A DNA stretch of 64,000 bases from Verrucomicrobiia bacterium (GCA_036502245.1 DASXYX010000028.1:96637-160636), one strand, 5' to 3'. Shown: positions 1 to 64,000, numbered from the stretch's first letter. Made by a program: numbers and translations. The notes: generated by a model not told the origin, from the letters alone.

Positions 1-375
1 GCCCACAAGGCAGTCCGCCGTCCTTCCAGGACGGAATCATTTTTTGGGCATTACCAGCCACGTTGTGGCTGGCTACATTCCGGTCGTCGCTTCGCGACTC
101 ACGGCGCGCAACGGAGTGCGTCCAAGAGACTAACAGGAGATAACGGAGGGGAACATTCAACATTCAACGCCCAACGTCGAAGGGTGAGAAGTCCCGCCCA
201 CAGTCCACAGTCATTAATCAGGGACTCGTGGAACTCGTCCCTCCGAGAAAAGCGGCGCGCAACGGACCAGCCTTCGCCAAGGCTACGGCGCGGCAGGCGC
301 TCGCCCCACCAAACAGCAAGTCCCGAGTCCACAGTCCACGGTCATTAATCAGGGCTCGACGGAGTCTCGCCCCAC
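1..375. repeat. Mosaic of short REP-like hairpins and direct repeats in intergenic DNA
   Basis: Hairpins CCGTCCT-TCC-AGGACGG (18-34) and CCAGCCAC-GTT-GTGGCTGG (54-72). A ~40-bp direct repeat at 189-228 / 318-358 (..CACAGTCCACRGTCATTAATCAGGG..). GGGACTCG..CTCGTCCC unit at 221-241 recurs at 19508 and 20113. AACATTCAACATTCAAC (152-168) is related to the 7-mer array at 31133. GGCTCGACGGAGTCTCGCC (353-371) is the inverse of 31061-31079. ORFs here are repeat-derived. Confidence 0.6.
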
Positions 376-449
376 CGCCATGTACTCATTTTTGATGACG
401 GGCAGGAAGTTTTTCATGGTTGTTTGTAGAATTGTCCATGTAATTAAAA

Positions 450-2831
450 TTGAAATATGCCGCGCCATTTCAGACCGTATACCATTCAAAGTTGCCATTA
501 CGCATGAAGAAGCAAGCTGTCGCCGCGACCCCGGCTTACAAGAATCGGAATCTGCCCGCTGAGAAGCGCGTTCGCGATCTGCTTTCCCGCATGTCCCTGG
601 AGGAAAAAGCCGCGCAGATGATGTGTGTGTGGCAGGAAAAAAGCGCCAAACTCCTCGATGCGGCAGGGAATTTCGACGCGGCAAAGGCGAAGGCCAGTTT
701 CAAGAAGGGCCACGGCATCGGGCAAGTCGGCAGGCCGAGCGACGCGGGCGCGCCGGCCACGGAACCGTGGCGCGGTAAAACGGCGCGCGGCATGGCCGAG
801 CTGACCAACGCCATCCAGAAATTTTTCATCGAACATTCGCGGCTGGGCATCCCGGTTTTTTTCCACGAGGAATGCCTGCACGGCCATGCGGCGCATGAGG
901 GCACGAGTTTTCCCCAGCCGATCGGCCTGGGCGCGACGTTCAATCCGGACCTGATCGAAAAATTATACACGATGACGGCGGAGGAGACGCGCACGCGCGG
1001 CGGGCACCAGGCGTTGACGCCGGTGGTGGACGTGGCGCGCGACCCGCGCTGGGGACGCGTAGAGGAAACCTACGGCGAAGACCCGTACCTGGTCTCGCGC
1101 CTGGGCATCGCGGCGGTCCGCGGCTTCCAGGGCGACGCGCAGTTCAAGAACAAGAACCGCGTGATCGCGACGTTGAAACATTTTGCGGCGCACGGCCAGC
1201 CGGAGTCGGGCATGAACTGCGCGCCGGTGAACGTGTCTGAGCGCGTCCTGCGCGAGACGTTCCTGTTCACCTTCAAGGAAGCCATCCAAAAAGCGGGCGC
1301 GATCAGCGTGATGGCGAGCTACAATGAGATCGACGGCGTGCCGTCCCATGCGAGCACGTGGCTTTTGCGCGACGTGCTGCGCAAGGAATGGGCGTTCAAA
1401 GGTTTCGTGGTCTCGGATTATTATTCCATCTGGGAGCTGAACAATCGCCCGGACACACACGGCCATTTTGTGGCGGCGGACAAAGCCGAAGCGTGTGCGC
1501 TCTCGGTGAAAGCAGGTGTGAATATCGAGTTCCCCGAGCCGGACTGCTACCTGCACCTCGTGGAACTGATCCGCAAGAAGGTACTGAAGGAATCGGAATT
1601 GGATGATCTGGTCGCGCCGATGTTGCTGTGGAAATTCAAGATGGGCCTGTTCGATGATCCGTACGTGGACCCGAACGTGGCGGCACGCGTCGTGGGCAGC
1701 GAGGCGAACCGCAAGTTGGCCCGCCAGGCCGCGCGCGAAACCATCACGCTCCTAAAAAACGACGGTAACCTCGCGCCGCTGGACCTGAATAAATTTAAGA
1801 CCATCGCCGTCGTCGGCCCGAATGCGAACCGCAGTTTGCTGGGCGGTTACAGCGGCGCGCCGAAGCATGACGTGACGGTGCTCGAAGGCATCAAGGCCCG
1901 GGTGGGCAATCGCGCCAAAGTCGTTTACAGCGAGGGCTGCAAGATCACCAGGGCCGGTTCGTGGCAGCAGGACGAAGTCCTGGCGAGCGATCCCGTGGAG
2001 GACCGCAAGCAGATCGCCGAAGCGTTTGAAGTGGCCCACGATGCGGATGTCATCGTCATGGCCATCGGCGGCAACGAGCAGACGTCGCGCGAGGCGTGGA
2101 ACCTGAAGCACATGGGCGACCGCACGAGCCTGGACCTGATCGGGCGGCAGGATGAATTGGTGGCGGCGATGCTGGCGACCGGCAAACCGGTGGTCGTGCT
2201 GCTGTTCAACGGGCGTCCGCTCTCCATCAACGAGGTCGCCAAGAATGTCCCGACGATTTTCGAATGCTGGTACCTGGGCCAGGAATGCGGCCATGCGGTG
2301 GCGGACGTGTTGTTCGGCGATTTCAATCCGGGCGGCAAGCTCCCTATCACCATCCCCCGCTCCGCCGGGCATCTGCCGGCGTTCTACAATTACAAGCCGT
2401 CGGCGCGGCGCGGTTATCTGTTCGCGGATGTCACGCCGTTGTTCCCCTTCGGCTACGGCTTGAGCTACACGACTTTCAATCTCAAAAATGTTCGGCTGAA
2501 AAATAAAAAGATCCGCGCGAACGGTTCCACGCAGGCGCTGGTGGAGGTCACGAACACCGGCAAACGCGCAGGCACCGAGACCGTGCAGATGTATATCCGC
2601 GACCTGGCCAGTTCGGTGACGCGGCCGATCAAGGAATTGAAAGGGTTTGCGAAGATCGAATTGCGGCCGGGCGAGACCAAAACCGTGGCGCTGGACATCA
2701 CGCCCGAATCGCTCGCGTTCTACGACATCAATATGAAGTACGTCGTGGAGCCAGGCGGGTTCGAGATCATGGTGGGCAATTCGTCGCGCGATGAAGATTT
2801 GCAGAAAGTCGTTTTGACCGTCACCCAATAA
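450..2831 (+). CDS. Glycoside hydrolase family 3 beta-glucosidase/beta-xylosidase (BglX-like)
   Basis: 793-aa ORF (alternative start ATG 504). GH3 hallmarks: SLEEKAAQM, KHFAAHG, GFVVSDY nucleophile region, C-terminal Fn3-like beta-sandwich. First gene of a co-directional sugar operon. Confidence 0.93.
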   Translation: MKYAAPFQTVYHSKLPLRMKKQAVAATPAYKNRNLPAEKRVRDLLSRMSLEEKAAQMMCVWQEKSAKLLDAAGNFDAAKAKASFKKGHGIGQVGRPSDAGAPATEPWRGKTARGMAELTNAIQKFFIEHSRLGIPVFFHEECLHGHAAHEGTSFPQPIGLGATFNPDLIEKLYTMTAEETRTRGGHQALTPVVDVARDPRWGRVEETYGEDPYLVSRLGIAAVRGFQGDAQFKNKNRVIATLKHFAAHGQPESGMNCAPVNVSERVLRETFLFTFKEAIQKAGAISVMASYNEIDGVPSHASTWLLRDVLRKEWAFKGFVVSDYYSIWELNNRPDTHGHFVAADKAEACALSVKAGVNIEFPEPDCYLHLVELIRKKVLKESELDDLVAPMLLWKFKMGLFDDPYVDPNVAARVVGSEANRKLARQAARETITLLKNDGNLAPLDLNKFKTIAVVGPNANRSLLGGYSGAPKHDVTVLEGIKARVGNRAKVVYSEGCKITRAGSWQQDEVLASDPVEDRKQIAEAFEVAHDADVIVMAIGGNEQTSREAWNLKHMGDRTSLDLIGRQDELVAAMLATGKPVVVLLFNGRPLSINEVAKNVPTIFECWYLGQECGHAVADVLFGDFNPGGKLPITIPRSAGHLPAFYNYKPSARRGYLFADVTPLFPFGYGLSYTTFNLKNVRLKNKKIRANGSTQALVEVTNTGKRAGTETVQMYIRDLASSVTRPIKELKGFAKIELRPGETKTVALDITPESLAFYDINMKYVVEPGGFEIMVGNSSRDEDLQKVVLTVTQ

Positions 2832-2846
2832 CAACCCAAAAAACCT

Positions 2847-4373
2847 ATGGCTGCATCCAACGAGAAATTGTCGTTCATCGAAAAGGCCGGTTATAGCGCG
2901 GGCGATTCCGCCGCGAATTTCGTCTTCATGACGATGGTGCTGTTCCAGACGAATTTTTACACGGATGCGATGGGACTTTCGGCGAGTGCGGCGGCGGCGA
3001 TCCTGCTGTGGCCCCGGTTGTGGGACGCGGTGGCGGACCCGATTGTGGGCATCCTGGCCGACCGCACGAAATCGCGTTGGGGCCGGTTCCGTCCATGGGT
3101 CATTTTCACCGCGGTGCCGTGGTGCGTGGTGATGATTGCGGCGTACCACACGCCGCACGGCTTGAGCACGACCGCACTGATCGCGTACGCGGCCATCACG
3201 AACACGCTGCTCATGTCCATCTACTCGATGAACAACATGCCGTACGCGGCGCTGGGCGGCGTCATGACCGGCGACCTGAACGAGCGCGCAAAACTGAATT
3301 CGTACCGGTTCATCGCCGTGAACGTGGCGCAATTCATCGTCGGCGGGTTCACCCTGCCGCTGATCGCGAAATTTGCCGCCAGTCACGCGGCAGGCGGAAC
3401 CGTTGGAGTCGCGGACAGGCAATATGGCTGGCAGATGACGATGACGATTTGGGCGGCGTTGTGCCTCGTTTTGTTCGTGATCACTTTTTTCACGACCAAA
3501 GAACGCGTCAACCCCATCAACAAAGTGCAGTCCTCACCGCTCCAGGATTTCACCGACCTGCTTAAGAACAATCCCTGGAAGGTCATGTGGTGCTGGACGA
3601 TGGTGCATTTCGGCATTCTCGTGTTCCGCGGCGGCGCTCTTTACAATTATTATCATCACTACACGGACAAGAAGGCGATGTATGATTGGTTGAACAGCAT
3701 CGGCCTGGTCGCGCCGTCCGGCTCAGCGCCCGGCCATGGAATTCTGGAATTCCTCGGTTACATCGTCCACGGCGACCCATCCAATCTGGCAAACTCCAAC
3801 GTAGCGGACGTTTTCAACAGCATCATCAATATGATGGGCACTGGCATCACGATCTTCGTCATCCTCGGCTCAACGTCGCTGGCGAAACGGTTTGGCAAGA
3901 AAGCGGTTTCCACCACCTGCTTCGCGCTGTCGGCGGTCGGTTCGCTGGCCTATTCTTTTCTCGCGCCGACAAACGTGTGGGGCATGATCGGCGTCACGTT
4001 CTTCGTCTCCATCGCCTACGCGCCGTCGATCCCGCTGAACTGGGCCATCTTCGCCGACGTGGCGGATTATTCGGAATGGAAAGTGGGCCGCCGCTTCACC
4101 GGCATGGTGTTTGCCACGATCGGGTTCTCTTTGAAATCGGGACTGGCACTGGGTGGCGCTTCATTCCTTTGGATCATGTCCGGATGCTTCAATTACGATA
4201 CGAGCCTGCCGGATGCCCCATCAGCCATCAGGGGATACTGCGTGTGCAGCGGAATCATTGTGGGAATCCTGTTCGCCATTTGCACGGTGTTGCTGGCCAT
4301 TTATCCGTTGAACAAGCGACTCACTATCCAGATGGCCGATGAATTGGCCGAGCGCCGGAGAGCAGCAGCATAA
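2847..4373 (+). CDS. MFS transporter, glycoside-pentoside-hexuronide (GPH):cation symporter family (xyloside/oligosaccharide uptake)
   Basis: 508 aa, multi-TM. GYSAGD N-terminus and DRTKSRWGRFRPW loop are typical of MelB/YicJ/XynT-type symporters. Lies between GH3 and GH10. Confidence 0.88.
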   Translation: MAASNEKLSFIEKAGYSAGDSAANFVFMTMVLFQTNFYTDAMGLSASAAAAILLWPRLWDAVADPIVGILADRTKSRWGRFRPWVIFTAVPWCVVMIAAYHTPHGLSTTALIAYAAITNTLLMSIYSMNNMPYAALGGVMTGDLNERAKLNSYRFIAVNVAQFIVGGFTLPLIAKFAASHAAGGTVGVADRQYGWQMTMTIWAALCLVLFVITFFTTKERVNPINKVQSSPLQDFTDLLKNNPWKVMWCWTMVHFGILVFRGGALYNYYHHYTDKKAMYDWLNSIGLVAPSGSAPGHGILEFLGYIVHGDPSNLANSNVADVFNSIINMMGTGITIFVILGSTSLAKRFGKKAVSTTCFALSAVGSLAYSFLAPTNVWGMIGVTFFVSIAYAPSIPLNWAIFADVADYSEWKVGRRFTGMVFATIGFSLKSGLALGGASFLWIMSGCFNYDTSLPDAPSAIRGYCVCSGIIVGILFAICTVLLAIYPLNKRLTIQMADELAERRRAAA

Positions 4374-4375
4374 AT

Positions 4376-5497
4376 ATGAAACATCCATATATTATATTTG
4401 CGGTGGCAGCGGCGATGCTGGCCGGTTGCGCCACTCCCCCGCCCTGCAACAAAGCCACGACGCTCAAGGACGCTTTCAAAAACGATTTCATGGTCGGCGC
4501 GGCATTGAACGAATCTGAGTATGAAGGCACTGATACGAAGGCAGTGGCTATTGTGCAGCAACAGTACAATTCCATCAGCCCGGAGAATTGCCTGAAGTGG
4601 GAAAAAGTGCATCCGCAACCGGATAAATATGATTTCAGCGACGCGGACCAGTACGTGGCTTTTGGCGAGACGAACCACATGTTCATCATCGGGCACAATT
4701 TGATCTGGCATCAGCAGACGCCCGATTGGGTCTTCCAGGACGCGAACAGCAACGCCCTTTCCCGCGATGCGTTGATCGCCCGGATGCGCGACCATATATA
4801 TACCGTGGTGGGCCGTTATCAAGGCCGGATTGGCGGCTGGGACGTGGTGAACGAGGCGTTGAATGAAGATGGGTCATGGCGGACATCCAGGTGGGAGAAG
4901 ATCATTGGCGATGATTATATCACGCTGGCGTTCCGATTCGCGCACGAGGCCGATCCGAACGCGCAATTGTATTACAACGATTACTCGCTGGAGAACAAAC
5001 CGAAGCGCAAGGGCGCAATCGCTTTGATTAAGAAATTGCAAGCGGCGGGAGTTCCGATTTATGCTGTGGGTTTGCAAGGCCATTACAAGATGGATTGGCC
5101 GACAACCGGTCAATTGGATAAAACGATCAAACAATTTGCGGCCCTGGGCGTTAAAGTGAGCATTACTGAACTCGACGTGGATCTGTTGCCCCAGGCTCCG
5201 AACTCGCAAAGCGCGGAGGTGTCGAAGAATTACAAGTACCAGGCGAAGATGAATCCGTATGCCAATGGCCTGCCGGATGCGAAGCAGCGCGCGCTGGCGA
5301 AACGCTATGCGCAATTGTTCAAAGTGTTCGTGGCCGACAAGCAGGACATGGAACGTGTCACGTTTTGGGGCGTGACGGATTCGCAATCCTGGCTGAATAA
5401 CTGGCCGATTTCCGGGCGCAAATCGTATCCGCTCCTTTTCGGGCGCGATTATTTGCCCAAACCGGCCTTTGCGGCCGTCCTTAACACAGCTAACTGA
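4376..5497 (+). CDS. Endo-1,4-beta-xylanase, glycoside hydrolase family 10, lipoprotein
   Basis: Lipobox ..MLAGC. GH10 catalytic motifs WDVVNEA and ITELDV. Starts 3 nt after the transporter stop. Confidence 0.93.
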   Translation: MKHPYIIFAVAAAMLAGCATPPPCNKATTLKDAFKNDFMVGAALNESEYEGTDTKAVAIVQQQYNSISPENCLKWEKVHPQPDKYDFSDADQYVAFGETNHMFIIGHNLIWHQQTPDWVFQDANSNALSRDALIARMRDHIYTVVGRYQGRIGGWDVVNEALNEDGSWRTSRWEKIIGDDYITLAFRFAHEADPNAQLYYNDYSLENKPKRKGAIALIKKLQAAGVPIYAVGLQGHYKMDWPTTGQLDKTIKQFAALGVKVSITELDVDLLPQAPNSQSAEVSKNYKYQAKMNPYANGLPDAKQRALAKRYAQLFKVFVADKQDMERVTFWGVTDSQSWLNNWPISGRKSYPLLFGRDYLPKPAFAAVLNTAN

Positions 5498-5504
5498 AAC
5501 ATTT

Positions 5505-6542
5505 ATGAGTAAAAAAATTATCATCAAGAATAAAGCCGGCAAGAACGGCATCGGAGCCGGCGTCTGGAATCTGGGGGCGGGACGCGATCCGTTCGGCGGG
5601 CCGACGCGTGAAGAAATTCCCGTCCTGGACCGTATCGAATTGCTGGCTGGCGCAGGCATCACTTACATCGAAGCGCACGACGTGGAAATCTCCTCGCGCG
5701 ACGTTCCGAAGGCCAAAGTGTTGATGAAGAAATACGGCGTCAAGATGGGCATGTACACGCCGTCGTTCTTCGCCGATGCCATTTTCAAAGACGGCGCGAT
5801 GACCAGCAACGATCCTGCCGTGCGCAAGCTCGCGCTCGCGAACGCGTTGAAGGCAGTGGATGTGACCGTGGCCCTCGGCGCGGAAGTCATGGTGTTCTGG
5901 AACGGGCGCGAAGGTTTTGATTTCATGCTCGCCAAGAACGGGCAGGATTCGTTCCGCCGGATGGTCGAAGGCTTCACTGCGGTAGGCCAGTATGCGTTAC
6001 GAAAATACGGCAAGCGTTCGCCGAAATTCGCGATCGAGCCGAAACCGAACGAGCCGCGCGCCAATATGTATTTGGGCAACGTCGGCGAGGCTCTGTATCT
6101 CATCAGCCGCCTTGATCCCAGGGTGCAGCATCTGTTCGGCCTCAACCCGGAGACGGCGCACAGTCGCATGGCCGGTTTGGATTATTTGTGGGATGTCGAG
6201 TTGTGCCTGGAGGCCGGTAAGCTGTTCCATATCCATCTCAATTCGCAGGACACGACGCGATACGACCAGGATTTGCCGTTCGGTTATACGGAGCCGTTGA
6301 AAGATTTGGCGTTGTGCGTGGCGTTGCAGGACGCCAGGTGGCCGGGTATTTTGGCGTTCGACGTGAAAGCGCCGCGCACCGACCGGCAGGAGGACATTGC
6401 GGACATCTTGCACACGAGCGCATCGAACCTGGAGCGGCTCTGGAACCGGGCGTCGAAAGTGAACCGCAAAAAGATTCTTGAATTTCGCAAGACGGGGCGT
6501 TACACAGCTCTGGCCGGTTACCTGGCAGAATGTCTCTACTAA
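5505..6542 (+). CDS. xylA: Xylose isomerase, short class-I-like
   Basis: 346 aa from ATG 5505. Motifs GRDPFG, FAIEPKPNEP, NPETAH, RYDQDLPFG, FDVKAPR align to actinobacterial-type XylA. The ORF-track start at 5469 overlaps the GH10 end and is less likely. Confidence 0.85.
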   Translation: MSKKIIIKNKAGKNGIGAGVWNLGAGRDPFGGPTREEIPVLDRIELLAGAGITYIEAHDVEISSRDVPKAKVLMKKYGVKMGMYTPSFFADAIFKDGAMTSNDPAVRKLALANALKAVDVTVALGAEVMVFWNGREGFDFMLAKNGQDSFRRMVEGFTAVGQYALRKYGKRSPKFAIEPKPNEPRANMYLGNVGEALYLISRLDPRVQHLFGLNPETAHSRMAGLDYLWDVELCLEAGKLFHIHLNSQDTTRYDQDLPFGYTEPLKDLALCVALQDARWPGILAFDVKAPRTDRQEDIADILHTSASNLERLWNRASKVNRKKILEFRKTGRYTALAGYLAECLY

Positions 6543-6546
6543 AGCG

Positions 6547-8034
6547 ATGATCTATCTCGGAATTGACTGCGGCACGCAAGGAACCAAAACGGTGGCGCTC
6601 GACGGCGACACGGGCAAATTCATGGCCTCCGCGTCGCAGAGCTATGATGTCCTGCCCGGTTTGCCCGCCGGCAACATGGAGCAAAATCCCGCCACCTGGA
6701 CCGACGCGGTGGATGCCACCGTCAGCCAGGTCCTGGAAAAGCTCGGCCCGCGCCGCAAAGAAGTGCGGGCCATCGGCGTCTCCGGCCAGCAACACGGGTT
6801 CGTTCCGCTGGACAAAGAAGGCCAGGTCATTCGCCCGGCCAAATTGTGGTGCGACACCTCCACTGCCGAAGAATGCGACCTGATGCGCAAAAATTTCGGC
6901 GGCTCGGCTTTTTTCATCGATCGCGTCGGCATGGACATGCTGCCGGGATTTACCGCGCCGAAAATTTATTGGCTCAAACGGCATGAGCCGGACAATTTCA
7001 AGAAGCTCGCCACCGTCCTTCTGCCGCACGATTACCTGAATTATTACCTGACGGGTACGCCCCGGATGGAATACGGCGACGCTTCGGGCACGGCGCTGTT
7101 GAACGTCCACCTGCGCACGTGGGAACAAGGCATCCTGGAATTCATCGACCCGGCGTTGCCGGAGAAAATGCCCGCGCTCGAATCCTCGCGCAAGCCGGTC
7201 GGCACACTGAAAGCGGAACTGGCCAAACGCTGGAACCTGTCGCCTGACGTCATCATCAGCGCGGGTGGCGGCGACAACATGATGGGAGCGATCGGCACGG
7301 CGAATGTCATTCCCGGGCGGGTCACGGCCAGCATCGGCACGTCCGGCACCATTTACGCCTACAGCGATAAACCGGTCATCGATCCGTTCGGTGAGATCGC
7401 CGGTTTTTGTGATAGCACGGATGCATGGCTTCCCCTGCTCTGCACCATGAACGTGACCGTGGCCACTGAAGCCTTCCGAAATATGTTTGGATGGTCGGTC
7501 GCCCAATTGAATGAAGCCATCGCCGGCGCGCCGGCGGGCGCGGGAGGTCTTCTCTTTCTGCCGTACCTGAACGGCGAACGCACTCCCAATCTGCCGTACG
7601 CCACCGGCGTGTTGCACGGCATGACCACGCAAAATATGAAGCCGGCCCTGATGGCCCGCGCCATCATGGAAGGTGTCACGCTCGGCCTCGCTTACGGCCT
7701 GGACCGGATGCGCCAGCTCGGGATCGTCCCGAAGGAGATCCGGCTGACCGGCGGCGGCAGCAAGAGTGCTGTCTGGCGGCAGATGTGCGCCGATATTTTC
7801 AATTGCCGGGTCGTGACCCTGGCCGAGGCCGAAGGCGCCGCCCTTGGCGCGGCCATCCAGGCTTTTGCCGCCGTTGAAACCAAAAAATCCGTCACGGAAT
7901 TGGCCATCAATTGCGCCACTGTGAAAGCGGATGAAGCCGCCGAGCCGGATGCCCAACGCGCCCATGATTATCTCGTCGTGCGCAAAAAATACGTGGCGCT
8001 CACGCAGACCCTGGCGCGGTATAAATTCATTTAG
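6547..8034 (+). CDS. xylB: Xylulokinase (FGGY carbohydrate kinase)
   Basis: MIYLGIDCGTQGTK N-terminus, GGGDNMMGAIG, TGGGSKS. ATG 6547 lies 5 nt after the xylA stop. Confidence 0.92.
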   Translation: MIYLGIDCGTQGTKTVALDGDTGKFMASASQSYDVLPGLPAGNMEQNPATWTDAVDATVSQVLEKLGPRRKEVRAIGVSGQQHGFVPLDKEGQVIRPAKLWCDTSTAEECDLMRKNFGGSAFFIDRVGMDMLPGFTAPKIYWLKRHEPDNFKKLATVLLPHDYLNYYLTGTPRMEYGDASGTALLNVHLRTWEQGILEFIDPALPEKMPALESSRKPVGTLKAELAKRWNLSPDVIISAGGGDNMMGAIGTANVIPGRVTASIGTSGTIYAYSDKPVIDPFGEIAGFCDSTDAWLPLLCTMNVTVATEAFRNMFGWSVAQLNEAIAGAPAGAGGLLFLPYLNGERTPNLPYATGVLHGMTTQNMKPALMARAIMEGVTLGLAYGLDRMRQLGIVPKEIRLTGGGSKSAVWRQMCADIFNCRVVTLAEAEGAALGAAIQAFAAVETKKSVTELAINCATVKADEAAEPDAQRAHDYLVVRKKYVALTQTLARYKFI

Positions 8035-8112
8035 TGTTGGGTCACAGACATCTCTTTCCAGCGGCTGGCAACGGTGAGGTTTGCAAACACCGGCTGACAT
8101 CCGAACGCTGTT

Positions 8113-8148
8113 CCCTCTCCGTTCCCATTCTGATGGGAGGGGAGAGGG
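8113..8148 (+). repeat. GC-rich REP-like hairpin downstream of xylB (possible terminator)
   Basis: CCCTCTCCGTTCCCAT-TCTG-ATGGGAGGGGAGAGGG, 14 of 16 arm positions paired. No clean T-tract follows. Confidence 0.45.
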
Positions 8149-8224
8149 TTAGGGTGAGGTGAGGGCTTTGATTTTGGCTCATGGTAAAACGTTCGTTGAA
8201 ACAAGAGATTATCGAGAAATACTT

Positions 8225-10933
8225 ATGAGACTGATCTATTACACTGCCATCGGACTATTTTGTCTGCTCTCAAACGTCGCCGCGTTGGCCGATGAGACCT
8301 GCGTCTCGTGCGATAAACAGATCACCGTCACCGGCCAGTTCCAGCACCGGCGCGCGTTCGGCGTGGCGACCATCCAGGGCGAGCTTTCGCGCTGGGGCGA
8401 TGCGTTCCGCGAGGAGATTTACGGCACGAACTTCACCATCACCATCGCCAACCTGCCGGCGGGAAGTTATACGGCATACATCGGATTTGCGGAAGTGGAT
8501 TACACCAACACGGGTGACCGCGTGTTCGACATCACGGGCAATGGCCAACCCATCGCCACCAATTTTGACATCGTCGCCGCGGCAGGTGGTTCGGGCAAAG
8601 TGTATTTCATCACTAACCAAATTGATTTTGCAGGAGAATCAATCGGCGGACCGATGACGTTCAATTTTGCGGGCCGCGTTGGCGACGCCAAAATGAATTC
8701 GTTCGAGCTGCGCGATGCCAGCAAGCAATCGATTGTGTTTATCCGCGCGGCGGATCTGCTGGACGTCGGCGACAAAGCCGCGCTGGCGCCGCCCGTGGTG
8801 AACGGGCCGGAGATATGGAAAGACCCGGCGCAGCCCGTTGACGCGCGCGTGCAGGACCTGATCAGCCGCATGTCGCTCGCCGAAAAAGTGCAGCAGATGC
8901 GCAATAATGCCCCGTCCATCCCGCGACTTGGCGTGCCGGCTTACAATTATTGGAGCGAATGCCTGCACGGCGTGGCGCGTTCGGGCGTGGCCACGGTGTT
9001 TCCCCAGGCCATCGGCATGGCCGCTACGTGGGACACCCCGCTCATCCATCAGGAGGCGCATGTCATTGCCGTGGAAGCGCGCGCGAAGAACAATGATTAT
9101 CGCGCCAAACACGACGGCAATACTGTCCAGTACTACGGCCTGCATTTCTGGACGCCGAACATCAACATTTTCCGCGACCCGCGTTGGGGCCGCGGCCAGG
9201 AAACCTACGGTGAAGATCCGTTCCTGACCGGGCAACTGGGCGTCTCGTTCATCCAGGGTTTGCAAGGCGACGACCCGAAATATCTCGAAGCCTACGCGTG
9301 CGCGAAACATTACGCCGTCCACAGCGGACCGGAACCGCTCCGTCATGAATTTGATGTCTCTCCGCCTGAGCGCGATCTTTACGAGACCTACCTGCCCCAG
9401 TTCGAAGCGGCGGTGCGCGAAGGCCATGTCGGCGGCGTGATGGGAGCCTACAATGCGGTCGAAGGCAAACCCGCCTGCGCGAGTCCGTTTTTGCTGACCG
9501 ACCTATTGCGCAATCAATGGGGATTTGACGGTTACGTCACTTCCGATTGCGGCGCGATCTTCGATATCTGGGCTAATCATAAATTTGTCAACTCACCCGA
9601 AGAAGCCGCCGCCGTGGCAGTGAAGGCGGGCGACGACCTTTGCTGCGGCACGGATTACGATGCGCTGGCGCGCGCCGTACAGGAAGGCCTCATCACGCAA
9701 CAGGAGATCGATACCGCCCTTGCGTGGTTGCTCAAGACGCGCTTCCGCCTCGGCATGTTCGACCCACCCTCAATGGTTCCTTACGACCAGATTCCGGCAT
9801 CGGAGAATAATACGCCCGCGCACCAGGAACTGGCGCTACAGGTCGCGCGGGAATCGATGGTCTTGCTAAAAAACAATGGCCTGTTGCCGCTCAACCGCAA
9901 CAAAATCAAACGCATCGCTGTCATCGGCATCAATGCCGATTCCACGAACGTGTTGCTCGGCAATTACAACGGCACGCCGTCAAACCCGATCAGAATTCTC
10001 GATGGCATTCGCGCCGTCGCCGGTGTAGACGTCCAGGTGGATTATGTGCGCGGCTGTCCTTTGGCCACGCATACCAATGAGACCTATCAGCCGGACGACG
10101 ATTTCACCAATGCCGTCAACGCTGCCGCTCAAGCCGACGTAGTCATTTATGTGGGCGGCATTGACGCCCATCTGGAAGGCGAAGAGATGCGTGTTTATCT
10201 GGACGGATTTAACGGCGGTGACCGCACGCGCATCGAATTGCCCACGTCACAGGAAACGCTGTTGAAAGCGTTGCAGGCGACCGGCAAACCGGTGGTCTAT
10301 GTCAATTGCAGCGGCAGCGCCATGGCCATGCCGTGGGAAAAGAAATTTCTTCCCGCCATTTTGCAAGCGTGGTATCCCGGCGAGGAAGGCGGACGCGCCG
10401 TGGCCGAGACCTTGTTCGGCGATTACAATCCTGCCGGACGTTTGCCGGTAACATTTTACCAGTCCACTGCCGATCTGCCGGATTTTGAAAACTATTCCAT
10501 GAGCAACCGCACCTACCGTTATTTCACCGGCAAACCGCTCTTCGCCTTCGGCCATGGATTGAGCTATACGAAGTTCGCTTATCGCCATGCCAAGTTGGCG
10601 GACAAAACAATCAGCTCAAACGGCACACTCACGGTAACGTTTGACGTCAAGAATACTGGCAACCGCGACGGTGATGAAGTGGCGCAAGTTTATTTCCGCC
10701 ATGTGAATTCTGCCGTGCCGCAACCCCTGGAGGCGCTATGCGGCTTCCAACGCGTCCACCTGGCCGCTGGCCAAAGCCAGACGGTCACCAACGAAATCCC
10801 CGTCGAACGATTCCGTTATTGGGACACAACGAAACAACAATACGTTGTTGAGCCGGGCAAATACCAGTTGCTCGTGGGAGCAGCGTCCGATGATATCCGG
10901 GAACGGTTGGCGTTTAGTGTGGCAGGGCAATGA
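8225..10933 (+). CDS. Exported GH3 beta-xylosidase/beta-glucosidase with N-terminal malectin-like carbohydrate-binding domain
   Basis: Hydrophobic N-terminus (MRLIYYTAIGLFCLL). Malectin-like segment YTAYIGFAEVDYTNTGDRVFDITGNG...FDIVAAAGG. Then a GH3 core (SLAEKVQQM, KHYAVHSGPE, GYVTSDC) and an Fn3-like C-terminus. Confidence 0.9.
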   Translation: MRLIYYTAIGLFCLLSNVAALADETCVSCDKQITVTGQFQHRRAFGVATIQGELSRWGDAFREEIYGTNFTITIANLPAGSYTAYIGFAEVDYTNTGDRVFDITGNGQPIATNFDIVAAAGGSGKVYFITNQIDFAGESIGGPMTFNFAGRVGDAKMNSFELRDASKQSIVFIRAADLLDVGDKAALAPPVVNGPEIWKDPAQPVDARVQDLISRMSLAEKVQQMRNNAPSIPRLGVPAYNYWSECLHGVARSGVATVFPQAIGMAATWDTPLIHQEAHVIAVEARAKNNDYRAKHDGNTVQYYGLHFWTPNINIFRDPRWGRGQETYGEDPFLTGQLGVSFIQGLQGDDPKYLEAYACAKHYAVHSGPEPLRHEFDVSPPERDLYETYLPQFEAAVREGHVGGVMGAYNAVEGKPACASPFLLTDLLRNQWGFDGYVTSDCGAIFDIWANHKFVNSPEEAAAVAVKAGDDLCCGTDYDALARAVQEGLITQQEIDTALAWLLKTRFRLGMFDPPSMVPYDQIPASENNTPAHQELALQVARESMVLLKNNGLLPLNRNKIKRIAVIGINADSTNVLLGNYNGTPSNPIRILDGIRAVAGVDVQVDYVRGCPLATHTNETYQPDDDFTNAVNAAAQADVVIYVGGIDAHLEGEEMRVYLDGFNGGDRTRIELPTSQETLLKALQATGKPVVYVNCSGSAMAMPWEKKFLPAILQAWYPGEEGGRAVAETLFGDYNPAGRLPVTFYQSTADLPDFENYSMSNRTYRYFTGKPLFAFGHGLSYTKFAYRHAKLADKTISSNGTLTVTFDVKNTGNRDGDEVAQVYFRHVNSAVPQPLEALCGFQRVHLAAGQSQTVTNEIPVERFRYWDTTKQQYVVEPGKYQLLVGAASDDIRERLAFSVAGQ

Positions 10934-10934
10934 T

Positions 10935-11032
10935 CCAACCCTTTCAGGGTCGAAAATCATGCGGACAATTAACCCAGCGTAGGCGCGAGCGCCAACGCTG
11001 GGCTATATGATTTCAACCCCGTTGGGGTTGAA
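10935..11032. repeat. REP cluster (trailer-type module, solo copy)
   Basis: Three hairpins: CCAACCC-TTTCAG-GGTCG (degenerate), CCCAGCGT-N14-ACGCTGGG, TCAACCCC-GTT-GGGGTTGA. The same module occurs at 11672-11768 and 24362-24460. Confidence 0.75.
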
Positions 11033-11106
11033 AGGCGACTTTAACCAAAACTTCTACTTAATTTCCAAATACTCAAACATGAAGTAGCGAAACGTATTAA
11101 ACCTTT

Positions 11107-11206
11107 GGCAATCCCAAAGGGATTGCAATAATATAGCCCGGCGTTGCGAGGAACGAGCTACGCCGGGTTACGTCCAAAGCAAATATTCAACCCTGAAAGG
11201 GTTGAA
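11107..11206 (+). repeat. Structured ~100-bp leader of RAYT copy 1 (three hairpins)
   Basis: GCAATCCC-AAA-GGGATTGC; CCCGGCGT-N15-ACGCCGGG; TTCAACCC-TGAAA-GGGTTGAA. Near-identical copies at 23798-23897 and 24528-24627. Confidence 0.75.
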
Positions 11207-11215
11207 TCAAAGTTT

Positions 11216-11671
11216 ATGCCGCAGTCCTTATCAAATATTTTGGTGCATGCCGTATTTTCCACCAAAGATCGGCGTCCGTTTATCCGGGATAAAGGCTTAC
11301 GCGGTGAATTGCACAAATACATCGGCGGCATTTTGAATCATCTCGATTGTTATCCACTCATCGTTAGCGGTGTTGAAGATCACGTGCATCTGCTCTCCAC
11401 CCTCTCCCGTACTTGTGAACCGGCAGAAATGGTCAAAGAGGTCAAACGTGGCTCATCGTTATGGATTAAGCAAAGGGATGTAAAGCTGCAGGATTTTGCA
11501 TGGCAAAGTGGTTACGGGATCTTTTCCATCGGGGTTTCCCAAATTGAACCAGTCAGTAATTATATTGCGGGGCAGGAAGAACATCACCGGACAGTTTCAT
11601 TTCAGGATGAATTGCGGAAATTATTGCGCGAACACAAAATCGAATTTGATGAACGGTATGTCTGGGACTGA
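11216..11671 (+). CDS. rayT: REP-associated tyrosine transposase (RAYT; IS200/IS605-like Y1/HUH transposase fold), copy 1
   Basis: 151 aa from ATG 11216. HUH motif (DHVHLL) and YIAGQEEHH catalytic-Tyr motif. No tnpB partner. Flanked by REP hairpins. The longer ORF-track start at 11144 runs through the repeat leader. Confidence 0.9.
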   Translation: MPQSLSNILVHAVFSTKDRRPFIRDKGLRGELHKYIGGILNHLDCYPLIVSGVEDHVHLLSTLSRTCEPAEMVKEVKRGSSLWIKQRDVKLQDFAWQSGYGIFSIGVSQIEPVSNYIAGQEEHHRTVSFQDELRKLLREHKIEFDERYVWD

Positions 11672-11768
11672 TTCAACCCTTTCAGGGTTGAATTTATTCG
11701 CAACCTGAACCCAGCGTAGGCGCAAACGCCAACGCTGGGCTTTATTATTTCAACCCCGTTGGGGTTGA
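11672..11768. repeat. REP cluster (trailer of RAYT copy 1)
   Basis: TTCAACCC-TTTCAG-GGTTGAA; CCCAGCGT-N14-ACGCTGGG; TCAACCCC-GTT-GGGGTTGA. Confidence 0.75.
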
Positions 11769-11790
11769 CGACCGTCCGTTTCACAATTTA

Positions 11791-13020
11791 CTACCCCAAA
11801 AAATCCGCGCCTTTTTCTTCGACATAGCGCAGGCCGTGGATCTTGCGTTTGCCGATGATGAGGATGGCAAAGCCGATCCAGGAGGTCGCGGCCAGGATGA
11901 AGGCCACGGGCAGCATGGTGTGGGAATCGAAGATGCCCACCGCGGCCGAGGCCAGGACCGAGATGCCGATCTGCAGGAAGCCCAGCATGGCCGAAGCGCT
12001 CCCGATGTTCTGCGAAAAAGGCACGAGCGAGAGCGCCGCCGCATTCGGAAAAGCCAGTCCCAGGCTGGACAGGATGATGAACAGGAGCGCGAACGTTTCC
12101 GCCAGGTTAAACCAGCCAAGCCATGTCCCGATGAGCAAGAGCGTGACCATGGGACAATTCACAAGCATGGTCACGCGGTAGATCTGTTCACTGGTGAATT
12201 TGCGGAGCAGGAAGACGTTCACCTGGTTGCTGCCAACGAATCCCACCGCCAGCATCGCAAAGATAGCGCTAAACTCTTTGGGACTGACATGGAAGGCTTC
12301 CATAAAGATGATGGGCGAACTGGCAACGTACGCCAGCAGGCCGGAAAAAGAGAACGCGCCGGACAATGCATAGACGAGGAACTGCGGTTCGCGCAGCACG
12401 GCAGCGTAATTGCGCAAAATGGGCACTGGCCGGAGGGAAATACTGCGGTCAGGCTGATGCCCGGTGGGGAGTTTCCAGATGGAAATGACCAGCATCAACA
12501 GGGCGAATGCCGCCAGCACGATGAACACCGCCTGCCAGCCAAGATGTTTCGCCACAAAAAGCCCGGCACTGGGCGCCAGAAATGGCGACACGCTCAGGAT
12601 GAGGATGAGCAGCGAGATGATCTTGGCGGTCTCGTCCACGTGAAAAAAATCGCGCACCATGGCCATAGCAGCGACCTGCGCGGCGCACCCACCCATCGCC
12701 TGCAGGATGCGGCAGACAATCAGCCACTCCACCGAACGCGAACACAGACAGAGGATGGAGGCGATCATGAACATTACCATGCCCACATATAACGGCGGTT
12801 TGCGCCCGAACCGGTCCAGCAACGGCCCGTAGCAGAGTTGTCCCACGGCCAGTCCGCCAAAATAACTGGAGATCGACAGCGAAAGATGGGTCGTCGTCGT
12901 GTTCAGCGCGGCGGCCACTTCCGGAAACGCCGGCAAATACATGTCGATGGCGAACGGGCTGATGGTGGACAGCCCGCCCAAAATCAAGATGATCAGGTTT
13001 CGGTTGCGTGATTGGGACAT
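11791..13020 (-). CDS. Bcr/CflA-family MFS drug efflux transporter
   Basis: Start at ATG 13020 (MSQSRNRNLIILILGGLSTISPFAIDMYLPAFP, the typical Bcr/CflA N-terminus). 12-TM pattern. The ORF-track start at 13155 extends into repeat DNA. Confidence 0.88.
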   Translation of the reverse strand: MSQSRNRNLIILILGGLSTISPFAIDMYLPAFPEVAAALNTTTTHLSLSISSYFGGLAVGQLCYGPLLDRFGRKPPLYVGMVMFMIASILCLCSRSVEWLIVCRILQAMGGCAAQVAAMAMVRDFFHVDETAKIISLLILILSVSPFLAPSAGLFVAKHLGWQAVFIVLAAFALLMLVISIWKLPTGHQPDRSISLRPVPILRNYAAVLREPQFLVYALSGAFSFSGLLAYVASSPIIFMEAFHVSPKEFSAIFAMLAVGFVGSNQVNVFLLRKFTSEQIYRVTMLVNCPMVTLLLIGTWLGWFNLAETFALLFIILSSLGLAFPNAAALSLVPFSQNIGSASAMLGFLQIGISVLASAAVGIFDSHTMLPVAFILAATSWIGFAILIIGKRKIHGLRYVEEKGADFLG

Positions 13021-13129
13021 ATCTTGCGTTCCAAGGGCACGCAAAATGGCAGCAAAAGAAAAAATAGACAGAAAAAAATTACCGCCGGCGCTCTTATGGG
13101 CGCATCTCACTTTTTTGCAACTGTTATGC

Positions 13130-13510
13130 CTGAATCCTGAAAGGATTCCCATCATTCAGCCCAGCGTAGGCTCGCAGACTCGCCAACGCTGGGTTTGGTG
13201 GAGAAAAAGATCAACCCCAACGGGGTTGTATCGCCAATGGGCACGAATGGATTCAACCCTTTCAGAGACCTCTGCAAAAGGGGTAGCGCAGGTTTCCTAA
13301 CCTGCTGTATCGCCGACTTCCAAGTCGGCAGAGCGTGGAAACATTGGGAAACCAGCGGATTGGGAAATCCGCGATACAAGTCTGCGCTACAATAAGGTGT
13401 TTTGCAGAGGTTTCTTTCAGGGTTGAATTCATGGCGTCATCACCCCAGGGCAGCTCGTTCCTCGCAACCTTTGGGCTGAATGATTCAATCCCGTTGGGAT
13501 TGCTGAACAG
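13130..13510. repeat. Composite REP cluster (BIME-like) including a nested insertion
   Basis: Degenerate trailer module at 13130-13240 (CCCAGCGT..ACGCTGGG; TCAACCCC-AAC-GGGGTTG). Split TTCAACCC/GGGTTGAA REP at 13251-13430. Inverted degenerate RAYT-leader copy at 13440-13505 (..GCTCGTTCCTCGCAAC..CAATCCC-GTT-GGGATTG). Confidence 0.7.
13266..13414. mobile_element. 149-bp non-coding foldback (MITE-like) element inserted in the loop of a REP hairpin
   Basis: 12-bp perfect terminal inverted repeats ACCTCTGCAAAA (13268-13279) / TTTTGCAGAGGT (13400-13411). Flanking TTTCAG duplicated at 13260-13265 and 13415-13420. Inner stem GTAGCGCAG / CTGCGCTAC plus three internal hairpins. Confidence 0.6.
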
Positions 13511-13610
13511 GCAAGAACTGCAAGAAACTGAGATGCGCCCCGCTCTTACTCTCCATCGCCATCTCATTGCCCGCCCTCGCCATCCCCACGCCTTCTGCTA
13601 ATCTCAATAC

Positions 13611-13961
13611 GTGACCGAAGTCAAACCCGGCCAATCGCGAAAGTTGAGCGCCCGCCTCAAACGGGCCGGCAGCATTATTTTGGCCGTTGGCATCCTCGCT
13701 GCCGGAACCGTTTATTGGATCGGCACTCGCAATAATAGCCTGGATGACGATCCGTCGATGCAGGGCTTCAATCGCGCCGAACAACGCCAAATGGGCCAGC
13801 TCTATGGCAATTCCGGCGAAATGATTGATGATTGGACGAACGATTTGAAACAGCCCGGCACTCAGGCAGTTTTGATCCTCATCGTAACTGGCGTGGCCGC
13901 TGCGGGCTGCTTGTACTTTGCGCGTCTGGTCACGATTGATGAAGAATCGTCCGGGCCATAG
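13611..13961 (+). CDS. Hypothetical small membrane protein (2 predicted TM)
   Basis: 116-aa ORF with GTG start and two hydrophobic segments (IILAVGILAAGTVYWI; AVLILIVTGVAAAGCLYFA). No recognisable family. Confidence 0.5.
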   Translation: MTEVKPGQSRKLSARLKRAGSIILAVGILAAGTVYWIGTRNNSLDDDPSMQGFNRAEQRQMGQLYGNSGEMIDDWTNDLKQPGTQAVLILIVTGVAAAGCLYFARLVTIDEESSGP

Positions 13962-14073
13962 CCCTTTATTGCATTTTACAAAAAGTCTCGTGCGAAATGC
14001 CACGATGCGCCGACATCGCAGCTAGAAAATCTTAATAAATCGCGTCTTTCCCCTGCTGGCATAGCAAACGCTA

Positions 14074-14598
14074 ATGAGGACGCACATGAAACAACTGATT
14101 TCGGTGATGGGGATACTAGGGATGTCAGTTTCTATCGCGTGTGCCCAGGACATGAGCACCAATCAGGTGTCATCTCAAATGCCACCGTTGCCGTTGAACG
14201 ATTTTGCGCACAGCCTGAGCGCGGGGTTGATGGTGGGAGAACCGACGGGGCCAACGGTCAAATATTTTCTCACGGATGTGCTTGCGGTGGATGGGGCCTT
14301 CGGGTGGTCGCCGTTCCCGCATGCAGACATGGAATTCCATGCGGACATCCTGTACCACGACTTCAACCTGATCCATGTGGATGAAGGGAGACTGCCGGTC
14401 TATGTCGGGGCCGGTGCCTTTGTAAGATTCCGGCATAACGCCGACAACCAGGGCGGCATCCGGATACCATTTGGCATCTCGTACATGTTCCAGGACATCC
14501 CGGTGGACATTTTTGCGGAAGTTGGTCCGGCCATCGTGCTCACGCCGGATGTGCGGGGCGAAATCGTAGGCGGTATTGGCGCGCGCTATCGATTTTAG
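14074..14598 (+). CDS. Small outer-membrane beta-barrel protein (OmpW/OprF-N-like porin-family fold)
   Basis: Signal peptide (..MSVSIACAQ; alternative start 14086). Alternating beta-strand pattern. C-terminal ..GARYRF aromatic terminus is typical of OMPs. Confidence 0.7.
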   Translation: MRTHMKQLISVMGILGMSVSIACAQDMSTNQVSSQMPPLPLNDFAHSLSAGLMVGEPTGPTVKYFLTDVLAVDGAFGWSPFPHADMEFHADILYHDFNLIHVDEGRLPVYVGAGAFVRFRHNADNQGGIRIPFGISYMFQDIPVDIFAEVGPAIVLTPDVRGEIVGGIGARYRF

Positions 14599-14643
14599 GT
14601 TGGTTTAGAATTTTTCGCCAAGGAACGAAGAAACGAGAAAAGG

Positions 14644-14680
14644 GCGCGGACATCTTTGTCCGCGCTCTTTCATTTTTCAC
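14644..14680 (+). terminator. Rho-independent terminator after the OMP gene
   Basis: GCGCGGACA-TCTT-TGTCCGCGC followed by TCTTTCATTTTT. Confidence 0.7.
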
Positions 14681-14860
14681 TAGAGCGTTTTAAAAAATAG
14701 TGTGGCCGTTCGGAGCGAGGATTTTTGGTGTTTTGGCGAGGCTTTGGCGAAGGAGCATGTTTGAAAACCCTGTGACTGAGCCGAAACGAAGCCAAAACCC
14801 AAAAAGACCGCTTCCTCTCCTCCTCCCCCGAATGGCTACAATATTTTTTAAAACGCTCTA
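14681..14860. mobile_element. 180-bp MITE-like foldback element
   Basis: 33-bp terminal inverted repeats TAGAGCGTTTTAAAAAATAGTGTGGCCGTTCGG / CCGAATGGCTACAATATTTTTTAAAACGCTCTA, 30 of 33 complementary. A second internal complementary block (TTTTTGGTGTTTTGGC / GCCAAAACCCAAAAA). No ORF. Begins and ends with TA. Confidence 0.55.
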
Positions 14861-14902
14861 AAACCTCTGGCGTCCGCGCGCAATATTTCGTTTCCTTGCG
14901 CG

Positions 14903-16063
14903 GTGATCGCCAATGCCATTTTCGCCGCGCTCGCTCTCCTGAGCTGCGCCCTGCTCTTTTGGCAATGGCGGGCAGCCATGAGATTCCCCCTGCATCAGCG
15001 CATCACCTTACCGGATTTTGCGCCGGCCCTGACTCTCCTCAAGCCTTTAAAGGGCTGCGACGATTCAACCGTCGCCTCTCTGGACTCCTGGCTCGCGCAG
15101 AATTACACAGGCCAAACGCAGATCCTCTTCGGAGTGGCTGACGCGTCCGACCCAATCTGCAAACTTGTTGAAGACCTACTCAAAAAACACCCGGCAACCG
15201 ACGCACGACTGGTGATCTGCAGCCAATCACTCGGCGCCAACGCCAAAGTCTCCACGCTCGCCCAATTGGAGCCACTGGCAAAACATGACCTGATCCTTAT
15301 CAGCGATGCCGATGTGCGCGTGCCACCGGATTTCCTGGCAAATGTTGTCGCGCCGTTGCGTGATGAGAAAGTAGCCCTCGCGAATAGTTTCTATCGCCTG
15401 GCCAATCCTTCGACCGTCGCAATGCAGTGGGAGGCGATCGCCATCAACGCCGATTTCTGGAGCCAGGTGCTACAATCGCAAACACTCAAGCCTCTCGATT
15501 TCGCGATGGGTGCCACGATTTTAGTGCGCCGCAAATCGCTCGAAAGCATCGGAGGGTTCAGGTCTTTGTTAGATTGTCTCGCCGACGATTTCCAGATCGG
15601 AAATCGCATCGCCAAAAAGAGCGGGCGTATCGCGCTGTGTCCCGTGGTGGTCGAATGCTGGGACTCGCCGAAGGGTTGGGAAGCAGTCTGGAAGCATCAA
15701 TTGCGCTGGGCGCGGACCATTCGCGTCTGCCAGCCCCTGCCCTATTTTTTCAGCATCCTCTCCAATGCCACGCTTTGGCCGCTGCTATGGCTCGTCATCG
15801 CGATCATAACGACAAAAACACTTTGCGCGCCACTGACCGCAGTTGCCCTCATACTAATAAGAATTTGTCTCGCTCAAAACCTGCAACGCCGCTTCACGCC
15901 GGATCGCAAACTGATCTCGCCCTTCTGGCTGGTGCCGGTGAAGGACCTGCTCCAGGCCGCGATCTGGTTCTGCGCTTTTGCCGGAAACACCGTGGAATGG
16001 CGCGGGCAAAAAATGAAATTGCGCGGGGACGGAACTTTGATTGCGAAACCCGCCGCCGACTGA
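14903..16063 (+). CDS. GT2/GT21-type glycosyltransferase (ceramide glucosyltransferase / HpnI-like)
   Basis: 386 aa, GTG start. N-terminal TM, LKPLKG, ISDADV (DxD) and QLRWARTIR (Q/RxxRW) motifs, C-terminal TM helices. Confidence 0.8.
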   Translation: MIANAIFAALALLSCALLFWQWRAAMRFPLHQRITLPDFAPALTLLKPLKGCDDSTVASLDSWLAQNYTGQTQILFGVADASDPICKLVEDLLKKHPATDARLVICSQSLGANAKVSTLAQLEPLAKHDLILISDADVRVPPDFLANVVAPLRDEKVALANSFYRLANPSTVAMQWEAIAINADFWSQVLQSQTLKPLDFAMGATILVRRKSLESIGGFRSLLDCLADDFQIGNRIAKKSGRIALCPVVVECWDSPKGWEAVWKHQLRWARTIRVCQPLPYFFSILSNATLWPLLWLVIAIITTKTLCAPLTAVALILIRICLAQNLQRRFTPDRKLISPFWLVPVKDLLQAAIWFCAFAGNTVEWRGQKMKLRGDGTLIAKPAAD

Positions 16064-16080
16064 TAATGTATCAGCCGGTC

Positions 16081-16155
16081 AGGCGCTTAGCGCAGCGGTA
16101 GCGCAGCAGCTTTACACGCTGTTGGTCGGGGGTTCGAATCCCTCAGCGCCTACCA
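16081..16155 (+). tRNA. tRNA-Val (anticodon TAC), CCA encoded
   Basis: Manual cloverleaf: acceptor AGGCGCT/AGCGCCT; D arm GCGC-AGCGGTA-GCGC; anticodon arm GCAGC-TTTACAC-GCTGT; variable TGGTC; T arm GGGGG-TTCGAAT-CCCTC; then A-CCA. Confidence 0.93.
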
Positions 16156-16456
16156 TCCCAAAAATTGCACACAATCAGGCTATTTTTGCGCTGTACATTA
16201 TATCGCACTGCGATATATTTTAACCAAGATTAAGATTGGATTAAACCAAGATTAAAATGGCAACACAGGTTTGACCTGAACCAGGGGTATGATAAAAACC
16301 AGTAGTTCTTTTAACATAAAACAGCTTTGAATTTGCTGTTCGTTAGGTTGGCATAGAGATTTTGCCCGCGGCGCGGCTTGAACAGCACCCCCCAAATAAG
16401 CCCGCCGCCCTTCTGAGCGTTTCCGGTGAGGACGTCTAAATCTCGATCACCGCGTG

Positions 16457-16488
16457 AAGCCGGACTTTATGTCCGGCTTTATGTTTTT
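16457..16488 (+). terminator. Orphan rho-independent terminator-like hairpin in ORF-free region
   Basis: AAGCCGGAC-TTTAT-GTCCGGCTT followed by TATGTTTTT. No upstream CDS on this strand between the tRNA and this site. Confidence 0.5.
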
Positions 16489-16619
16489 GCCAGGGTGCTC
16501 TAACAGACCATTCACCCCCCCGAAACGCCGCGCGAGGGTACGCGGCCTACAGAATTCGTTCGGTATTCGCAAGTTTTGTAGGCCCGGTGCCCTCACCGGG
16601 CGAGTTTTTCAATGGCCTG

Positions 16620-17750
16620 CTAAATCAACTTTTTGAGCCTCGCATCTTCTCCGAGCTTCTTGACCATTTCCTTGACCTTCTGCGCCTGCGATTTGTGCGC
16701 CAGTAAAACCGCGTCGTCCGTCTGCACCAAAATCGAATCACGCAGGCCGACGACGGCGATGGGCGTCCTGTTCTTTGTGCGCGCGTCAAAGATGATGTTG
16801 CGCGCAGCGTCCACATGGATGAAGTCCGCCACGGCGCAATTGCCCTCGGCATCGGCCTTGAGGTGGCGGCTCAGGGCGTTCCACGCGCCGAGATCGTCCC
16901 ATTCAAAATCGCCGTCAGCGCAGATGACATTTTGCGCGCGTTCCATCAGCGCATAGTCTATGGAAATTCTTTTGATGTTGGGATAGTCCTTGCTGAGAAC
17001 TTTTGCGAGCTTGGCGGGTTTGGCGGCGACCTTGAACCATCGCTGGCATGCGGCGAACATTTCCGGTTGATGCTTTTCCAGGCCATTGGTCACAGTGATG
17101 AAGCTCCAGACAAACATCCCGGCGTTCCAGCGATATTGCCGGCTGTTGACGTAATCCAGCGCCCGCTGGAAGTCCGGCTTCTCCACGAACTGCTCGGCCT
17201 TGTAAAAGGTCGTTTTGTATTTCTTCACGCCATCGGGTGCCGGCAATTCGCTGCCGATGCGGATGTACCCGTAACCGGTCGCCGGCTCGGTCGGTTTGAT
17301 GCCAATGGTCACGATGGCCTGACCGCGCGAGGCCAGGTCAAAGGCATCGCCCAGGATTTGTTGGAATTTTTTGGCATCCGGAATGACATGGTCAGCCGGT
17401 AACACAGCCATTACGCCCATGGTGGATCGCGCGCCAACCAACGCCGCGCCCAGGGTCACCGCCGCGCACGTGTCCCGGCCCATCGGTTCGGCAATGAGAT
17501 TGCCCTTGGGGATCTTCGGCAATTGTTTGCGCACTTCCGGCAGTTGCGCCTCGTTGGTGATGACGAAAATATTCTTGGCCGGAACCAGCGGCAGCACGCG
17601 CGCCACGGCTTCCTGGAGGAACGATTGCTTGCCGAGCAGAGACAGGAGTTGCTTGGGCATCTTTTCGCGGCTCAACGGCCAGAACCGCTCGCCACGTCCA
17701 CCGGCCATGATGATGACAAAACGATTTTTTGTGTCGGGTTTGGTTTTCAT
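16620..17750 (-). CDS. manC: Mannose-1-phosphate guanylyltransferase (nucleotidyltransferase only, no PMI/cupin domain)
   Basis: FVIIMAGGRGERFWPLSR N-terminal NTP-transferase motif; 376 aa. Confidence 0.9.
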   Translation of the reverse strand: MKTKPDTKNRFVIIMAGGRGERFWPLSREKMPKQLLSLLGKQSFLQEAVARVLPLVPAKNIFVITNEAQLPEVRKQLPKIPKGNLIAEPMGRDTCAAVTLGAALVGARSTMGVMAVLPADHVIPDAKKFQQILGDAFDLASRGQAIVTIGIKPTEPATGYGYIRIGSELPAPDGVKKYKTTFYKAEQFVEKPDFQRALDYVNSRQYRWNAGMFVWSFITVTNGLEKHQPEMFAACQRWFKVAAKPAKLAKVLSKDYPNIKRISIDYALMERAQNVICADGDFEWDDLGAWNALSRHLKADAEGNCAVADFIHVDAARNIIFDARTKNRTPIAVVGLRDSILVQTDDAVLLAHKSQAQKVKEMVKKLGEDARLKKLI

Positions 17751-17759
17751 GAAAAATAT

Positions 17760-18230
17760 CTAAATTTCACCGGCCAATTCCAAAGTTTGTTGAATCAATG
17801 CTTTACTAAAGTAGAAACCAGATTCTTGAAATTTATTCACAGCAGGACGAACGGCGGAAATCAATCGATGCTCTTTCAAAATGAGCAGCACTCTTAACGA
17901 GCCGATCAATTGCAAATCAAATTCCTCCGCGCAACGCCGCGCCTTCAAATCGTCTAAAATGGCCTTGCAGTCACGATTGGCTATAACCCAGGACAAAACT
18001 TGCGTTTCCCCCAACCCCAAATCCCATGACAAGAGAATTGGCGGGGTGGGGACGGGCTGGACAATGAACTTTGCGCCTTCGTTTTCGAGCCACGCGCACC
18101 CGGCATCGCGCGTTTTTGCGCGGCGAACTTCTTCGACCACGCCGGATGGAATGATGAGTTGCCCACAGATTTGAGGGACAAATTGAATAACGCCTGCCTT
18201 TGCCAGCAGCACAACGGGCGAGGCATTCAT
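17760..18230 (-). CDS. DUF3368-type PIN-like protein, putative type II toxin
   Basis: ASPVVLLAKAGVIQFV...IIPSGVVEEV pattern typical of DUF3368. Immediately downstream of a UPF0175 gene. An alternative start at 18248 would overlap the antitoxin stop. Confidence 0.8.
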   Translation of the reverse strand: MNASPVVLLAKAGVIQFVPQICGQLIIPSGVVEEVRRAKTRDAGCAWLENEGAKFIVQPVPTPPILLSWDLGLGETQVLSWVIANRDCKAILDDLKARRCAEEFDLQLIGSLRVLLILKEHRLISAVRPAVNKFQESGFYFSKALIQQTLELAGEI

Positions 18231-18240
18231 TACCCATCGC

Positions 18241-18498
18241 TCACCCACGCCGGCATTCCTCCACGAGTTCTTCCGGTGTCATCTGAATCGGTGAAACTTT
18301 ATGACGGCCTAAAACGTCGAAAAATTCCCCGCGCGATAACCCGAGTAATTCCGCTGCCTTGCCTTGTGAGACAAGCCCCTCATCAAACCATTTCACCACA
18401 GCAGTCTCATACATCGCTCGCGCAAAACGGGCGTCATCTTTGTCACCAAATAGCCTGATGGCATCTTCCGGTACTTCGACTGTCACTTGTTTGCTCAT
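18241..18498 (-). CDS. UPF0175-family putative antitoxin
   Basis: 85 aa. ..GLVSQGKAAELLGLSRGEFFDVLGRHKVSP.. HTH-like segment characteristic of UPF0175. Paired with DUF3368. Confidence 0.8.
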   Translation of the reverse strand: MSKQVTVEVPEDAIRLFGDKDDARFARAMYETAVVKWFDEGLVSQGKAAELLGLSRGEFFDVLGRHKVSPIQMTPEELVEECRRG

Positions 18499-18641
18499 GT
18501 CTCAAATCTATCAGAAATCAAATAACCCGTCAAAGGCTTGCCCTGCCCACGTGATAATGAAAAAACGATTCTCGGCTTTGTCGTACTGCACCTGTATCTC
18601 AGGCAGTTCTTTAATCCGTGTCCATCTGTGTTCATCCGTGG

Positions 18642-19442
18642 TTAAATTGTTTTTACCGCATCCACCATCGCTTTCACAAATTTACCCACGCGCTTCACCA
18701 GATCTTTCGATTTTCCATGTTCGGCGATCTGGTTCACCACTGCGCTCCCCACCACCACGGCATCGGCGACCCGCGCCACCAACTTGGCCTGCTCGGGACT
18801 CGAAACACCAAACCCCACGGCGATCGGCAACTCTGTATGCGCGCGCAGTTTTGCGACTTGTTGTTCAAGATTCGTCGCGACCTGTTTTTGCATGCCCGTC
18901 ACCCCTTCACGCGAGACATAATAGATGAACCCGCTGCCACGCTTGACGATATATCCCATGCGCTCTTCGGGCGTCGTCGGCGCCACCAGATAGATATGGC
19001 AGAGGCCGTGTTTGCGCATCAGGGATTCGTAATTGTCCGATTCCTCCGGCGGCAGGTCCAGTACCAGCAATCCGTCCACGCCGGCTTTGGCTGCGTTACG
19101 GATAAAATTCTCCGCGCCGATCCGATGGATAAGATTGAAATAAATGTAGAGGACGATAGGTATCTGTGATTTCTTTCGGATGGCGGCGATGGTCTCCAAA
19201 ACTTTGGGCGGCGTGGCGCCGGATTCCAGGCCGCGCTGGGCGGCAAGCTGGTTCACCAATCCATCCGCCAGCGGGTCGCTGAAAGGAACACCCAGCTCCA
19301 AAATATCCACGCCGGCCTGGTCAAAAGCCAGGGCCAATTCGCGCGTGGCTTTGAGGTCCGGGTCGCCCGCGCCGATATACACAATGAAACCCTTTGCGCC
19401 CGCGCGGTTCAATCGCGCGAAGCGTTCCTGTATGCGATTCAT
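18642..19442 (-). CDS. trpA: Tryptophan synthase alpha subunit
   Basis: 266 aa. ELGVPFSDPLADG and GFGV motifs. No trpB adjacent. Confidence 0.95.
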   Translation of the reverse strand: MNRIQERFARLNRAGAKGFIVYIGAGDPDLKATRELALAFDQAGVDILELGVPFSDPLADGLVNQLAAQRGLESGATPPKVLETIAAIRKKSQIPIVLYIYFNLIHRIGAENFIRNAAKAGVDGLLVLDLPPEESDNYESLMRKHGLCHIYLVAPTTPEERMGYIVKRGSGFIYYVSREGVTGMQKQVATNLEQQVAKLRAHTELPIAVGFGVSSPEQAKLVARVADAVVVGSAVVNQIAEHGKSKDLVKRVGKFVKAMVDAVKTI

Positions 19443-19507
19443 CGGGGAGAGTTTATTTCGGACGAGCGGGTTATACGAGTCTGAAAATGCGCCTTTCCAT
19501 GGTCGGA

Positions 19508-19528
19508 GGGACGAGTTACACGAGTCCC
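19508..19528 (+). repeat. REP unit GGGACGAG-TTACA-CGAGTCCC (family 2), downstream of RAYT-2
   Basis: Imperfect 21-nt palindrome. Inverse-orientation copies at 20113-20133 and 221-241. A degenerate copy at 19461-19482. Confidence 0.6.
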
Positions 19529-19555
19529 TGAATTTTTTTCGAAGCTATTCAAAAC

Positions 19556-20047
19556 TCAAGACGGCTCATGCCATTGGAGCGCATTAAGTTCACCTTGATA
19601 TGGCCAATCCTGCCAGCAGCCTGCCAAACCAGCTTTTACAGGATTTTCGAGCGTATATAGCCATTTTTGATGATAGCTCTCACCACTGCGCAGTTGTCGG
19701 TCAAAAAAATCTTTTTGCCAAATCGGTTTTTCAAGCGGGCGTGGCCAGTGACGGGTAACCTCCGCACGCCAAAACTCCATCCATCGTTTGAGCGGTGTAA
19801 AAGGCACTTTCAGCGGGGCACAAAAGAAATGGACATGATCCGGCATTACGACATAACGCCCAATAATCCAATGATCCGCCTTGCGCCATGATTCAACAAG
19901 TAACTGATGGATGCGAGGATTTGTCAGCAATGGCCGTTGTCTAGCAACCTTTAAACTAACAAATTGAATTATTGTCTGATTGGAAATTTTCAACGGAGAC
20001 AGGTGTGGCAATTGCTTTCGACCCGGTTCCTTTGAAGGCTCATTCAT
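19556..20047 (-). CDS. Divergent REP-associated tyrosine transposase-like protein (Y1/HUH), family 2
   Basis: 163 aa from ATG 20047. HUH motif (PDHVHFF) and YHQKWLYTLENP Tyr motif. Flanked by inverted GGGAC..GTCCC REPs. The ORF-track N-terminal extension to 20218 overlaps the aroC start and a REP. Confidence 0.85.
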   Translation of the reverse strand: MNEPSKEPGRKQLPHLSPLKISNQTIIQFVSLKVARQRPLLTNPRIHQLLVESWRKADHWIIGRYVVMPDHVHFFCAPLKVPFTPLKRWMEFWRAEVTRHWPRPLEKPIWQKDFFDRQLRSGESYHQKWLYTLENPVKAGLAGCWQDWPYQGELNALQWHEPS

Positions 20048-20112
20048 TGGCTGTGAGGAATTATATAAACCCAATCGGTAGTCAATCAATTTTGGAATAT
20101 TTGATTTGATTT

Positions 20113-20133
20113 GGGACTCGCATAGCTCGTCCC
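20113..20133 (-). repeat. REP unit (family 2), upstream of RAYT-2, inverted relative to 19508
   Basis: GGGACTCGCATAGCTCGTCCC. Its reverse complement GGGACGAGCTATGCGAGTCCC matches 19508-19528 at 18 of 21 positions. Confidence 0.6.
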
Positions 20134-20211
20134 TCCGAATGATGGCGCCGCAGTGTGTCCGTCCGGTAAGGGAGATTTGACCATTCGACCCATTTTTTGC
20201 ATCATTGAGGC

Positions 20212-21291
20212 ATGGCAAGCACTTTCGGGCACTTGTTCCGCATCACCACATGGGGCGAATCCCATGGGGGCGGCGTTGGCGTCGTCGTGGATGGCTGCCC
20301 GCCCAATCTCAAATTGACCGAGGCGGACATCCAGCCGGAGTTGAATCGCCGCCGCCCCGGCCAATCCAGAATCACCACCCGGCGCAAAGAGCCCGACACG
20401 GTGCAAATCCTTTCGGGCACGTTCGAAGGCAAAACGCTGGGCACACCCATCTGCATGTGGGTCAAAAATGAAGACGCCCGCCCCGAAGCGTACAGCGAGA
20501 TGAAGGAAAAATTCCGCCCTTCCCACGCGGACTTCACCTACTTCACCAAATACGGCATCCGCAATTGGCAGGGCGGCGGACGCGCCAGCGCGCGCGAAAC
20601 CATTGGCCGCGTGGCCGCCGGCGCTATCGCCAAAAAAATCCTGCGCGAACGATTTGGCGTGGAGACCCTCGCCTATGTCAAACAGGTCCAAACCATTTCC
20701 GGTGATATCGACCCGGACAAAGTGCGATTGAAAGACGTCGAATCCAACATCGTCCGCTGTCCGGACAAGGTGGCGGCGGAAAAAATGATTTCGTTGATCG
20801 ACGGAATGCGCCGCGCCGGCGACACCGTCGGGGGCATTGTGGAAGGCATCGCCCGCGGCGTTCCCGCCGGCTGGGGCGAACCGGTCTTTGACAAGCTTGG
20901 CGCCGACCTGGGCAAGGCCATGCTGAGCCTCCCGGCAACGAAGGCCTTTGAGATCGGCTCGGGCTTCGACAGCATCCTGATGACCGGCCGCGAGCACAAC
21001 GACGCCTTTCGCGCGAAGAACAAAAAAGTGTTCACCACCACGAATTTTTCCGGCGGCATCCAGGGCGGCATCTCGAACGGCCAGACGATCTTCTTCCGTA
21101 TCGCCTTCAAGCCGGTGGCCACGGTCATGCACGAGCAGGACACGATTGACGTGCGCCTGGAAAACACCAAACTAAAGGCCCGTGGTCGGCACGACCCCTG
21201 CGTGTTGCCGCGCGCGGTGCCGATGGTGGAAGCGATGACCGCCCTGGTGTTGATTGACCATGCCCTGCGGCACAAAGCGCAATGCGGTTGA
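20212..21291 (+). CDS. aroC: Chorismate synthase
   Basis: [28 protein letters not shown]-terminus; GRHDPCV motif; 359 aa. Confidence 0.96.
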
Positions 21292-21321
21292 TTTTTTTAG
21301 AACCCAAACGAATTTATAACT

Positions 21322-22716
21322 ATGGCTGAGAAAAATTTGAATGAAATTTCGCGGGACGCGCGCGCTCTCTTTACCAAGGGCACCGAGGCGCTCTCGAGGG
21401 AAAACCTGGACTACGCCATCGCGTTGTTGACCCAGGCGGTGGATAAAGAACCCGGGTTCTTCGATTGCCGCAAGGCGTTGCGCGAGGCGCAATTCCGCAA
21501 GGCCGGCGAGAGCAAGGGCTTTTTCAAAAAGATGTTGAGCGGCGCCGGCTCCTCGCCGCAGGTCGCCAAGGCCAAAATGGCCATGGGCAAAAATCCCGCC
21601 GAGGCCATGTCCATCGCCGAACAGATCCTGGGCAGCGACCCGAACAATTCCGCGGCGCATCGCATCGTTGTGGACGCGGCCAAGGCGTTGGAATTGCCAC
21701 GCACCGCAGTGTTGTCCTATGACGTCCTGGTGAGAAATTCGCCCAAGGACAAGGCGCTGGTCATCGAATATGCCTATGCCGCGTCGGAGATCGGCGAAAG
21801 CGCCAAAGCGGAAAAGGTCCTGATGGACCTGTTGCGCGAAAATCCGGCTGACGGAGAACTCAACGGCGCGCTCAAGGACTTATCGGCCCGCAAAACGATG
21901 AAGGAAGGCGGCTACGGCGCGCTCGAAGGCGGCGGTGGCTCCTATCGCGACATCCTCAAAGATAAAAAGCAAGCCACGCAATTGGAACAGGAAAAGCGCG
22001 TGGAAAAATCCGAGGACGTCACGGACCGGCTCATCCGCGAATACGAAGCCCGCCTGCAGACTGAGCCGAACAACCTGAAGCTCGTCCGTCAACTGGCTGA
22101 ATCATACACGGCGAAAAAACAATTCGAGCAGGCGCTCGCCCTCTATGATCGCGTCAAAAAATCCGATATGGGCAACGACCCTTCGCTCGAACTGGCCATT
22201 GCCAACACCATGGTCAAACAATTCGACCATAAGATTGAGCAGATCAACCCGTTTGATGCCGAACATGCCGCCCAGGTTGAGCAGATCAAGGCGGAAAAAC
22301 TGAATTTCCAGCTCACGGAATGCCAGAAGCGCGTTGAGAAATATCCGACGGACCTGGCCATCCGTTTCGAGATGGGGCAGCTTTATTTTCAGGCGGGAAA
22401 AATTAGCGAAGCCATCCCCGAATTCCAAAAGTCTCAAAACAACCCGCACAAGAAACTGGCCTCCATGGGGTATCTGGCGCAATGCTTTGCCAAACGCAAA
22501 ATGTTTGACATGGCCGCGCGCACCCTGCAGAACGCCATCAAAGAAAAGCCCGTCTTCGACGACGAAAAGAAGGATTTGATCTATAATCTTGGCACTGTCC
22601 TGGAAAGCATGGGCAAAAAAGAGGAAGCCATCGAGCAGTTCAAACTCATCTTTGAAGTGGACGCCGGCTACAAAGATGTGTCCGCCAAAGTGGATGCGTT
22701 CTACTCCGGACAATGA
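21322..22716 (+). CDS. Tetratricopeptide-repeat protein
   Basis: 464 aa with multiple TPR-like helical repeats (..AIALLTQAV.., ..ALALYDRV.., ..AIPEFQKSQ.., ..AIEQFKLIFEVD..). No signal peptide. Confidence 0.8.
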   Translation: MAEKNLNEISRDARALFTKGTEALSRENLDYAIALLTQAVDKEPGFFDCRKALREAQFRKAGESKGFFKKMLSGAGSSPQVAKAKMAMGKNPAEAMSIAEQILGSDPNNSAAHRIVVDAAKALELPRTAVLSYDVLVRNSPKDKALVIEYAYAASEIGESAKAEKVLMDLLRENPADGELNGALKDLSARKTMKEGGYGALEGGGGSYRDILKDKKQATQLEQEKRVEKSEDVTDRLIREYEARLQTEPNNLKLVRQLAESYTAKKQFEQALALYDRVKKSDMGNDPSLELAIANTMVKQFDHKIEQINPFDAEHAAQVEQIKAEKLNFQLTECQKRVEKYPTDLAIRFEMGQLYFQAGKISEAIPEFQKSQNNPHKKLASMGYLAQCFAKRKMFDMAARTLQNAIKEKPVFDDEKKDLIYNLGTVLESMGKKEEAIEQFKLIFEVDAGYKDVSAKVDAFYSGQ

Positions 22717-23792
22717 TCAATCTACCGCGCGTGCAAAAATTGTTTTTCCTGTTCCTGGTCGCCTGCGGATTCTCCGCGGGCGCTTCAGAGATCAAGCTGG
22801 ATTTCAACCGGTATTCGGCCGGTCAAACACCCACCAACTTTTCCAGCGCACTGGCCGGCACGGGTTCGCCCGGAGATTGGAAGATTGTTTCCGACGCCGT
22901 GCCATCCGCTTTCGCGCCACTGATGCCCGGACTGACGCCAACTCCCACCGAAGCCACCCACGGAGTTCTCGCGCAGTTGAGCCAGGATACTACCGATGAA
23001 CATTTCCCGATGTTCATCTACGATGGCGCGACGTTCCGGAAATTCAAGGTCACCACCCAATTCAAGATCATCAGCGGCACGGCAGAGCAAATGGCGGGCA
23101 TTGTCTTCCGTTATCAAAATCCATCCAACTTTTACGTCATTCGGGCCAGCGGCCTCGGCCAAAACCTCCGGTTCTACAAAGTGGTGAACGGTGTTCGCGG
23201 AAATCTTCTCGGACCGGACATGAACATCACCACCAATGCCTGGCATTCCTTGTCCGTGGCCTGCGATGGCGATCAGATTTCGGTTTGGTACGACGGCCGC
23301 CTGGCGTTTCCGCCATTGCAGGACACCTCGTTTTCTGAAGGCAAAGTCGGGTTTTGGACCAAATCCGACTCTGTGACATACTTCGGCGATACCACCATCG
23401 ATTACACGCCGATCGTGCCGGGAGCGCAAGCGATCGTGAACGAGACCATGCAGAAATATCCGCGCATCCTCGGCTTGCGGATCTATTTGCCCGACGATAA
23501 AGGACAGATGCGGATCGTCGCCAGTAACAAGCCGGAAGAGATCGGGCGACCCGGCACAGATGCGGAGGAAAAGGCCTATCACGGAGGCGCCCTCTTTTAC
23601 GGACATGGCGCCGGCACCGTGGCGGTGACCACCGGCCTCAATGACCGCAACGGCGACCCGATGGCTGCGGTGCGCGTGGAATTGAAGTCTTATAAATTGG
23701 CCGAAACGCAGGACATGGTTCTCGACCGCGTGCGCATCATCATCAATGAAATGCAGAAACACGCTCTCTCCCTGGAAGATTTGACGGAGTAA
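22713..23792 (+). CDS. Secreted protein with concanavalin/LamG-like (DUF1080-like) N-domain and GAF/PDC-like C-domain
   Basis: Signal peptide (LFFLFLVACGFSAGA). ..AGIVFRYQNPSNFYVIRASG...WHSLSVACDGDQISVWYDG...GKVGFWTKSDS.. pattern of lectin-fold DUF1080 proteins. ATGA overlap with the upstream TPR gene. Confidence 0.6.
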   Translation: MINLPRVQKLFFLFLVACGFSAGASEIKLDFNRYSAGQTPTNFSSALAGTGSPGDWKIVSDAVPSAFAPLMPGLTPTPTEATHGVLAQLSQDTTDEHFPMFIYDGATFRKFKVTTQFKIISGTAEQMAGIVFRYQNPSNFYVIRASGLGQNLRFYKVVNGVRGNLLGPDMNITTNAWHSLSVACDGDQISVWYDGRLAFPPLQDTSFSEGKVGFWTKSDSVTYFGDTTIDYTPIVPGAQAIVNETMQKYPRILGLRIYLPDDKGQMRIVASNKPEEIGRPGTDAEEKAYHGGALFYGHGAGTVAVTTGLNDRNGDPMAAVRVELKSYKLAETQDMVLDRVRIIINEMQKHALSLEDLTE

Positions 23793-23797
23793 GTTTT

Positions 23798-23897
23798 GGC
23801 AATCCCAAAGGGATTGCAATAATATAGCCCGGCGTTGCGAGGAACGAGCTACGCCGGGTCACGTCCAAAGCAAATATTCAACCCTGAAAGGGTTGAA
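23798..23897 (+). repeat. Structured leader of RAYT copy 2
   Basis: Same three hairpins as 11107-11206, with single-base differences. Confidence 0.75.
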
Positions 23898-23906
23898 TCA
23901 AAGTTT

Positions 23907-24362
23907 ATGCCGCAGTCCTTATCAAACATTTTGGTGCATGCCGTATTTTCCACCAAAGATCGGCGTCCATTTATCCGGGATAAAAGCTTACGCGATGAAT
24001 TGCACAAATACATCGGCGGCATTTTGAACCATCTCAATTGTTATCCACTCATCGTCGGAGGTGTTGAGGATCATGTGCATCTGCTCTCCACCCTTTCCCG
24101 AACCTGTGAACCGGCTGAAATGGTGAAAGAAGTCAAACGCGGATCATCGTTATGGATCAAGCAAAAGGATTTAAACCTGCAGGATTTTGCATGGCAGAGT
24201 GGCTATGGAATCTTTTCCCTCGGAGTTTCCCAAATCGAACCAGTCAGTAATTATATTGCAGGGCAGGAAGAACATCACCGGACAGTTTCATTCCAGGACG
24301 AATTGCGGAAATTATTGCGCGAACATAAAATCGAATTTGATGAACGGTATGTATGGGACTGA
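23907..24362 (+). CDS. rayT: REP-associated tyrosine transposase (RAYT), copy 2
   Basis: 151 aa. 8 amino-acid differences from copy 1 by manual alignment (G27S, G30D, D44N, S51G, R87K, V89L, K90N, I105L). Same HUH and Y motifs. Confidence 0.9.
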   Translation: MPQSLSNILVHAVFSTKDRRPFIRDKSLRDELHKYIGGILNHLNCYPLIVGGVEDHVHLLSTLSRTCEPAEMVKEVKRGSSLWIKQKDLNLQDFAWQSGYGIFSLGVSQIEPVSNYIAGQEEHHRTVSFQDELRKLLREHKIEFDERYVWD

Positions 24363-24460
24363 TTCAACCCTTTCAGGGTTGAATTCGTTTGGAACCTGAA
24401 CCCAGCGTAGGCGAGAACGCCAACGCTGGGCTATATGATTTCAACCCCGTTGGGGTTGAA
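24362..24460. repeat. REP cluster (trailer of RAYT copy 2)
   Basis: TTCAACCC-TTTCAG-GGTTGAA; CCCAGCGT-N14-ACGCTGGG; TCAACCCC-GTT-GGGGTTGA. Confidence 0.75.
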
Positions 24461-24527
24461 GGCCAATTACGTTAGTGCTCCCCCATTATATTATTTCGTC
24501 AAGACTTGAAGATTCAGAAATGTTTTT

Positions 24528-24627
24528 GGCAATCCCAAAGGGATTGCAATAATATAGCCCGGCGTTGCGAGGAACGAGCTACGCCGGGTCATGTCCAAAC
24601 CAAATCTTCAACCCTGAAAGGGTTGAA
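24528..24627 (+). repeat. Solo RAYT leader (third copy, no transposase gene behind it)
   Basis: GGCAATCCCAAAGGGATTGC..CCCGGCGT..ACGCCGGG..TTCAACCCTGAAAGGGTTGAA, followed directly by the 3' end of the convergent gene at 24660. Confidence 0.7.
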
Positions 24628-24659
24628 TCAATTTCATCAACAACAGCAAACCTCCCCTA

Positions 24660-25535
24660 CTATTTCGCCGGCGCGGGTGATTCACTCGGCGGCACAATGA
24701 CCGGCATGGCCACGGGTTTCGTTTTTAGCGCCCCGCCAACCACCACAATCTGGCCCGCATCATTCAAACTCAAATGCGGCCGGGAATTGACATAGTTATA
24801 AATATCCCGTTCCACGATATTTCCGTCTGGATCGGCGACCGTATAAAGAAATGTCTCGCCGCCGTTTTGATAGAGCAGATGCAGGTTGCTGTCGCCATCC
24901 AACTGCGCTTCCGGCCTGCTGAAGGACACCATGTCGCCAATGGCGGTGACTTTGAAGATCTGCCTGCCTGAGGCATCGGTCACCATCAAGTACATCCGCA
25001 ATTGTTTTTGCAAATAATTCGCCTCTTCCAAGGTATATTTGCGGACTTCCGGAGGGCGATTGGACATACCGGCGGGCATCGGCACACCGAATTCCTGCGA
25101 CCATAATTCCGCACCATCAATGATGTCAAACTCCTGTGGCTTGCTTGGGACATCCATGTTCCATTGCGGGATATGCACATGCGCTGTCACGCTATAGCGG
25201 CCCGTCTGTTTCAGATTGAAATAAGGCTCGAGATCCACGCGCTTGGTGGCCACTTCGGAAGAGCCCAGGTCAAACGCCCCCGTGACCGGCGGCTGTGAAC
25301 CATTGATCGCGGTGGTATTGTTATCCAGCGATTGAACATTAAATGTCACCCATTCGTTGTCCGCCCCCAAATGAAGCGTTTGGCCGGAATTGTTATACAA
25401 ATGGATCGTGACCGGCAGCGTTTCGGCCGGCAGAAACTGGCTTTGGGCCAGGGAAAGATCCAGGGTCATCACCTGGGCCTGCGCCGGTAGAAACGCCAGG
25501 AATGCCAAAGCCAAAATAAAGGGGAGCTTTTTCAT
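24660..25535 (-). CDS. Hypothetical secreted protein
   Basis: 291 aa. Clear signal peptide MKKLPFILALAFLAFLPAQAQ. Beta-rich composition. No recognisable family. Confidence 0.6.
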   Translation of the reverse strand: MKKLPFILALAFLAFLPAQAQVMTLDLSLAQSQFLPAETLPVTIHLYNNSGQTLHLGADNEWVTFNVQSLDNNTTAINGSQPPVTGAFDLGSSEVATKRVDLEPYFNLKQTGRYSVTAHVHIPQWNMDVPSKPQEFDIIDGAELWSQEFGVPMPAGMSNRPPEVRKYTLEEANYLQKQLRMYLMVTDASGRQIFKVTAIGDMVSFSRPEAQLDGDSNLHLLYQNGGETFLYTVADPDGNIVERDIYNYVNSRPHLSLNDAGQIVVVGGALKTKPVAMPVIVPPSESPAPAK

Positions 25536-25650
25536 TTAATTATGGACAGGGTAGCCCTCGCGCCGTTCGAGGCAAATGGAAAAGTTCCTGAAAATCGTTT
25601 CCTTCCAGCGCGAATTCCTATAAACAATCTTTAGAAGCGCGAGGCTTTCG

Positions 25651-26235
25651 ATGAAAAAATGTTCCTATTGTGGCGCAGAATATCCTGATGAAACAACGGC
25701 GTGTCCGATAGATCAGACGCCGCTCGGAGAAACCTCCCCGGAACAAATTTCCGAAACTCCCTCTCGAAAATTTCCGATCTTTGCGGTGTTCTCAGAAAAC
25801 AAAGTGCCCGTTTCACTGGCCATCGTCTCTTACTTGTACTTTTTTCCGGCTGCAATGTGTTGTGCGGTTATTGCTTTCATAATGATGTTCAGCTTTCTCG
25901 GCGCTTCGCTAAGCGGCCGAATGGTGTTGATGTGCATGGTTGCCGCAGCCTTAGCGGTATTTTTCGTTTTTCTCTCGAGAGGGTTACGGCGATGCTCACC
26001 GGGCTGGCGTATTTGCGCATTGGTTCTTATTTGGTGGGGATTCCTGGCCATCGCATTTGATGTCGGACATTATTTTGCAACTCACGAGACTCCTCGCCAC
26101 GAATCGCCCCGTGAATTCTTTATCTACTATGGGTTGACGATTATTATCCAAATTTGGCAGTACAGGGTTCTTACCCGGCCTGACATCAAGGAATTATTTT
26201 ATGGGAAACCGGACTATTCCACTCAATTCCCATAA
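25651..26235 (+). CDS. Hypothetical membrane protein with N-terminal zinc-ribbon
   Basis: CSYCG..(12)..CPID zinc-ribbon-like N-terminus, then about 4 hydrophobic helices. Confidence 0.55.
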   Translation: MKKCSYCGAEYPDETTACPIDQTPLGETSPEQISETPSRKFPIFAVFSENKVPVSLAIVSYLYFFPAAMCCAVIAFIMMFSFLGASLSGRMVLMCMVAAALAVFFVFLSRGLRRCSPGWRICALVLIWWGFLAIAFDVGHYFATHETPRHESPREFFIYYGLTIIIQIWQYRVLTRPDIKELFYGKPDYSTQFP

Positions 26236-26435
26236 TTCCAATCCACGCCAGGGGCTATGGAAACAAAATGAAAATGGCTGTGGCGGAATCAATTGGAGAA
26301 CCGCTCCGCAAATCCAGCCACATCCTCTCGCTGTTCCTTCTCCAGGTGGAGAAGGTCAGGATGAGGACGGGCTTTAAAAACGCTCTTCCTTTCAAATCCA
26401 ATCCTCTTTCAAGTCACCAGGTCCTGGCAGTGAAA

Positions 26436-28007
26436 TCACTTCCAATAATTCCAATCCACATCCGGGAAGAGATTGTCCCGCGATTCGATCTCGGCCAGCC
26501 ATTTTTCATCGATGCCAGTTGCCGTGATCTGGTCGTGCAATGATATGAACCGCAGCAAATGGTCTTTCACGCGCCGCCGGGCGTATTCCGTGCTCGTGCC
26601 GGCGCGCAAAATGAACGGCCAATCGCTCGATTGCGCCAGCAACAGTTCCCGCGCCGCCTGTTTCAATGCGCGCGCTTTCACTCCCGTGGCCTTTGGGTGC
26701 TTCTTCGCCAATTCAGTCATTCGCTCCTGCGCGATCTGCAAATGCGGATAGATCCATTCGTTCTTCTCGTTAAGCCACGCGCGCAGGTAACCTTCCTCAC
26801 CCCACGTGGACGCGCTGGGCCGGGCGATCTGGTTCGTTGCATAGCGGTGCAAATAATCGCCCGGCGTGATCATCCCCACGGTCTTCTGGTCGTAACATAA
26901 TTTGCGCGCAAAGTAATCCAGGAATTCCGGCCCTTCATACCACCAGTGCCCGAACAATTCCGCGTCGTACGGCGCAACAATCATCGGCGGACGGTCCAAT
27001 AGCCCCGCCAACCGCTGAACCTGCGTGACCCGTTCATTCAGGAAATGTTGTGCGTGCTCGCCCGCCGCGTGCAAGGCTGCGCCGCGGTCGTAGATCTCTT
27101 TGTCCGCCGCGCCGGTGATGCGATAATATTTGATACCTGTGAACCCGCGGTTTTCCGGCGCCGGCAAATACGGTTTGACGTAATCGAAATCCAGGTCAAA
27201 GCCGATGTCCCGGTAAAAATCCCGGTAGCGCGGGTCGCCCGGATAACCTTCCCGCTGGCTCCAGACCTGGCGCGAGGAATCGTAATCGCGACCAAAAACC
27301 GCGATGCCGTTCGGCGTAAAAATCGGCGCAAACGTCCCATACCGGGGCCGCGGACGCGCGTGCAACACGCCGTGCGTGTCCAGGATGAACCAGCGGATGT
27401 TCGCCTCCTGCAAAAAAGTTTCCACACCGTCCACATAAGCGCATTCCGGCAGCCAGATGCCGCGCGGATCGCGTCCAAAACAGCTCTTGTAATGGTCGCG
27501 CGCCGTAAAAATTTGCGCGCGGATCGAGGAAGGATGATTGGCCAGCAGCGGCAACAGCGCATGGGTCGCCGCCGTGGTGATGATTTCGATGCGATGATCA
27601 TCCTGCAATCTCCGGAACACTCCCAGCAGGTCTCTCCGGTATGAATCCCAGGCATCGCGGATGGTCGTGAACCGGTGATGATACATCCAGGCCAGCTCGC
27701 GAAACGCGCGGTCCCAGTGCGTGCGATGGATCTCTTTTTCCGCCAGCGCGATGAGGTCGTTCAAATACCGCTCGTAGCGCTGTTGCAAGAGCGGGTCCGC
27801 CAGCATGGAGCAGAGCGTTGGCGAGAGCGAGAGCGTGATGGGTGCGTCCATGCCGTCCCTTCGCCAGCCTTCCAGGATCTGCAGGAGCGGGATATAGGTT
27901 TCGGTGATGGCCTCAAACAGCCAGTTTTCCTCCAGGAATTTTTCGCGTTCCGGGTGGCGCACAAACGGCAAATGCGCGTGCAATACGATGGAAAGGCAGC
28001 CTTGCAT
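26436..28007 (-). CDS. GH57-family 1,4-alpha-glucan branching enzyme
   Basis: CLSIVLHAHLPFVRHPE...ENWLFEAITETYIPLL N-terminus typical of GH57/DUF1957 branching enzymes; 523 aa. Confidence 0.9.
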   Translation of the reverse strand: MQGCLSIVLHAHLPFVRHPEREKFLEENWLFEAITETYIPLLQILEGWRRDGMDAPITLSLSPTLCSMLADPLLQQRYERYLNDLIALAEKEIHRTHWDRAFRELAWMYHHRFTTIRDAWDSYRRDLLGVFRRLQDDHRIEIITTAATHALLPLLANHPSSIRAQIFTARDHYKSCFGRDPRGIWLPECAYVDGVETFLQEANIRWFILDTHGVLHARPRPRYGTFAPIFTPNGIAVFGRDYDSSRQVWSQREGYPGDPRYRDFYRDIGFDLDFDYVKPYLPAPENRGFTGIKYYRITGAADKEIYDRGAALHAAGEHAQHFLNERVTQVQRLAGLLDRPPMIVAPYDAELFGHWWYEGPEFLDYFARKLCYDQKTVGMITPGDYLHRYATNQIARPSASTWGEEGYLRAWLNEKNEWIYPHLQIAQERMTELAKKHPKATGVKARALKQAARELLLAQSSDWPFILRAGTSTEYARRRVKDHLLRFISLHDQITATGIDEKWLAEIESRDNLFPDVDWNYWK

Positions 28008-28013
28008 TGAAAA

Positions 28014-28247
28014 TTATTCAAGCTTGTCCGCCACCCATTCCGAGATCGCCCTGGCCCTCACCAAAATAACGATGCCGATGACCGTCGGGATTAAATTCCA
28101 TATGATTGGAGATGGTTTGACCGGCGCGCGATGTTTTGGTTCAAAACATTGCGTCAAATAAAGTCCCACGTCCAATAAGCCTATCACGATGACACAAACA
28201 GCGACCAGACGGACCAGCATCAGGGCGCCGCGAGCAGGTGCGCTCAT
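28014..28247 (-). CDS. Hypothetical small membrane protein (2 TM)
   Basis: 77-aa ORF packed between DUF4912 (stop 28249) and GH57 (start 28007). Two hydrophobic helices. Confidence 0.45.
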   Translation of the reverse strand: MSAPARGALMLVRLVAVCVIVIGLLDVGLYLTQCFEPKHRAPVKPSPIIWNLIPTVIGIVILVRARAISEWVADKLE

Positions 28248-28248
28248 A

Positions 28249-29568
28249 TCATACGTTTTCCGGCAGCGGCGGCCGGAGCGACGGGTCCTGCGGGTGTTTG
28301 CCGACCTCGCCGCGATATTGGGTGTCTCTGCTGAATTTTAATTCCGCCGCCCGTCCATCCGTGCCATCCGCGGAGACCGCCACAGCCGGCAGTTCATATT
28401 TGCCGTCCGGCAGCGAGAAGCGGTAGCTGAAGGAACCATCCGGGCGCAATTTGATCTCATGTCCGGCCAGCGTGACCTTCGCATCCGGTTCAGTGGCGCC
28501 GTAGATGATCAACTCGGCATTGACGTTGAACCAAAAACCTTTGCGCTTTTCAACGCCGCCGGGCGGGCTGGAAAAACTGGAAACGCCAAAAGAAGAGATG
28601 CCCATCGAGGAGATTTCCTGCGCCAGCCGGCGGCGGATCAATTCGGTGATCTCCATCGAGCCCATCCACACCCGGCGCATCGGGTCGATGGTGACGATCT
28701 TCGAGAGCGCCTTTTCCTGTTGCGGCGTCCATGGGATGCCGTTTCCGGCGACCCGCGGCAGGTCCGGATGACCGCTGCGGCGAAGTTCTTCCACGGCCTG
28801 CGCCAGCGGATAATTTTCACGCACCGCAGCCTTGACCAACTCCATCAGCCGCATGAACGGAAAATCGAACGGGATCGTCGCCATCTCAAATTCTTCCTCG
28901 TTGGAAACCGCGTCCGGCGGCGTCACCGTCAGGCCGGATACGGCCACGCGGGTCCAACGCCCCAGGCTCGAATAGAAACCCAGTTCGGCGGCGTAAGAAT
29001 TGCCCGCGCGCTCCACGTGCGCGAACCAATGGCGCGACTCCGGATGCACGTGGATCTCGTAAAGGGGATGTCCCTCGACCGCGCTGGAGTAAATCCTCAA
29101 CACCATGTGCCCGTCCGAAGAACGCGCGTTCAATTTAGCCTGCTGCTCCTGGGTCAGGTCCCAGTTGGCATAAAGCCAGTGCGGATCGCGCGCGGTGATG
29201 AAAAGTTTTTTCGTTCCGTAAGCTTCCGGCAATTCGCCTTCAGTGCTCCGAAAAGTTTGCGCTACCGGTTCGGGACCGGTCTCAAATTTCTGGCCGGGAC
29301 CGCCCGCGGAAGACACAGGCGATTCATCGCCTTCCAACAATATCTTCGGCACTTCAATCTTTTTCTTGCGCGTATAAGTGCGTTGCACGCGCGTTTCAGC
29401 GGTGACTTTGACACCCATCTCACCCGCCTTGGCTTTTATCCCCGCGCGCCTGGCCTTCAATGGCGCCGTCACCGTTTCGATGGCTGAAGCGATCGTCTCT
29501 TTGATTCTTTTTGCAGGCGACCGTTTGGTCTTTGGCGAAGCACCGGAGCTTTTTTGGGCGGGAGTCAT
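28249..29568 (-). CDS. DUF4912 domain protein (commonly linked to GH57 branching enzymes)
   Basis: K/R-rich N-terminus, then ..ITARDPHWLYANWDL.. and C-terminal ..FWFNVNAELIIYGATEPDAKV.. segments characteristic of DUF4912. Confidence 0.8.
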   Translation of the reverse strand: MTPAQKSSGASPKTKRSPAKRIKETIASAIETVTAPLKARRAGIKAKAGEMGVKVTAETRVQRTYTRKKKIEVPKILLEGDESPVSSAGGPGQKFETGPEPVAQTFRSTEGELPEAYGTKKLFITARDPHWLYANWDLTQEQQAKLNARSSDGHMVLRIYSSAVEGHPLYEIHVHPESRHWFAHVERAGNSYAAELGFYSSLGRWTRVAVSGLTVTPPDAVSNEEEFEMATIPFDFPFMRLMELVKAAVRENYPLAQAVEELRRSGHPDLPRVAGNGIPWTPQQEKALSKIVTIDPMRRVWMGSMEITELIRRRLAQEISSMGISSFGVSSFSSPPGGVEKRKGFWFNVNAELIIYGATEPDAKVTLAGHEIKLRPDGSFSYRFSLPDGKYELPAVAVSADGTDGRAAELKFSRDTQYRGEVGKHPQDPSLRPPLPENV

Positions 29569-29843
29569 TTGAACTTCTATAGGATTTTTAGAGTTGGCAC
29601 AGTTTCGACAGGGTTTTCAATCGCGTCATGCGCGGGGCAGACGTTCTTCCTCTTAAGCAAAGCTGACGGTTTTATTTTCATATCCGTTTATGCCTCAATC
29701 CCCCTCAATTGGCGTCACCTTTCACGTTCCACTTTATCGCCGGAAAGGCCGGTGCGCAAGGAAAACTTCCATTGTGAATAACTTTCTCAAAACGGGCTTG
29801 CCTATGGCCCTGAATAAGAGAATTATGATTTGCAGGTGTTGGA

Positions 29844-30230
29844 ATGAGTGCCCCTGATACCCATGATTCGATAACGGTTTTCGTCGTGGACGACGAACCT
29901 TTGCTGCTGGATTTGGCCAAGACCATCCTTAATCCTCTTGGCTATAATATCCAGATTTTCAGTGACCCCCGAAAGGCGCTCGCCGCATATCCTAAAGCCA
30001 AACCCGCGCTGGTCGTCACGGATTATGCCATGCCCTGGATGACCGGCCTGGAAGTCATCCGTGAATGCCGGCGCATCCATCCCGACCAGAAGACCATCCT
30101 CCTGAGCGGCACCGTGGATGAAATGATCTATGCCTCGGAACCGGAACCGACCCGGCCAAATCAATTCCTTGCCAAACCCTATCAAGTCCGCGATTTTATT
30201 CAGGCCGTGCAGAAACTCGCAACCAGCTAA
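29844..30230 (+). CDS. Single-domain response regulator (CheY-like receiver)
   Basis: VFVVDDEP, phospho-acceptor context LVVTDYAMPWMTG, ILLSGT, conserved K in FLAKPY. No output domain and no kinase nearby. Confidence 0.88.
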   Translation: MSAPDTHDSITVFVVDDEPLLLDLAKTILNPLGYNIQIFSDPRKALAAYPKAKPALVVTDYAMPWMTGLEVIRECRRIHPDQKTILLSGTVDEMIYASEPEPTRPNQFLAKPYQVRDFIQAVQKLATS

Positions 30231-30239
30231 TCTCAAATC

Positions 30240-30986
30240 ATGAGCAAAAAACTTTTCCGACGCATTATTGTAACCGTGGTGATCGTTGTTGTCATCGTCA
30301 TCGCCGTGCTGGTAGTGAACCTGGATCGCATCGTCAAAGAGGCCGTGGAATATTATGGCCCGCAAATCACCAAGGTTTCCGTGACCGCGGATTCCGTGCA
30401 TCTCGGTTTGGGAACCGTCGAGATCAAAAACTTCGTCGTGGGAAATCCGGACGGTTACAAAACACCGCAGGCCGTCAGCGTGGGCGATGTCAGCGTAGCC
30501 GTGAATCCACTGACTGTTTTCTCCGATAAAATCGACGTGCTCTCGATCAAAGTGAAATCGCCGGATATTACCTTTGAAGGCGGTTTCAACGAAAACAATT
30601 TGAGTCAAATCCTCGACAACGTGAACGGCACGGCGCGGACCAATAACGCCACCGTGACGACCCCTTCAGGCAAAACCAAACCCGCCAAAAAACTTGAAGT
30701 GGATGATTTCATCATCAGCGGCGCCAAAGTACACGTCAACCTCACTGAATTAGGCAGCAAGGAAATGACCCTCACCATCCCCGACATTCAACTCTCCAAC
30801 CTGGGCACCGGCCCCAATGGCATCACCCCCGCGGATCTGGCCAGCCGCGTCTTGAGCGCCATCACCAGCGCCACCCTCAAAGCTGTTTCCAGCCAGATCA
30901 CCAACCTGGGCAGCAACGCGGCCAATCTCGGCAAGGGAACCGTCAACAGCGTCAAAGGCGCCATCAGCAATCTCTTTAAGAAATAG
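30240..30986 (+). CDS. Hypothetical membrane-anchored protein (AsmA/DUF748-like N-terminal region)
   Basis: N-terminal TM (IIVTVVIVVVIVIAVLVV) followed by a beta-rich region. 9 nt after the response-regulator stop. Confidence 0.55.
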   Translation: MSKKLFRRIIVTVVIVVVIVIAVLVVNLDRIVKEAVEYYGPQITKVSVTADSVHLGLGTVEIKNFVVGNPDGYKTPQAVSVGDVSVAVNPLTVFSDKIDVLSIKVKSPDITFEGGFNENNLSQILDNVNGTARTNNATVTTPSGKTKPAKKLEVDDFIISGAKVHVNLTELGSKEMTLTIPDIQLSNLGTGPNGITPADLASRVLSAITSATLKAVSSQITNLGSNAANLGKGTVNSVKGAISNLFKK

Positions 30987-31055
30987 CAGAAGCGTGAACT
31001 GGCTATTGCCATTCCCAATCATCCTCACGCTTATCCTCATCCTTCACTGTTTTTC

Positions 31056-31180
31056 GGTGAGGCGAGACTCTGTCGAGCCGTGACTTCATTAGTCATCAGT
31101 TTCATCCGCCCCTTGAATTTTGAAGCTTCTCTGGATGTTGGATGTTGGATGTTGGTTGTTCGATATTCGATGTTTCCCCT
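31056..31180. repeat. REP mosaic with a 7-mer tandem array
   Basis: GGCGAGACTCTGTCGAGCC (31061-31079; inverse copy at 353-371). (GGATGTT)x3 then GGTTGTT, CGATATT, CGATGTT at 31133-31174, ending TCCCCTC (compare the reverse complement of 145-168). Confidence 0.6.
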
Positions 31181-31240
31181 CATTTCTCAACTATGCCAAT
31201 CACACATTAGTGTCAGATAAACAAGACTGTTATTGACTTT

Positions 31241-31582
31241 ATGTCGGCAATACAGGACACTATTCTCATGTCGAAAACCAGCTCGATTCCGCTGCCTGCC
31301 GCCCATGCGCTTCGCAAGTTGGGCCGCGACCTCGCGCTCGCGCGGCGCAAACGCGGCATCTCCACGAGCGACATGGCGGCCCGTCTTTTTGTCAGCCGCG
31401 ATACGCTCTGGCGTCTGGAGCGCGGTGATCCAACGGTGGCCCTCGGCACTTTGGTGACGGCGACATTCGTTCTCGGGCTGCATGACCGGCTGGCAAACCT
31501 CGCGTCACCCGCCAGCGATGAACTTGCTCTGGGCCTTGATGAACGCCGCCTGCCGCAACGCATCCGCCGCCCCCGCTTATGA
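31241..31582 (+). CDS. hipB: XRE-family HTH antitoxin (HipB-like)
   Basis: 113 aa. HTH ..RRKRGISTSDMAARLFVSRDTLWRLERGD... ATGA overlap with hipA. Confidence 0.8.
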   Translation: MSAIQDTILMSKTSSIPLPAAHALRKLGRDLALARRKRGISTSDMAARLFVSRDTLWRLERGDPTVALGTLVTATFVLGLHDRLANLASPASDELALGLDERRLPQRIRRPRL

Positions 31583-32808
31583 GCCTGGAAGTCCACATTG
31601 ATTGGCGGGGGCAGACCCATCTGGTGGGGCGGCTCCATGCGGCTGAACGGGGTTCGTCAGTTTCATTTGAATATGTGACTGAATGGCTCCAGCGTGCTGA
31701 CGCCTTCGCCATTGACCCGACATCCCTTCCGCTACAACGTGGGGCGCATCATGGCGGGGTGCTCTTTGGAGCGATTCACGATTGCGGGCCTGACCGCTGG
31801 GGCCGGGTTCTCATTGAGCGCGCAGTTCGCAAGAAAGTTCTGGCGCAAAAACCGTATCACGACCTTCACTATGTGCTGGCATTGGACGATGCGTCGCGCA
31901 TCGGGGCTTTGCGTTTCCGGCTTGACCCCCAAAGCCCGTTTCTCGCCGCCACGACTGGAAAACTCCCGCCTTTGGTCCGCCTCAACGCTCTGCTTCGGGC
32001 AACGGACGCCATTCACAGCGAAACTGAAACCGCCCAGGATTTGCGGTTTCTGCTTGGCGCCGGGTCGCCGCTCGGCGGGGCGCGCCCCAAGTCTGCGGTC
32101 AGTCTGGCGGATGAACGACTCGCCCTCGCGAAGTTTCCCAAACCGGATGACACGCGGGATATTGCGGCAGGTGAAATTCTCGCGCTTACCCTTGCAGAGC
32201 AGGCGGGCATTCAGGTTGCGGAACATCGGCTCGTGCCGGTCGGCGGACACAATGTGGCAGTCATCACCCGATTTGATCGTGCGGGCAAAAACCGCATTCC
32301 CTTCATTTCCGCATCGAGCCTGCTGGGACTGTCCCAGGGCGACCCTGGCGCTTACACGTTGCTGGCCGACGGCATCCGTCGCTTCGGCAACGATGTCCCC
32401 GGTGACCTTCGCGAGTTGTGGCGGCGACTCGTTTTTTCGCTCCTTGCCGGCAATTACGATGACCACCTCCGCAATCATGGTTTTTTGATGCACGAACCCG
32501 GACGCTGGTCGCTTTCACCTGCCTACGACATCAATCCCGTGCCGGAAATGGATCGTGTCCGCATGAGCAAAACCGCCATCACTGAAGACCAGCAGGAACC
32601 GGCCATCTCCAGCGCGCTTGCGGCCGCGCCGCGCTTTGGTCTCAAGGCAGCCGATTCGAAGAAAATTCTCCGCGAGGTTTTCACGCCGGTTTCCGGCTGG
32701 CGCAAAACCGGGCGTCAACTTCGCCTCAAAGCATCCACTTTGGACGCCTACGCCAGCGCCTTCGAGCATCCACTCATGGATGAAACCAGGCAACTCCTTG
32801 GCAAATAG
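31579..32808 (+). CDS. hipA: HipA-family serine/threonine kinase toxin
   Basis: 409 aa. HipA N-terminal coupling region (VGRL..FEY) and C-terminal kinase core (GGARPK; NYDDHLRNHGFL; SPAYDINP). Confidence 0.9.
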   Translation: MSLEVHIDWRGQTHLVGRLHAAERGSSVSFEYVTEWLQRADAFAIDPTSLPLQRGAHHGGVLFGAIHDCGPDRWGRVLIERAVRKKVLAQKPYHDLHYVLALDDASRIGALRFRLDPQSPFLAATTGKLPPLVRLNALLRATDAIHSETETAQDLRFLLGAGSPLGGARPKSAVSLADERLALAKFPKPDDTRDIAAGEILALTLAEQAGIQVAEHRLVPVGGHNVAVITRFDRAGKNRIPFISASSLLGLSQGDPGAYTLLADGIRRFGNDVPGDLRELWRRLVFSLLAGNYDDHLRNHGFLMHEPGRWSLSPAYDINPVPEMDRVRMSKTAITEDQQEPAISSALAAAPRFGLKAADSKKILREVFTPVSGWRKTGRQLRLKASTLDAYASAFEHPLMDETRQLLGK

Positions 32809-32864
32809 GCCCAACAATCCGGGAATCGCCCCCTCAAAAATACCATATTTCCTCTTCACTTTCT

Positions 32865-33110
32865 TTCGTGTAGTTCGTGCTTTTCGTGGTTAACCCTTAT
32901 CCCTCATCTATTTACCCACAAATCCATCAATCCACCCATCCGTCCTTGTCACGTCGGAGCTTTAGCGGAGACGGATCCGATTTTGTTTCCGGGAAACATT
33001 ACATCTTCATTTTTCCATGCTTAAATCACCCCGTATGAATGCAACGACACATTCACGCAGTAGGGCGGGCTTCCAGCCTGCCGATTCCACGGGCATCCTG
33101 CCCGTCATCC
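32865..33110. repeat. REP mosaic in the 620-bp hipA-GH42 spacer
   Basis: TTCGTGTAGTTCGTGCTTTTCGTGGTTAA (compare 18616-18645 at the trpA stop). GGCGGGCT-TCC-AGCCTGCC and ACGGGCA-TCC-TGCCCGT hairpins at 33064-33106. Confidence 0.5.
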
Positions 33111-33172
33111 AGGCCCTTTTTGGATCCAGCTGTTCAAGCCCCTTACGCAAAGTTACGCGAACTTACGCGAAC

Positions 33173-33192
33173 TTGCGTTTAATTAAACGCAA
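33173..33192. promoter_or_regulatory. Perfect 20-bp palindrome, candidate operator upstream of GH42
   Basis: TTGCGTTTAATTAAACGCAA, 244 nt upstream of the GH42 ATG. Preceded by the tandem TTACGCGAAC x2. Confidence 0.3.
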
Positions 33193-33435
33193 GGATTCAT
33201 TCGCCGCAGTCTCTCAACTCAAATTCCTCTCAACTGCCGCTTCAAATTTAACCGGACTAAACCATTCCTTTTCCCAAACGAATTGTTCCCCGGAAACAAA
33301 AAATCCTAAAAACCTCAATGTTTGTGACGTCAATCGACGCCTCCTGACGCGAATTGACATGAAAGCATTCTTTGAATTGTATTGGCAGGTGTGGCAACTT
33401 GCCCTACAGTGTTGGTGAGCCAGTAACCTTGACCT

Positions 33436-35514
33436 ATGTATTTTGGCGTCGATTACTATCCCGAACATTGGGTCTATCCTTATGCCGGCACCGCCGACAA
33501 TCCCGAGGCTGCATGGGAACGGGACGCAGCCCTCATGGCCAAAGCCGGCGTCAATATCGTCCGCATCGGCGAATTCACCTGGGGCATCTGCGAACCCGAA
33601 GAAGGCAAATACGATTTCCTCTGGCTGCGGCGCGTGATGGACATCATGGCCGCCCATGATATCAAAGTCGTTCTCTGTACGCCCACCGCCGCTCCGCCGG
33701 TCTGGCTTTCGCAAAAACACCCGGAAATCCTGCCCGTGGACGAGCACGGCAAACGAAAGCATGAAGGCACCCGCCGCGCCGTCTGCCTGACCAGCGACGT
33801 CTTCTGGGATTATGCCAAACGCATCGTGACCCAGATGGCCACCGCACTGGGCGACCATCCCCAATTGCTCGCGTGGCAGATCGATAACGGCATTGGCGCG
33901 CATGACTCTGAATTTTCCTTCAACGACGCCACCCGCAATGAATGGCACTCCTGGCTGGAGGCAAAATACGAAACCGTGGAACGGCTCAATGAATTGATGG
34001 GCCTCCGTTTTTGGGGACAGACGGTGACCTCGTTCAAGCAGGTGCCCATGCCCATGTCGGCGCCGGCCATGCACAACTCCGCATTGCTGCTCGATTGGAG
34101 CCGCTTCAGCAGTGATACCATGGTGCAATTCGTCAAAATGCAGGCCGACCTCCTGCATGAAGTCTGCCCGCAACATCCCGTCACCGTCACCATGCGGGCC
34201 TTTACGCGCAAATTCGACCATTTCGACATGGCGAATGCCGTCGATTTTGTTTCCATCGAAAGCAATCCCGTGACCCGCGCCAGGACTTCTGAACTGGCCT
34301 GCGACGTGGACTTTTTGCGCTCCCTCAAAAAATCGGATATCCGCACGCCCGACGGCGACCATGGATTTTGGGCGCTGGAACAGAAAGTCGGCCAGGGAAC
34401 GGCGCAGGACGTCAACGCACTCATCCGCCCCACTCTCATCCGCCTCTTCACCTACCAGTTGGTTTCGCGCGGGGCCACGGGCGTCCTGTTTTTCCGCTGG
34501 CGCCAGCCGCGCATCGGGAACGAGAAGTTTTACGGCGCCGTCATGCCGCATCATGTCGATGGCAACAACCGGATCTACCAGGAGGTCACGCAGATCGGCG
34601 AAGAACTGAAATTGCTCGCGCCCTCGCTGGCGGACACCAAAGTCGTTTCGGAGGCCTGCATCCTTTACACGCACGATAATGAATGGTCGTTGCAACAGCC
34701 GATGCAGCCGAACAAATTTTACAACCTGCGCGAGCACATCCAGCTCATCTACAATGCGCTGCATGACCGCAACATTCCTGTGGAGTTTGCGCGCCCCACT
34801 GAAGACCTGTCGAAGTATAAGATCGTTTTTGCTCCGTCCCTCCAGGTGCTGTCGTCCGCCGAAGCCGACCGCTTGAAATTATATGTTCAAAATGGCGGCG
34901 TACTGGTGGGCACGTTCAACACCGGTTTGGTCAACGAATACCATATTGCGCCCGATAGCGGTTTGCCAAACGATCTGATGGACTTGTTCGGTCTGGAAGT
35001 CCTGGAATTTGACCCGATACCGCCCGGGGAAGAAAATCATCTGACATTCAAGGGCGCCTTCCCGACGAGCCATTTGCATCCGGCCAAATTGTGGTGCGAC
35101 ATCATTGAGCCGAAAGGCTGCCAGGTCCTCGCCGTGTATGCCAAAGACTTTTATTCCGGCAAACCCGCGATGACCATGAACACCTTCGGATTGGGCAAAG
35201 CGATTTATATCGGAACGCTCAGCCACCAGCATTTTTATCACGACCTCGTCTCATGGTTGCGGCAGGTATGCAGCCTGCATCCTCTGCTGAAAGTCCCTGA
35301 GAATGTCGAAGTGAGCATGAGAGAAAAGGCCGGCACACGCGTTTATTTCCTGCTCAACCACCAGAATTCGCCGGTGCGCATCCAGTTCTATAAGCCAATG
35401 CACGATTTTCTCACCGGCACCAGTTTTTCGGGCAATTACGATCTTCCCCCGCACGGCGTGTTGGTCCTCGATGAACATCCCGAACCCAAGCCCGTGCCTG
35501 CTGAGACAGAGTGA
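33436..35514 (+). CDS. Beta-galactosidase, glycoside hydrolase family 42
   Basis: MYFGVDYYPEHW N-terminus, ..WQIDNG.. region; 692 aa, three-domain length typical of GH42. Confidence 0.93.
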   Translation: MYFGVDYYPEHWVYPYAGTADNPEAAWERDAALMAKAGVNIVRIGEFTWGICEPEEGKYDFLWLRRVMDIMAAHDIKVVLCTPTAAPPVWLSQKHPEILPVDEHGKRKHEGTRRAVCLTSDVFWDYAKRIVTQMATALGDHPQLLAWQIDNGIGAHDSEFSFNDATRNEWHSWLEAKYETVERLNELMGLRFWGQTVTSFKQVPMPMSAPAMHNSALLLDWSRFSSDTMVQFVKMQADLLHEVCPQHPVTVTMRAFTRKFDHFDMANAVDFVSIESNPVTRARTSELACDVDFLRSLKKSDIRTPDGDHGFWALEQKVGQGTAQDVNALIRPTLIRLFTYQLVSRGATGVLFFRWRQPRIGNEKFYGAVMPHHVDGNNRIYQEVTQIGEELKLLAPSLADTKVVSEACILYTHDNEWSLQQPMQPNKFYNLREHIQLIYNALHDRNIPVEFARPTEDLSKYKIVFAPSLQVLSSAEADRLKLYVQNGGVLVGTFNTGLVNEYHIAPDSGLPNDLMDLFGLEVLEFDPIPPGEENHLTFKGAFPTSHLHPAKLWCDIIEPKGCQVLAVYAKDFYSGKPAMTMNTFGLGKAIYIGTLSHQHFYHDLVSWLRQVCSLHPLLKVPENVEVSMREKAGTRVYFLLNHQNSPVRIQFYKPMHDFLTGTSFSGNYDLPPHGVLVLDEHPEPKPVPAETE

Positions 35515-36141
35515 TCACCAGTCCTTGATGACTTGATTTTGCGGCGGTTGCTGATTTCCCTTTGGCCCCATTTGCAGATATTGCTCGTTTTCCTTTTGCG
35601 CGTCCAATAATCGCTTGGCGTCTTCCGCCGACATCATGTTCGCCTGCTGTTGATTCTGATCAGCCTGCTGCGCCTGCTGGCCTTTTTGTTGTTGGTTCTG
35701 CTTCGCCTGATTTGGTTGATTCTGCTGCTTTTGACCCTGCTGTTGTTGATTTTTTTGGTTTTGCGACTGGTTCTGCTGGTTCTGTTGCGATTGCTGATTC
35801 TGTGATTGTTGCTGTTGGGACTGGTTCTGCTGAGATTGATTCTGTTGCGATTTATTTTGCTGGCTCTGCTGGCTCTGGTTTTGATTCTGCTGATTTTGCT
35901 GGTTCTGTTGATTCTGTTGGCTTTGGGACTGCTGCTGTTGCTTGAGTAATTGCTCCAGCTTTTTCAATTTGTCGTCGTCGGGGTAGAGCTTCAAGCCCTT
36001 CTCCGTCCTGTCCAGTGCCGCGGGGACGTTGTTGGAAATATAAAGCCGCGCGCCGCCGTTGAAATAATCGTCAGCGGTCTGCGCGTCCGCGGCCATGGAG
36101 GCCAACAGGAGATTAAGGCTGATGAGGTGTCGAAATGTCAT
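35515..36141 (-). CDS. BatC-like exported TPR protein with long Gln/Asn-rich low-complexity region
   Basis: Signal peptide (..LLLASMAADAQT), one TPR-like unit, then about 100 residues of Q/N/S repeats. Last gene of the Bat operon; overlaps the batB end by 29 nt. Confidence 0.65.
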   Translation of the reverse strand: MTFRHLISLNLLLASMAADAQTADDYFNGGARLYISNNVPAALDRTEKGLKLYPDDDKLKKLEQLLKQQQQSQSQQNQQNQQNQQNQNQSQQSQQNKSQQNQSQQNQSQQQQSQNQQSQQNQQNQSQNQKNQQQQGQKQQNQPNQAKQNQQQKGQQAQQADQNQQQANMMSAEDAKRLLDAQKENEQYLQMGPKGNQQPPQNQVIKDW

Positions 36142-37774
36142 CGATGTCCTTCAATCGTTTGGTGTAATCCTGGAATTGTTTAGCCGCGACCGTCTTTTGC
36201 AACGGCGCCATGATCTCCAAGGCGCGATGATACTCGGCCTGCCGGACCGCCGTATCCGCTTCCTGCTTGGCTCGCAACATCATCTCGCGGAATTCCTTGA
36301 TCTGCTCGATCGCATTTTTTGTGAACTGATCATTGTACACCGCATCGGTGTCATTGGTGTTCAGGTTCACAGCGCGGGCATAACTCTTTTCCGCCATCTC
36401 CAATCCCGCCTGGAGTCCGTCCAAATCCTTCGCGTCTTTTGCGGACTCGAACTGCGCGTTGCCCAGGTTGTAATACGCCTGTTGTTGCATTTTCCAATCC
36501 GGCGAGAGTGCCGCCTGCGTGAACAACTCCTGCGCCATGTCAAAGTTTGTTGCCCGATACGCTGCGTCTCCGGCATTGAAAACCAGGCGGAAGTCGTTCG
36601 TGCGCGTTTCCGCCAATTGCGAATATTCCGCCAGCGCATTCGTGAAATTGCCTGACTGATATTCATGCAGCGCCGAGGACGGTGATGCTTTGGACGCCAT
36701 CGGCAGCACCAAAAGTGCGAATAGCACCGCGACCGCCGTCGCCGTCGTTGCTTTGGGCAGGCCTTGTGCTCGAGGCTGATTCTTTCTTTCGGGCACAAAC
36801 ATTTCTACCAGCAACAACACGATGGCCAACGCCAATGGCCAGAAAAACTGTTCATGGTATTGCCGGATGAGCTTCCCCTGCCCTTGCGTTTTTGGCAACG
36901 GAGCCAACCCGCGTTCATAGAGCACATCCATGGTTTGGGCGCCTAATGGCAGATAAAATCCGCCCGTGACTGTTGCTATCTGTTGCAGGAGTGCCTCGTT
37001 CAAATGCGATTTCACGACGTTGCCTTGCGGATCCCGCACATAATCCGTGTTTCCGTTCGAATCGGCGATTCTGATCAGATCACCATCCTTGGTTCCAATG
37101 CCAACAGTGAATATCCTGACGTCGTCTTTGGCCGCCTGTTGCGCCGCCGCGAGCGCGGCGGCTTCGTTGACATTGTCTTCGCCGTCCGTCAAAAGCACGA
37201 CAATTTTGTGGGCGACACTCTGCTTGAATGCGGCCTCCGCCGTCTGGATCGCGCCGGCAATATCCGTGCCGCCTTCGGGAATGGCGTTCACATCAAGCGC
37301 CTGCACGCTCTCCTGGAAAGCGGAGTCATCCACCGTCAACGGGCATTCGGCAAATCCTTCGCCGGCGAATGCCACCAGTCCCAGCCGGTCGGATTTCGCG
37401 TCCTGCATCAATTCCATTGCAGCCAGCTTGGCACGTTCCAGGCGATTCGGCGCGATGTCTTGCGTCAGCATCGATTTGGACGTATCGATCACCACCATGA
37501 TGTCCAGGCCGTTCTGCTCGACTTCTTGCAGGTCGAACCCATGCTGCGGCCCTGCCAATGCGATGATCAAAAATACGGCCGCAAAGACCATCAGCGTCAT
37601 CCGGATTTTTCTCCGTCGCCGGGAAATGCCGACCGTCAGCGCCGGCAACAAACGGGCCTCGATAAATTGCGCCAGCAATTTTTGCCGTGTGCGCGACGCC
37701 CACCAATAAAAGGCGATTAGCGCCGGCGGTATCACCAGCAACAACCACAGCAGATAAAGATGTTCCCAGTTCAT
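36113..37774 (-). CDS. batB: BatB-like membrane VWA-domain protein with C-terminal TPR repeats
   Basis: Two N-terminal TMs, VWA MIDAS region (DIMVVIDTSKSM), C-terminal TPR. 4-nt overlap with batA. Confidence 0.85.
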   Translation of the reverse strand: MNWEHLYLLWLLLVIPPALIAFYWWASRTRQKLLAQFIEARLLPALTVGISRRRRKIRMTLMVFAAVFLIIALAGPQHGFDLQEVEQNGLDIMVVIDTSKSMLTQDIAPNRLERAKLAAMELMQDAKSDRLGLVAFAGEGFAECPLTVDDSAFQESVQALDVNAIPEGGTDIAGAIQTAEAAFKQSVAHKIVVLLTDGEDNVNEAAALAAAQQAAKDDVRIFTVGIGTKDGDLIRIADSNGNTDYVRDPQGNVVKSHLNEALLQQIATVTGGFYLPLGAQTMDVLYERGLAPLPKTQGQGKLIRQYHEQFFWPLALAIVLLLVEMFVPERKNQPRAQGLPKATTATAVAVLFALLVLPMASKASPSSALHEYQSGNFTNALAEYSQLAETRTNDFRLVFNAGDAAYRATNFDMAQELFTQAALSPDWKMQQQAYYNLGNAQFESAKDAKDLDGLQAGLEMAEKSYARAVNLNTNDTDAVYNDQFTKNAIEQIKEFREMMLRAKQEADTAVRQAEYHRALEIMAPLQKTVAAKQFQDYTKRLKDIDDISTPHQP

Positions 37775-38742
37775 GGCAATCGGCGAAAAACAGTTTGGCT
37801 CAATGCAATTTCAGCCAGCAATACTGCCAGCCCTCCAGCAATGAACCATGCGTACAATTGGCGATATTGCGTGTACTTGCTGATGACCGCTTCGGTCTTT
37901 TCCAGTTTATTGATGTCTTTATAAATCGCCGTAAGTTCTTCGGCATTCGGCGCCTGGTAAGATTTTGCACCGGTCATATCGGAAATTTTTTGCAGCGTAT
38001 CAGTATCGGGCAAATATCCCGGTGGCAATCCCATTTCATTGACGAGTTCGGCGTTGCCCAGGCCGACCGTGTAAATCTTCACGCCCAATGCCTGCGCCGC
38101 CTGCGCCGCAGTGAAAGGATCAATCTTGCCCGAATTATTTCCGCCATCCGTCATCAGCACGATGATTTTGCTCTTCGATTTCAGGTCCCGCAAACGGTTC
38201 AACGCCGTCATGATGCCATCGCCAATCGCCGTGGCGTCCGAATTGATCGTGCCAATTCCCAGACGGTCTAAATCATCCAAGAGAAAATCATGGTCCAGCG
38301 TAAGCGGAGATGCGATGAATGCCTGCGCGGCAAACACGACGATCCCAATGCGGTCATCCGGGCGGCCCTCAATGAATTTCTTCAGCACGGCCTGGGCAAT
38401 ATTGAACCGGCTGATGCGTTGTCCGTTGATCGCGTAGTCGGGCGTGTTCATGCTGCCCGAAAGGTCGAGCGCCACGACAATGTCAATGCCGCTGGCCTTC
38501 ACCTCGGTTGTGCTTTTGGAGAGGCGCGGCTGCGCCAGTGCAGCAATGAACAACGCCAAAACCAGCCAGCGCAGAGCGGCAAGGAAATGCCCCGCGCGCG
38601 ACTTGCGCACCGACGTCAACCCTTCGATTAGTTTCAGCGAGGAATATAAGAATGCCGGCTGCGCGCTGCGCCGGCCCTTCAGCCATGCCGCCACGGGCAG
38701 CAGCAACAACAGCAATAGAAGATATGGATGGCCAAAGCTCAT
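37771..38742 (-). CDS. batA: BatA-like membrane VWA-domain protein
   Basis: MSFGHPYLLLLLLLLP N-terminus typical of BatA. MIDAS DIVVALDLSGSM. C-terminal TM. Confidence 0.88.
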   Translation of the reverse strand: MSFGHPYLLLLLLLLPVAAWLKGRRSAQPAFLYSSLKLIEGLTSVRKSRAGHFLAALRWLVLALFIAALAQPRLSKSTTEVKASGIDIVVALDLSGSMNTPDYAINGQRISRFNIAQAVLKKFIEGRPDDRIGIVVFAAQAFIASPLTLDHDFLLDDLDRLGIGTINSDATAIGDGIMTALNRLRDLKSKSKIIVLMTDGGNNSGKIDPFTAAQAAQALGVKIYTVGLGNAELVNEMGLPPGYLPDTDTLQKISDMTGAKSYQAPNAEELTAIYKDINKLEKTEAVISKYTQYRQLYAWFIAGGLAVLLAEIALSQTVFRRLP

Positions 38743-39308
38743 TTCGATTTCCCGCTCATTTCTGCCAGCGCCTGGATCATTTCACCACCTGACATTTCTT
38801 TAGGCTCCGTTTCCTCGACCAATTTGACCGCCGCGCCGTGCAGGTCGCGCAACTCATTTTCACCCGGTTCGTATTTGGCGAATTTAACCAGGTCGCAATT
38901 CTCCAGGAAATTTCCCAGGCTTTCCTTTTGCTCGGGTGCCAGGCGGTCAGTCTCGCTCAATTCGCGTAAAAACTCTTCGGTCGTCCGCTCAGGCGCGCGA
39001 AATTTGAAACGCTCTTCCAGGTAAAAGCGCACCGTGTCCGAAACCAGCACGCAAAAGGGCTTTGGTTGCGTGATGATCTCCAGCGCTTTCTCCAGAGCCT
39101 GCTTCGCGCGAATATGCGCCGGAACAGGTGGCACGTATGCCGCAGCCGCGCGCCTCTTTTGCCAATACAACCACGCCAACCGCGAGATCACCAGCAACAC
39201 CACCAGCGCGAGCGTCCACCAGACGAATATCCAACCGTTCGAGATCTCAATCGGCGGTTTGATATCCCGGATGTCCGGCATAGCCTGCGCTGGAATATTT
39301 GTAGTCAT
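38739..39308 (-). CDS. DUF4381-domain membrane protein
   Basis: IRDIKPPIEIS..W..TM.. N-terminus typical of DUF4381 proteins in MoxR/DUF58/VWA operons. Confidence 0.8.
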   Translation of the reverse strand: MTTNIPAQAMPDIRDIKPPIEISNGWIFVWWTLALVVLLVISRLAWLYWQKRRAAAAYVPPVPAHIRAKQALEKALEIITQPKPFCVLVSDTVRFYLEERFKFRAPERTTEEFLRELSETDRLAPEQKESLGNFLENCDLVKFAKYEPGENELRDLHGAAVKLVEETEPKEMSGGEMIQALAEMSGKSK

Positions 39309-39313
39309 TCAGA

Positions 39314-40222
39314 TCATCCACGCAACCTTCGCTTCTCACGCGTCTCAAAAAATCGCCCCAGGGCCGCGCTATATGGCTCGTCAGTTCGAACCTGGATAGA
39401 GTCGATGCCTGACGACCTGAATTGCCTTGCCAGTTCTTCAATCTGTTTTTCCTGTTTTAACGCAAATGCGCTTCGGCTGCTCGTACTCCCCGTATTGATT
39501 TCAAGGATTTCGCCTGATTCGGCGTCCTCCAAAATCAACCGTCCCAACGCCGGTAATTCCATTTCGTAACGGTCCGTGATCTGCACCGCCACCACATCAT
39601 GTTTACGGTTCGTCTGCCGAAGCGCGCTTTGGACTACTTTTGGCAGCATACCGCCGCCTTTTTCCGTTAGAAAATCGGAGACCACCACCGTCACAGCCTT
39701 GTGCGATTGTACCCGCATGAGGAATTCCAACGCCCGCCCGAGGTCGGTGCCCCGCCGCTTTGGCTCAAAATACAACACTTCGCGGATGACTCGAAGCACG
39801 TGACTGCGCCCTTTGCGGGGCGGAATGAATTTCTCCACCTCGTCTGTAAAAAGGATCAGCCCCACCTTATCACTGTTGCGGATGGCGGAAAATGCGAGCA
39901 CCGATGCAATTTCCGCCGCCAGCTCGCGTTTCGACTGCCCGCGCGAACCGAACAATCCCGATCCGCTCACGTCCACGACAAGCATGAGCGTCAACTCACG
40001 CTCTTCGACAAATTTTTTGATGAACGGATGGTTCATGCGGGCGGTAACGTTCCAATCAATCGAACGCACGTCATCCCCGGGCTGGTATTCACGCACCTCA
40101 TCGAAGTTCATCCCCTGCCCCTTGAAGACCGAATGATACTGGCCTGCGAGCGTCTCCGTCACGATACGGTTCGTGCGGATCTCGATCTGCCGGATTTTTT
40201 TGAGGATTTCGCGGGGGATCAT
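39314..40222 (-). CDS. DUF58-domain protein (MoxR-associated, VWA-like)
   Basis: 302 aa. ..GQYHSVFKGQGMNFDEVREYQPGDDVRSIDW.. is the canonical DUF58 motif. Confidence 0.9.
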   Translation of the reverse strand: MIPREILKKIRQIEIRTNRIVTETLAGQYHSVFKGQGMNFDEVREYQPGDDVRSIDWNVTARMNHPFIKKFVEERELTLMLVVDVSGSGLFGSRGQSKRELAAEIASVLAFSAIRNSDKVGLILFTDEVEKFIPPRKGRSHVLRVIREVLYFEPKRRGTDLGRALEFLMRVQSHKAVTVVVSDFLTEKGGGMLPKVVQSALRQTNRKHDVVAVQITDRYEMELPALGRLILEDAESGEILEINTGSTSSRSAFALKQEKQIEELARQFRSSGIDSIQVRTDEPYSAALGRFFETREKRRLRG

Positions 40223-40242
40223 GCGCTTGCAAAATGATTCGT
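40148..40242. repeat. Direct repeat A (5' leader + first 25 codons of the intact DUF58 gene)
   Basis: Aligns with 40813-40907 (offset 665 bp). The 74-nt core 40155-40228 vs 40820-40893 has a single mismatch. Confidence 0.85.
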
Positions 40243-40261
40243 GGGCGGTAGATTAAGAGAT

Positions 40262-40498
40262 ATGAGCGCGACCGAAATATTTAACGCAGCAAAGGCCCTT
40301 CCAGTGGCTGAGCGAATCGAACTTGCGCAAAAATTAAATGACGATCTTCTCGATGAAGGTTTCGACCCCGATTTGACACCGGAACAAGCCGCGGAACTGG
40401 ACCGTCGTGCTGAAGATGCGCTAAAACATCCTGGACGTGGCACACCCGTCGAAGAAATTTCTGCCGAAATCAAAAAACGCCTCCTGGCTAAAAAATGA
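40262..40498 (+). CDS. Addiction-module antitoxin (Unstab_antitox/TIGR02574-like)
   Basis: 78 aa from ATG 40262. ..[25 protein letters not shown]....[13 protein letters not shown]... ATGA overlap with the ParE-like toxin. Confidence 0.8.
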
Positions 40499-40803
40499 CG
40501 TTCAGCATCATTGCCGGGGCTGAAGCCAAGAGAGAGTGGAATGAGGCTGTGGACTGGTATGAAGCGCGAGAAATAGGTGTAGGCTGGCGATTCAACGACG
40601 AACTCCAGGCCTTTCTGCAAATTCTTAGACATAATCCAGAACGGTTTCAAATGGCGACTACCTTGACGCGCAAGGCTAAAATGCCGGAACCATGGCCTTA
40701 CTCGGTTTACTTCACCATTAATAAAGAACATCGCGAAGTTAAAATTCTTGCCATCTGGCATGGTGCACGAAATCCCACAGACCTGCGCCAACGGCTGAAG
40801 TAA
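40495..40803 (+). CDS. parE: RelE/ParE-family type II toxin
   Basis: 102 aa. ..[11 protein letters not shown]....[17 protein letters not shown]......RKAKM..WPYSVYF.....[14 protein letters not shown].. pattern of ParE-like toxins. Confidence 0.85.
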
Positions 40804-40812
40804 CATGCTCAC

Positions 40813-40907
40813 GAGTGTTTCCGTCACGATGCGGTTCGTGCGGATCTCGATCTGCCGGATTTTTTTGAGGATTTCGCGGGGGATCATGCGCTTACAATAT
40901 GCTTCGT
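40813..40907 (-). pseudogene. Direct repeat B: orphan duplicate of the DUF58 5' leader and first 25 codons
   Basis: Minus strand from ATG 40887 encodes [25 protein letters not shown], identical to the DUF58 N-terminus, then diverges. Lies 43 nt downstream of the DUF5069 stop. Confidence 0.75.
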
Positions 40908-40930
40908 TGCCGATCAAATTTTCCATGCAC

Positions 40931-41344
40931 CTAGTCTTCTGCTTCATCGGCTTTGTGAAAATCAAAAGCAGTTTGAATGTCGTCACGATGCGTAAATCCG
41001 TGCTTCTTCTTTTCCGCGACTAACCATTCACTCACGTCGTCGCGCCAGCCGCGTTTGGTCATGAAAGCGTTCCAAACAAAAATCTCTTCTTCAGTTGGAC
41101 GGCGGCCATTTTGAAAACTCCATTCTAAAATATCTTCGTCAGTTCCACCCTGCAAAGCGCGTTTCACAAGCGTTTCGTAATCAACATGAAGGAACCGGAG
41201 ACAGCGGCCATCAAACCCATGTCCGCGATTGTAATCCGACGGCAACACGCCTTGAGCATGCAGACGGATCTTATCGAGCATGCGTCCGAAGAAAACAATG
41301 TCGCCAACTTTTTCGTATGAGTTTCGCAGACCAGGAATTTTCAT
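40931..41344 (-). CDS. DUF5069-domain protein
   Basis: 137 aa from ATG 41344. ..[31 protein letters not shown].. resembles the DUF5069 family. 10 nt after the moxR stop. Confidence 0.7.
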
Positions 41345-41354
41345 GGCAATTGGC

Positions 41355-42359
41355 TCACGGCACCGGCAGTTCATCAAAAATCTTCTGGATGACCGTCTCG
41401 CTGGTCTTTTCCTCGGCTTCCGCTTCGTAAGTGATGGCCACGCGATGGCGCAACACGTCCATGCCGATGCTTTTGACGTCTTGCGGTGTCACATAACCGC
41501 GCCCTTTTAAGAACGCATACGCTTTTGATGCGAGCGTCAGCGCAATGGTCGCGCGCGGTGAGGCGCCCAGTTGGATAAACTCTTTCACCGCGATCTTGTA
41601 ATGGTCCGGATCGCGCGTGGCGCAGACCAAATCCACGATGTAATCCTTCACCTTGTCGTCCACGTAAATGTCATTGATGACTTCGCGCGCTTTGACGATG
41701 TCTTTTGGGTCCACCACGGCTGAAGCGGTCGGGGTGCCGGAAGTTTTGGCCATAACGTCGAGAATTTGGCGCTCTTCCGCGCGGTTCGGATAACCGATCT
41801 TCAACTTCAACATGAAGCGGTCCACTTGCGCTTCGGGCAGCGGATAAGTGCCCTCCTGCTCAATGGGATTTTGCGTCGCCAGCACCAGGAACGGCTCATC
41901 CAACTTGAACGTCTGGTCGCCGATGGTCACCTGGCGCTCCTGCATGGCTTCCAGCAACGCGCTTTGCACCTTAGCCGGCGCGCGGTTGATTTCATCCGCG
42001 AGGACCAGGTTGGCGAAAATCGGCCCTTTGCGCGTAGTGAATCCGCCGGATTGTGGGTTATAGATCTGCGTGCCGACCACGTCGGCAGGCAACATGTCCG
42101 GCGTGAATTGCAGGCGCGAAAATTTCACGCGTATCGTGTTGGCCAGCGATTTCACCGCCAGTGTCTTGGCCAGGCCGGGCACGCCTTCCAACAGCACATG
42201 GCCGTTGGCGAGCAGGCCGACGACCAGCCGCTCGGTCAAATAATTCTGGCCGACGATGACTTTGCCGAGTTCATTAAAGAGCGGATGCGTGAACGCTCCC
42301 GCTTCTTTGACGGCTTCATTGATTGCAGAAATGCCTGTGTTCATTATGTTTTCCGACAA
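41355..42359 (-). CDS. moxR: MoxR-family AAA+ ATPase
   Basis: Walker A LLEGVPGLAKT, Walker B LVLADEINRA, ..ATQNPIEQEGTYPLPEAQ(V)DRF.. signature. Confidence 0.93.
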   Translation of the reverse strand: MSENIMNTGISAINEAVKEAGAFTHPLFNELGKVIVGQNYLTERLVVGLLANGHVLLEGVPGLAKTLAVKSLANTIRVKFSRLQFTPDMLPADVVGTQIYNPQSGGFTTRKGPIFANLVLADEINRAPAKVQSALLEAMQERQVTIGDQTFKLDEPFLVLATQNPIEQEGTYPLPEAQVDRFMLKLKIGYPNRAEERQILDVMAKTSGTPTASAVVDPKDIVKAREVINDIYVDDKVKDYIVDLVCATRDPDHYKIAVKEFIQLGASPRATIALTLASKAYAFLKGRGYVTPQDVKSIGMDVLRHRVAITYEAEAEEKTSETVIQKIFDELPVP

Positions 42360-42390
42360 TTAAGTTTGTATGATGTTCAACCTTTTCTCC

Positions 42391-43128
42391 CTAGGCTCCC
42401 GGAATAAGTTCTACCTGTTTCGTGGACAGCCAACCAATCTTTCCTGACCCGTCGGTCACCTGCACCCAGCCCCCGTGCTGGTCCAAAACTGAAAGCTCGG
42501 TGCCGTCGCGGGCGGCGAACGCGTTTTGCGCGTCGTCAAAAGGCCCGGTTCGCGTGACCACATCGCCCACGATCACCGCGCTATGTTGCGTGAAATGTTC
42601 CACCGCCTGCGCGCCGGCGACCGCCGCAAAAAAGACCGTGAGAAAAATCAACCAGCCTGTGACCCAGCGCAGCCGGGGCGCCAGCGCAGGACGCAGTTGG
42701 CGCGCCGCGAGTAACAGGAAAGTCAGCCAAAATGCCACTGCCGCCAGCAATGTCCATTCGTTCAACGTCAGTTGACCCAGCCAGCCCTGCAATCGCCCTT
42801 CATGCAAACTGGAGCCTTGCACCTGGCCACGAACAAAATCCAGGTTGGCGGGGATTTCCGGATCGCGCGGCGACAATAACTCCGCCTGGCGGAACGCGGC
42901 AACCGCTTTGCCCACGTTGCCTGTCTTGAATTCCGCGTTCCCATAATTGAATAACAAATTCGGCGAAACCTGGCCGGATTGCAGGATCGTCTCGTAAGCG
43001 CTCGCGGCGTCGGCAAATTTTCCTTTCGCATATAACTCGTTGGCAGAAGAAAAATCCGAGACTGGATCTGCCGCCAGAACTTCTCCGGCGCACAGGAGCG
43101 CAATCAATATGGAAAGCCAATATTTCAT
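42391..43128 (-). CDS. BatE-like protein (signal peptide, TPR, TM segments, C-terminal SH3b)
   Basis: Start ATG 43128 (MKYWLSILIALLCAGEVLA), which forms an ATGA overlap with the batD stop. TPR units. C-terminal ..GGWVQVTDGSGKIGWLSTKQVELI is SH3-like. Confidence 0.75.
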   Translation of the reverse strand: MKYWLSILIALLCAGEVLAADPVSDFSSANELYAKGKFADAASAYETILQSGQVSPNLLFNYGNAEFKTGNVGKAVAAFRQAELLSPRDPEIPANLDFVRGQVQGSSLHEGRLQGWLGQLTLNEWTLLAAVAFWLTFLLLAARQLRPALAPRLRWVTGWLIFLTVFFAAVAGAQAVEHFTQHSAVIVGDVVTRTGPFDDAQNAFAARDGTELSVLDQHGGWVQVTDGSGKIGWLSTKQVELIPGA

Positions 43129-44906
43129 ACCTTCAAGTTCTGTAATTCGCCCACTACTTTTTCGAATTTTGTCGCGATCGTGTTCAGTTCTTCGCTGCCA
43201 CGGACGGGCGCGTATCGCGCCTGATTGCATAATTGGAAGAGTTCACGCAAGCCGGTGAGCAGTCCCTCCGGCGCACCCCGGCGCGCCAGACTATCGTCCA
43301 CCACCGCCTCAGTGATGGAACTGGCCGGACAATCCAGCCGCTCACCCAGTTGCTCTTGTAGCAACCGGAAAAGCGTTGTGAAAAATGCCTCCGGATTGTT
43401 TTCCGCGGCGAATTTTTTCAAATCTCCCATCCCCATCTCGATCAGTCCCGCCACCAGGCGCTGCCTCCGCAACCGCGGATTGTTTGCCAAATTGTCCGTA
43501 CGCTTTCTCCATACCAGAGCCGCGATAAAAGCGATGACTGGAAGCGCCTGGGCTGCCAAAAAGACCGGACTGGCGACCAATGTTCCTGTGGCCGACGTAA
43601 GCATTCCCAGATTCTGTTTGATGGGCAAAATGTCCTGCGGCGCCTGGCCCTCCTGAGTTGAATTTTTCGCGACGGCGACCGTGGGCAGAGGCGTCGCGCT
43701 CCCCGCCTGCACTACCAACCGCTCGGATGGCTGGATCAGGGTATGATATTGGCCATCATCGGGGTTAAAATAAGAGAAAGAAAATCCGGGCAGTTCATGG
43801 ACATTCGCGCTTTCTGGCGTCACGATCTCTTCAAAAGTTTTGGCGCCCTCTTGTCCCAGTGAATCCGTAGTCTCAATTTTGGAGGTCGGTGTAAAAATTT
43901 TGAAGCCGTTCCAGCCGGATTGGTCGGGCATCTTCACATTATCCAGCGAGCCGCGCCCGCTGATCTGCACGTGGACGGTGATGGGATCGCCCGCAGTCAC
44001 ATTCGTCGGCCCCGCAGTGACATTCATGGAAAAATCGCCAATGGCCCCGTTAAAATTCGCCGGCACATTCTGATCCGGCAACGGCAACGATTGGGCTTTG
44101 ACCGGATCGGTCGCCACCGTCACCTGTTTTTCCTGGCCCTGATTGAAAAATTGCGAGACGAAGTCTCCTCCCTGGTTTTGCGACGGCAAAACGACGATCA
44201 TACTGGCAGTGAACGGCCCGAGAGTTAAATCTCCCGCGCGTGTCACCGTTAGCGCCAGCGAGAGCGGGATGACCGTATAGCCCCGATTCCCGATTTGTGT
44301 GTGAAAACGTGTTCCCTGCGCGTCTTTGCCGAGTATGAACCCATCGGCGGGCGTGGATGTCATTTGGAATCTTCCAAAATTCTGGACGTCATCGCGCAAA
44401 TAAATCTGCACTTCCGCGGCCAGCGTTTCGCCATTGTAAAGCCGCTGTTGTGGCAGGCTTAATTTCATGAAGGCCACTTCGCTGCCGGAATTGACCACGG
44501 CGGCGGAAGGCGCATTGGCCTGGCTCACCGTCAATTCCAGCGCCCGACTGGTGATCTGCTGGCCGTTGATATCCGCCTGCATCGCCGGGATGGTAAATTT
44601 TCCAGCGCGTTGGGGTGTGATCGAATAAGTCACCGTAACGGATGAACTCATCGCCCCATTGACATAACTCATGGTCTCAGAATTGCCGGTATAAGAAATC
44701 TGCAACCCGGAAACGTTCGGCGTAGGAGGACGACCCGGCTGCGCTCCCTGGAAGGAAAGCGACAGCGTCGCCGTTTCACCCAATGAAATCGTGTCACGGT
44801 CGAGCGACGCCGTAAAACTGGCGGCGCGCGCAACCGATACTATCGCTGTCAGGAAAAAAAAGAGAACAGCTACTACGGTTGATAACTTGTATCTGGTCAA
44901 ACGCAA
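43125..44906 (-). CDS. batD: BatD-like oxygen-tolerance protein
   Basis: 593 aa, TTG start. Signal peptide; ..FTASLDRDTISLGETATLSLSF.. N-terminal BatD pattern; late TM and C-terminal helical region. Confidence 0.85.
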   Translation of the reverse strand: MRLTRYKLSTVVAVLFFFLTAIVSVARAASFTASLDRDTISLGETATLSLSFQGAQPGRPPTPNVSGLQISYTGNSETMSYVNGAMSSSVTVTYSITPQRAGKFTIPAMQADINGQQITSRALELTVSQANAPSAAVVNSGSEVAFMKLSLPQQRLYNGETLAAEVQIYLRDDVQNFGRFQMTSTPADGFILGKDAQGTRFHTQIGNRGYTVIPLSLALTVTRAGDLTLGPFTASMIVVLPSQNQGGDFVSQFFNQGQEKQVTVATDPVKAQSLPLPDQNVPANFNGAIGDFSMNVTAGPTNVTAGDPITVHVQISGRGSLDNVKMPDQSGWNGFKIFTPTSKIETTDSLGQEGAKTFEEIVTPESANVHELPGFSFSYFNPDDGQYHTLIQPSERLVVQAGSATPLPTVAVAKNSTQEGQAPQDILPIKQNLGMLTSATGTLVASPVFLAAQALPVIAFIAALVWRKRTDNLANNPRLRRQRLVAGLIEMGMGDLKKFAAENNPEAFFTTLFRLLQEQLGERLDCPASSITEAVVDDSLARRGAPEGLLTGLRELFQLCNQARYAPVRGSEELNTIATKFEKVVGELQNLKV

Positions 44907-45046
44907 CTTTCTTAAAATTATGTCTGTTGATAATGACAGATAAAAGACAACGCTGCATGAAAAATGTTCATCTTTTATGGGCTAAACGTTTTTTCCGCTC
45001 TCCCGGTTACCGGCTGTAGATTTACTGCCCGGAAACACTTCCGGGC

Positions 45047-45074
45047 ATAAAAATTCCGCTTGCGCGAACACAAG
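45047..45074 (-). terminator. Terminator-like hairpin downstream of the OMP gene
   Basis: Minus strand GCTTGTGTTCGCGCAAGC followed by GGAATTTTTA. A second hairpin GCCCGGAA-GTGT-TTCCGGGC follows at 45027-45046. Confidence 0.45.
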
Positions 45075-45106
45075 CAGAATTCACCCGAACAAAGCTTCCT
45101 GCTATT

Positions 45107-45730
45107 TTAAAATACCAGCCTGACGCCCGCGCGGCCTAACCCAAAGTTCTCCTCATCGCGTGTCGGCATCACGTAACGGGCATCCACAAAGAGTCCCCAG
45201 TGATGGGTCACCCGGATGTCCAATCCGGCGCCAAACTGCCCGAACGCCGAATCACCCGGATAGAATTGATAGCCTCCACCACCATAAATGTAAGGAGCCA
45301 GATGCACCGACTCGATCGGGAGGCGCAGATAGAGATTGCCGGAGGCATTATTGATAAAATCTTTCTCTGTATTTTCCGAATAAACATCCCCGCCGATACC
45401 CACGTAACGGCAGAAATATGTCGTAATGCCAGCGCCGGCTCCGAAGCGGCCATTGCGAGTGACCTTGTCGCCGGAAATATTTTTAAGGATTTCCTCATTC
45501 ACCGAAATACTGCCGAACGCGTCCACTTGCAACTCGTTAGGCTTGAAAATCAGGTCGTCTGGCGGAGGAGTCGCAGGGGTATAATCCGGCGGAGGAGGAG
45601 TTGTGTTATCCGGTGCCACAGTCACAGATCCGTCTGGATAAGTGCTCGGAGCCGCACTGTTTTGTGCCAATGCCGTCAGGCCCGAAAATGCCACGGCAAC
45701 CATTCCAATAACCAATTGCTTCTTTTTCAT
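45107..45730 (-). CDS. Outer-membrane beta-barrel protein with Pro-rich linker
   Basis: Start ATG 45730 (MKKKQLVIGMVAVAFSGLTALAQ). PPPPDYTPATPPPD linker. Beta-strand alternation. C-terminal ..GVRLVF. Confidence 0.7.
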   Translation of the reverse strand: MKKKQLVIGMVAVAFSGLTALAQNSAAPSTYPDGSVTVAPDNTTPPPPDYTPATPPPDDLIFKPNELQVDAFGSISVNEEILKNISGDKVTRNGRFGAGAGITTYFCRYVGIGGDVYSENTEKDFINNASGNLYLRLPIESVHLAPYIYGGGGYQFYPGDSAFGQFGAGLDIRVTHHWGLFVDARYVMPTRDEENFGLGRAGVRLVF

Positions 45731-45886
45731 ACGAGCAATACCTAGCGAAGTGTATGCCACATGAAATTATGCCCATCCCGGGGGAAAATTCGCTGCAATC
45801 TGCAAAAGAACACCCGCGTCTAATGCAATTTGCCAATATTTTAAGGAAAACTATGAAATCTATCGGAACAAATCGCGCAGTCCGCG

Positions 45887-47023
45887 TCACCCTTCAATCA
45901 ATACACGCGAAGGCGCTTCGATGATCTCTTTGAGCCGGCGCAGAAACATGACTGCTTCGCGGCCGTCCACCAGGCGATGATCGTATGTCAACGCGGTGTA
46001 CATCATGGGCCGGATGACGACCTGACCATTCACGGCCATGGGCCGTTCCTGGATGGAATGCATACCCAGAATCCCCGTTTGCGGCGGATTGATGATGGGT
46101 GTGGAAAGCAACGAGCCGAACACACCGCCATTGGTGATCGTGAAGGTGCCGCCTTCCAATTCCTGCGGCTTCAATTTTCCTTCGCGCGAGCGTTTGGCGT
46201 AGTCGCCGATCGCTTTTTCAACCCCGTCAAAGCTCATCTTGTCCGCTTCGCGCAGCACAGGCACAACCAACCCGCGGTCGCTGGCGATCGCCACGCCGAT
46301 GTCGTACCGCTCGTGATAAACGATGTCGTTGCCACGGATCTCCGCGTTGAGTTGGGTGAACTCTTTGAGCGCAACGGCGACGGCGTTCACAAAGAATGAC
46401 ATGAAGCCCAGTTTGATGCCGTGGCGTTTCTCAAATTTCTCCTGCACTTCCTTCCGCAAAATCTGCACCGCGCCCATGTCCACCTCGTTGAACGTCGTGA
46501 GCATCGCCATGTGCTGCTTGGCCTCGACCAGTCGCCGCGCCGCCGTCCGGCGCAACATCGTCATCGGGACAACCCGCTCGCCTTCTTTGGGCGTGGCCGC
46601 AGGCACCGGCTTTTCGGCCTGGAGCGCGCGCGCCGGTTTTGCTGCCGGTTTCGCGGGAGATTCCGCCGCCGGTTCCTTTTTCTTCTCAACTTTTGCGGCG
46701 GCCTTTTCTTTCGGCGGTTCGGGAGCCTCGGCTTTTTTCTTTTCAGCGGGAGCTTTGGCTTCCTTGCTTTCCGTGGCAGCCGGTTCGCCGTTCAATTCGA
46801 TGCGCCCGACCACTGTGCCGATAGGGATCGTTTCGCCGGCCTGGCGCAAGATCCGCAAACGGCCGTTTTCCGGCGCGGGCAATTCCAGCGTCGTTTTCTC
46901 GGAATCGATCACGGCGACATTTTCGTCTTTTTTGACTTCGTCGCCTTCTTTTTTCAGCCATTCGGCGATCTGCACTTCTGTGATGGATTCGCCGACACTG
47001 GGAATTATCAGATCAACTGGCAT
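45887..47023 (-). CDS. sucB: 2-oxoglutarate dehydrogenase E2 (dihydrolipoyllysine succinyltransferase)
   Basis: N-terminal lipoyl domain, Ala/Pro/Lys linker, catalytic domain with DHRLVDG. Confidence 0.93.
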
Positions 47024-47028
47024 AAATT

Positions 47029-47538
47029 TTATGTGCTCGGTTTTACCTGGATGGTTGACGTCACGTCACGCACCCCGTCCGCGTCCAGCGCCAGCGTGAC
47101 TGCCCTGCCGATATCTTCCGGCGCCGACACCGTCCCCGACAGCGTAACATGGCCCTGGCTGCAGGAAACGGAAATTTTCCAGACGGAGAGATTGGGATCC
47201 ACGGCATATTTTGCCTTGATCTCCATCACCGCATGCGCGTCTGAGGCGGCATTGACCTCTTCCGCTCCGATGTCATGGGCTTTGTGCCGGATGACCTCTC
47301 CCGTATGCTCAAGCTCATCGCGAATCTCATCCGTATGCAGGTCGAGCGTATCGAGTTTCGATTTTAAAGCGTCAGTGGCGCTTTCCGCCGTGGCCACAGC
47401 ATTACTGCCGGTCTGGTCGGCGGATTGTTTAAAGTGTTGTTCCGCCTCGGGATGCTCCTGCGCTTTCCGCTCGAAATACCAATAGCCCAATGCGCCGATG
47501 ATGATGCCCAAAATCAATCCGTTGAAAAACTTTCTCAT
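47029..47538 (-). CDS. YtxH-like/BON-domain protein
   Basis: N-terminal TM ([15 protein letters not shown]), helical middle, C-terminal BON-like segment (..[44 protein letters not shown]). Confidence 0.75.
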
Positions 47539-47553
47539 AGCCTCTGCTTCCTC

Positions 47554-50361
47554 CTATTTCGCCGCCGCTTTCTGCGCCTTAGCCGGCGCGGTTTCGCTGT
47601 CACCGAACGCCCGGCGGATCAATCGCTGTTGTTCAAGTTTATGCGCGCTGTGCGACCCCGTCGCCGGGCTGGCCGACTCCGCGCGGGCTACGACCGCAAA
47701 CGGCCAGCGCCCGAACAGATGCTTCCCGAATTTCTCGTGCAAAAATCTCCAGGCCCCCATGTTCTGCGGCTCCTCCTGCACCCATAACACCGGGATCTTT
47801 TCCGCGTACGGCTCGAGGGTTTCTTCCAAAGCCTCATCATGCAACGGATACAGTTGCTCCAGCCGGACGATCGCTACGTCGTTCCGCTTCTGCTCTTCGC
47901 GATACGCCAGCAGTTCGTAGTAAATTTTCCCGCTGCAAACCAGCACGCGTTTAGTGTCTTTGGCCGGCAAAGGATCCGCAATGATGCGTTGGAAATGGCC
48001 GCCGGTGAATCGCTCGCGCGGCGAAATCACCCGGGGATGACGCAACAAACTCTTGGGCGTGAGCACCACCAATGGCTTGCGCCATTTGCGCATGATCTGC
48101 CGCCGGAACAGATGGAATAATTGCGCGGGTGTGCTCGGCTGCGTTATCTGGATGTTGTTTTCCGCCGCCAGCGTTAAAAACCGCTCGAGTCGCGCGCTGG
48201 AATGCTCCGGCCCCATCCCCTCGAAACCGTGCGGCAGCAACAGAACCAACCCCGACAGGCGGTTCCATTTGTCTTCCGCGCTCGTGATGAACTGGTCCAG
48301 GATGACCTGCGCCACGTTCACAAAATCACCGAACTGCGCTTCCCATAAAATCAATCCATCCGGATAGTCCAGGCTGTATCCGTATTCAAAACCCAGCGCG
48401 CCCGCCTCGCACAAGGAACTGTTCACTATCTCCACCGGCGCCTGTTTCGCGTCCAGGTGCTGCATGGGACAGTACGGCGAGCCGTTTTCATAATCATAAA
48501 AATACGCGTGGCGATGGCTGAAAGTCCCGCGCACGGAGTCCTGCCCCGCCAGCCGGATGCGGATGCCCTGGGTCGCGAGCGATCCCAATGCCAGTGCTTC
48601 CGCCGCCGCCCAGTCGAGCGGCTGTCTGCCCTCCGCCATCTCGCGGCGCGCCTGCACGTTCTTCTGCAATTTCGGGTGCAGATGAAAACCATCCGGCACC
48701 GTTGCCAGTTTGCCGAGCATGTCCGAAATCTTTTCGGGCGCCAACCCCGTATCCGTTTCCTGCTTCGGTTCGGGCCCGCCGGTGTAACCCTGCCAGACGC
48801 CGCGTTCCTTGGGCATGAACGCGCACTGCCCTTTGCGCGCGTCTTCCAGTTGTTTTTCCAATTTATCGTGGCGTCCGCGCGAAATCTTTTCCGCCTCCTC
48901 CGCCGTCAATCCGTTCAATTTGAGCAGATGTTCACGGTAATGCGTCTGCACACCCTTGCGCTTCTCAATCTGCCGGTACAAAACCGGTTGCGTGAACGAC
49001 GGTTCGTCGGTCTCGTTGTGGCCGCGCCGGCGATAACCGTACATGTCGATGAACACGTCGTTCTTGAACTGCCGTTGAAAATCCAATGAAAGGCTCACCA
49101 CCTGCGCCACGGCCTCGGGGTCTTCTCCATTTACGTGGAAAATCGGCGCGCGCAACATGCGCGCCACGCTCGTGGAATAGACCGACGACCGGTACTCGTT
49201 CGGCATCGTCGTGAACCCGATCTGGTTGTTGATGATGATATGCAGCGTGCCGCCCACTGAATACCCCGCCAATTTGCTCAGGTTCAACGTCTCCTGCACC
49301 ACCCCTTCGCCCGCGAACGACGCATCACCGTGGATCAACAGGCTCAAAATATATTTGCGCTCCGGATCGCCGAAACGGTCCTGTCGCGCACGGGTGCGCC
49401 CCATGGCAACGGGGTTGATGAATTCCAGGTGGCTCGGATTGAAGCAAAGCGAGAGATGTATCTTCTTGCCGTCGGCGGTCGTCCAGCGTCCACTGTGCCC
49501 CAAATGATATTTGACGTCGCCGCGGCCCTGTTTTGTTTCCGCGTCCAGGTCCGCAAATTCGCGGAATATCTCGCACGGGTTTTTGCCCGCGATATTCGCC
49601 AGCACGTTCAACCGTCCACGGTGCGCCATGCCCAGCACAATATCCAGGATGCCCTGGCTGGCCGCCTTTTCGATGGCCAGATCCAACAACGGGATGAGGG
49701 TTTCACAGCCCTCCAGTGAAAACGTCTTGGCGCCGAGAAATTTTTTCTGGAGAAATTCTTCGAATACCACCGCATCGGTCAGCCGCGTAAAAATACGCAC
49801 CTGGTCCTGGCGAGAAAGCTCTATATGGTTCTCGGTGCTTTCCATCCGGCGCTGGAGCCAATGGCGCGTCTCCATGTCGTCGATGTGCATGAACTGCGCG
49901 CCGATCGAGCCGCAATACGTCCTGCGCAGCCGTTCGTAAATTTCCCGGATGGTCAGGGGCGTTGCAAAATGGAGCGTGGGCACCTGCACCAATTGGTTCA
50001 ATTCGCGCTCCGAAAAATTGTAGAAATCCAATTCCAATTCCGGCGGCATTGGACGGGGCGCGCCAAGCGGATCAATGGCGGCGATACGATGGCCCCGCAC
50101 GCGATAATTGCGGATCAACAGGTGAAGCTTTTGGTCGAGATTGCTGTTGCGCGCCGTGCGCCCGGGCAGCAGCAGTGCCTGCTCCGGCGTCCGTTCGCCG
50201 TTCTCAAAGGGTGCGCCACCGGAGTCATGTCCGGCGCCATTCCCATTGCCATCGGCAGGGTCTGCTTTATCAAAATACTCACGCCATTCATCGGGGACCG
50301 ACTTCGGGTCAGCCTGAAAGCGCGAATACAGCGTCTCCAAATAACCAAGATTTTCCAGCAT
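47554..50361 (-). CDS. sucA: 2-oxoglutarate dehydrogenase E1 component
   Basis: 935 aa. ..YRVRGH..A..DPL.., ThDP-binding ..IHGDASFAGEGVV.. and transketolase-like C-terminal half. Confidence 0.95.
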   Translation of the reverse strand: MLENLGYLETLYSRFQADPKSVPDEWREYFDKADPADGNGNGAGHDSGGAPFENGERTPEQALLLPGRTARNSNLDQKLHLLIRNYRVRGHRIAAIDPLGAPRPMPPELELDFYNFSERELNQLVQVPTLHFATPLTIREIYERLRRTYCGSIGAQFMHIDDMETRHWLQRRMESTENHIELSRQDQVRIFTRLTDAVVFEEFLQKKFLGAKTFSLEGCETLIPLLDLAIEKAASQGILDIVLGMAHRGRLNVLANIAGKNPCEIFREFADLDAETKQGRGDVKYHLGHSGRWTTADGKKIHLSLCFNPSHLEFINPVAMGRTRARQDRFGDPERKYILSLLIHGDASFAGEGVVQETLNLSKLAGYSVGGTLHIIINNQIGFTTMPNEYRSSVYSTSVARMLRAPIFHVNGEDPEAVAQVVSLSLDFQRQFKNDVFIDMYGYRRRGHNETDEPSFTQPVLYRQIEKRKGVQTHYREHLLKLNGLTAEEAEKISRGRHDKLEKQLEDARKGQCAFMPKERGVWQGYTGGPEPKQETDTGLAPEKISDMLGKLATVPDGFHLHPKLQKNVQARREMAEGRQPLDWAAAEALALGSLATQGIRIRLAGQDSVRGTFSHRHAYFYDYENGSPYCPMQHLDAKQAPVEIVNSSLCEAGALGFEYGYSLDYPDGLILWEAQFGDFVNVAQVILDQFITSAEDKWNRLSGLVLLLPHGFEGMGPEHSSARLERFLTLAAENNIQITQPSTPAQLFHLFRRQIMRKWRKPLVVLTPKSLLRHPRVISPRERFTGGHFQRIIADPLPAKDTKRVLVCSGKIYYELLAYREEQKRNDVAIVRLEQLYPLHDEALEETLEPYAEKIPVLWVQEEPQNMGAWRFLHEKFGKHLFGRWPFAVVARAESASPATGSHSAHKLEQQRLIRRAFGDSETAPAKAQKAAAK

Positions 50362-50574
50362 GATACCGACCTTTCGACTGGACGCGCGTGGCAGTGTTTG
50401 AAAAATTAACTAATTTTAACGTGTTTTTAATGCAAATCGCATGACACGCGCCTACGCAGTCCGCAGAACACTGTCCCATGCTATAGCCCCTTGTTCAATG
50501 AAATTCTCGTCACCAGTTTGTGTGATTGCGCAGTAATATAGTACATGTGTCCCGCCCCTTCATCCCGGGTTTGT

Positions 50575-51006
50575 TCAAAGCGGGAAGAAAGGTTTGGCCG
50601 GGCGTTGGGTGGGAATCACCGGCATGCCATCCTTGGGCAGGGTCCACATATGATGGCAATGTTCACAATAGGCCTCGTGGTCGATGATCCGGAAGATGAT
50701 CCCCAAATGCAGATGAAGGGTTGGCAGAAGAAATTTACGGGTCATCTGCGGATAATTGATCCGCAACGAGCCGCAGGACGGGCAATGATATGCTTCCTGC
50801 AAAATCGCCGGTTGCTCCTTTTCCAAAATATTGGCCACGATCTTGAATTCGCTCTCACGCACCTGCACCCGGTAGGTGATGCGGGGTGGGCGCAGAAATA
50901 GAAAATATCTCAGCAGCTTGTCGTCATACGCCCGGGCCTCGAACTTTCGCTGCTGCAAAAGTTCCACCAGCGTTTTTCCGTCCTCCAACCTCTCGAAAAC
51001 CGCCAT
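50575..51006 (-). CDS. Hypothetical protein (DUF2007-like N-region with CxxC...CxxC zinc-ribbon)
   Basis: ORF with CPSCGS and CEHC motifs. Alternative start at 51042. No confident family. Confidence 0.5.
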   Translation of the reverse strand: MAVFERLEDGKTLVELLQQRKFEARAYDDKLLRYFLFLRPPRITYRVQVRESEFKIVANILEKEQPAILQEAYHCPSCGSLRINYPQMTRKFLLPTLHLHLGIIFRIIDHEAYCEHCHHMWTLPKDGMPVIPTQRPAKPFFPL

Positions 51007-51145
51007 GTCAGTCCAGGAACGATGTGTTCGACCTCCAGTCATAACTAATCTGTCGTCCCTTTCGTTGCGCCCGTCAATTTTTTTTCCTCAGAAATAATTT
51101 GCGCCATTTGCGAATATTGTCTGCTCGTGCAATAGTTTTATCACA

Positions 51146-52966
51146 ATGAGGTATCAGCCGATTGAAAACTACGGCGTGATCGGAGATTTGACCACGACGG
51201 CAATGGTCGGGATGGACGGCTCGATTGATTTCATGTCTTTTCCAGCCTTTGATTCCCCCACCATTTTCGCGCGGCTGCTGGATTACGACCACGGCGGATT
51301 TTTTCAGATCGCGCCGGTGTCCGGTAAATTCAAGCATCGCCAGCGCTATTCGCCGGACACAAATATCCTGTTGACCCGTTTTCTCGGGGACCAGGGCATC
51401 CTGGCCATCTCCGATTTCATGGCCATGCAACATCTCGGCCATTCGCACAATCTCGTCCGCCGCGTCAAAGCTGTGCGCGGCCAGTTGGACCTCCGCATGA
51501 TATGCGCGCCGAAATTCGATTATGCGCGCTGCGGCCATACCATCGAACGCAAAAAAAACGAGGTGATCTTTATTCCCGAAAAAAAGGCGCTCCCGGCATT
51601 GCGGTTGCGCGGCAGTGTCCCGCTGCGGGTGATTGACGGCGAAGTCGTGGCGGAATTCAAATTGAAGGCCGGACAAACGGCTTTTTTCATCCTCGAAGAA
51701 GCCACCAATGAACCTTCCCCGTCGGCTCATCCGGATTACGTTTCAGACGCATTCAAAGAAACGATGAATTACTGGCTGGGCTGGGTCGCCCAATCGAATT
51801 ACAAAGGGCGCTGGCGTGAAATGGTGAACCGGTCGGCCTTGACCCTGAAGCTCCTCACCTCCCAACGGCACGGCTCAATCGTTGCCGCGCCAACCTTTGG
51901 GCTGCCTGAACTTGTCGGCGGCGGTCGCAATTGGGATTATCGCTACACGTGGATCCGCGACGCGTCATTCACGTTGTACGCCTTGATGCGTCTGGGCTAC
52001 GCCGGTGAAGCAAAAGCCTTCATCGGCTGGATGGAAAAGCGATGCCAGGAATTGAAAGCTGGCCGGCCCTTGCAGGTGATGTATCGGCTTGATGGGGGCC
52101 ACGAGTTGTCCGAAAAGATTCTGAAGCATTTTGAAGGATACAAAAAATCCCAGCCGGTGCGCATCGGCAACGCCGCCTCCGATCAATTGCAATTGGATAT
52201 TTACGGTGAACTGCTCGATTCCATCTCCATTTACGACAAACACAGCGAGCCGATTTCATACGATTTTTGGACCAATATCAGCACGTTGATCGAATGGGTC
52301 TGCAAAAACTGGCGCAAGCCGGACGACGGCATCTGGGAAGTGCGCGGCGGCGCCCGTCCTTTTCTTTACTCACGCGCCATGTGCTGGGTGGCCATCGACC
52401 GTGCCATGGATATTGCGCGCAGGCGTTCCTACCCCGCCCCGCTGGTCCGCTGGCATCGCATCCGCGACGAGATTTACCAAAATATTTACCACACGTTCTG
52501 GAACAAAAAACTGAATTCATTCGTGCAATACAGTGGCGCAGATAACGTGGACGCGTCGTCATTGCTGCTGCCGTTGATGAAATTCATCAGCCCCACCGAT
52601 CCCCGCTGGAAATCGACGCTGAAGACCATTGAAAAACGGCTCGTGGAGGATTCGCTGGTCTATCGCTATCGGCCAAATAAAGCGGCCTCGGACGGCATGA
52701 CCGGCCGGGAAGGCACTTTTTCCGTATGCTCGTTCTGGTACGTCGAATGCCTGGCACGCTCCGGCGACTTAAAACAGGCGCGGTTCATTTTTGAAAAGGC
52801 GTTGGGTTACGCAAACCACTTGGGACTTTATGCCGAGCAACTAGGGCCTTGCGGCGAACATCTGGGAAATTTTCCCCAGGCGCTGACGCATATAGCGCTC
52901 ATCAGCGCGGCCAGCTTCCTGGACCGGCGCCTTTCGCAGGAGACTGCCTCTTCTGGTCTCGATTAG
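51146..52966 (+). CDS. Glycoside hydrolase family 15 (glucoamylase/trehalase-like)
   Basis: YQPIENYGVIGDLTTTAMVGMDGSIDFMSFPAFDSP N-terminus and ..NWDYRYTWIRDASFT.. catalytic-domain motif, typical of bacterial GH15. Confidence 0.9.
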   Translation: MRYQPIENYGVIGDLTTTAMVGMDGSIDFMSFPAFDSPTIFARLLDYDHGGFFQIAPVSGKFKHRQRYSPDTNILLTRFLGDQGILAISDFMAMQHLGHSHNLVRRVKAVRGQLDLRMICAPKFDYARCGHTIERKKNEVIFIPEKKALPALRLRGSVPLRVIDGEVVAEFKLKAGQTAFFILEEATNEPSPSAHPDYVSDAFKETMNYWLGWVAQSNYKGRWREMVNRSALTLKLLTSQRHGSIVAAPTFGLPELVGGGRNWDYRYTWIRDASFTLYALMRLGYAGEAKAFIGWMEKRCQELKAGRPLQVMYRLDGGHELSEKILKHFEGYKKSQPVRIGNAASDQLQLDIYGELLDSISIYDKHSEPISYDFWTNISTLIEWVCKNWRKPDDGIWEVRGGARPFLYSRAMCWVAIDRAMDIARRRSYPAPLVRWHRIRDEIYQNIYHTFWNKKLNSFVQYSGADNVDASSLLLPLMKFISPTDPRWKSTLKTIEKRLVEDSLVYRYRPNKAASDGMTGREGTFSVCSFWYVECLARSGDLKQARFIFEKALGYANHLGLYAEQLGPCGEHLGNFPQALTHIALISAASFLDRRLSQETASSGLD

Positions 52967-52973
52967 TCATTTC

Positions 52974-53030
52974 AGTGGCGCCGTTGGCAATCGCGACGCG
53001 AATGCCAGGGGAAAACGGCGCCACTTTTTG
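52974..53030 (+). terminator. Rho-independent terminator after GH15
   Basis: AGTGGCGCCGTT ... AACGGCGCCACT (12-bp perfect stem with an inner sub-hairpin) followed by TTTTTG. Confidence 0.6.
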
Positions 53031-53116
53031 ATTTGATAACGGACACGTTACTCCTCGCACGCATTAGATTGAACGCCGTTGACATCCAGATTGTTTAATG
53101 CCTAACTGACTACTGC

Positions 53117-53470
53117 GTGAAGCAATTGTACGCCATTCTATTCTGCGTGTTGGTGATGTGGGCGCAAGTCGCCCCCACATCAGCAAGCACAGTCTTGTCG
53201 CCATGTTGCAAAATGGCTGGCAAGGATTGTTGTGCCGCATCATCCGGGAACAGCGATTGCTGCGTTGCGCCTCCTTCATCAGATTCAAAACCAACGCCTG
53301 CGATTCCGGCGCAACAAAAAGTTCAAAATCAAATTTCGCTCCTCGTCCCGGCAATGGTGATTTGGACATTGCCGGCTAATGAGGCCATTTCCTTTTCTTC
53401 CACCCCGGTATCGCCATTGGCGGCCACCGGCGCTTCGTTATACGCGCGCAATTGCGCCCTGCTTCTCTGA
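53117..53470 (+). CDS. Hypothetical exported Cys-rich small protein (candidate metal-binding)
   Basis: 117-aa ORF, GTG start. Signal-like N-terminus. Three CC doublets in 20 residues (CCKMAGKDCCAASSGNSDCC). 136 nt upstream of the HMBD gene ATG (53607) on the same strand. Gene reality unproven. Confidence 0.45.
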   Translation: MKQLYAILFCVLVMWAQVAPTSASTVLSPCCKMAGKDCCAASSGNSDCCVAPPSSDSKPTPAIPAQQKVQNQISLLVPAMVIWTLPANEAISFSSTPVSPLAATGASLYARNCALLL

Positions 53471-53606
53471 TTTAGCCCCTTCTAAAGCTCGTGGTGTGCC
53501 TTGAGACGGCGCGCCTGTTTTCCTCTCTTTCTCCACGGAATTTTGTGCCCGTGAATTGCCCCTAAAGTCCCGCCGCGCATGAATGGCGGAAGAAAAATTT
53601 GAACCT

Positions 53607-54044
53607 ATGAAAACGAATAAGATTTTGATGATAGCTTTAGCCGCTTTTATCGGCTTTGGCATGGTAATGATTTTAAACCATGCTCGTTCCCAATCCACCA
53701 GCGACCGGAAAGCCCTTTACTATACCTGTCCGATGCACCCGTCTGTCAAAGCAGACAAACCCGGGAGTTGCCCCATTTGCGGCATGAACCTTGAGCCGGT
53801 TTACGGAGATGATGCCACCAACACAGTCTCCAGCGGCACAAACAACGCGACGACGAATTCCGCCGCTAAACCGTATCCCTTCGACACCTGCCTGGTTGAT
53901 GGAATGAAGCTCGGCAGCATGGGCGATCCGTATGTGTTCGTCTACCAGGGGCAGGAGGTCAAATTTTGTTGCGTCAGTTGCAAGCCGGTTTTCCTGAACG
54001 ATCCCGACAAATATCTAAAAAAGATCCAGGACACCCAAAAATAA
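53607..54044 (+). CDS. Membrane-anchored heavy-metal-binding-domain (HMBD) protein with C-terminal Cys motif
   Basis: TM anchor. [27 protein letters not shown] (HMBD). C-terminal ..DTCLVDG....[10 protein letters not shown].. TRASH/YHS-like. Alternative start at 53583. Confidence 0.75.
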
Positions 54045-54045
54045 T

Positions 54046-54915
54046 ATGAAAGCAAAATTCATTCTATTTGTGATCGTCGTGTTGGCAGCTATCGCGGTTT
54101 TTATCCACCTTCCGGCAAAGTTCAGTTCCGCGTCGGCGTCCAATGGCCGCAAAGCGCTTTACTACACTTGCGCGATGCACCCGTGGGTCAGAGAAAACAA
54201 ACCCGGCCCATGCCCGGTTTGCGGCATGAACCTGACACCGGTGTATACCGATGAAAACGGCGCGGCAACCAATCAGGACGGCGATCCCGGCACCGTCACC
54301 CTTGAATCTGAAAGCATCAGCGCCATCAACGTGCAGACGGATCTGGTTGAGCGGCGTCCCCTGCGGCACACGTTGCATCTTTCCGGGCAGATCACCGGCA
54401 ATTCGGCGCAAGCGGCATGGTTCGAGTTCACCGCCTATCAACGCGATCTGGAATGGCTCAAGATCGGCCAAACGCTCAATATTTTTGTGGCCGGGCTGCC
54501 GGACAAAATTTTTACGGCGCAGATTAAACTGCACGGCACTCAACCGTTTGCCGACATAAATTTCGACATGATGACCAGCAGCACAACCATTCGCGCGGAG
54601 ATTTCCGATCCACCGGTTGAAGTTGGTGATTTGGGCAAAGCAAAACTGTTCAACGGCCTTCATGCCGAAGCTCATCTGGTGGCTGAAACCGGGCCGACGT
54701 TGACGATCCCGCGCAGCGCAATCATTTCACGCGGTATCGGTGCAATGGTCTATGTGGATAAAGGCAACGGCCACTACGCGCCGCGAGCCGTGGAGCTTGG
54801 CCGCATCGGCGATGAATTTGCCGAAGTGACCGCCGGGTTGAATGAAGGGGAAAAAGTCGTCACCACCGGAAACGTGTTGATCGATTCGGAAGCGCAACTC
54901 AACGCCGGCGAATAA
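54046..54915 (+). CDS. cusB: RND efflux periplasmic adaptor (CusB-like), short form with N-terminal HMBD
   Basis: TM anchor. YYTCAMHPWVRENKPGPCPVCGMNLTP. Barrel-sandwich/beta-barrel/MP-like segments. Only 289 aa, with no obvious alpha-hairpin. Confidence 0.8.
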   Translation: MKAKFILFVIVVLAAIAVFIHLPAKFSSASASNGRKALYYTCAMHPWVRENKPGPCPVCGMNLTPVYTDENGAATNQDGDPGTVTLESESISAINVQTDLVERRPLRHTLHLSGQITGNSAQAAWFEFTAYQRDLEWLKIGQTLNIFVAGLPDKIFTAQIKLHGTQPFADINFDMMTSSTTIRAEISDPPVEVGDLGKAKLFNGLHAEAHLVAETGPTLTIPRSAIISRGIGAMVYVDKGNGHYAPRAVELGRIGDEFAEVTAGLNEGEKVVTTGNVLIDSEAQLNAGE

Positions 54916-54918
54916 TTT

Positions 54919-57900
54919 ATGATCAATCGCATCATCGAATGGTCGTTGCGCAATCGTTTCCTCGTTGTTTGCAGCGCATTATTGCTCGCCGGATTTGGCG
55001 TTCGCGCCCTGTATCAAACGCCCGTGGATGCCATTCCCGATCTGAGCGAAAACCAGGTCGTCGTCTATGCCGATTGGATGGGGCGCAGTCCGCAAGAAGT
55101 TGAAGATCAGGTCACATATCCGCTCTCGGTGAATCTTCAAGGTTTGGCAGGAGTGAAGGCCGTTCGCGCGGCTTCCATGTTCGGCTTCTCGCTCATCACG
55201 GTTGTTTTTGATGATAAGATCGACAATTACTTTGCCCGCTCACGGGTGCTGGAGCGGTTGAATGACCTCGGCGACATTTTGCCGCAAGGCGTTGACCCAA
55301 AACTCGGCCCTGATGCCACTGGCCTGGGCTGGATTTACGAATACTACCTGGATGTTGACCCTAAATTTTCTCCCAAAGGCGGTTACGATTTAGGTCAACT
55401 GCGCTCAATTCAGGACTGGTTTGTCCGCTACCAGCTCAATTCCGTGCTCGGCGTTGCCGAAGTGGCCGGCATCGGCGGTGAAGTGCAGCAATATCAGATC
55501 GAAGTCTCATCGCTCAAAATGCGTGACCATGGCGTGATGCTCATGGATGTGATGAATGCCGTGAAGGAGAGCAACCTCAATGTCGGTGGAAAAACCATCG
55601 ACGAAAATGGCATGGAGTTTGTCGTGCGCGGCCTGGGCCTCATCCATTCTCTTTCAGATTTGGAAAATATTGTCGTTGCCCAAAACAATGGAATGCCTGT
55701 TTACCTGAAGGATGTGGCGACAGTTCAACTGGGCGGCGATTTCCGGCGTGGCGCGCTTGATGTGAACGGCCATGAAGTGGTCGGCGGTGTCGTGGTCATG
55801 CGCAACGGACAAAATGCGATGACTGTGATCCAGGCGGTGAAAAATAAAATCGCGCAAATTTCTTCCAGCCTGCCGCCCGGCGTCAGTATCAAGCCATTTT
55901 ATGACCGGAGCGACCTGATCTCCCGCACGCTGGATACGCTGAAACACGCGTTGACGGAAGAAATCATCCTGGTCACGGTCGTCATCATCATTTTCCTCTT
56001 TCATTTCCGCAGCATCTTTATCGTCGCGCTGCCGTTGCCGCTTTCGATCCTCGTTTCATTCATCCTGATGAATCATTTCGGCATCTCGTCAAATATCATG
56101 TCGCTGTCCGGCCTCGCCATTGCCATAGGCGTTCTGGTGGATGCTGGGATTGTGATGGTCGAAAATGTCATCCGCCAATGCGAGTGCGCGGAACGGGAAA
56201 AAGGCCGTCTGCTCAACAGTGCCGAAATTTTTGATGTTACGCTCGTGGCGGCTAAACAAGTCGGACGTCCGATCTTTTTTGCCGTGGTCATCATCATTTT
56301 GGCGTTCGTTCCCGTGTTCGCCTTGAGCGGGCAGGAAGGAAAATTGTTCCATCCGTTGGCATTCACCAAGACCTTTGCCATGATCGGCGCAGCGGTTTTG
56401 GCGATCACGCTCGTGCCTGTTTTGTGCGCCACGTTCATTCGCGGGCCATTCCAGGCGGAACAGGAAAACTGGTTAATGCGCGGATTGCTTGCCCTTTACG
56501 ATCCGGTTTTGAATTCAGCGCTCCGGTTTCGGAAAACCGTTCTGACACTGGCTGCCCTTTCGATTGCCATCGCCCTGGTCCTTGCCTTCGGCCTGCCGCA
56601 ATCGATTGTTTCTTTCATTTCAAAGAGTGATCCGCGGCTGGCTGCAAAATTACCACAAGGGATGGGCAGCGAATTCATGCCGCCGCTCAATGAAGGCAGC
56701 CTGCTTTTTATGCCCGTTCTGCTGCCGCAAGTATCACTTTCAGAAGTTCAGCGCATCATGGCGTGGCAGGACACGGTAATCAAGCAGACGCCGGAAGTTG
56801 AATCTGTCGCCGGCAAACTTGGCCGCGCCGACACGCCGACCGACCCGGCCCCGGCGCAAATGATCGAGACAACCATCATGCTTAAGCCCGAATCCGAATG
56901 GCGTCCGGGCATGACGAAAGACAAATTGATCGCCGAACTCACCGAAAAACTCGGCCGTGTTCCGGGATATGTGCCCGGATTTTTGCAGCCGATCCAAAAT
57001 CGCATCCTGATGATCAGCACCGGTATTCGCGCGCAGGTTGGCATCAAAGTTCTTGGTGATGATCTGGATGCCATCCAACAAAAGGCATTTGAGATTGAGC
57101 GCGTCGTCCGGGACATTCCGGGCGCCATCGGCGTGGTGGCTTCGCGGATGCAGGGCAAACCCTATCTGGATATCGAAGTGAATCGCGCCCATTTGTCGCA
57201 TTATGGATTGCGCGCGCAGGACATTTTGGATGTGGTTGAAACTGGCATTGGCGGCATGAATGTTTCGACGGTGATCAATGGGCGCGAACGTATCCCGATC
57301 CAGGTTCGCCTTGCTCGCGACGAACGCGACGACATTGAAAAACTTGGCGACATCCTTGTGCCGACAGGCATGGGCAAGTTCATTCCTCTCGGCCAGGTTG
57401 CCACTATCAACCGCGTTGTAGGTCCGGATGAGATTGATAGTGAAAATGGCCAGTTGCGCGTCTTCGTCCAGGCCAATGTGCAGGGCCGCGACCTGAGCAG
57501 CTTTGTGAAGGAAGCGCAAGAACGCATCGCCAAAGCGATCCAATTGCCGCCGGGCATGACCATCGAATGGAGCGGGCAATATGAAGACCAAATCCGCGCC
57601 CAACACACGTTGGAACTCATCGTGCCAACGGCGTTGTTCATCATTTTCCTGCTCCTCTATATTGTCTATCACAGTCTGAAAGAGGCGGCGCATGTCATTC
57701 TAGCCGTGCCATTCGCGCTGACCGGCGGTGTCTTTTTGCAATGGTTGCTCGGCTATAACTTCAGCGTCGCCGTTTGGGTCGGTTACATCGCGTTGTTCGG
57801 AACGGCCATCCAGACCGGTGTCGTCATGGTCGTTTATCTCCAGGAATCTGTAGCCAAAAAGCGGGCGGAATCCGGCGGACAGATTTCCCCTGCAGAATTG

Positions 57901-58143
57901 TTACAGGCGGTGAAGGACGGGGCGCGGTTGCGGTTGCGTCCTGTCGTGATGACCGTGGCCACCATCGTCGCCAGTCTTCTGCCGATTTTATGGAGCCATC
58001 GCGCCGGTTCGGAAGTGATGAAGCCTCTGGCCGCCCCGATCATCGGCGGCATGATCAGCAGCCTGGCCTGTATCCTGATCGTGACACCGGTGATTTTTGC
58101 ATGGTTGCGCGAACGGGAAATTAAGACAAACTCAAAACCGTGA
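54919..58143 (+). CDS. cusA: CusA/CzcA-family heavy-metal efflux RND permease
   Basis: 1074 aa. MINRIIEWSLRNRFLV N-terminus and 12-TM/two-large-loop architecture typical of the HME-RND family. Confidence 0.93.
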   Translation: MINRIIEWSLRNRFLVVCSALLLAGFGVRALYQTPVDAIPDLSENQVVVYADWMGRSPQEVEDQVTYPLSVNLQGLAGVKAVRAASMFGFSLITVVFDDKIDNYFARSRVLERLNDLGDILPQGVDPKLGPDATGLGWIYEYYLDVDPKFSPKGGYDLGQLRSIQDWFVRYQLNSVLGVAEVAGIGGEVQQYQIEVSSLKMRDHGVMLMDVMNAVKESNLNVGGKTIDENGMEFVVRGLGLIHSLSDLENIVVAQNNGMPVYLKDVATVQLGGDFRRGALDVNGHEVVGGVVVMRNGQNAMTVIQAVKNKIAQISSSLPPGVSIKPFYDRSDLISRTLDTLKHALTEEIILVTVVIIIFLFHFRSIFIVALPLPLSILVSFILMNHFGISSNIMSLSGLAIAIGVLVDAGIVMVENVIRQCECAEREKGRLLNSAEIFDVTLVAAKQVGRPIFFAVVIIILAFVPVFALSGQEGKLFHPLAFTKTFAMIGAAVLAITLVPVLCATFIRGPFQAEQENWLMRGLLALYDPVLNSALRFRKTVLTLAALSIAIALVLAFGLPQSIVSFISKSDPRLAAKLPQGMGSEFMPPLNEGSLLFMPVLLPQVSLSEVQRIMAWQDTVIKQTPEVESVAGKLGRADTPTDPAPAQMIETTIMLKPESEWRPGMTKDKLIAELTEKLGRVPGYVPGFLQPIQNRILMISTGIRAQVGIKVLGDDLDAIQQKAFEIERVVRDIPGAIGVVASRMQGKPYLDIEVNRAHLSHYGLRAQDILDVVETGIGGMNVSTVINGRERIPIQVRLARDERDDIEKLGDILVPTGMGKFIPLGQVATINRVVGPDEIDSENGQLRVFVQANVQGRDLSSFVKEAQERIAKAIQLPPGMTIEWSGQYEDQIRAQHTLELIVPTALFIIFLLLYIVYHSLKEAAHVILAVPFALTGGVFLQWLLGYNFSVAVWVGYIALFGTAIQTGVVMVVYLQESVAKKRAESGGQISPAELLQAVKDGARLRLRPVVMTVATIVASLLPILWSHRAGSEVMKPLAAPIIGGMISSLACILIVTPVIFAWLREREIKTNSKP

Positions 58144-59264
58144 CTTGGCTTTGGCACAGTTTGTATGCGACGGCTGCGATGCTCTGGGAAACCCTCTGGG
58201 CATTGGTGCTGGGATTCAGCATGTCAGCGTGCTTGCAGGTATTCTTCCGGAAAGACGAAGTCACAAAGTATTTTGGCCTGACGAACCTGCGATCGGTCGG
58301 GCTGGCAACATTTCTAGGCGCGGTCAGTTCGTCCTGTTCCTATGCGGCGGCGGCAGCCGGCAAAACGGCCTTCAAAAAAGGCGCCGCGCTCGTGCCGATG
58401 CTGGCCTTCATGTTCGCCTCGACCAACCTCGTGTTGGAACTGGGCTTTCTTCTCTGGCTGCTGTTGGGCTGGCAATTTGTTCTGGCCGAAATCGCTGGCG
58501 CCCTGGCGCTCATCGCCGTCATGTGGTTGCTGATCAAACTGACTTTGCCTAAAGGACTGGTGGAGTCGGCGCGGGCGCACGAGGCCGAAGAAGTGAAATC
58601 GTGTTGCGGTGAATGTTGCGGATCGGAAAGTGCAGCCAGCACTCGAACGTTTTCGGAAATGATCAAACGCCGCGAAGCATGGCAACAAGTCGCCAACGCC
58701 TTTATGGGCGATGTGATGATGTTATGGAAAGAAATGCTCATCGGGTTTTTCATCGCCGGATTATTGATGACGCTGGTCCCCGAAAATGCGTGGGCGAAAT
58801 TATTTATTGCGCATCAAGCCGGCTTCACCCGGCTGGGTGAAAACGCGGTCATCGGAGTGCTCATCGGCATCGCTTCCTTTGCGTGTTCCTGCGGCAACAT
58901 TCCCTTGGCAGCCGTTTTGTGGTCCGGCGGCATCAGTTTTGGCGGCGTAATCTCATTCATTTATGCCGATTTGATTACCATCCCGTTGATTCTCATTTAC
59001 CGGAAATATTACGGCGCCAAAGCCGCGCTCTACCTCACCGCCATCATGTTTGTGTCCATGGTGATCGCCGGGATTGTTGTGGACCTGCTTTTCAATGCGT
59101 TGGGCCTGATCCCAACTGTGCATCCGCTTAACGCTATCGCCCAGGCTCCTTTTCAATGGAACTACACGACCTGGTTGAATTTCATCGCCCTGATCCTTAT
59201 CGGTTGGTTTGCTTTCATGCGCCTTGCGAAAAAGAGCATCTCAAAACCGATGGCCGCTCAATAA
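58140..59264 (+). CDS. Permease of the DUF318/ArsP-like family with Cys-rich loop
   Basis: 374 aa. GTG start overlaps the cusA stop (GTGA). CSYAAAA and FACSCGNIPLAAVL motifs typical of this family. Loop KSCCGECCGSES. Confidence 0.8.
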   Translation: MTWLWHSLYATAAMLWETLWALVLGFSMSACLQVFFRKDEVTKYFGLTNLRSVGLATFLGAVSSSCSYAAAAAGKTAFKKGAALVPMLAFMFASTNLVLELGFLLWLLLGWQFVLAEIAGALALIAVMWLLIKLTLPKGLVESARAHEAEEVKSCCGECCGSESAASTRTFSEMIKRREAWQQVANAFMGDVMMLWKEMLIGFFIAGLLMTLVPENAWAKLFIAHQAGFTRLGENAVIGVLIGIASFACSCGNIPLAAVLWSGGISFGGVISFIYADLITIPLILIYRKYYGAKAALYLTAIMFVSMVIAGIVVDLLFNALGLIPTVHPLNAIAQAPFQWNYTTWLNFIALILIGWFAFMRLAKKSISKPMAAQ

Positions 59265-59414
59265 GCGCGGATAGAAAAAAATTTATTTCCCTTCCTCTTT
59301 TTGCACGACTGCCCCCAGTAAGATTGCACTTTGCAGAATTCATCACCTCACCTCGAAATGAATCGTGCATATCTTAATGTCACGCCATGGCATTGCTAAT
59401 GCTCATTACAAATT

Positions 59415-59894
59415 ATGAAACTAAAACTCATCATATTTATGACCGCCACGATAGTTGCCGCGGCCATGCTGGCTGTTGGCGCGCCCGGCGGTGGTGCGGC
59501 AGCGGGCGGCGGCGGGAGTGCTTCCAGTGGTCCAGCTCCTTCAGCTCCTTCGGTAACGCCCGCCCAAATCACTCCAGCATCTCCGTCCCAATCAGCAGCC
59601 CAGGCGCAACCACCCCAGGCTTCGCAGCCCAATAACAGCCAGAATTTAAATCCCAATAATCCAAATAATGTCATTCCTGGCAACCCCGGTACCAATACTG
59701 CGTCCGGCAATCCAAATATGATCACGAATTCGTCGGTATCGCCAAACAGCGGCATAATGACCAACGGCGGCGGGACCATCCAAACGAATGCCAATTCTTT
59801 AGGTACCAATTCGATGGGTTATATGACCAACTCTGCCGCCGTTTACACCAATGTGTTAAATATTCAAACGAACGCGCCCTATTACCAGCATTGA
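59415..59894 (+). CDS. Hypothetical secreted low-complexity (Gly/Pro/Asn/Ser-rich) protein
   Basis: Signal-like N-terminus MKLKLIIFMTATIVAAAMLAV. The rest is compositionally biased. Uncertain. Confidence 0.45.
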   Translation: MKLKLIIFMTATIVAAAMLAVGAPGGGAAAGGGGSASSGPAPSAPSVTPAQITPASPSQSAAQAQPPQASQPNNSQNLNPNNPNNVIPGNPGTNTASGNPNMITNSSVSPNSGIMTNGGGTIQTNANSLGTNSMGYMTNSAAVYTNVLNIQTNAPYYQH

Positions 59895-59927
59895 CGGCAA
59901 GCAGTTTATCGGAACACGCGCTCGAAA

Positions 59928-61619
59928 ATGAAAATCTCTTCGATAAATTTAAAAAGGTTCAAGGAGATCGCCGCCCTGCTCTGGAAATACGGCCATTCGG
60001 ACCTTGTTCGTCAGATGAATTTTGGCGATGAATTGGACGCCGAATTGCGCGAAGTCAAAACTTCCCCGTCCGGCAAAGCCTCGCCCGAAGAGCTGGCTGA
60101 TGACCTGGAAGCCATGGGCCCCACGTTCATCAAGATTGGCCAACTGCTTTCCAGCCGCTCGGACCTTTTGCCGCCCGCTTATCTCGAAGCGTTGGCGCGA
60201 CTGCAGGACAACGTAAAACCGTTCTCCTTCGAAGAAGTCGAGCAGATCATTTTGTCCGAGCTGGGCGTTCGTGTCTCCAAAGCGTTCTCGGATTTTAATC
60301 CAAAACCGATCGCCGCCGCGTCTTTGGGACAGGTTCACGGCGCCGCGTTGCGTGATGGGCGACAGGTCATCGTCAAAGTGCAGCGCCCGGACATCCGCAA
60401 GCAGATCGCCGCCGATTTTGAAGTGCTTTCGCAGATCGCAGAACTTCTCGATACGCATACTGAGTTCGGAAGGCGTTACCGTTTTGTGGAAATGCTCGAA
60501 GAATTTCGCGTCACCATCCAGCAGGAGCTTGATTACGAGCGCGAGGCCCAAAATCTCGTCATCCTGTCCAAAAACCTGGAGGAATTCGACCGCATTCGCA
60601 TTCCCCAACCCGTTGATGATTTCACCACCCGGAGCGTCTTGACCATGGATTACATCCAGGGCAGAAAAATCACCGCGCTTTCGCCATTGACGCGCCTCGA
60701 TACGGACGGCAAACCGCTCGCCGAGGAGTTGTTTAAGGCCTATCTGAAACAGATCATGGTGGATGGGATGTTTCATGCCGATCCGCATCCTGGAAATGTT
60801 TTTCTGACGGACGACGGGCGCATTGCCTTGCTTGATCTTGGAATGGTCGGGCATCTCTCGCCCGGATTGCAGGAAAATCTCTTGAAGCTATTGATGGCTG
60901 TTGGCGAAGAGAACAGCGAGATGGCCGCGGACATCGTGACTCAAATCAGCGAAGTGAGCGACGACTTCGATCGCGTCGAGTTTCACCGGCGCCTCGCCCG
61001 CATCATGACCTTGCAACAAAATCAAAGCCTGGAACATTTGAATGCCGGGAGGGCCTTGATGAAAGTCAGCCGCGCGGCAACCGATAGCGGGCTTTATGCG
61101 CCCAGTGAATTGACGCTCCTGGGCAAAACACTCCTGCATCTCGATGAAGTCGGAAAGATCATTGACCCTGAATTCGATCCTTTCGCTTCGATCCGCCGCA
61201 ACGTGCCCTCGTTGGTCGCGCGTCGCGCGCAAAAAACTCTCACGCCCGGAAATCTGTTCAGTTCGATGTTGGAGATGAAAGACTTCGTCGCGGGCCTGCC
61301 CCGCCGATGCAATCGTTTGATGGACGCCCTCACCAATTCCGAACTGGAGGTCAAAATCAAAACTGTGGACACCGCCACCCTGGTGGAAGGCTTTCAAAAA
61401 ATTGCCAACCGGATCACCGCAGGCATTCTTCTCGCATCGTTGATCCTGGGAGCCTCTCTCCTCATGCGCGTGCAAACTTCCTACGAAATTTTTGGTTATC
61501 CCGCGCTGGCCATCGTTTGTTTTCTCTTTGCCGCCGCCGGCGGCCTGTGGCTGCTCTTCAGCATCTTCTTCCAGGATGAAAAGATCAAAAAAAGTAAAAA
61601 GCCACGTCTGAAGAGTTAA
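59928..61619 (+). CDS. ABC1/UbiB-family atypical kinase
   Basis: ..KIGQLLSSRSDLLPPAYLEALARLQD.., ..AAASLGQVH.. , ..FHADPHPGN.. motifs. Two C-terminal TMs. Confidence 0.9.
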   Translation: MKISSINLKRFKEIAALLWKYGHSDLVRQMNFGDELDAELREVKTSPSGKASPEELADDLEAMGPTFIKIGQLLSSRSDLLPPAYLEALARLQDNVKPFSFEEVEQIILSELGVRVSKAFSDFNPKPIAAASLGQVHGAALRDGRQVIVKVQRPDIRKQIAADFEVLSQIAELLDTHTEFGRRYRFVEMLEEFRVTIQQELDYEREAQNLVILSKNLEEFDRIRIPQPVDDFTTRSVLTMDYIQGRKITALSPLTRLDTDGKPLAEELFKAYLKQIMVDGMFHADPHPGNVFLTDDGRIALLDLGMVGHLSPGLQENLLKLLMAVGEENSEMAADIVTQISEVSDDFDRVEFHRRLARIMTLQQNQSLEHLNAGRALMKVSRAATDSGLYAPSELTLLGKTLLHLDEVGKIIDPEFDPFASIRRNVPSLVARRAQKTLTPGNLFSSMLEMKDFVAGLPRRCNRLMDALTNSELEVKIKTVDTATLVEGFQKIANRITAGILLASLILGASLLMRVQTSYEIFGYPALAIVCFLFAAAGGLWLLFSIFFQDEKIKKSKKPRLKS

Positions 61620-61978
61620 TCTCCCCGATACACCGCCCGTGCGGTGCAAGTCTCTGCCACCACCACTTCAGTCAACAACGGCAGTTTCGGCTTCAACTTC
61701 TTCCAGATCCAAACCGCGATGTTTTCGCTCGTCGGATTTTCCAGGCCGGGAATCTCATTTAGATAATAATGGTCCAGCTTCCCCCAAATCGGCCTGAAGG
61801 CTTCCGAAATGTCCGCGTAATCCATCAACCAGCCGAGTTTCTTATCGCATTCCCCCGCCACCACGATCTCCACCTTGAAACTGTGGCCGTGTAATCGACG
61901 GCACTTGTGCGCTTTGGGCAGATGCGGCAGCAAATGCGCCGCCTCAAATTGAAACGTCTTTCGTAATTCCATTTTCAT
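61616..61978 (-). CDS. queD: 6-carboxy-5,6,7,8-tetrahydropterin synthase (PTPS family)
   Basis: 120 aa. ..FEAAHLLP....KC.RLHGHSF.. zinc/catalytic motif. Confidence 0.92.
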   Translation of the reverse strand: MKMELRKTFQFEAAHLLPHLPKAHKCRRLHGHSFKVEIVVAGECDKKLGWLMDYADISEAFRPIWGKLDHYYLNEIPGLENPTSENIAVWIWKKLKPKLPLLTEVVVAETCTARAVYRGD

Positions 61979-63336
61979 AATTCAATATCGGTCCAGGTGA
62001 TCAAGTCGCCGAGCGCGGGACGGCCATCATGTCGCCATGTCAGTGGCGGATTTTGCATTTGTCCGAGCGGACACACCCGTGTCACGCCCCAGCGCGCCAA
62101 TTGCAGGCCAAGTTTGGAAACGTGTTCCTCCGGCGCGGCGATGCCCACCGTCGAAACTTGCCCGCGAAGGGCATCGGCATTCTCCAATGCCACTTTTAAA
62201 TCAGAGACCGGCTTCACGTAAATAAATCGGTTCAGGCAGGAGAGTTGAAACCGCGCGTCTGCCTCAAACACCACCGTCCATGCCGTTGAATCTTTGCTGC
62301 ACCAGTGCTGCGTGTGTTCCGGCGCATGCGCGGCGCGAACTTCGTAAACTCCGCGACGCGTGGCTATCGCCGCCGATTCCTCCGCTGAAATCTCACCGCG
62401 CGGCTCGTGCGCCTCGCGCCTCTCCAGTTCTTCCGCCAATAATTGTCCGAAATGTTCCGGCGAAATCTCGCCGCCCGATTGCACGTAGATGACGTGCGGC
62501 GAAAGACAGCCCTGCTGGTTCCACGCCACCACATCATCTACTGCCGCGGCAATGATCTTCTTCGCGCGCGCGCCATATAAAACGTCCGCCGCAACATATC
62601 CAAAACTCACGCGATGCCCATAGCCGACAAATCGCGCCTTGAGCGGCACCCGCTTGCGAATGGCGTCCAACGTTTCGTCACTGCCGGTCGCCGTCACACA
62701 ATTGGCCTCGGTGAACAATGCGTTCTCCAGTTCAATGCTCCCTCCACGCCATTCGGCGATTTCCAGGCACGCACCGAGCTTTCGGTCCGCATCATAAATT
62801 GAATGCGCGAATAATCGCGGTAACAGCGAAGTGCCCGTGCCGCATTTCAAAAATTGCGCTGAGCGCGTCAGCAGGCCGAAAACCATGGATGTCAGCGCTG
62901 CATTCGGAATATTCCCGGCGCAAATATGCACGAGAAATTCCGGCGCATTCGCCGTGGCCGAGCGCGATGTTTTCTCCTCCACACCAGTCGCACAAACTTC
63001 GTCCAGCCGTTTCGCATCGCCCAGTTCCTGGATGAGCAGCGATTGAAAATTTTCCCGGGTCAATTGCTTGAAGAAACTATCCAATCCGCGCTCCAGCGTC
63101 GCGCGCGAAAACCCCGTGGCCTTTGCATTCTCCAATGCGAATCTCCGGAACGAAAACTCCGGTTCCAGCCAGTGTTCCGCGACATCGCTCAAGAGTTTCA
63201 CCAAACTTTGCGTCGAACGACCTGCCAGATACTGCTCGCGATTCCGCTTCAACGTTTGGCACGCCTCCACGATCATCGCCGGCGACAACGTGGCCTCCGG
63301 CGGCAGGTCAGCGAGAAAATAGTTGGGTAGATTCAT
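61975..63336 (-). CDS. LuxC-family acyl-CoA reductase
   Basis: 453 aa. ..CAGNIPNAALTSMV.. and catalytic-Cys context ..WNQQGCLSPH.. typical of LuxC-like reductases. Confidence 0.85.
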   Translation of the reverse strand: MNLPNYFLADLPPEATLSPAMIVEACQTLKRNREQYLAGRSTQSLVKLLSDVAEHWLEPEFSFRRFALENAKATGFSRATLERGLDSFFKQLTRENFQSLLIQELGDAKRLDEVCATGVEEKTSRSATANAPEFLVHICAGNIPNAALTSMVFGLLTRSAQFLKCGTGTSLLPRLFAHSIYDADRKLGACLEIAEWRGGSIELENALFTEANCVTATGSDETLDAIRKRVPLKARFVGYGHRVSFGYVAADVLYGARAKKIIAAAVDDVVAWNQQGCLSPHVIYVQSGGEISPEHFGQLLAEELERREAHEPRGEISAEESAAIATRRGVYEVRAAHAPEHTQHWCSKDSTAWTVVFEADARFQLSCLNRFIYVKPVSDLKVALENADALRGQVSTVGIAAPEEHVSKLGLQLARWGVTRVCPLGQMQNPPLTWRHDGRPALGDLITWTDIEL

Positions 63337-63340
63337 AGCA

Positions 63341-64000
63341 TCATGCGGTCATCAATGAACAACCGCGCGCCTCGGCCAGTTTCGCCCGGCCAATCAGTTC
63401 AAATCCGTCGCCACGACGAATAGCCAAATCCTCCGTCTGTATTGCCGCCACGGAAAACACATTCGCCAGATCAAAAATCCGTATCAGTCCAGTCTCACCT
63501 TCCGCAACCTCTCTCCCCGTCTCTGGCGATATGATTTGCACCCGTGCCCAGGCTGGGAAATGAAATATCCTCGGCTGATGAGAAGACGCTCCTTTTCCAT
63601 GAGCCGGCTGCATGCTTCCGCGAGGTTGTGGAGTGCGCCAGTCCTCTGGCGCTTTTAGAGTACCTGTCATGTTTGAAAGCGGTCCCGATTTATCGGGACC
63701 GCACTCCAAGACGCTATCGCGATGGTTGGAGGTTTTTTCCAAATTGGAATCGTATGCCTGCGAACTCAGTTCGCTCATACCGTACTCGCAAATAATATCC
63801 TCTGCCGGGACGCCAAGATATTCGGTAATCAACGCATGCAACTCCGTTTTCGGCATCGTTCGCGACCGGTTCTTATATCCGCCCGTCTCCATCACTCGCG
63901 AGCCATTCGACAATTGCAACCGAAGGTCTTTCTCCGCCAGATAATCAACCAGGTGAACGAACGAAAATGCCGTCCCGACGAGCAGAAAGGCTCTGGGGTC
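63341..64000 (-). CDS. LuxE-family acyl-protein synthetase/adenylating enzyme (5' end outside the window)
   Basis: The frame stays open to the window edge (..PRAFLLVGTAFSFVHLVDYLAEK..). METGGYK, EYGMSELSSQAY and C-terminal ..GFELIGRAKLAEARGCS motifs. Carries an extra ~55-aa segment (see findings). Confidence 0.85.
   Translation of the reverse strand, partial: DPRAFLLVGTAFSFVHLVDYLAEKDLRLQLSNGSRVMETGGYKNRSRTMPKTELHALITEYLGVPAEDIICEYGMSELSSQAYDSNLEKTSNHRDSVLECGPDKSGPLSNMTGTLKAPEDWRTPQPRGSMQPAHGKGASSHQPRIFHFPAWARVQIISPETGREVAEGETGLIRIFDLANVFSVAAIQTEDLAIRRGDGFELIGRAKLAEARGCSLMTA
63629..63708. repeat. Palindromic REP-like element inside the luxE-like coding sequence
   Basis: Outer stem TGGAGTGCG / CGCACTCCA. 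Inner hairpins GCGCCAG-TCCT-CTGGCGC and GGTCCCGAT-TT-ATCGGGACC. Confidence 0.6.

Follow-up and report, generated by a model that had tools for sequence, protein, structure and literature searches.

The luxE-like acyl-protein synthetase gene of a soil Verrucomicrobium, at the end of the window (the whole stretch of 64 kb of DNA that was analysed), contains an in-frame insert whose core belongs to a family of palindromic repeats, and the loop of the protein that holds this insert is occupied by other, unrelated repeats in one relative after another. In our account, which we consider probable, a non-autonomous palindromic repeat, a REPIN/BIME-like mosaic around a doublet of inverted REP units, inserted in a short, permissive loop of LuxE, where it would be translated as a probably disordered surface loop of 59 residues while the enzyme stays functional. 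The core of the preliminary description, that a REP-like palindromic repeat lies in frame in a LuxE-family gene, holds up well: the insert is lineage-specific and its core recurs between genes. An in-frame palindromic insertion is by now a known kind of event; the recurrent hotspot is the less ordinary part of the finding.

The host gene and the boundaries of the insert

The luxE-like gene lies on the minus strand, which had been left implicit so far, and the window holds its 3' part (Table 1). The complete gene of 445 codons, with an intact ORF, was read at L001:8659-9996, where L001 is a 190,664-bp contig of the JGI metagenome 3300036780 (Ga0376652_0000101) identical in sequence to the window's contig; about 74 kb of the genome was read in this way, the 64-kb window and some 10 kb beyond it. 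The identical 445-residue protein is recorded at NCBI as HEY3761155.1 ('MAG TPA: Verrucomicrobiae bacterium'). The Pfam LuxE model (PF04443) gives the 219-residue fragment 28.8 bits, barely over the cutoff of 24.9, and inserts of this kind lower profile scores; a profile made from 71 homologues matches the LuxE chain of PDB 7XC6_E over almost its full length (E = 1.6e-18). The 3596 homologues of the protein are all Verrucomicrobial, mostly from MAGs labelled Verrucomicrobiae or Limisphaerales. The motifs GGYKN, IGR and RGCSL are all present, in invariant columns which the alignment equates with K238, R355 and C364 of LuxE; in the P. phosphoreum enzyme, K238 and R355 are the catalytic Lys and Arg, and C364 is the acylated C-terminal Cys (PMC9157457). 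The luxC-like operon partner is intact and lies 4 nt downstream of the luxE-like gene.

Table 1. Coordinates of the host genes, the insert and its component repeats, counted from the first letter of the window
Feature	Position	Strand	Basis or remark
luxE-like gene, 3' part, 219 codons and stop	63341..64000	-	PF04443, profile match to 7XC6_E; extends past the window end
luxC-like acyl-CoA reductase gene, intact, operon partner	61975..63336	-	PF05893 LuxC, 238 bits
PTPS-like gene, after the luxC-like gene	61616-61978		gene calls
In-frame insert, 177 nt = 59 codons (SNLEKTSN...GASSHQP)	63572..63748	-	alignments with homologues and L083
Element core: REP doublet (two inverted REP units and one adjacent module)	63587..63721		blastn match to L001:4013-4142
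REP unit A: head CCGCGAGGTTGTGGAGTGCG, hairpin GCGCCAG-TCCT-CTGGCGC (63635-63652), tail TTTT	63618..63656	+	
REP unit B: head GCGATAGCGTCTTGGAGTGCG, variant hairpin GCGGTCCCGA-TAAA-TCGGGACCGC (63679-63702), tail TTTC	63675..63721	-	
80-nt nested palindrome; outer stem TGGAGTGCG/CGCACTCCA = the two unit heads, enclosing both unit hairpins	63629..63708		
Flanking imperfect hairpin module CGGCTGATG...CATGAGCCG, partly in the intergenic copy too	63572..63606		fold, alignment
Small flanking palindromes at the other insert edge: CTCCAA...TTGGAG (63704-63731), TTCCAA-A-TTGGAA (63737-63749)	63704..63749		sequence, fold

The translation of 63341-64000 on the minus strand runs ...EYGMSELSSQAYD-[SNLEKTSNHRDSVLECGPDKSGPLSNMTGTLKAPEDWRTPQPRGSMQPAHGKGASSHQP]-RIFHFPAWARVQIISPETG..., in which the bracketed part is the 59-residue insert. 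It sits between the invariant GMSELSSQAYD and the nearly invariant RxFHFPxWAR (RIFHFPAWAR in this protein), and the alignment with LuxE homologues that had been proposed for this purpose delimits 59 codons between the two motifs. The preliminary description had placed the insert at exactly these coordinates, although its size of '~55 residues' was an underestimate by translation; it was also right that the frame is kept with no stop codon, 177 nt being a multiple of three and the ORF open. Its statement that the two motifs stand about 10 residues apart in LuxE is in good agreement with the ~8 residues between them in Photobacterium LuxE (PDB 7XC6_E) and the 6 in the shortest Verrucomicrobial homologues.

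The insert sequence occurs in none of the 3596 homologues. The 445-residue protein is a singleton when some 15 billion proteins are clustered at 90% identity, and the search of homologues and cluster for relatives carrying the same insert returned none. The closest relative found, L083, is 88% identical in the flanks at the amino acid level and 81% at the nucleotide level, and carries a wholly different palindromic segment of 54 residues between the same flanking codons. Inspection of the window and comparison with L083 gave no direct repeat or target-site duplication flanking the insert, nor was an empty-site allele seen; the ends and the mechanism of the insertion are therefore putative. The match to the intergenic copy described below leaves 20-40 nt on the outside of the 177-nt insert uncovered; an older loop or an older repeat may have left these nucleotides behind.

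Since the element is repetitive, one should ask whether the insert could be a chimera, a repeat-induced misjoin of the metagenome assembly. An independent Logan assembly from another run (SRR11833492; L002) bears on this question in two ways. It breaks within the element, ending exactly at a 31-nt stretch common to the insert and the intergenic copy, as a de Bruijn graph should when it meets a repeat, and this supports the repetitiveness; and it is identical to the window from inside the element to beyond luxC, so that a second assembly bears out how the element joins the 3' part of luxE, and an assembler-specific chimera is excluded there. The frame and the conserved flanks resume exactly on either side of the insert, the same protein has been recorded from two sources, and repeats occupy the identical site in dozens of other MAGs, long-read ones included. 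With this evidence, we regard a misjoin as very improbable.

An inverted pair of short repeat units

The core of the insert is made of short repeat units with a common design: a conserved head (TTGGA[G/C]TGCG, also written TTGGAGTGCG for the pair in the insert), a variable hairpin starting with the GCG of the head, and a tail of CGCTTT. Two of these units are placed in inverted orientation with their tails pointing inward, and small hairpin modules stand on each side. In the outer stem, TGGAGTGCG at 63629-63637 pairs with CGCACTCCA at 63700-63708 in 9 of 9 positions. Inside it, the GCGCCAG/CTGGCGC arms of unit A (63635-41/63646-52) form 7 of 7 pairs around a 4-nt loop, and the GGTCCCGAT/ATCGGGACC pairing of unit B at 63681-89/63692-700 extends to a 10-bp stem, GCGGTCCCGA/TCGGGACCGC, at 63679-63702; on the strand shown this variant hairpin reads GCGGTCCCGA-TTTA-TCGGGACCGC, with the loop becoming TAAA on the minus strand. 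The nested palindrome of the preliminary description is thus real, with every one of its stems present where it had been drawn.

The predicted folding is strong. A 201-nt region containing the insert folds at -68.2 kcal/mol versus -52.4 +/- 4.2 kcal/mol for shuffled sequences (z = -3.8), and 0 of 200 shuffles fold as well. For the insert DNA alone z is -5.3, compared with +0.4 for a coding control of the same length from the same gene. Strong hairpins elsewhere in the 64-kb window are almost all intergenic.

A segment this highly structured could, in principle, be missing from the mature protein, either excised in the manner of an intein, a self-splicing intron or a ribozyme, or skipped by translational bypass. 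A CTGATGAG motif at 63575-63582 together with GAAA does resemble a hammerhead core, but a search of the 4227 Rfam families at E up to 10 gave no ribozyme or intron: over 63300-64000 it produced two meaningless weak matches, JPX_2 and MicL, and at gathering thresholds the whole window yields a tRNA only. The hammerhead was rejected on this ground, and the intein likewise, as LuxE is the only Pfam domain in the fragment, with no Hint/intein domain. Moreover, 177 nt is below the size of group I and group II introns, and the sequence belongs to a family of intergenic repeats. Removal of the segment is, in our judgment, extremely unlikely.

The membership in a repeat family rests on the copies found outside the gene. 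The preliminary description would have been contradicted by a palindrome absent from the rest of the genome. Within the 64-kb window there is indeed no second copy by pattern search with 3 mismatches or by blastn-short; copies of the same family do appear further along the same contig, 4-6 kb past the window end, where the 10 kb beyond the window hold one doublet and two single units in two intergenic spacers. The doublet lies in the ftsA-ftsZ spacer (L001:4013-4142) and matches the insert with 73.9% identity over 138 nt (blastn, E = 5e-16); the single units, at L001:5518-5544 and 5579-5602, lie in the spacer between ftsZ and the Met-tRNA-synthetase gene. The claim that the insert has the same architecture as the intergenic REP-like elements of the window is accurate as to the style of clustered hairpins, but the sequences of the window's own intergenic repeats place them in different families.

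The family extends well beyond this contig. Identical 24-27-nt copies of unit A were found at L001:5579-5602, L006:4975, L010:64 and L001:4056, and units or doublets are present in L003, L006, L008, L010, L026, L039, L067 and others; many of the 80 related genome loci in the comparison set hold them. The inverted arrangement seen in the luxE element recurs in 16 other doublets among the loci. A metagenome scan further located the head, the variant hairpin and the tail of unit B in contigs L087 and L106, the latter of which carries the very heterodimer of luxE; the GGTCCCGAT...ATCGGGACC hairpin of unit B is a real subfamily. When units were defined by head and tail only (n = 41), 38 of them proved to have a perfect stem of 6 bp or more, with 12 different stem sequences; the conserved feature is the hairpin rather than its sequence. 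Judging from these copies, the repeat superfamily seems to be spread, for the most part in intergenic positions, over this genome and over those of related Verrucomicrobiae of the Limisphaerales-like type. The same REP superfamily was also seen in frame inside a MutY-like ORF (L057).

The loop in the protein and in related species

By its conservation and its predicted structure, the luxE-like gene looks functional, and the insert would then be translated and the activity retained. All of the invariant residues of the family are kept. Comparison of the flanks with those of L083 gives a dN/dS of 0.06, which at a dS of ~1.1 is an average over a long history and is blind to very recent inactivation. 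On the question of a surface loop, raised in the preliminary description, an AlphaFold2 model of the 219-residue window fragment, made with 71 homologues, shows folded flanks and a disordered insert: the pLDDT is 80-96 for most of the flanks, while fragment residues 83-134 are below 50 and have no secondary structure. The ordered part of the model matches adenylate-forming enzymes with a TM of only ~0.27, low because the model is a fragment of which one third is disordered. Taken together, the pLDDT values, the open ORF and the conserved residues suggest that the insert is best seen as a loop at the surface, probably disordered.

It is worth considering how easily such an insertion could have done harm. 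The 59 residues were added next to the active-site region of the adenylate-forming fold and shortly before the LuxC-contacting segment of 7XC6, and the insertion could have inactivated the enzyme, leaving a young pseudogene with its frame still open by chance. Besides the frame used, one antisense frame is the only one in which the insert is open; about 9% of composition-matched random sequences are free of stops and one third of lengths are divisible by three, so about 3% of random 177-nt insertions would remain open by chance. A recent event is also compatible with the uniqueness of the insert to this lineage, as a singleton in the 90% clustering, and one relative, the long-read MAG L022, has two stops in its loop between perfectly conserved flanks. 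Yet the ORF is complete with its catalytic and invariant residues, the flanks have the low dN/dS given above, the luxC gene downstream is intact, and the further repeat segments in the same gene are in frame and all open. The orthologues also speak against a pseudogene: 81 of the 82 species-level relatives have an open loop, 6-63 residues in length and unrelated in content, which shows that the site tolerates long inserts. We therefore consider inactivation improbable. Of the two possibilities offered in the preliminary description, an exapted loop or a pseudogene, the evidence favours a loop that is tolerated over a recent pseudogene, supported as it is by the folded flanks of the model and the features just listed; exaptation would go beyond the evidence.

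Many different sequences are found in this one loop. Clustering by DNA similarity divides 75 parsed loops into 36 classes. Loops of at least 22 residues are strongly palindromic, with a fold z below -2 in 36 of 72 as compared with 4 of 72 control segments, and include such classes as VTSDEWRVTG...SRHxSPVTRH, GAPASRRRV...LAGxTPALP, GARVCDPQ...AAHRAALR, ELERRSPTRR...LKRELQ...GSETGAPS and LPHPGPLPKERE...PLPEGEGQGEG. Loops of 11-18 residues consist mostly of 4-6 copies of 7-nt tandem repeats (GAATCCA, CATCCTC, AAAATTC, GAAGTCA). Most of the loop classes are dispersed repeats as well, since further copies of them are present elsewhere in the fetched loci. The preliminary description had reasoned that segments of similar length in unrelated homologues would make this a genuine feature of the family. 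Several relatives do have loops of 46-63 residues; their segments, however, are unrelated in sequence and are dispersed repeats, and the site is thus an insertion hotspot and not a family feature.

The content of the loop also follows relatedness poorly. Of 75 loops, only 7 are of the same class as that of the nearest neighbour by flank sequence, and the loops differ in all seven of the genes that stand closest to the window gene. A neighbour-joining tree of the flanks implies 56 changes of loop class for the 36 classes, a figure of qualitative use only because flanks of no more than 147 aa, and highly conserved ones, make for a weak tree. The distance between anchors is 8-64 residues at the insert site and 12-35 at the protein's three further variable sites, which also hold repeat-derived sequence. 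The N-terminal one of these is occupied in the present genome by another palindromic insert (L001:8709-8782, -33 kcal/mol), and sequences related to that insert occur at the corresponding position in other genomes as well as elsewhere. From these comparisons, dozens of different repeats appear to have come to occupy the one loop, independently of each other, in an order of soil Verrucomicrobia.

So many lineages gaining a segment at the same site could be explained if the inserted palindromes were selected for a function, either as a structured segment of the mRNA or as a long flexible linker near the LuxC interface. In the RNA version, the structure may act as a translational pause between folding units, as an RNase site, or as a stabiliser tuning the luxE:luxC ratio. 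The recurrence of structured DNA at this one position, with a range of lengths wider than elsewhere in the protein, agrees with the idea, as do the strength of the predicted structures (z down to -10) and the location of the loop directly before the segment that contacts LuxC. It is less easily reconciled with the orthologues that make do with 6-10 unstructured residues, or with the many whose loops are unstructured 7-nt repeats; the short, unstructured loops of some species in particular argue against an essential function of the loop. Loop content is neither conserved nor phylogenetically coherent, as seen in the 7 of 75 neighbours sharing a class, the elements are ordinary dispersed intergenic repeats, and the insert contains no Rfam family and no terminator-like signal, nor was any intrinsic terminator or promoter found within it. 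Permissiveness of the loop and a high load of repeats would account for the pattern without any function, and we consider selection of this kind unlikely.

A broader proposal can be made for the SSQAYD-FHFPPW loop as such: it may be a true capture hotspot, where, for example, a hairpin or 7-nt repeat already in place draws in the next element or stalls replication, or else a long structured or flexible segment is being selected there, which may pause translation or help to process the mRNA before the LuxC-binding segment, or act as a flexible linker. Pure permissiveness, targeting of the site, and selection for a structured or flexible segment may all be compatible with the loop data; we consider the proposal of capture or selection unlikely.

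Relation to known palindromic repeats and possible mobilization

One of the closest parallels to a tolerated insert of this kind is found in the Rickettsia palindromic elements (RPEs; Ogata et al. 2000), dispersed palindromes of ~100-150 bp which are often located in frame in unrelated housekeeping and metabolic genes, at positions judged compatible with the fold, with the host gene remaining functional (PMC10969869, PMC3733652). The luxE insert is likewise an in-frame palindrome that adds a peptide, the likeness being one of function only. The differences are also clear. The luxE host belongs to another phylum; its element pairs two short REP units whose hairpins vary, whereas RPEs are a single family encoding a conserved peptide; and the luxE site has been colonised in orthologues by many repeat families.

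The GTAG- and CGTC-tagged REPs (Di Nocera et al. 2013) are short stem-loops, mostly arranged as inverted dimers and mostly intergenic. A minority of them lie wholly inside ORFs, where dimers and clusters encode 20-82 residues (43-82 for clusters), and the highest count of intragenic GTAG elements is that of a Verrucomicrobium, Opitutus terrae; the recB genes of two Xanthomonas species even carry different REPs at about the same site (PMC3733652). These families have an unpaired tag at the end of the stem-loop and stems of 8-9 bp starting with A/T, with a CCA tail in the CGTC families (PMC3733652). The luxE units fit neither of these published descriptions: their stems start with GCG and their tail is TTT; of the two units only B has a CGTC, which stands 7 nt off the stem, and no GTAG tag was found in the luxE element.

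REPINs and BIMEs are doublets of REPs that RAYT transposases set in motion (Bertels and Rainey 2011; PMC3116915, PMC3337134). The luxE element resembles them in being an inverted REP pair with a short spacer that could form a larger hairpin, in having dispersed copies, both singlets and doublets, and in the presence of a RAYT-like gene in the same genome. The latter is an ORF at window positions 19556-20050, just below the threshold of NCBIfam NF047646 (77 bits, cutoff 80) and without a Pfam match. However, REPINs are by definition extragenic and tied to a RAYT flanked by the same REP (PMC3116915, PMC3337134), while the luxE copy is intragenic and a different REP, GGGACGAG...CGAGTCCC, stands in inverted copies on both sides of the sole RAYT-like gene seen, the whole unit spanning 19503-20138. 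A motif scan of all loci, which cover a small part of the genome, gave no other RAYT and none flanked by the REP of the luxE element. MITEs that form in-frame fusions are also known, among them ERIC, BOX and the Anabaena MITEs (PMC10969869). The luxE insert is similar in that it is a small non-autonomous repeat read through in frame in an ORF; it differs in that neither terminal inverted repeats matching an IS nor a target-site duplication was detected. By analogy, then, the best reading of the luxE insert is a REPIN/BIME-like element that was inserted in frame and is tolerated, comparable to the RPEs and to the intragenic REPs of Opitutus.

The events leading to such an insert may be pictured as follows. 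Genomes of this group would carry a high load of several REP-like families whose elements insert widely, possibly mobilised by a tyrosine transposase of the RAYT type. Insertions in coding DNA would persist only in permissive loops, and only with a length and frame that keep the ORF open; the present insert, a multiple of three with no stops in the frame used, would be translated as a probably disordered surface loop and be neutral. Permissive loops would then gather and exchange repeat-derived sequence at a fast pace, the same loop being hit or overwritten repeatedly in related species by unrelated palindromic and 7-nt tandem repeats, and selection would purge only the variants that break the frame.

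The luxE insert is a well-delimited case, outside Rickettsia and Proteobacteria, of selfish palindromic DNA that would be read as part of a conserved enzyme. There are practical consequences, as such inserts break short-read assemblies and inflate the counts of 'hypothetical' peptide diversity in metagenomes. For the biology of these bacteria, the loop offers a natural experiment on how permissive protein loops take up mobile DNA, on how fast the segments turn over relative to the host gene, and on how repeat families shape coding sequences, with the added prospect that the 7-nt tandem repeats could cause frameshift switching. Should the loop prove to be a true capture hotspot or a selected segment, selfish repeats would supply the raw material from which a functional module of the protein or RNA is evolving fast.

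Repeat-derived segments along the luxE gene

The palindromic insert of the luxE loop (the segment between SSQAYD and RIFHFP) has company within the same gene. Three additional in-frame repeat-derived segments are located past the window end, as seen on the longer source contig L001 (see table). A second palindromic insert (VGDDVRSLTS...EPPNVGSYD), with a hairpin of -33 kcal/mol, lies in the N-terminal region and has relatives in other genomes at this site, and also elsewhere; the additional segments also include a tandem repeat of the heptamer TTGCCGA and a low-complexity run of the PRPQTQDP type. The 445-aa product is the most “decorated” among the 71 full-length homologues compared.

Stop codons within the loop (RW*G*RV...) were found in only one of 82 orthologues, L022, where the flanks on both sides are perfectly conserved. 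Either the gene was genuinely disrupted not long ago, or the stops come from compensating indel errors, the MAG being a long-read one.

The same strain was also assembled independently, as Logan contig L002 (SRR11833492). The end of that contig (L002:1) falls exactly within REP unit A of the insert, which illustrates that such repeats fragment short-read assemblies within genes.

REPs and other repeats beyond luxE

The REP superfamily of the luxE insert was also found as an in-frame doublet (FGVRWQSAATTPLFDCGQNFQSGVALRFPPQS) in a MutY-like ORF of a related locus, L057, where it sits in the C-terminal domain of an ORF containing other repeat-like segments as well. This echoes the excess of REPs reported in DNA-repair genes (PMC3733652).

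The window itself carries a RAYT-like tyrosine transposase ORF, which scored 77 bits against NCBIfam NF047646 (“REP-associated tyrosine transposase”), below the cutoff of 80, and gave no match in a Pfam search. It lies between inverted copies of a REP family other than that of the luxE insert, an arrangement (19503-20138) resembling a REPtron. Intergenic hairpin-repeat clusters are also present, with families (TTCAACCCTGAAAGGGTTGAA, CCCAGCGTAGGCGCGAGCGCCAACGCTGGG, TTCAACCCCGTTGGGGTTGAA) distinct from the others noted. A CTG/TTG-rich run probably belongs to coding sequence of low complexity, with Gln/Asn-rich content on the opposite strand.

Repeat-related features in the window and in related loci
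Feature	Position	Strand	Details
Additional luxE segments	L001:8698-8793, 9076-9135, 9292-9351		in-frame
Loop stops	L022:10235-10303		
MutY-like ORF	L057:16499-17902	-	468 codons
RAYT-like ORF	window 19556-20050	-	motifs VVMPDHVHFF, PIWQKDFFDRQLR
Flanking REP	window 19503-19531		TCGGAGGGACGAGTTACACGAGTCCCTGA
Flanking REP, inverted	window 20113-20138		GGGACTCGCATAGCTCGTCCCTCCGA
Third copy of flanking REP family	window 218-246		
Hairpin-repeat clusters	window 10926-11210, 11664-11769, 13247-13432, 23869-24637		intergenic
Two-copy block	window 11104-11403, 23795-24094		300 nt, 96% identity
Inverted repeat, MITE-like	window 14681-14860		arms 33 nt, 91% complementary, 114 nt between
CTG/TTG-rich degenerate short repeats	window 35650-35949		300 nt, 12 overlapping 51-nt copies

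Heptamer loops in the orthologues

A Verrucomicrobial-type luxE with typical Verrucomicrobial repeats occurs in several “binchicken” MAGs whose record title is “uncultured Bifidobacteriaceae bacterium”, and the titles of other luxE loci name Candidatus Sulfopaludibacter, Methylomirabilota or Angelobacter (odd titles: L006, L012, L015, L024, L037, L043, L065, L071, L073). The taxonomy given in these records looks unreliable.

In about 25 orthologues (L009, L010, L013, L016, L018, L031, L032, L036, L047, L059, L067, L077, L079, L081 and others), the loop consists of four to six tandem copies of a 7-nt unit, such as GAATCCA, CATCCTC, AAAATTC, GAAGTCA or GAAGTGC, and the same heptamers recur elsewhere in the genomes concerned. 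Because gain or loss of a single unit would shift the reading frame, these heptamer loops could act as slipped-strand on/off switches.
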